Virus record (IMG/VR): IMGVR_UViG_3300031848_000657
Location: 1 to 24,233 of that record
DNA: 24,233 bases
DNA from: a virus
Taxonomy: Duplodnaviria > Caudoviricetes
Reading direction: 5' to 3' (one strand)
Shown: piece by piece, positions 1 to 24,233 of the stretch
Layout of the letters: every line of letters begins with the position of its first letter
Numbering within the stretch: position 1 is the first letter of the stretch
Made by a program: the position numbers and the translations under genes
The notes under the pieces: model-generated
Database searches by the model: none
Seen by the model: the letters and a program-made list of their open reading frames with translations, nothing else
Told to the model about the DNA's origin: nothing

Positions 1-1549
1 TTTCTTCAATGCCTGGCTGGCAGTTGACAGCATACATCATTGTAGGAGAACTTTCCATACCACGTAGGTCGAACCATTCGTGTACATCTTCTTCTAGTAT
101 ACTACCTGCAAATGGACGGAAGTATTCACGGTGCTTAATTTCATTTACAAAATCTTTACCATCTTTGAATGTAGGATCAAACATTAAACTTCTATTACCT
201 AATGCACGTGGACCGTTTTCCGAACGTCCTTGGAAATTAGCAACAATGTTTTTTGATTTCATTAATTCAACAATATCTTCGTGAGTTGCATTTTTAATTT
301 CAGCATCATATTTTTCTACTGTACTATAAATATCTTGTTCTGAATAATCATACTTAGGGCCTAAAAATACATCATTAGCACGTTCATTAACTGTGTTATC
401 TTTTGTAGTCTTATAATGCTGCCACAATGCTGCACCCATTGCTGTTCCTGCATCATTTGAAATAGGTTCTACATAAATTTCAATGCCTTCATCTTTAAGA
501 GCATCTAGATAGTGATAATTGGCAACACAGTTAAGTCCATAGCCGCCACTAATAACAACTTTTTTACATTTTGATATTTTAACAGCATGTCTAATTAATT
601 GTACAACAGCTTCTTGTGTTTCTTGCTGTACTGCATATGCTAAATCTCTTCTATTTTCAAGATATGTAACATCTTCTTGATCATATGCAAGATCGTCATT
701 AGATAATGACGCATATAAGTTTTTATTAATAACTGCACCGTTTGGATATCTAGGAACTATTAAACTTCTATTTGTTGAAGGCACAGGCAAAGCTGATTCA
801 TTGTCCATGAGTGAGGGGATTTCTTTATTTGCTTTACCATAAGGGGATAATCCCATAGTCTTGCCAGCTTCAATAGAAGTAAACCCACAATATTCTGTTA
901 CAGCTTCGTATGCTTTTACAATACCAGCTCTATCATGAATAAATGCTGAATATTCTGCACCTGGTTCTCCCCAATTGGAGGCGTCCCACTTATCAGCTAG
1001 CCCTCCTGGAATAGCTTCGCGGGCACCTAGACTCTTATGCAAAGTTTTAAAGTTTGCAGGGTAGCTACACTTGTAAATGCTTTCAGTTTCCCATACAGTC
1101 ATATCAGTACCACTGCTGTTCAGCGGAAAAAATGTGCCTGCTCCATCAACAATTACTGCTACAGCTTGATCGAATCCTGATCTATAAAATGACATTGCTG
1201 CATGCATCTTATGATGATACATAGCCACGTCAATTACTTTATCTTGATTTCCAGGTTGTTTTGCATCTAGCAATCCTATTTTTCTTGCTAGTCCAGTATA
1301 AACATCTTCACCAGAGTAATCTAGTTTTCCAGCTGTCTCTTCTAAAGAGGTTGTATGGCAGATAACTAAGTGATCTAGTTTATCTGTGTACTCTAATATT
1401 TTTAACATACTAGCTAGAGGGCCGCCGTCATACTTTAAACGTGTTAGCCGTTCTTCTTCAATACTGAAAACAATCTCGCCGTCTTTAAGCAAACACACTC
1501 CTGAGTTGTGTCCTCTAGCTACTCCTGCAATCCAAATTGGTCTTGACAT
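1..1549 (-). CDS. Carbamoyltransferase, NodU/CmcH/TobZ family; 3' end runs off the window
   Basis: Not in the ORF track because there is no stop in the window. ATG at 1549-1547 abuts the upstream TAA. My translation begins MSRPIWIAGVARGHNSGVCLLKDGEIVFSIEEERLTRLKYDG and contains the family motifs YHHKMHA, VDGAG, GKTMGLSPYG, SGGYGLNCVAN, NDAGTAMGAA, ENGPRALGNRS and KHREYFRPFAGS. Confidence 0.95.
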   Translation of the reverse strand, partial: MSRPIWIAGVARGHNSGVCLLKDGEIVFSIEEERLTRLKYDGGPLASMLKILEYTDKLDHLVICHTTSLEETAGKLDYSGEDVYTGLARKIGLLDAKQPGNQDKVIDVAMYHHKMHAAMSFYRSGFDQAVAVIVDGAGTFFPLNSSGTDMTVWETESIYKCSYPANFKTLHKSLGAREAIPGGLADKWDASNWGEPGAEYSAFIHDRAGIVKAYEAVTEYCGFTSIEAGKTMGLSPYGKANKEIPSLMDNESALPVPSTNRSLIVPRYPNGAVINKNLYASLSNDDLAYDQEDVTYLENRRDLAYAVQQETQEAVVQLIRHAVKISKCKKVVISGGYGLNCVANYHYLDALKDEGIEIYVEPISNDAGTAMGAALWQHYKTTKDNTVNERANDVFLGPKYDYSEQDIYSTVEKYDAEIKNATHEDIVELMKSKNIVANFQGRSENGPRALGNRSLMFDPTFKDGKDFVNEIKHREYFRPFAGSILEEDVHEWFDLRGMESSPTMMYAVNCQPGIEE

Positions 1550-2455
1550 TTAATATCCTCTGTATGTGTTAAAATTGTTATCTGTAACGTAATGATCTAT
1601 CTTTTCTCTAAATTGGAATAGGTCAATTTCGGTTTCATTATATGTAGTATCTACGTAATTAATTATACTACTTTGTTTATCGTTAAGCGTTATTTCTTTA
1701 TCTAGGGTCGGTAATAGACATTCTTGTAACCACGTAGCATGGGCGTGTGTTGACGGATGGGGATCCCACCAATACGGCTCTTCTTTACTTGTACGTTCGT
1801 TTGTGTTAACAAATTTGTAAATATTAGGACTATCAGTAATATGTTGATTTTCTCCTAATTGCTGACCTTGCCATGAAAAACTTCCTATAGGAGTTGTCCA
1901 ATGTTGACTATTGTCGTCCCATATTGATTTTATATAATGATTAAATTCAGGATATTCTTCTAACAATGTTTTACTAACAGTACTGTTTTCGCCGTCACCA
2001 TCAAATTTTAAGAAGTCATTTCCTAGCTTGTTAAAATCACCTATAGTAGTCATAGCCCATTTACATCCTGTAGATTTTAATAATCCTTGTGCTAGTGTCA
2101 TCGAATTTAGTGAATGCATTACGTATGAACGTTCGTTAAAGAACTGATCATACCATTTTCTAGTATAAAATTCTATATTATGCATATTAAAAACAGAACC
2201 TTTAGTTGCCCATCCTTCTCTTTTATGATAATCATTTCTTAAATGAGAAGTCCACTGAACAACTATAGTATCATCTTTAGTAAAGTTATGTTTTGAATGG
2301 CATTCAGAAATACGCTGGGCTATTGCTACATTACCTAATCCAGCGAATCCCCAATTCTCTACTAATTCATATTCACTATCTAATGAAAGTAGGTCGGCCC
2401 ACGTAGGCCAATCAAACCAAGTAAAGCTACATCCAAATGTAAATAATCTTTTCAT
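1550..2455 (-). CDS. SGNH/GDSL-hydrolase-like protein (possible acyl esterase/transferase), 301 aa
   Basis: N-terminal FGCSFT resembles the block I GDS nucleophile motif. GLGN resembles block II, VQWTSHLRND follows, and C-terminal DPHP resembles the block V Asp/His motif. Tightly coupled to both neighbours. Confidence 0.65.
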   Translation of the reverse strand: MKRLFTFGCSFTWFDWPTWADLLSLDSEYELVENWGFAGLGNVAIAQRISECHSKHNFTKDDTIVVQWTSHLRNDYHKREGWATKGSVFNMHNIEFYTRKWYDQFFNERSYVMHSLNSMTLAQGLLKSTGCKWAMTTIGDFNKLGNDFLKFDGDGENSTVSKTLLEEYPEFNHYIKSIWDDNSQHWTTPIGSFSWQGQQLGENQHITDSPNIYKFVNTNERTSKEEPYWWDPHPSTHAHATWLQECLLPTLDKEITLNDKQSSIINYVDTTYNETEIDLFQFREKIDHYVTDNNFNTYRGY

Positions 2456-2457
2456 AG

Positions 2458-3393
2458 TTAACTTACGTTCTTTGTAATTTCTTCTATCATATGCTTTTCA
2501 ATTTTATCGTCCATTTGCATAATACCTTCATTGACTCTGTCGGAATATTCATCCTGGGTAATTCTAATAGGACTGTACACTCTAGATACTTCTCCCATAT
2601 CTAAAATATTAACAGTCTCACAATTAGGATAAGATGTATTTACTGGAAAGGTACTTCCAATCATAACAGTGCTTGGTATACCAAATGCATATGCCATATG
2701 CTGGCCTACACTATCGCAGCCTACAAAATGATGAGATTCAGCAATAATAGAACACCAGTCCCGTAACTCTATTCCTTTTGGTACTGCAATAGGGCGATCA
2801 AGTCCGTGTTCTTTAAAGTCAATGGCCATTTCTCCCATAAAGATAATAGAAAACTCTTTACTAAGCTCTTTTAAAATGTTAACTAAGTTTGTTGGCTCAA
2901 TACTTCTTCCACTAAGGTCAGTTAGCATACCGTCTTGTTCTACAATCCCTCTACCAAACGGTTGTACTACTATTACTTTTTCTTTTTCTGTTTTTGCTCT
3001 AACTTCTTTAACTACTTGTGCGCCACGCATTAGTTCTTGTTTACTTAACCTAATATTAGGTTTTGGTAGATCTCTAATACCTTTATTATTAATAGCAATG
3101 TCATATGCTTGCGACAAATTACATTTTTGATTGTAGTATTCCCAAATTCTATAAGGTTCAGGACTTACTATATTCATAGTTTTTAATTTATCTTCAAATA
3201 AATTTTTATGCCAATGATCATATGCTTTAGCATGTAATACTGGATGTCCTTTGAAAAAATCTGTGCCACCTTCACATATTACTAGAAAATCATCATTTGG
3301 ATTTTCTTCGTGAAATTTTTCTAGTGCAGGTATTGAACATACTACTCGACCAGCGCCGCCGTTTATAAAAATTGCTGTATTTCTCTTTGACAT
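2458..3393 (-). CDS. Glycosyltransferase, GT9/ADP-heptose heptosyltransferase-like (GT-B fold), 311 aa
   Basis: GGAGRVVCSIPAL aligns with the WaaC/WaaF GDVL..LPAL start. Also has LPKPNIRLS, VIVVQPFG and FVGCDSVGQHMAYAFGIPSTVMIGST, which matches the GT9 pattern D(S/T)GxxHxAxAxxxPxxxxxG. Confidence 0.8.
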   Translation of the reverse strand: MSKRNTAIFINGGAGRVVCSIPALEKFHEENPNDDFLVICEGGTDFFKGHPVLHAKAYDHWHKNLFEDKLKTMNIVSPEPYRIWEYYNQKCNLSQAYDIAINNKGIRDLPKPNIRLSKQELMRGAQVVKEVRAKTEKEKVIVVQPFGRGIVEQDGMLTDLSGRSIEPTNLVNILKELSKEFSIIFMGEMAIDFKEHGLDRPIAVPKGIELRDWCSIIAESHHFVGCDSVGQHMAYAFGIPSTVMIGSTFPVNTSYPNCETVNILDMGEVSRVYSPIRITQDEYSDRVNEGIMQMDDKIEKHMIEEITKNVS

Positions 3394-3447
3394 ATTTTCT
3401 TAATTCCTATCGTTAATAAACTAAGCAGTTAATTGCTTCTATATGAA

Positions 3448-3455
3448 TATTTATA
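3448..3455 (-). promoter_or_regulatory. T4-type late promoter TATAAATA driving the GT9-SGNH-carbamoyltransferase operon
   Basis: Exact TATAAATA on the minus strand, intergenic, downstream of a terminator and about 55 nt upstream of the ATG at 3393. Confidence 0.8.
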
Positions 3456-3477
3456 TAGGTTTTGTACTAGAGATGGT

Positions 3478-3504
3478 CAAAGTGAAAGGCGCCTAAGCGC
3501 CTTT
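3478..3504 (-). terminator. Rho-independent terminator ending the tail-fibre block
   Basis: Minus-strand RNA AAAGGCGC-UUAG-GCGCCUUU-CACUUU: a perfect inverted repeat (3485-3492/3497-3504) with a U-rich tail, 20 nt after the stop at 3525. Confidence 0.85.
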
Positions 3505-3524
3505 ACTTTATAATGTAGTTTATA

Positions 3525-4565
3525 CTACTCTACTGCTTGGGGATGAGCTGGGTTAAATGTTGCTTCTGCCTGATGCCGTGTTTTAGCATCTTCAGTGTTT
3601 GTTACAACAGCATCAGCTTTTGAAGCTAAAGCAGTTTCGCCATGAATAGTTAGTAATGGTTGGTCTTGCCATTCTACTTTCCACGGGTCAACTTGTTTAA
3701 CTTTAGTTAGTGTAACTTTTGCTCCAGTGCCTGCACCGTTAGTTACAAAGAAACATTCAGTATATATTGCTGCTTCAGGATGGTATAATGCTCGCTTATT
3801 TTCAATACTAATTCCTGTAATAGCGCCACTACCACTAACAGTTGCAACAGTTATCTTAACTTCATCAACTACTGAAGTATTTTTATACTTAGGGTCTTGA
3901 ACTAATAGTATATCACCTTGTGCATACCCTGCCCCACCTGTTGGAACTGTTGCAGTCCATGCAACACCTACTACTTCTGTAATTGTCCTTAAATATGTTC
4001 TATATTCTTGTACTGCTGTTGTTAAAGATGAACCTAAATCTTCGCTGTACAATCTATCACTATTTTGTAAAGTATTATCACGGAAAACAAGTCTTTCTGC
4101 CCAAGTTGCTATTGGTTGTTTCCAAGGAAACGGTGTAACAAACCTGTGACTTGCTAGTGAAAATTCAATTTCAGTAAGCTCATATGTGTGATTTGGGATA
4201 GGATATTTGTCTCTTACATACGTGCTTGTTTGACCTGGCACTGTTTCTTCTATGTCTGGAATTGAATATGGATCAACACCGTCAAACATTGCACAAATAA
4301 CTGCTGAATCCATATCTCTTTCAGCATCTACTTCTACCAAATAATGATCACCCTGTGGCATTGGCATATCATTATTAAACATCAGCTCGCCTTCTGGCGC
4401 CTTCTGAACTCTCATAATTTTATTTGTAATACTACTAATCCAAACATATATTTTGTTAGGGCCTTTGTATTTTACATAAGCCTTTTTTGAAAGTACATTT
4501 GTTTGATGATAGATATCATCAGGTAGATCGTAGTCTATATCTTTTATTATTTCTCTAATAGCCAT
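3525..4565 (-). CDS. Tail fibre assembly chaperone-like protein with an inserted beta-rich domain, 346 aa
   Basis: TWAERLVFRDNTLQNSD...QEYRTYLRTI..PWKV matches the phage tail assembly chaperone pattern R(D/N)xxLxxSD...YRxxLR. Paralog of 6147..6821 (YKGPNKIYVWI vs YNGPDKVFLFV). Confidence 0.7.
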   Translation of the reverse strand: MAIREIIKDIDYDLPDDIYHQTNVLSKKAYVKYKGPNKIYVWISSITNKIMRVQKAPEGELMFNNDMPMPQGDHYLVEVDAERDMDSAVICAMFDGVDPYSIPDIEETVPGQTSTYVRDKYPIPNHTYELTEIEFSLASHRFVTPFPWKQPIATWAERLVFRDNTLQNSDRLYSEDLGSSLTTAVQEYRTYLRTITEVVGVAWTATVPTGGAGYAQGDILLVQDPKYKNTSVVDEVKITVATVSGSGAITGISIENKRALYHPEAAIYTECFFVTNGAGTGAKVTLTKVKQVDPWKVEWQDQPLLTIHGETALASKADAVVTNTEDAKTRHQAEATFNPAHPQAVE

Positions 4566-4574
4566 AATTATTCC

Positions 4575-5375
4575 TTACCAGTAAACTACATAAATCATGC
4601 CGCCACCACCTGGCCCGCCGCATCTACATGTGCCGTCATTAGTCCACGCTGCAAATCCGCCGCCTCCTGGATGGAAGCCTGCCATCATACATGCTTGTCC
4701 GCAACAACTTGTATAGTTTCCGCAAATTCCGCCATAGCAGCTGTTACAACAAGTACTTGATCCTTGTGGTCTTGGTCCTGGATGTCCGTACGCATTTCCT
4801 GCTGCTTGCCATCCAGCTTCTACACAAAATTGTGAACTGTGATACATTCCAGAATTACCTGGAGTATGTTCTAGTGTGGTAATTGCTGCTCCGGTATTGT
4901 AGGCGCATCCGCCACAACATCCACACATAGAACAACATGAATAACAACTAATTGACAAGTTACATCTTGGATATCTAGCAGTATATAAACCGCCCGTTAC
5001 ACATCCACACCAAGTACCTTCTTTGCATATCGTAGATGCACATCCACACCAACCTTGGCAACAACTCATATCTGTACCGGATGTTCCTGCTGAACACAAA
5101 CAAACCGTGTCACCACCACTAACAGTTACTTCATACATTGCATAGCCACCGCCGCCACCGCCGCCACCTTGTGTACAGCAACATGCAAATCCGCCACCAG
5201 CGCCACCGCTCCATACTTCAAAAATTGCTTTTGTCTTGCCAGTGGGTACTGTCCAAACATATGCACAGCCGCCATTTTCTTTGATCCATTTTTGGTCGTT
5301 TTCGATATAAAATTCTGCGGGTTTTATTACCCCTCCAGCTTCATACCCGTATATTAGATCTGTTAAATTACTCAT
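4575..5375 (-). CDS. Cys/Gly-rich putative tail-tip adhesin, paralog C, 266 aa (31 Cys by hand count)
   Basis: WTVPTG...FEVWSGGAGGG.ACCC.QGGGGGGGGY and C-terminal HPGGGG...GGPGGGGMIYVVYW, the glycine-rich-domain layout of phage tail proteins. Confidence 0.7.
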   Translation of the reverse strand: MSNLTDLIYGYEAGGVIKPAEFYIENDQKWIKENGGCAYVWTVPTGKTKAIFEVWSGGAGGGFACCCTQGGGGGGGGYAMYEVTVSGGDTVCLCSAGTSGTDMSCCQGWCGCASTICKEGTWCGCVTGGLYTARYPRCNLSISCYSCCSMCGCCGGCAYNTGAAITTLEHTPGNSGMYHSSQFCVEAGWQAAGNAYGHPGPRPQGSSTCCNSCYGGICGNYTSCCGQACMMAGFHPGGGGFAAWTNDGTCRCGGPGGGGMIYVVYW

Positions 5376-5387
5376 TTCTTAATCCTT

Positions 5388-6143
5388 TTAAGTTGCCGCA
5401 TGCCATTCGACTAAAATTAATCCGCCTGCTCCGGCAGCACCACAACCTTTATATGTATTATGACTTGATGGAGTACCGCCGCCACCTCCTGGAAAGTGTG
5501 AGTAGCCTAGCTGTCCACATCCGCAACAATAACCCGCACATGCATCTCTGGATGGACGGAAGAAGTTGCCTACAAATGGCGCAGTAGGGGCCCATGAATA
5601 TGCTGTTCCTGAACAAAATGCTGTGCCTTTCTGAGCACCCATTGCGCCACAGAATCCAAAGCCTCCGCACCAAGATCCACATAAATGTGATGAACATCCC
5701 ATGTAAGTTGTTCCAATTGCTCCCCAACAAAAATTACAGCCTCTATGGCCACCGGAAGCACATGCTATGTTTACAGCTTCTGTTGTGCCATATACGTAAG
5801 TTGGATAAGCATCGCAGCCATTGCCGCAATCCTGTGAACAATATGTTGAACCAGCTGCACAAAATCTATATGTTTGGCCTGGTGCTGTAGTGTTAATAAT
5901 TTTTCTTGAATAACTACCTGCTCCGCCGGGCGTACCAAACTGGCAACAACAAGAGCCTGCACCGCCGCCACCGCCGCCCCACATCTCTACTGAAAACCAT
6001 GTTACTCCGGCTGGAACAGTCCATAAGCAACAGCATCCAGAGTTGTTTTGATCGTCGACGTTTGTAGCATATACTGCCATTGTATCGACATTAACGGTGC
6101 CGCTGCTGCCGCCATATTGTAACATTGTTTTAAGTGCTGACAT
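5388..6143 (-). CDS. Cys/Gly-rich putative tail-tip adhesin, paralog B, 251 aa (23 Cys by hand count)
   Basis: GCCCLWTVPAG...VEMWGGGGGGAGSCCC...GGAGSY, and FPGGGGG...GAAGAGGLILVEW. Confidence 0.7.
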   Translation of the reverse strand: MSALKTMLQYGGSSGTVNVDTMAVYATNVDDQNNSGCCCLWTVPAGVTWFSVEMWGGGGGGAGSCCCQFGTPGGAGSYSRKIINTTAPGQTYRFCAAGSTYCSQDCGNGCDAYPTYVYGTTEAVNIACASGGHRGCNFCWGAIGTTYMGCSSHLCGSWCGGFGFCGAMGAQKGTAFCSGTAYSWAPTAPFVGNFFRPSRDACAGYCCGCGQLGYSHFPGGGGGTPSSHNTYKGCGAAGAGGLILVEWHAAT

Positions 6144-6146
6144 TGT

Positions 6147-6821
6147 TTAACCCGCCTTTGTGTCTGGTGCTAATGGATACTGTACTTTCCAAGCTTCAAT
6201 CTCATCCGATTCACCATGTTTGAATACAGTTGGTAATGCTCTAAGTGCTGCTCTATAGTTAACCCAAGGAGTTTTTAATGCACTTGGCATATCCGGACTA
6301 ATCTTTCCATCAGATCCTTCTAACATTGCATCTCTATTTTCAATAACATCAGTCCAAGTTACATCTGGACCTCTATATGCTGGGACAGCCCATGTTTCAT
6401 TATCTATGTCATAAACTATTTTATCTTCATGTACATATGTTATACCTACGTCTGGTTTGAGTTGATATTTAACTGTATAAGCACCTACTGTTTCAGTTAC
6501 TTCGCTATCATTGTTTACAGTATTTGTTGAGCCACCAGGCCTAACAATTGCCATTATCAAAGGATCATCTGCAAGAGTAACTTCTACTCTAACAGTTCCT
6601 AGTGGTAATGGAACTGTTGCTCCATCATCTGCTTCCAGCAATTCTTGCAGTGCTAGGCTTCGTTTTCCTTTGTTCTCTCCGTCTGCGTCAACAAACAAAA
6701 AAACCTTATCCGGGCCATTGTACGTCAGCGAAACTGTATCATTGTCGCTATCACTTTGCGTATAACGCTCGTTTGGTACTTTGTAAGTAAACGTCCTACT
6801 AGTTATTGTATTTGTTGGCAT
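6147..6821 (-). CDS. Tail fibre assembly chaperone-like protein, 224 aa
   Basis: C-terminal TWTDVIENRDAMLEGSDGKISPDMP....WVNYRAALRALP...WKVQYPLAP is a typical tail assembly chaperone domain pattern. Confidence 0.75.
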   Translation of the reverse strand: MPTNTITSRTFTYKVPNERYTQSDSDNDTVSLTYNGPDKVFLFVDADGENKGKRSLALQELLEADDGATVPLPLGTVRVEVTLADDPLIMAIVRPGGSTNTVNNDSEVTETVGAYTVKYQLKPDVGITYVHEDKIVYDIDNETWAVPAYRGPDVTWTDVIENRDAMLEGSDGKISPDMPSALKTPWVNYRAALRALPTVFKHGESDEIEAWKVQYPLAPDTKAG

Positions 6822-6839
6822 TATCTTTCCTCGCTTAAA

Positions 6840-7631
6840 TTAATTATATATAACAACGACTTGTCCGCCCGAGCCTGGTTGTCCATTATAATGAACGCCG
6901 CCGCAAGCTATAGCTGAAATTCCAGGTCCTCCTGGAAAACTTTGTCCAGTAAATGGGTCGCCACTGGTGCACATGACATGTCTGCCTTCTTGATGCCAAC
7001 ATGAACATAAATCTTCGTTTCTGCGGCCTAATTGTTTGAATCCACCGGAATCCCACATAAAGAATTGTGAGTGACAATATTGATTTCTCATTCCTGTGCC
7101 GCCCATACCTGCAATCTTTACATCGCCGATGCCTTGGGATGTACCTGATGAACCTTTGTTAATTCTTCCATGGCAACAAGTATATGCTCCATAAGGACTA
7201 CTGTGTCCTGCCTGTGAGTTTCCATCTTGGCCGCCACATGCACAAGCAATTACTGTTGCAGCTGTCACGTCATAAACATAACTTGAACAACCTATACACC
7301 CGTTATTACTAATTTCGTATGCACATGAAGTTGAACTTCCTGCACAAATTCTATATTGACAGCCTGCTACTGTATCAACTCTGTGTTGCACATAAGAGCC
7401 TGCTGTACCTTGATATGCTTCGTACACACAACAACAACCATCGTTGCCTGATGCGCCGCCGCCCCATAGTTCAAAAGTAATTGATGTCATTCCTGCTGGA
7501 ACTGTCCACAAACAACAGCATCCGCCGTTTGCAGGATCATTTACTGAAGTATGATAGACTTTCAAACGCTGTGGTACATTACCAGTGAACTGCGGTCCTA
7601 TATCACTTAAAAGTGCTGTTAGTGTTGTCAT
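6840..7631 (-). CDS. Cys/Gly-rich putative tail-tip adhesin, paralog A, 263 aa (20 Cys by hand count)
   Basis: GGCCCLWTVPAG...FELWGGGASGNDGCCC...AGSY, and FPGGPG...GQPGSGGQVVVIY. Confidence 0.7.
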   Translation of the reverse strand: MTTLTALLSDIGPQFTGNVPQRLKVYHTSVNDPANGGCCCLWTVPAGMTSITFELWGGGASGNDGCCCVYEAYQGTAGSYVQHRVDTVAGCQYRICAGSSTSCAYEISNNGCIGCSSYVYDVTAATVIACACGGQDGNSQAGHSSPYGAYTCCHGRINKGSSGTSQGIGDVKIAGMGGTGMRNQYCHSQFFMWDSGGFKQLGRRNEDLCSCWHQEGRHVMCTSGDPFTGQSFPGGPGISAIACGGVHYNGQPGSGGQVVVIYN

Positions 7632-7656
7632 CTGACTATACCCCTATCCTTCTGAA

Positions 7657-7977
7657 TTATGATCCACACAGAACCCAACCGTAAGTTGCTCCTGAGTAAA
7701 CTAGTACCGGCGATGCATTGTTAATATCAATAGTTAGATCAGTTGCAGAGTTTTGAATCTCATGCCCGTTTCTAGCTACTGTAATATTAGCCGAACCTGC
7801 TGTACCTGAAATATCAACTACTTGAATAGTATCATTCTCAGTTGCTGTTGCAGGAAGAGTAATTGTAATACTCCCCGCTGTGCATAGTATACGCTGATTT
7901 ACTGTTGCCGTTACACTAGTCCCAGTAACAACATTATTTGTTGCGTAGTTAAGTGTGCTTGTTAAATATCTTCCCAT
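7657..7977 (-). CDS. Small tail-fibre protein; stand-alone domain resembling T4 gp34/gp9-type beta domains, 106 aa
   Basis: ITLPATATENDTIQVVDISG...ITVARNGHEI...LVYSGATYGW matches the TLP...(G)D.+.+.D..G...NG..I...LVY...GW pattern of T4-like fibre domains. Confidence 0.6.
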   Translation of the reverse strand: MGRYLTSTLNYATNNVVTGTSVTATVNQRILCTAGSITITLPATATENDTIQVVDISGTAGSANITVARNGHEIQNSATDLTIDINNASPVLVYSGATYGWVLCGS

Positions 7978-7994
7978 TGTAGTGTCCTTTTATA

Positions 7995-8002
7995 TATTTA
8001 TG
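7995..8002 (-). promoter_or_regulatory. Probable late promoter CATAAATA upstream of the Cys-rich cassette
   Basis: ATAAATA core overlapping the TAA stop of 7998..8315, followed by an AAAGGA RBS and the ATG at 7977. Confidence 0.55.
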
Positions 8003-8315
8003 CCGCTGTCTCAATACCAAACGCTACTGCACTAACATTAGCTGAGCTTGAGTATGCAACGATTAATTTGCCTGCGTCAATTACGATGCCGGTACGCTCT
8101 AAAACATTCTTCGGATTAAGCTCGACATCGTATTCAATATATTCATCGTTACCCGGTGTACTGGTATCACAAATTGCCAAACGTAGCAAAACTACTGCGT
8201 TGCCTCTATTGACAAAGTTGACACTAGCTACAGTATATGTAGATGCGGGGCACGTGTAAATAGTTGTATTCGTTGCAGCAACAATATCCGCTGTTCCTAT
8301 TCTTCCTGTGGCCAT
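7998..8315 (-). CDS. Small virion structural protein (beta-rich family, paralog 1), 105 aa
   Basis: TIYTCPA..TVASVNFVN...YIEYDVEL.PK...IVID.G...VSAVAFGIE. The same pattern occurs in 18364..18693 and 22324..22689. GGAG RBS. Confidence 0.7.
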   Translation of the reverse strand: MATGRIGTADIVAATNTTIYTCPASTYTVASVNFVNRGNAVVLLRLAICDTSTPGNDEYIEYDVELNPKNVLERTGIVIDAGKLIVAYSSSANVSAVAFGIETAA

Positions 8316-8329
8316 TTGTTATTTCTCCA

Positions 8330-11300
8330 TTAACCTTGTATAAACATATTTAGTGCGACTGGTGAACCACTTATGCCGCCTGTATAGTTTACTTGTGTTG
8401 TTATATTTATCTCTTGATTGGTAGTATGAGATATAGTTGAACCAATAATATTAACTGATCCTGCTGTTATTGAGTTTACATTTAGTTCACCAGCACCACC
8501 ACCAATTTGACTTGCTATATAAGTTTTAATAGCTCGCTGTGTTGGAATAATACTGTCGCTGTTGGCTGTAAACGTGCCATCAGTTGAAAACTCAGTAATA
8601 TTTGCACTAGTACCACCTAATGATATTTCACCGAGTTGTAGTTCTTGCAAACCACTTACGTTAAATGCATCTGCATTTAATGTTGCTCTACCAGTTGCCT
8701 GTTCTACACTAAACAACTCACCTACTCTAAAGTTACCATCTTGGTCAGTTGAAGTATAAAATACTCTTCCTCCGCCAAAGTCTTTAGATTCATCTGTTTG
8801 GTCAGGTACTATACTAGGTGTTCCTGGATAGTTAGTAGTAGTAAATCCACCAGTACCTACATCTAGGAAATCGTGTCCTGTTAAACGTACTTGACTGTAT
8901 CTACTACGTATAGTTATAGCTTCATCGTGTTCTGGTGCTTCTGTAGTAGTAATAACTGGACTAACTTGTATTAGTGCAGAGTAATTACTGCCGCTACCAG
9001 TTACTGCTGTTACTCCAACTAATTTATACCATTTGCTTGCAATACCAGCTACTTCTACGTTTGCTCCTGCTTTTGGAATTGCAGTTAGCCCGTCGACCTT
9101 AATAAACTGTCCTGGCTGATAAAAGTCAGCATAACCAGCTGCTGATACTATTGTAGCTGTTGCTGTTGTATATCCTGTGCCTCTTGCACTAAACGTTGGT
9201 TGTCCAAGTACACCGTTTCCGTATCTAACAATATGCGGAACATCAACAGTATTATTTGGATCTGTTAGTGTGAATGTTGGTGCTGAACTGTATCCTACAC
9301 CAGGATGCCATAGTCTAACTTCAACGACCTTTCCGTCTTCAACTTTTACTCTAGATTTAGCAATATCTGCATATGCACTTACGCCGCCGCCACTAAACAC
9401 TACTCTTGGTTCAATAACATATTCTGTTGTTGCATCAAGTGCCGCAACAATAGCTGCACCGTAACATGAGTCCCAACCTGCACTACCGTCACTGTTTTTA
9501 AGAACAGTAGCTATTTTAGTTCCTGCATTATAAGCATTAATATAAGCATATTGTCCTGCACCAGTGCCGCTAACAATCCAGATAGCCATGCCTGCATACA
9601 CTGCACTTAAACTTGCATCAGTATTACTAATTGTAATTTGTGTTGTGTTACCTATTTGTGCAGTGTTAGTTGCTGTAACGTATCCTGCTCCACCTAAATT
9701 ACTTGCTGGATCTAGTAGTCTTACTTCATATACGCCACCGTCATACACATTTTCTGCACTAATAGTAGCATCATTGTTGCCACCTGTAATAGTAGAGGTT
9801 GTGTCAGCGTTTGCGTATCCAACACCAGCATTTGTATATTCAAATTGTAGTATTTTATTTTTATCTGTTAATACTTTCTTTACATTAGCTTCTGTTGATC
9901 TATTAGTAACTGTACCAGTAACTGCTACTTCTGTTGCATCAACTCCTTCAGCAACAGTACCGTAGTCACCATATGATGAGTTACCGTTTGTTGCTCGAAT
10001 CTTTCCGCCGTTTTCTGCCAAGTAACCAATGTGTGCATAGTAGGAGAACACACTAACAAGTTCTGCTCTTCCTAAGTTAGTTACCCAAGCACCGATACCT
10101 TGGTCAATTATTTGTGTAAAGTCGTTGGCAACAATTGAATCGTTGCCGCCATCGTGTAAATCTCCGTCTATCTTTAGACCAATACATTTAGTACCAAATG
10201 TTGTTACATTTTGTATATATGGTGATCTAGTAGCAATCCATGCTTCTGTATCAGCTGGACCGTATCCCGGATCTAAACTTATAAATGCTCCTGCACTCGG
10301 ACGTTTAGTTCCGTATGCGTTTGCACTACCTAAAGTTCCTATTAATCCACTTACTGTACAGTTTCTAAGTCCAGTGCCATTACGCATATAGAACATATTT
10401 TCAGCTGCACTACCACTTACTGAATTACCATAAAGTTCTGCACCTGTTAATGTTCTCCAGTTACCTGTATAAATTATATCATATTTTACTGCATCTAAGT
10501 ATCTGTTAACATCTCTTGTACAAGCTGCAATAGTATACGAATAACTTGGATAGTTTACTGCAATATATGCGTGTACTTCTGCTACTAAGAATGCTCTGTT
10601 TGCTTCAATACATTCTGCAGCAAAAGTATATGCTGTTGATGTTTCAGCAGTGTTAGTACCTCTTGTAGTAGGAACTGTAGAGTCACCTGAAACACCGTTA
10701 ACACGATAGTCAATATAATCTTGCAATTCTTGAAGTAAGTTTGCTGCTGCTGTGCCTGCTGCTGATGATCCTGCCGGTCTTGTTGTTACTTGAGTTACAG
10801 CATTGCCTGATGATCTAGTAATACTAGCGTTAGTAACAACGGAGGGCATAATTGCTTGTAATCTTGCAATAGCTGCTATGCTCTTTGGAACATCAGCTGC
10901 TCCTGTCTGTATACCTGCTGGCGTAATTTTAGTTGACCGTAACTCGTCTCCAATAAGTGCAGTATTTGCTGGAACAATTATTGGAAGTGTTTCTGTAAAC
11001 GTTCCGCTTTTAATATATAGCGAGTTATTTGGTACAACAGCTGATGCCATGCTACTAACATTGCCTGCTGTAACTGCCGCTGTAAGAATGCCTGAAAGTG
11101 TTGTAGCTGTTGACAAATCGTCTGCTAGTTCTGCTTGTGCTGCTTCTGTTTGTTGCGTAGCTATAATATTACTGTTTAGCGTTTGATAATTAGCTGTAGG
11201 TGCTACATTAGTTAATACAGCATCTATAACAACCAATGCTCTAGCAATCATTGCATTAAATTCTACTTTCTTACCTGTAATGGTAGAATCGTTATGTATA

Positions 11301-13102
11301 GCTGTTGTTAATGCTCGTGTGCGTACATTGCCACTATGCCCTAAATCATAAACTAATGCGTCAACTAATCTTCCAACTAATACTAACCAAGTTGCTTTTG
11401 TATATGTAAATGATCCTGAGTAAGGACTTGTTACGTTTGCAATACCATGGTCTACAAATTCTACAGCATCTTGTGCAATAAAACTTCTATTAATATGTAG
11501 TAATCGTTTAGCTGCTGGACGTTCAGCACCATCCCAAATTTGTTGTGTAGCAAATTGGATTGTTTTCCAAGGACGGTCTAATGTAAGTCCGTAATCACTT
11601 GCAGGTGCATCTACGCCTGAGCCTGGATGCACATAATAAATATTATTAAGTCTACCAAAATATCCCCATTCTGGTGCAGTACCTGCGGTATTAACTTTAA
11701 GTACTTGACCTGTAGTTCCAACTGGAAGTCGCGTTGGACCTGAGCCACTGTAGTAAACTATGTCGCCTTGTGTTGTTAAGTTTCCTGATTCTGCACCAGC
11801 AATTAATACATTCCAATATGTACCACTATCTACGTCTGGTCTATTAGATGCCGTAGCTGATGTGTGTGCAAGTATACAAACATAGCTGTTTACGCCATAT
11901 TTGATTGAGTCGCCTTTGTCATAAAGTGTTGCGTCTGTCCAAGTGTTTTTCCATTTGAAACCTTCGTTAAGTAGTTCCCAATGTGTTGCACTTGGTGGTC
12001 GCTGTCCTGTATGATCTAAAATACATAGATATGTAAATCCGCCAAGTCTTACTACATCACCAACAGCATACTCTTCTGCAGCACTATCATCGCCCCAATC
12101 TTGTGCATGTTTAAATCCTGTTGTAAATAAGTCCCAGTCTGTAGTATTAGTTGACGGCTGTCCGTTTCCTATATTATTTGTTTTAGCAACATAAGAGTAC
12201 CCACCATAAGTAACAAAGTCACCTGGTTGATATGTTGTAGTACCGCTCCATGTATCCTCAAATTCTAACCCTTCAACAAACTGTGCCCATTTACTTTCGT
12301 CTGCTGCGAACGTTGCTTGACTAGTATGATAAGTTGTACAAATCCATGTACCTCCGCCATACTTAACAATGTCATTAATTTTATATCGAACACTATCTGA
12401 CCATTCTACTTTGTACTCTAGGCCTTTGTTTAAGTAATCCCACTTTGATTGATCATTTTCTAAACCAAGTGCTTCAGTAGCGGCAGATGTGTGTCCAAGA
12501 TTACAAACATAAACTTGTCCACCATAACGTACAAGATCATTTTTTCTATATCTTGTACTAGCAACCCAATCCTGTCTCCAAAAAAGACCTTCGGAGAAAA
12601 TATTCCATTTAGATTGATCTGCTTCTAATCCAAGGGCATTTGTTGCCGATGACGTGTGTGCTGTAATACAAATATAAACAGTACCGTTGTACTTTGCAAT
12701 ATCATTAACTTTATAACGAGTATTAATAATCCAGTTTACTTTGTAATCAAAACCTTCTGCAAATAAATCCCAACTTCCGGAATCTGCTTCTAAACCTAAA
12801 GTTATATTTGCTGCTGATGTATGTTCAGCAGTTGCAATATATAAGTATCCGCCATACTTAGCAATGTCATTAATTTTATAAAGAGTGTTTATAGTCCAAT
12901 CACTTTTCCATTCTTGACCATCGGAACTTTTATTCCAATATGTTGATTGACTAGTTGAAAACAATGCCGGGGCCGCATGACCTTTAATACAAATATATGT
13001 ATTTCCGCCGTTTCTAACAATATCATCTTTGTAATAGGTGGTGGAAGTTGTCCATGTTCCCTTCCATATAAACCTAATTCTACCTAACTTAAATTCAGCC
13101 AT
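8330..13102 (-). CDS. Large tail fibre/spike protein: 8 CBM5/12-like repeats, pectin-lyase-like beta-helix and helical inserts, 1590 aa
   Basis: Repeats W...T.Y..(G/N)D+V.Y.G..Y+C...HTS. YYVHPGSGVD...RPWKTIQFA and GDELRS are typical beta-helix entry motifs. SPYIQNVTTFG, SIVANDFTQI and the C-terminal SQVRLTGHDFLDVG...GRVFYTSTDQ.GNFRVG are shared with 13136..17962. Confidence 0.85.
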   Translation of the reverse strand: MAEFKLGRIRFIWKGTWTTSTTYYKDDIVRNGGNTYICIKGHAAPALFSTSQSTYWNKSSDGQEWKSDWTINTLYKINDIAKYGGYLYIATAEHTSAANITLGLEADSGSWDLFAEGFDYKVNWIINTRYKVNDIAKYNGTVYICITAHTSSATNALGLEADQSKWNIFSEGLFWRQDWVASTRYRKNDLVRYGGQVYVCNLGHTSAATEALGLENDQSKWDYLNKGLEYKVEWSDSVRYKINDIVKYGGGTWICTTYHTSQATFAADESKWAQFVEGLEFEDTWSGTTTYQPGDFVTYGGYSYVAKTNNIGNGQPSTNTTDWDLFTTGFKHAQDWGDDSAAEEYAVGDVVRLGGFTYLCILDHTGQRPPSATHWELLNEGFKWKNTWTDATLYDKGDSIKYGVNSYVCILAHTSATASNRPDVDSGTYWNVLIAGAESGNLTTQGDIVYYSGSGPTRLPVGTTGQVLKVNTAGTAPEWGYFGRLNNIYYVHPGSGVDAPASDYGLTLDRPWKTIQFATQQIWDGAERPAAKRLLHINRSFIAQDAVEFVDHGIANVTSPYSGSFTYTKATWLVLVGRLVDALVYDLGHSGNVRTRALTTAIHNDSTITGKKVEFNAMIARALVVIDAVLTNVAPTANYQTLNSNIIATQQTEAAQAELADDLSTATTLSGILTAAVTAGNVSSMASAVVPNNSLYIKSGTFTETLPIIVPANTALIGDELRSTKITPAGIQTGAADVPKSIAAIARLQAIMPSVVTNASITRSSGNAVTQVTTRPAGSSAAGTAAANLLQELQDYIDYRVNGVSGDSTVPTTRGTNTAETSTAYTFAAECIEANRAFLVAEVHAYIAVNYPSYSYTIAACTRDVNRYLDAVKYDIIYTGNWRTLTGAELYGNSVSGSAAENMFYMRNGTGLRNCTVSGLIGTLGSANAYGTKRPSAGAFISLDPGYGPADTEAWIATRSPYIQNVTTFGTKCIGLKIDGDLHDGGNDSIVANDFTQIIDQGIGAWVTNLGRAELVSVFSYYAHIGYLAENGGKIRATNGNSSYGDYGTVAEGVDATEVAVTGTVTNRSTEANVKKVLTDKNKILQFEYTNAGVGYANADTTSTITGGNNDATISAENVYDGGVYEVRLLDPASNLGGAGYVTATNTAQIGNTTQITISNTDASLSAVYAGMAIWIVSGTGAGQYAYINAYNAGTKIATVLKNSDGSAGWDSCYGAAIVAALDATTEYVIEPRVVFSGGGVSAYADIAKSRVKVEDGKVVEVRLWHPGVGYSSAPTFTLTDPNNTVDVPHIVRYGNGVLGQPTFSARGTGYTTATATIVSAAGYADFYQPGQFIKVDGLTAIPKAGANVEVAGIASKWYKLVGVTAVTGSGSNYSALIQVSPVITTTEAPEHDEAITIRSRYSQVRLTGHDFLDVGTGGFTTTNYPGTPSIVPDQTDESKDFGGGRVFYTSTDQDGNFRVGELFSVEQATGRATLNADAFNVSGLQELQLGEISLGGTSANITEFSTDGTFTANSDSIIPTQRAIKTYIASQIGGGAGELNVNSITAGSVNIIGSTISHTTNQEINITTQVNYTGGISGSPVALNMFIQG
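11810..13070 (-). repeat. Eight tandem ~50-aa CBM5/12-like (Trp/Tyr-rich) protein repeats
   Basis: Eight units counted in the translation, from WKGTWTTSTTYYKDDIV to WKNTWTDATLYDKGDSI. Boundaries are approximate. Confidence 0.8.
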
Positions 13103-13126
13103 TTAGCACTCCATAAACCTTATATA

Positions 13127-13134
13127 TATTTATC
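13127..13134 (-). promoter_or_regulatory. Late promoter GATAAATA
   Basis: ATAAATA core in the 33-nt gap, followed by a GGAG RBS and the ATG at 13102. Confidence 0.65.
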
Positions 13135-13135
13135 A

Positions 13136-16100
13136 TTATATGTTTGTCCTTGCGTTTGCACTATCCATTCCATGACCAAAGAACTGCAATGCAGCCATAT
13201 TACCTTTAGTAGGTTTTGTAAAGTGTTGTCTAGATGTTACTGTTATTGGCAACCCAGACGTTGTTGTAATCGTATTTCCGAATATGTGAACTGTACCAGC
13301 TACTAATACTGTAGCGTTAGCATTGCTGGTTCCACCGGATACTCTTGATTCAAGATATCTACCTATAGCTCGTTGTGTTGGAACAATATTATTAGCATTA
13401 GCAATAAACGTTGATTCTTTTGAGAATTCATTAATAACAACTTGAGTTCCTCCAACAACAATACCACCTAGTGTTAACTGTGATAGTCCTGTTAAGTTGA
13501 ACTGCGAAGCAGCAATAGTAATAATGCCTGTATCTTGTTCTACTTTAAATTGTTCACCAACTCTAAAGTTACCATTTTGATCAGTTGAAGTATAAAATAC
13601 TCTACCTGCGTTTGCTTCTAAAACTTCATTTTGTTGTTTAGGATCGTTGGCAGCGGAATATCCTTCAACATACCTTCCCGGATAATCAGTGTCTGTAAGA
13701 TTACCAGCTCCTACATCTAAGAAGTCGTGCCCAGTTAATCTTACTTGGCTATATTGCTGTCTAATAGTAATTGATTCTCCGTGTATTGGAGATTCTGCTC
13801 TACCCAATGTAGGACTAATTGTTATTTTAACTGTAAAGTTTGGAGCACTTCCTGTCTGTGAAATAACCTCTGAAACTTTATAGTTAACATCATTAATTTC
13901 ATTAATAACCAAGTTGTCTCCAGGTCCTGGAACTAAGCTAACGTTTGATAAATTTAATGTTTTTCCAATTTGGAAACTGTCTGCATATCCATCACCTGTA
14001 ATTACTGCTGTAGCTGTGATGTAACTTGTTCCTCTATTAGAAAACACCGGCTGTGATAATACACCATCGCCAATTCTTGATATTTGAGTCGAATAAATCG
14101 TTGCTTGGGAGTCATAAACTGTGACTGTTGGTGCTGTTGTGTACTGACTGCCAGGTTCGTACATAAGGAATTCGTTAATTTTATCTGAAGCAACTACTGC
14201 CCTTGCAAATGGTTTTGCTCCCCATCCAGATACTGTATTCCAGTTAGCATTATTACTTGCAACTAAACTCCATTTTTGTAGTGTAGGACTGTATGCTTGT
14301 GCGGACCAGCTAGCACTTTCTGTAGTAACAAAGTCAGTGCTGTCGTCACTAGTGATTCTCCACACAACTCCATCTTGTGACTTTGCAATTTGTGTTCCAG
14401 TTCCAGTGGCCATAAATGTTCCGCCACCGTATTCTATTTTTAAATAATCAGTTGCACCAGGTATAGTATGCTCGTACCAAGTTAGGCTATCAAAACTAAT
14501 TGCTGTTTTTGTTAAACTACTAGCATCGCCTGGATCAATAGCAACAAATCTACCATTACCAAATGCTATGTCAGTATAACCTGTTGGTAGTCTTCCTGTT
14601 GCTCCGGCATTAAACTGGTAAAATGTTGCTCCGAGATCTGAGCTCATAGCAACACCACCTGACGTTCCTTCATTAATAGCAACAAAGGTTCCGCCAGTAG
14701 TAGACCCAACTCCTGGTCCAAATGCAACTCTTTTATAGTTATGTGTGCCGCCTGCCGCTGCTCCTGTTACAGTTCTAAATGTTCCTGCGTTTAAGTCAGT
14801 GGTTGTGTAAAGTGAATGTGAATTTATTCCAGTTACTAAAATTGTAGAACCTTCTTTAATTGCTGCGCCGCGAATGTTAGCAGAACTAAACGCTGCACTC
14901 ATTGTTGGACATACGTTAGTATTAGATAAATTTGCTGTATTGAAGCTATACACACCCAAAGTTGTACAAATAAGTATTCTACTTCCGTTAGTGTCTGATA
15001 TTACTTTTGTAACATTGCGGCTAGCTATTCTAATTACTGGTGTACTCCAAGATAACCCGTCTGTTGAGTGAGATGAATATACTGTAGATCCTTGAGTAAA
15101 TGCGACATAGCTATTACCTGCAGGAAACCAAATTACCTCTGTCCAGTTAGTACTACTAGGAGCAGTAGCTGATGTAGCTACTAAAGTATGATCACTAAAT
15201 GTTACTCTAGGCTCTAAACTATATCTAGTTGATGTAGTTAGGTCTACTTCAATTGGCCATCCTGGATTTATATGATCCCAACCTGGTGAATCATCTGATT
15301 CTCTACTAACTTGTGCTACTTTAGATGCTGAATTATAACTAGCAATATAACCATATTGGCCTACGCCAGTGCCTTCTTTTATGAATACTCTTAACCCTTG
15401 ATACTTTGCATTAGTTCCGTCAGTGTCAGAAGCCGCTAGAGTAATACTAGTTAAGTTTCCGTCTTGTGCAGAGTTTAATTTAAATTGATAGTTATTGCCG
15501 CCGGGCTTACTAGAATCACCCGGGTCAGTTAGTATAACTTCATAGACTCCATCGTCTCTAGTTTCTTGGAAACTTGCAGCTGCGTTGACGCCTTGACCTG
15601 CAAATGTTACCGAAGTTCCTGCGGCAGTGTAGTTAGTACCAGCATTTTTATATTCTATTCCTAATAACATGTTTACGTTATCAGTAAGTACATTACCATT
15701 TGCTTCAGCAGATCGGTTATTTACTAGTCCTGTAATAGCTGTTTCGTTTGGATCAAATCCTTCAGCTACAGAACCATATGTTCCGTAGGAGTTATTACCA
15801 TTAGTTGCACGTAGTTTGCCACCTTCGTCTGCCAAGTAACCAATATGGCAGTAGTACGTAAACACACTAACAAGTTCTGATCTACCATTATTAGATGCCC
15901 AATAACCAATGCCGTCACTTATAATTTGCGTAAAGTCGTTAGCAACAATTGATTTATTGCCTGCATTATGTAAATTACCGTCAACTTTTAATCCAATACA
16001 TCCTGTACCAAACGTTGTTACATTTTGTATATATGGTGATTTAGATGTAATATGTACAGTAGTATCAGCTATCCCTGCTCCTGGATCTAAACTTACAAAC

Positions 16101-17962
16101 GCACCTGCACTTGGACGCTTAGTTCCATATGCATTAACAGTTCCTAATGTTCCTGTAATACCTTGTAACGTCATATTACGTATGCCAGAGCCGTTACTAA
16201 CATAAAACATATTATTTGCTTCAAGTCCGGTAACTGGTTGTACTGTTACACTTCTTAATTCGTCACCTACTAGTGTTGTTTGTCTAGGTACTTGGATTGG
16301 TATCTGTTCATTATAATATCCTGCTGTAACATATATAGTTGCAGGAGCTCTAGCAGCCCAATCTTGATTAATATAATCGCATGCATATTTTATTGTCTTG
16401 AACGGACCGTTAGATGTTCTTCCGTTTGTTTGTGAATCTAACCCACTAGGCGCAACATAGTAAACGTTTGATATTGGCCCAAAGTCTTGCCATATAGTAT
16501 CACCACCAATTACTTTTAATGTGGCGCCTGCATTACCAATTGCTAGTCTTTCAGTCTGACTAGAATCTCTAACTCTAATATCGCCATCTGTAGTTAATAC
16601 GTTACCGGTAATACCCTGTAACATTATTTGCCAATAATTTTCGTTTGCATTTTCATAGACATCTAAATCTGGTCTATTATCAGATTCTGCACCAGTGTGT
16701 CTTAGTATACAATAGTAAGCAGTAGCATCATATGTAACAATATCGCCAATTTCGTATTGTAAGGCATCTATCCAATCACTTCTCCATCTATGTCCAGGAA
16801 CAAGTATTTGCCATTTATTTGAAGTATCAGGATATTCACCTGTAGAGTTTGATATACAAATCTGTAAGTAGCCACCAAATCTTACAAGATCACCAGTGTA
16901 GTATGGTGTTGCATGATTATATAACCCTTGGTGCTTATACCCTTCTTTTAATAATTCCCAGTTACCAGTATTTTGAATTTTACCATTTAAGCTAGGTTGG
17001 CTGTTTAAGTTGTTTTGTAAACATGTGTATACGTATCCACCGTACAGTACAATATCACCTATTTGATATTCTGTTCCAGATGTCCATAGTAGCTCGTATC
17101 CGAATCCTGGTAACCATACTGTCCAGTAACTACTTGCTTCGTCAGTTCTAAATAAGTCCGCTGATGTATGTCCCACTGAACATTTAAATAATGTTTCGCC
17201 ATATTTTACTAAATCATTTTTTCTATATCTTGTTGCAGTTGCCCAAGCGGTCTTATATTCAAAATTGTCATATACAATTTCCCACTTAGCTTGGTCTGTT
17301 TCTAACCCAAGGGCGTCTGTTGCTGATGACGTGTGTCCTTGTAAACAACGATATACAATACCATTATACCTTGCAACATCGTCAACAAGATAACGAGTAC
17401 TAACAGTCCAATCATATCTCCAATTGTCGGATCTTGTTTCAATTTCCCAACTTGCTTGGTCGTCTTCTAAACCTAAAGCAAAAGAACCAGAAGCGGTATG
17501 TTTTGCTATAGCACGATATGTAATACCGCCATAAGTTACTACATCACCTAGGTCATAGTATGAAGATGGTGCCCATGTATTAAGCCAGTTATAAGTTTTA
17601 GCAAGTACTTCCCATTTAGAATAATCTGTATGTACGCCTTGTGATGTAACAACATTTGAAGTATGAGAAGTAATACATCTGTAAACATATCCTTCCCATT
17701 TAACTATTTCACCTACACTATAAAAAGTTGAATTTACCCAGTTTCCTCTCCATACAAATCCATCTAATTGTAGTTCCCATTTAGGACTAGCATGATTTAA
17801 ATCTGTGTAGAATCCTGTAGAAAGCGTATCAGATGTATGCCCTATTATACAAACAAATGCTTTACCTTGATAGTGTACAATATCATCTTTTCGATATACA
17901 GTGGTGTTAGCCCAGATGTTTTTCCATCTAAATCTAATTCTATCTAAGTTAAAATCTGCCAT
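13136..17962 (-). CDS. Large tail fibre/spike protein: 8 CBM5/12-like repeats, beta-helix and an Asp-box (BNR) propeller-like insert, 1608 aa
   Basis: Collinear paralog of 8330..13102 (MADFNLDRIRFRWK vs MAEFKLGRIRFIWK). Asp-box-like motifs STDGLSW, SSDLGATF, SFDSLTW and SQDGVVW lie at ~14220-15190. Confidence 0.85.
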   Translation of the reverse strand: MADFNLDRIRFRWKNIWANTTVYRKDDIVHYQGKAFVCIIGHTSDTLSTGFYTDLNHASPKWELQLDGFVWRGNWVNSTFYSVGEIVKWEGYVYRCITSHTSNVVTSQGVHTDYSKWEVLAKTYNWLNTWAPSSYYDLGDVVTYGGITYRAIAKHTASGSFALGLEDDQASWEIETRSDNWRYDWTVSTRYLVDDVARYNGIVYRCLQGHTSSATDALGLETDQAKWEIVYDNFEYKTAWATATRYRKNDLVKYGETLFKCSVGHTSADLFRTDEASSYWTVWLPGFGYELLWTSGTEYQIGDIVLYGGYVYTCLQNNLNSQPSLNGKIQNTGNWELLKEGYKHQGLYNHATPYYTGDLVRFGGYLQICISNSTGEYPDTSNKWQILVPGHRWRSDWIDALQYEIGDIVTYDATAYYCILRHTGAESDNRPDLDVYENANENYWQIMLQGITGNVLTTDGDIRVRDSSQTERLAIGNAGATLKVIGGDTIWQDFGPISNVYYVAPSGLDSQTNGRTSNGPFKTIKYACDYINQDWAARAPATIYVTAGYYNEQIPIQVPRQTTLVGDELRSVTVQPVTGLEANNMFYVSNGSGIRNMTLQGITGTLGTVNAYGTKRPSAGAFVSLDPGAGIADTTVHITSKSPYIQNVTTFGTGCIGLKVDGNLHNAGNKSIVANDFTQIISDGIGYWASNNGRSELVSVFTYYCHIGYLADEGGKLRATNGNNSYGTYGSVAEGFDPNETAITGLVNNRSAEANGNVLTDNVNMLLGIEYKNAGTNYTAAGTSVTFAGQGVNAAASFQETRDDGVYEVILTDPGDSSKPGGNNYQFKLNSAQDGNLTSITLAASDTDGTNAKYQGLRVFIKEGTGVGQYGYIASYNSASKVAQVSRESDDSPGWDHINPGWPIEVDLTTSTRYSLEPRVTFSDHTLVATSATAPSSTNWTEVIWFPAGNSYVAFTQGSTVYSSHSTDGLSWSTPVIRIASRNVTKVISDTNGSRILICTTLGVYSFNTANLSNTNVCPTMSAAFSSANIRGAAIKEGSTILVTGINSHSLYTTTDLNAGTFRTVTGAAAGGTHNYKRVAFGPGVGSTTGGTFVAINEGTSGGVAMSSDLGATFYQFNAGATGRLPTGYTDIAFGNGRFVAIDPGDASSLTKTAISFDSLTWYEHTIPGATDYLKIEYGGGTFMATGTGTQIAKSQDGVVWRITSDDSTDFVTTESASWSAQAYSPTLQKWSLVASNNANWNTVSGWGAKPFARAVVASDKINEFLMYEPGSQYTTAPTVTVYDSQATIYSTQISRIGDGVLSQPVFSNRGTSYITATAVITGDGYADSFQIGKTLNLSNVSLVPGPGDNLVINEINDVNYKVSEVISQTGSAPNFTVKITISPTLGRAESPIHGESITIRQQYSQVRLTGHDFLDVGAGNLTDTDYPGRYVEGYSAANDPKQQNEVLEANAGRVFYTSTDQNGNFRVGEQFKVEQDTGIITIAASQFNLTGLSQLTLGGIVVGGTQVVINEFSKESTFIANANNIVPTQRAIGRYLESRVSGGTSNANATVLVAGTVHIFGNTITTTSGLPITVTSRQHFTKPTKGNMAALQFFGHGMDSANARTNI
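16625..17930 (-). repeat. Eight tandem ~50-aa CBM5/12-like protein repeats
   Basis: Eight units, from WKNIWANTTVYRKDDIV to WRSDWIDALQYEIGDIV. Boundaries are approximate. Confidence 0.8.
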
Positions 17963-17981
17963 TACTTATTCCTACCTATTA

Positions 17982-17989
17982 TATTTATA
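17982..17989 (-). promoter_or_regulatory. T4-type late promoter TATAAATA
   Basis: Exact match overlapping the TAA of 17985..18353, followed by an AGGA RBS and the ATG at 17962. Confidence 0.75.
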
Positions 17990-18353
17990 GTCCACTCGAT
18001 GATGAGCCATCATCATAATCGTGGTTTTCGTTAACTCTAACACACAATTCACCTTCATCATTTACATAGTAAAAAATATCTCTGTCATCGTGTTTAAACT
18101 GTTCATAATTTAAATTTTCGTATACTAAATTATGTAAGTAATCTCTACCTTCATAAAACTCTTGCCCTTGTTCAAAGTTAGGATAATTGTCAACAGGGTC
18201 ACCAATTTTATTAATTTGAACTACATCATCTTGAGATAATTGATCTACTTTGCCCATAAACAATTCACCGTTATCGGTTCTACGCAATCCGTAAAAGAAC
18301 CTTTGGCCGTTTTGCATAAAGTATTGTTCTTGTGATGCTCCTACATATGCCAT
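17985..18353 (-). CDS. Hypothetical acidic protein in the tail cluster, 122 aa
   Basis: AAGGA RBS and tight packing. Weak internal duplication: FYGLRRTDNGELF / FYYVNDEGELC. Confidence 0.75.
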   Translation of the reverse strand: MAYVGASQEQYFMQNGQRFFYGLRRTDNGELFMGKVDQLSQDDVVQINKIGDPVDNYPNFEQGQEFYEGRDYLHNLVYENLNYEQFKHDDRDIFYYVNDEGELCVRVNENHDYDDGSSSSGL

Positions 18354-18363
18354 TTACTTTTCC

Positions 18364-18693
18364 TTATACAATATCTACATAACTTAATACAGCGTCAACT
18401 GAATCAGCTTTATTTGACTGTAGTAATAATGTGTTGTTTGGTGCTAAAATTAATTTTTCTGCTGGACCCAATGGTTTTAATGATCCTTTAGGTGGAAGAA
18501 GTACATCTTTTAAATAGTAACCTTCACTACTAGCATCGTCGCCTATTAGTAAGCTAATACTTACTGCACCTTTAGTTGTATTCACTAAACTAATACCAAT
18601 GATAGTCGAACGTGTACTAGCGTTAGTTGTTATTGCAATTATTTTTTGCGTTCCAATATCTTTTACTACTTTGTTTCTAAACGTTGTTGCCAT
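18364..18693 (-). CDS. Small virion structural protein (beta-rich family, paralog 2), 109 aa
   Basis: STIIGISLVN...YYLKDVLLPP..SL...EKLIL...VDAVLSYVDI. Confidence 0.7.
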   Translation of the reverse strand: MATTFRNKVVKDIGTQKIIAITTNASTRSTIIGISLVNTTKGAVSISLLIGDDASSEGYYLKDVLLPPKGSLKPLGPAEKLILAPNNTLLLQSNKADSVDAVLSYVDIV

Positions 18694-18697
18694 GTTA

Positions 18698-20164
18698 TTA
18701 TCCTAAACTAATCACTAATTCTAACGCAATATTTTCAGCATCACCTTGAGATATACCAGCGCCTGCTCCTGCAACTGATCCCCAGCTACCATCGTAAACT
18801 TCAACTCTTGATTCTACTGTATTATATCTTACCATTCCTGTTTCTACTGTTCCTGGTCTTTGTTCTGAGGTTCCTACAGGTAAAACAAATCCTCCTGTAC
18901 CACCAAATTTAACATATCCAGTTCCAGTTTGATTAAACTGAGTTATTCCATTATTAGTTAAGTTTGTTATAGTATTATTTTTTATTGCAAGCGACCCATC
19001 AAATACAACACTTCCTGTACCGTTTGCATCTAAATTTAAATCTGTATTAGCTGTACCAGTACTAATAGTATTTGCGTCAAGTATTAAATCGTCAACTGTT
19101 ATTCTAGGAGCATTTAATCTAGTGCTTGTAATATCTACTACAGTACTTCCAGCAATATTAAATCTAATTGTGTCGTCGTTTGCTCCAGGCGTTGCTTCTG
19201 CTGTAACTTTAGTATTTCCATCTAAGTCTTGCACACCGTTAAGAACGATCCAATTTGATCCGTTATAGCCTTCAAAATTATTTGTGTCACTATTATATCT
19301 AACTTTACCAGGTGCAGCAGTTGGACGTTGTGCTGTTGTTCCAACTGGAAGTTTTAAAGATCCTGTACCTGTTATATTTACATTACCACTATTAGGAGCA
19401 AGTATAAGATCACTTGTACTCGTAATTGTTCTGTTTTTAAAGCTTAAATTATCAACTACAACACTTCCTGTGCCGTTTGCTCTAAGTTCTAAGTTAGCAT
19501 TTGAAACACTAGTTTGTATAATATTAGTAGCAATGTTTATGTCGCCAATATTACCCTGTGTAACTATAGCGTCATTAATATAAGCATTATTCCATTTCTT
19601 TGAAGCTGCACCTAAGTTATATGTATTATTAGCATCTGGAATAATATTACTTGCAATGTCAGCATTAAATGTTACATTGTCTGTGTCTGCATCGCCAATG
19701 GTAATATTTCCGTTTGCAGTAATGTTTCCTGTAGCTGTAATATTTCCGTGTACATTTGTATTACCAATTATTTCCACAGTTCCTGTACCATTAGGAACAA
19801 ATTCTATATTAGCATTAGATGCGTTTGTTGAAATAACGTTATTAGTAATATCGATTGAATCAATTGTTAGTCTTTTATTATAAACAACATTATCTGCTGT
19901 TCCTAAAATTAATGTAGGTGCAGTTGTGCTGATAGTGTTTCCACTAAATTGCACAGCACCAAAAGTACTTGATCCGCTTACTTGTAATCCAGGGGTTCTT
20001 GTTGTGCCAGTAACGTCTAAATCGTATTGGGGACTTGCGTTGTTGATACCAACGCGGCTGTTATTAACATCTAGATATAGTAAATTCGTCTCAAAAGCTA
20101 GATCTACGCCCTCACGGAGCAAATTTGCTTTTAAGAGCGGACCACTAATGCGACCAATAGCCAT
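18698..20164 (-). CDS. Tail fibre/baseplate-associated structural protein, 488 aa
   Basis: Repeats of N.I.T...NA.L...NGTG.V and two copies of LPVGT..QRP....G.VRYN. Paralog of 20304..21770. GAGGAG RBS. Confidence 0.8.
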   Translation of the reverse strand: MAIGRISGPLLKANLLREGVDLAFETNLLYLDVNNSRVGINNASPQYDLDVTGTTRTPGLQVSGSSTFGAVQFSGNTISTTAPTLILGTADNVVYNKRLTIDSIDITNNVISTNASNANIEFVPNGTGTVEIIGNTNVHGNITATGNITANGNITIGDADTDNVTFNADIASNIIPDANNTYNLGAASKKWNNAYINDAIVTQGNIGDINIATNIIQTSVSNANLELRANGTGSVVVDNLSFKNRTITSTSDLILAPNSGNVNITGTGSLKLPVGTTAQRPTAAPGKVRYNSDTNNFEGYNGSNWIVLNGVQDLDGNTKVTAEATPGANDDTIRFNIAGSTVVDITSTRLNAPRITVDDLILDANTISTGTANTDLNLDANGTGSVVFDGSLAIKNNTITNLTNNGITQFNQTGTGYVKFGGTGGFVLPVGTSEQRPGTVETGMVRYNTVESRVEVYDGSWGSVAGAGAGISQGDAENIALELVISLG

Positions 20165-20280
20165 CTTCTCTCCTCAATACGGGGATCCTGTCCCTCTAGC
20201 CAAATTCACAGTCTTTCGACTCTTTGCTGGTTAACCACAGTGTGTCACTGCATGTATTTGGTCATACGTTGCAGCAATAG
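20165..20280 (-). ncRNA. Candidate structured 5' leader (cis-regulatory RNA), family unknown
   Basis: The only long intergenic gap inside the structural block. Pairings read by eye: UUGCUGCA/UGCAGUGA with inner GUAU/AUAC; UUAACCA/UGGCUAG enclosing AGUC-GAAA-GACU; and GGGA-CAGGA-UCCC just before the GAGGAG RBS. Confidence 0.5.
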
Positions 20281-20288
20281 TATTTATC
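20281..20288 (-). promoter_or_regulatory. Late promoter GATAAATA(CTATT)
   Basis: ATAAATA core 15 nt past the upstream stop and immediately 5' of the structured leader. Confidence 0.7.
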
Positions 20289-20303
20289 GAAATGTTAGAT
20301 TAA

Positions 20304-21770
20304 TTAACCCAGTATAATTGTATATTGGAGAGCAAGTTCATTCATATATTCTTCTGAAACAGTGCCTCCTGAACCTGCTGATAAAATGTACGTAGATCCA
20401 TTCCATGTTTCTAACACACTTTGATCAGTGTTCCATCTGGTATCACCTATAGCTGGACTGGACCAACGATTCCCGTCAGTTCCAAACGGAATAACCATTG
20501 CTCCTGTTACCCCTGCTTTAAAGTAACCTTTGCCAGTTGGAAGAAATTCTAAAGCACCATTTGAATTATTAGTTATTGTTTGTTGCTTAAATTTTGTAGT
20601 ACCTATTACAACACTTCCTGTACCATTAGGTGTAATATTTAAATTAGTATTAGCAGTTGAAGTAGTTACTGTACTTGCGTTTAAATTTATATCATCAACT
20701 TGTAACGCTCTTAAATTTATTCCTGATGAGTCAATTGATCCTGAACTAGTATTATTAGCAACAAAATTTAAAGTATCATTAGTAGGATGTGCAGTTAAGC
20801 TAGTTTGGATATCATCTGAATATACGCCGCCTAATGGCATATATCCTGTATCTGCCCGCCCTTCAAATAAGGATGCAGCATTATTAAATCTAAGTCCGCC
20901 TTCTGTTGAAGGACGAGCTATAGTATCACCTACTGGCAATGTTAATGCTGTTGTTGATGAAATATTTAATTCATTAGTTACATTAAACCCTATTGGTCCG
21001 CCTAACGTAGATATAGTTCCATCTTCGATCATTACTAAATTGATATCAACAGCTCTACCATTGACTGTATGTGATATGTTTAAATTACTATTAAGTTGAG
21101 TTGCTATTAGTACATTTGTGTTAACAGAAAGTTCTGGAGTTGCAATAGACCCAGAGTTTAATGTAGCTGCATGTAGATTATTCCAATACTTACTAGAAGA
21201 TCCTAATTCTGATACATCATTAACATCAGGAAGTATATGGCTGTTTACATCACTTTGAAAAATAACAGAGTCAGTGTCATCATCACCTAAAACTAAATCA
21301 CCACTAAATGTAATATTTCCAGTAGCATGTATATTTCCTGTTGAATTCCAGTCAGCATACATTTCAACTGTTCCAGATCCACTAGGCTCTAGACTTATAG
21401 TTTCGTTAGATTGATTAGATCTAAATGTATTAAAGTTAACTGTTAGATTGTCTGTTACTAATCCTGAAAGAAAAACACCGTTTGCACCGCTGAGATTTAT
21501 ATCTCCACTGTTTTGATATATTCTATTAGTGTCAAGAGTCCAATTTTGTATGTTAGCATTATTCGAAACTAGATTTGTACTAACTAACGCTGTTGGAATA
21601 TCTAAAGAATATCCTGTAGCAGGAGACTCGGTATTAATACCTATTTTCTTATTAGTAACATCAAGATGAAGTAGTGCAGTTGCACCGCTTGTATTTTTAA
21701 AATTTAAATTTGATCCGTTACGTTCTAAATTATCTTTTAGAACTCCGCCACCAATTCTACCTAACGCCAT
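20304..21770 (-). CDS. Tail fibre/baseplate-associated structural protein, 488 aa
   Basis: MALGRIGGGVLKDNLERNG vs MAIGRISGPLLKANLLREG in its paralog. Also LPVGDTIARP...GGLRFN, IPFGTDGNRW...GDTRWN and the C-terminal ELALQYTIILG. Confidence 0.8.
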   Translation of the reverse strand: MALGRIGGGVLKDNLERNGSNLNFKNTSGATALLHLDVTNKKIGINTESPATGYSLDIPTALVSTNLVSNNANIQNWTLDTNRIYQNSGDINLSGANGVFLSGLVTDNLTVNFNTFRSNQSNETISLEPSGSGTVEMYADWNSTGNIHATGNITFSGDLVLGDDDTDSVIFQSDVNSHILPDVNDVSELGSSSKYWNNLHAATLNSGSIATPELSVNTNVLIATQLNSNLNISHTVNGRAVDINLVMIEDGTISTLGGPIGFNVTNELNISSTTALTLPVGDTIARPSTEGGLRFNNAASLFEGRADTGYMPLGGVYSDDIQTSLTAHPTNDTLNFVANNTSSGSIDSSGINLRALQVDDINLNASTVTTSTANTNLNITPNGTGSVVIGTTKFKQQTITNNSNGALEFLPTGKGYFKAGVTGAMVIPFGTDGNRWSSPAIGDTRWNTDQSVLETWNGSTYILSAGSGGTVSEEYMNELALQYTIILG

Positions 21771-21787
21771 TATTAACTCCTATACTA

Positions 21788-21795
21788 TATTTATA
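21788..21795 (-). promoter_or_regulatory. T4-type late promoter TATAAATA
   Basis: Exact match in the 29-nt gap, followed by an AGGAG RBS and the ATG at 21770. Confidence 0.8.
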
Positions 21796-21799
21796 GGAA

Positions 21800-22321
21800 T
21801 TACTTGTCGAAGTTGTGTAGTACTGTTACTGGTTTGCCTGTAGGAACTGCTGCACTGAACACAATATACCAGCCTGAAGCATATGGAGTATTTGGACCTG
21901 AACTTGGGTTTTGTACAAGGGTATAGTTAGTTGTACCAATTTGAAATACATTTTCAACAAGTACTATTACGCTTGCTGCTGTTGCAGGTGCTGGAAAGTC
22001 TGCGTCTCCGGAGTTTAGAACTCCAAAAGTAGTTTCAGTGCCATCGCCAGCACCTAAGTTTTGTTGTGTTATTCCAATTGGATTAGGTTCAGCATATCTT
22101 AAGTTTTTCCAAGAATTACTTTCGTATACTTCAAACTCGCCTTCAGTTGAGTTATATCTTAATTGACCGTTTATTGCAGATGATGGTCGTTGTGCTGTTG
22201 TACCAATTGGTACAACAATTGCTTGTGTTCCGTCAACAACTGCTTGATTATTTACATCGTATCTAATACCAGTGCCCGGAGCACCTCGTGTATTAGTGCT
22301 TTGTTGTTTAATGAATCTCAT
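21800..22321 (-). CDS. Virion structural protein, 173 aa
   Basis: VPIGTTAQRPSSAINGQLRYN is the same module found in the 488-aa proteins. It also has a GDG.ETTF...VLVENVFQ...YTL...IVFSAA domain typical of T4-like baseplate/tail proteins. Confidence 0.75.
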   Translation of the reverse strand: MRFIKQQSTNTRGAPGTGIRYDVNNQAVVDGTQAIVVPIGTTAQRPSSAINGQLRYNSTEGEFEVYESNSWKNLRYAEPNPIGITQQNLGAGDGTETTFGVLNSGDADFPAPATAASVIVLVENVFQIGTTNYTLVQNPSSGPNTPYASGWYIVFSAAVPTGKPVTVLHNFDK

Positions 22322-22323
22322 GA

Positions 22324-22689
22324 TTATACTTCCAAATAACTTACTGTAGCAGATAAATTGGTTAATGCTGCACCTATATCAGGAGAGCCAATTAATACAA
22401 TTTTATCACCTTGTTCTAAGATAATTTTTTCGCTATCGAATGTAAAGGTTTCTTTGGCAGGTAAAGATAAGTCATGTACTACTCTTGTTACAGCATTAGA
22501 TAACGCTGTTCCTGATTTAACTAAATGCATATCAAAAGTAGCAGCTGCACTTGTGCTATTATTACAAACTAAAATATTTGTAATTGCATAAGTTTTTCCT
22601 GTTGGTACTGCTCCTGCTGGACTGCCTGCTCCTGCTGGATCTAGTATGTCAGTATTTGTTGTTTTAATTTGTGCTGATATAATTGCCAT
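22324..22689 (-). CDS. Small virion structural protein (beta-rich family, paralog 3), 121 aa
   Basis: AITNILVCN...VHDLSLPAKETF...EKIILEQGD...LSATVSYLEV. Confidence 0.7.
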   Translation of the reverse strand: MAIISAQIKTTNTDILDPAGAGSPAGAVPTGKTYAITNILVCNNSTSAAATFDMHLVKSGTALSNAVTRVVHDLSLPAKETFTFDSEKIILEQGDKIVLIGSPDIGAALTNLSATVSYLEV

Positions 22690-22697
22690 GTTATTTC

Positions 22698-23657
22698 CTA
22701 AAATAGCATACTATAAAGTATGCTTCTATTTTTACTTATCAGTTCGTCTCTAGTTCCTTGTGCGTTTACGAAGAAAATACCAGTTTGACCATATGACTCA
22801 GTTGTCATATAAAGTTTATTACCATCTGCTGGTTGTGTTGGAACTGAAACAGCTTGTCTTACATGTAGTGTATCATCAACTTGCACAACTCCTGTGCCTG
22901 GGGAACTTATAACCAAGTCTTGGTTACTAACTGTTGTTTCGATAATTGATCCAACTATTCTTACTTCTTGGAATTCAAATTTATCTTCAAACAATTTTGC
23001 ATTAACATTACCGTCAATATTAAAATTAATATAACTAGGACTTCCAGTAATATCAACATCAGATATTGCTATAGCTGTTTGTGTACCTACATTACCAGCA
23101 CCAATTGTAGAAATATTAACTGTACTAAATGCAGTTGTAATTGAATCATCAACATATTTTTTATTTGTTAAATCATCATCGTCTGTAACTTGTGCTTCGT
23201 AGTTTGTTGTACCAGTAACACTAACAGTACCTGTGCCGGAGTTTATTAAATATAAATCTCCGCCACCGGTATTAATATTATTTGTCCTTATGCCTATAAG
23301 AGCATTGTTTGCATCTTTGAAAACAAAGCCGCCTGTTTTTGTTGTATCTGTAACAGGATCTGACCATGTTATATCTTCATTAAATGTAAATAACGCATTA
23401 ACATATGTACCACGATCCATTTCTAAACCAGAATCAGTAAGTGTAATACCTGCGCCAGTTTCTCCTGAATTTAGTGTTAGAATATTATCTTTAATATCTA
23501 AATTCTGAGAAGTTACTGTGGTGGTATCACCTTGTACAACTAAATTACCGGTAATAGTTGTAGTTCCTTGTTGAAACCCAGTACTAAGAGTTATAGTCCC
23601 ACCGCTTTGAACGGCAAGACTATAATTTCCTTGTGGTACATTTACAAACTTAGACAT
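22698..23657 (-). CDS. Tail fibre/baseplate-associated structural protein, 319 aa
   Basis: GNLVVQGDTTTVTS..LDIKDNILTLN.GETGAG....SGLEMDRG and DDLTNKKYVD are fibre-type motifs. It shares the TT.SN.DL....GTG.V.VD unit with the 488-aa proteins. Confidence 0.75.
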   Translation of the reverse strand: MSKFVNVPQGNYSLAVQSGGTITLSTGFQQGTTTITGNLVVQGDTTTVTSQNLDIKDNILTLNSGETGAGITLTDSGLEMDRGTYVNALFTFNEDITWSDPVTDTTKTGGFVFKDANNALIGIRTNNINTGGGDLYLINSGTGTVSVTGTTNYEAQVTDDDDLTNKKYVDDSITTAFSTVNISTIGAGNVGTQTAIAISDVDITGSPSYINFNIDGNVNAKLFEDKFEFQEVRIVGSIIETTVSNQDLVISSPGTGVVQVDDTLHVRQAVSVPTQPADGNKLYMTTESYGQTGIFFVNAQGTRDELISKNRSILYSMLF

Positions 23658-23670
23658 TTAATATATCCTG

Positions 23671-24233
23671 TTACTCAATCTGTGCGTCAACTACAATACC
23701 ACCAGTTTCAACTGCTGCTACTGTTGCTACACCACCTGATGTATATCCAGTAAATGCGCCGCCGTCTATACCTGCTAATTGGAAAGTATTTGTTGCAGTA
23801 CCTGCTACTGTGTATGCGACATCAGTGTTAAGCTCTACCATGCCAACTACTCCGCGAATCGAAACTTTAGTTCCGTTTGCAAGAGAGTGACCGTTAGATG
23901 TAATAACAACTGGATTAGCTGCTGTTGCACCTGTGATTGGTCTTTCTTGTACTGCACTTTTGCCTGTAGCTGTTCTGGCCCATTTAGCGTTTGCTACGTA
24001 TGATGTGCCAGCTTCAACTTGCATAGTTCTATTGCGAAGTTTAGTAATCTGCTTAGTATTACCTACACTGTCTGCAATATTAATACAAAATTCACTTGCA
24101 GCTAATGCTCCAGGTGTTTTGTTAACTAGTGTACAAACTTCAGTCTTGGTTCCGTCAGTAACGTTAAACTTGTTAGTTGAACGCTGTGACACAATATGTG
24201 ACTCTGTTGCCGCTGCTATTTCTGCGCCGGCTG
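23671..24233 (-). CDS. Structural protein with a C-terminal E1-FCCH-like beta domain; 5' end lies outside the window
   Basis: The frame stays open upstream of the GTG at 24192 to the window edge (AGAEIAAATESHIVSQR). ITGATAANPVVITSNGHSL..G.KV.I.GV.GM.ELN...FTGYTSGG resembles the E1_FCCH-like domain seen in phage virion proteins. Confidence 0.7.
   Translation of the reverse strand, partial: AGAEIAAATESHIVSQRSTNKFNVTDGTKTEVCTLVNKTPGALAASEFCINIADSVGNTKQITKLRNRTMQVEAGTSYVANAKWARTATGKSAVQERPITGATAANPVVITSNGHSLANGTKVSIRGVVGMVELNTDVAYTVAGTATNTFQLAGIDGGAFTGYTSGGVATVAAVETGGIVVDAQIE

Follow-up and report, generated by a model that had tools for sequence, protein, structure and literature searches.

Introduction

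The operators of the alpha operon and of rpsO, as summarised in PMC3616713, are pseudoknots that lie over the start of a coding sequence and repress by entrapment. [quoted passage not shown] The T4 controls set out in the relevant part of that paper deal with replication, lysis and a small number of further genes.

Here we describe an RNA element of about 200 nt (20083-20277) ahead of, and extending into, a predicted fibre gene. It is a real, phage-specific element and its structure is well supported. Our best reading is that this leader is a cis-acting translational operator for the fibre gene, akin to the pseudoknots of the alpha operon and of T4 gene 32, and we put the probability of this reading at about 0.5. 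A conserved RNA of this size, bracketing the start of a fibre gene throughout a large group of uncultured jumbo phages, would extend such tuning by a dedicated RNA to the assembly of virions.

The locus and its genes

The window, by which we mean the whole stretch of DNA that was analysed, is a 24-kb virus record (24,233 nt), and the leader and the genes around 20165-20303 read on its minus strand. They belong to a minus-strand block of virion genes with fibre, baseplate-like and chaperone-like matches in PHROGs. Within this block, a gap of 139 nt (20165-20303, minus strand) separates two paralogs. A sequence-only reading of the window had singled out this gap as unusually long and GC-richer, and it is both: the other gaps between 4566 and 23670 are 33 nt or less, and its GC content is 0.42 against 0.38 for the window. 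The features of the locus are as follows.

20304..21770, minus strand: upstream paralog without a leader, 488 aa
20281..20287, minus strand: T4-type late promoter-like motif ATAAATA, from sequence
20170..20175, minus strand: Shine-Dalgarno (SD) sequence GAGGAG, from sequence
18698..20164, minus strand: gene behind the leader, 488 aa, predicted virion fibre/baseplate-associated protein

The product of the leader gene matches phrog_6005, a virion structural protein (E 1e-35), and phrog_32294, a baseplate wedge (E 1e-9), and a phage-tail-like trimer domain is present in 49% of the members of its Atlas neighbour cluster. A Pfam search gave no match, and searches of PHROGs and Pfam revealed no known RNA-binding domain. 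The fold model is poor (pLDDT 60.9, pTM 0.28), with a best structural match of TM 0.24 or below, and was set aside. The sequence-only reading had offered the stoichiometry of the two 488-aa paralogs as one thing that an operator may set. The equal length of the two paralogs is peculiar to the window. Among relatives the leader gene encodes from about 350 to 3591 aa, and its N-terminal domain is kept despite this variation in length.

The upstream paralog is preceded by a gap of 29 nt, gives no match to the leader covariance model, and reads GGU AGA at the codons that correspond to the GGU C of the leader gene. As it has no leader, it was used as a control. The neighbouring fibre genes (1590 and 1608 aa) likewise follow short gaps, of 33 and 22 nt, without such a leader. 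Readthrough of the stop codon of the upstream paralog was considered and rejected, since 139 nt is not divisible by three and the gap contains in-frame stops. Elsewhere in the window, three Cys-/Gly-rich paralogs (phrog_4205, Gly_rich_2) occupy 4575-7631, with one tail-assembly-chaperone-like gene between them and another behind, and a carbamoyltransferase gene (Carbam_trans_N + C; 2-1549) adjoins the structural block.

The consensus of T4 late promoters is given as TATAAATA in the relevant part of PMC3014915. Six of the seven minus-strand copies of ATAAATA in the window lie in gaps or on stop codons, and TAAATA occurs within 90 nt upstream of the pseudoknot core in 266 of 269 leaders. By this resemblance, the copy at 20281-20287 presumably acts as a promoter.

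Distribution of the leader

Protein-based searches, in which the best 80 matches per scan were kept, found at least 211 loci, 203 of them with 200 nt of upstream sequence. Among the matches listed, the motif stands ahead of 201 of these 203 orthologous genes, 194 by a strict pattern and seven as variants recognised by eye. The strict-pattern loci are redundant (120 distinct 3' ends), and, as only the best 80 per scan were kept, the protein-found loci are skewed toward close relatives. The two orthologs that have no motif are L048 and L051. At L048 (2470-2500) the promoter motif is present and the leader absent, and both GGUC and the coding hairpin have been lost as well. L048 is thus a natural deletion control; the search returned no close relatives of it.

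Two gene-blind scans with a DNA pattern, covering 23 and 29 of 64 parts, yielded 240 loci. The same gene family starts in the flank of 236 of these, one locus ends just past the start codon, and three (L202, L211 and L231) were set aside as chance matches. Further, the covariance model finds a single strong copy per contig (E 1e-17 to 4e-8) in all ten large contigs searched, where second matches score E 0.44 or worse. On sequence evidence, then, the leader is linked strictly in cis to one gene.

The contigs related to the window measure 182-358 kb. The gene pair comes after an apparent major capsid gene in five of the six large contigs examined, and one of these capsid proteins shares 68-71% identity with its counterparts in cultured jumbo phages, among them Sinorhizobium phage Phosso, Serratia phage BF and Cronobacter phage GAP32. 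The RNA is present in none of three cultured capsid-protein relatives (Sinorhizobium phage Phosso, Vibrio phage 2.275.O and Cronobacter phage GAP32). A blastn search of 50,697 phage records returned no match, and none of the phage records covered 80% of the leader-gene protein. Among the phages tested, there is no cultured carrier of the motif.

A bacterial search over 17 of the 64 parts of GTDB gave 120 pattern loci. Two of them, L551 and L612, match in full and precede the same phage gene; they lie in contigs of a Neomarinimicrobiota MAG (a 335 kb contig) and a Dehalococcoidia MAG. These are probably binned phage DNA and no evidence of a host. The best of the weaker loci were rejected as homologs, as they fall in coding sequence, which we take to be the C-terminus of prolyl-tRNA synthetase.

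One marine RNA library contains five short contigs at least 99% alike to genes of the window. The RNA-library data consist of contigs, so that strand, ends and level are not readable from them, and a stretch that they leave uncovered carries no information. Several to many contigs of relatives end near 20200-20207, the 3' edge of the pseudoknot, a picture that assembly breaks at the variable hairpin P3 would also produce. One other ends about 5 nt past the promoter motif (20275-20277), which is either an assembly break or a real end.

With a promoter-like motif of its own and a folded core, the element might be a small RNA in its own right, transcribed from the late promoter and working in trans or as cargo of the virion. 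We consider this exceedingly unlikely. No terminator lies between leader and gene, and constraint enters the codons. RNA-library contigs of relatives from four studies also bridge leader and gene, joining hairpin P4 to the coding region, although this is weak evidence where DNA may be present.

A conserved pseudoknot core

Folded alone, the leader reaches -29.3 kcal/mol (z -0.80), and 41 of 200 shuffles fold equally well. The single leader is no stabler than its shuffles, so that the case beyond chance rests on homologs. We gathered 271 distinct leaders, of which 269 were cut into fixed blocks to give 165 distinct rows. Changes were counted on a tree of 245 proteins, and covariation was assessed in an alignment of 68 sequences, with two very long variants left out. 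The core consists of the following elements.

20225..20239, minus strand: pseudoknot stem S1, UGU 20239-20237 with GCA 20227-20225, from covariation
20196..20234, minus strand: pseudoknot stem S2, 20234-20229 with 20196-20201, plus A20228-U20203, from covariation
20210..20221, minus strand: P3, an optional hairpin in the long loop of the pseudoknot, with a GAAA tetraloop in the window

Together, S1, S2 and P3 have 91.3% paired cells and 55 both-side changes in the 68-sequence alignment. Neither figure was reached by any of 500 shuffles, and versions of the structure slid along the alignment are 27-50% paired. The check that the sequence-only reading had proposed, for conservation and covariation upstream of orthologs, thus came out in its favour on both counts.

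The first pair of S1 is U-A in 155 of the 165 rows, C-G in nine and A-U in one. On the tree each side of this pair changes eight times, with eight joint changes, and S1 is 100% paired in the alignment. The independent-pairs test for S1 stands at 3/3, too few for significance. The same test is significant for two positions of S2, with 12/12 (p 0.0005) and about 7 against 0 (p 0.016). The stem also tolerates mismatches, A.A at one position in 46 rows and A.C at another in 21, as in the window. The pair 20228/20203 is C-G in 88 rows, A-U in 52, G-U in 17 and G-C in five of 165 (independent pairs 7/7, p 0.016). All four helices named in the sequence-only reading are present in the sequence, the last ending 6 nt before GAGGAG. 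Its stem 20228-20234/20196-20202 covaries as S2, except that the partner of A20228 is 20203 and not 20202.

S1 and S2 cross, and hence form an H-type pseudoknot with a first loop of GG. RNAalifold prefers a nested hairpin (UGUGG with CC-N-GCA), which shares S1 and cannot hold the covarying pairs of S2; we rejected it as the final structure, and it is possibly a folding intermediate. When the window's 206 nt are folded without crossing pairs, GACC joins the core GGUU and the pseudoknot model is not recovered. The program cannot form pseudoknots, yet its fold indicates that competing pairings exist. The sequence-only reading had described a structured leader of about 115 nt. Conserved and structured it is, but the element is larger than that, and both the pseudoknot and the extension into codons had been missed.

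A search of Rfam 15 over the leader gave no match at E up to 5 or 10, and over 20 diverse homolog loci nothing reached the family threshold, in agreement with the earlier suggestion that the RNA motif is novel. A literature search found no paper on the motif, which is not described in the relevant parts of Weinberg 2017 (PMC5737381) or of two 2026 preprints. The odds are about even that the ~200-nt element is a new pseudoknotted variant of a translational operator. A resemblance to pistol, twister, HDV-like, TPP, cobalamin, preQ1 or SAM-II RNAs was considered, and dropped as none of them matched in Rfam.

The pseudoknot is compact, its unpaired bases are invariant and its peripheral hairpins tolerate change, so that one might also read it as a self-cleaving ribozyme, or as a processing element, by which the late transcript is cut in front of the gene. 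We regard this as highly doubtful, as there is no Rfam match, the RNA occurs as a single copy in a single gene context, and cleavage would need neither the fixed spacing to the SD nor the constraint in the coding sequence described below.

Hairpins around the core

Two further hairpins flank the pseudoknot.

20245..20277, minus strand: P1, a 5' hairpin of variable sequence with a conserved unpaired GACC (20263-20260) in its loop
20182..20194, minus strand: P4, the hairpin before the SD, with G-C/C-G swaps

The P1 region folds with a median z of -2.4 against mononucleotide shuffles (n=260). GACC is present in 214 of 266 leaders, and its ACC is unpaired in 200 of those 214. P1 is missing in six leaders. 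In these minimal forms (L248, L257, L263, L268, L082 and L100), the pseudoknot lies 11 nt past the promoter motif. Across the family, promoter motif and core are separated by anything from 11 to 63 nt.

P3 occurs in 133 of 269 leaders, with 20 gains or losses on the tree and both-side changes in three of its four pairs. The tetraloop hairpin at 20210-20221 noted in the sequence-only reading is thus present in the window, but missing in the other 136 leaders. P3 adjoins a T-loop-like UGNRA element. Three leaders (L174:336-420, L230:335-420 and L256:299-381) carry two extra hairpins in the long loop of the pseudoknot, one of which sits inside this element.

In a T-loop, or UA_handle, as defined in the relevant part of PMC2615604, a U.A trans pair is stacked on a Watson-Crick pair and bulged bases are left free for long-range pairing. 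The UGNRA element and one of the P4 loops would appear to resemble T-loops. The T-loop-like positions are U and A in 149 of 165 rows and the closing pair is Watson-Crick in 111 of 165, which describes sequence and not geometry. One bulged base of the element covaries with 20228.

P4 has two types of loop. Type A, an ACAGGAU-type loop found in 171 leaders, includes the window; type B, UGAAACA-like, is found in 98 and is the loop that resembles a T-loop. The spacing downstream is fixed: the SD lies 5-7 nt beyond the end of P4 (247 of 269 leaders) and the start codon 16-18 nt beyond it (243 of 266). A second conformation, in which CUGU pairs with ACAG in the P4 loop, had been proposed. The two are complementary in the window, but the pairing has no both-side changes, 500 of 500 shuffles score as high, and 98 of 269 leaders have another loop in place of ACAG. 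The idea of an operator or switch therefore survives in part: the leader is cis-linked and most likely acts on translation, while the two-state switch through CUGU/ACAG is unsupported.

The type A loop also raises the question of host CsrA/RsmA, which could repress through the GGA in the P4 loop and the GGA in the SD, as on glgC. GGA is kept in 168 of the 171 type A loops. The loop matches the CsrB repeat CAGGAU and in the window lies 12 nt from the GGA of the SD, within the range of 10-63 nt given in the part of PMC7652899 on site spacing. The other loop, however, is found in 98 of 269 leaders, and the SELEX consensus is only partly matched. None of ten contigs encodes a phage copy of CsrA, in a search whose control worked. 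Such binding would also account for P4 only. We judge it very improbable. A search for RegA matched none of five contigs, and its control was likewise silent, so that nothing follows from it.

Constraint within the coding sequence

Two features lie within the leader gene itself.

20152..20157, minus strand: codons 3-5 (UU GGU C), whose complement GACCAA stands in the P1 loop; a second pseudoknot, reaching over the start codon, is a candidate here
20083..20143, minus strand: P5, a hairpin in the coding sequence, codons 8-13 with 23-28 (in the window 20139-20127 with 20098-20087)

Every one of the 214 leaders that carry GACC is followed by GGU C at codons 4-5, as are 44 of the other 52; all eight departures occur in leaders that do not have GACC. 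Among 192 genes with GACC, Gly4 shows no synonymous change, against 11 at Gly8, 68 at Gly19 and 53 at Gly39. Similarly, the first base of Arg5 has not changed, against 20 changes at Arg17 and 13 at Arg37. In 30 genes without GACC, Gly4 has one change and is almost equally frozen. None of 11 starts of leaderless paralogs contains GGUC. This pattern of changes places the site at codons 4-5 under selection at the level of RNA.

The P1 loop is the likely partner of these frozen codons, and their pairing is a candidate. Where GACC is missing, ten of the 52 leaders read GACU or GGCC instead; wobble would still allow these to pair, and they are ordinary transitions. No case of compensation links the P1 loop to codons 4-5, and tree-aware independent-pairs tests for this pairing are not significant (p 1 and 0.5). 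GACC may instead pair with the GGU of the core. We rejected that arrangement as the main pairing: the duplex is weaker (-5.6 against -8.6), and the core GGU is broken in four leaders that have GACC (L037, L089, L305 and L311), while the codon site is broken in none.

The coding hairpin P5 was proposed from the scarcity of synonymous changes at codons 8-12 and 24-25. In a sample of every third gene (73 of 218), its median folding energy is -21.9 kcal/mol, with z -5.0 against synonymous shuffles. Eleven other segments of the leader gene have median z values between -1.2 and +0.5. For the window's own gene the values are -20.5 kcal/mol and z -3.4, against -8.2 and z -0.07 for codons 8-28 of the upstream paralog and a median z of -1.45 for 11 leaderless paralogs. 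In an alignment of 89 sequences, 88.9% of P5 cells are paired, with a covariation score reached by none of 500 shuffles. On the tree, one synonymous pair is coupled (29 and 17 changes, 32 joint) and five others are little coupled. P5 is strong (z below -2) in 194 of 199 genes with GACC, against 36 of 52 others, and has z -0.3 in the leaderless L048. Together with the frozen site upstream, these patterns put codons 4-28 under RNA-level selection.

The family also has a second GGUC at codons 8-9 (20143-20140) and a second GAC(C/U) at codons 27-28 (20086-20083), where the window has AAU U. These two strands seal the coding hairpin and might swap with the P1 loop and codons 4-5.

With P5 in place, the predicted pairing of the SD is 0.38, against 0.57 in shuffles. 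P5 lowers this pairing, so that an enhancer fits as well as a repressor. A positive element, without any repressor, would be one whose flanks keep the ribosome site open while its 5' pseudoknot recruits ribosomes or protects a long late mRNA against decay from its 5' end. P5 occupies a strand that would otherwise pair with the SD, the core can lie as close as 11 nt to the promoter motif, and the genes reach 3591 codons. This would, however, leave the frozen GGUC in the ribosome footprint unexplained, and the adjacent fibre genes of 1590 and 1608 aa do without such a leader. We consider a positive element unlikely.

No conserved helix that hides the SD stands above the null (0.54 against 0.52). 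Predicted pairing of the SD with codons 9-13 drops from 0.51 to 0.05 after codon 28 is made, but codons 9-13 were rejected as an anti-SD, being barely above the synonymous null (0.51 against 0.44).

The absence of such a helix bears on whether the element is a riboswitch or tRNA sensor. Here, the pseudoknot would serve as an aptamer for a small molecule, ion or RNA, such as a host metabolite or tRNA, and would shift GACC between the GGU of the core and that of codon 4, opening or closing the start of the tail-fibre/baseplate gene; the candidate pairing of loop and codons could act as the expression platform. If this were true, the state of the host cell would set the amount of a host-attachment part built into the virion. 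The compact pseudoknot has invariant unpaired nucleotides, T-loop-like elements and interchangeable GGU/ACC strands. Against this, it serves one structural gene with no metabolic link, matches no Rfam riboswitch and has no SD-hiding helix above the null. Sensing of this kind is, in our view, quite improbable.

A possible translational operator

A starting ribosome needs the stretch around codons 4-5 to be single-stranded. In the operator model, transcription would start a few bases after TAAATA, and the element would fold at the 5' end of the late phage messenger. Comparison supports the pseudoknot core, P4 before the SD and P5 in codons 8-28, which bracket the ribosome site. The GACC of the P1 loop could then pair with the GGUC of codons 4-5, inside the footprint of the initiating ribosome, and this closed state would lower initiation. 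The invariant core would be bound, and the closed state held, by a protein that is probably the unassembled product of the gene itself or one of its partners in assembly. The output of a strong late promoter would thereby be matched to the assembly of a low-copy virion part.

The fixed spacing to the SD and start codon, the structure running into the coding sequence and the strict cis linkage support the operator model. We also count in its favour that P5 is weaker where GACC has been lost, and that departures from GGU C are confined to leaders without GACC. The lack of a known RNA-binding domain in the product, the absence of a compensatory loop-codon case, the persistence of GGU C in most leaders without GACC, the nested fold of the window's own sequence and the six leaders in which P1 is missing count against it. 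What the leader offers for experiment is a compact fold that occurs naturally with two kinds of loop and in minimal forms, attached to a gene whose codons 4-28 show RNA-level selection.

Comparison with known systems

Like the leaders before GP20 and GP32 reported by Fremin et al. in 2023, this leader was found computationally, in IMG/VR, ahead of one phage gene family (PMC10690425). The motifs named in the relevant part of that study include none of a tail or fibre gene. Compared by description only, the leader may be among its 8,495 unnamed candidates.

With the CsrA site pair on E. coli glgC, as outlined in PMC7652899, the leader shares a loop GGA just upstream of the GGA of the SD, in type A only. 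Unlike glgC, the GGA loop is missing in type B, the consensus is matched in part, and the hairpin is set within a much larger fold.

Among pseudoknot operators, the leader belongs to none of the alpha-operon, rpsO and gene 32 families, and shares features with each. Like the rpsO (S15) operator RF00114, in the description of PMC3616713, it has a pseudoknot overlapping the coding sequence (a candidate in the leader) and an alternative nested fold; it differs in giving no model match, in its gene and in its topology. Like the gene 32 operators of T4, T2 and RB69, as they are presented in PMC3014915, it has two stems that form a pseudoknot about 30-75 nt ahead of the start codon in the mRNA of a T4-like phage. 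In contrast to gene 32, it has a hairpin 6 nt from the SD and no A+U-rich spacer, and its product is a predicted fibre protein.

The alpha-operon (rpsM) S4 operator RF00140 differs in standing before rpsM rather than a phage virion gene, and the leader matches it neither in sequence nor by model. The leader also has a pseudoknot of its own upstream and a separate hairpin in the coding region. As far as the relevant part of PMC3616713 describes it, RF00140 is a double pseudoknot over the start and early codons, for which the leader has a candidate counterpart. In both, a 5' helix is free in sequence and kept in structure, and covariation is scant where the RNA overlaps the coding sequence.
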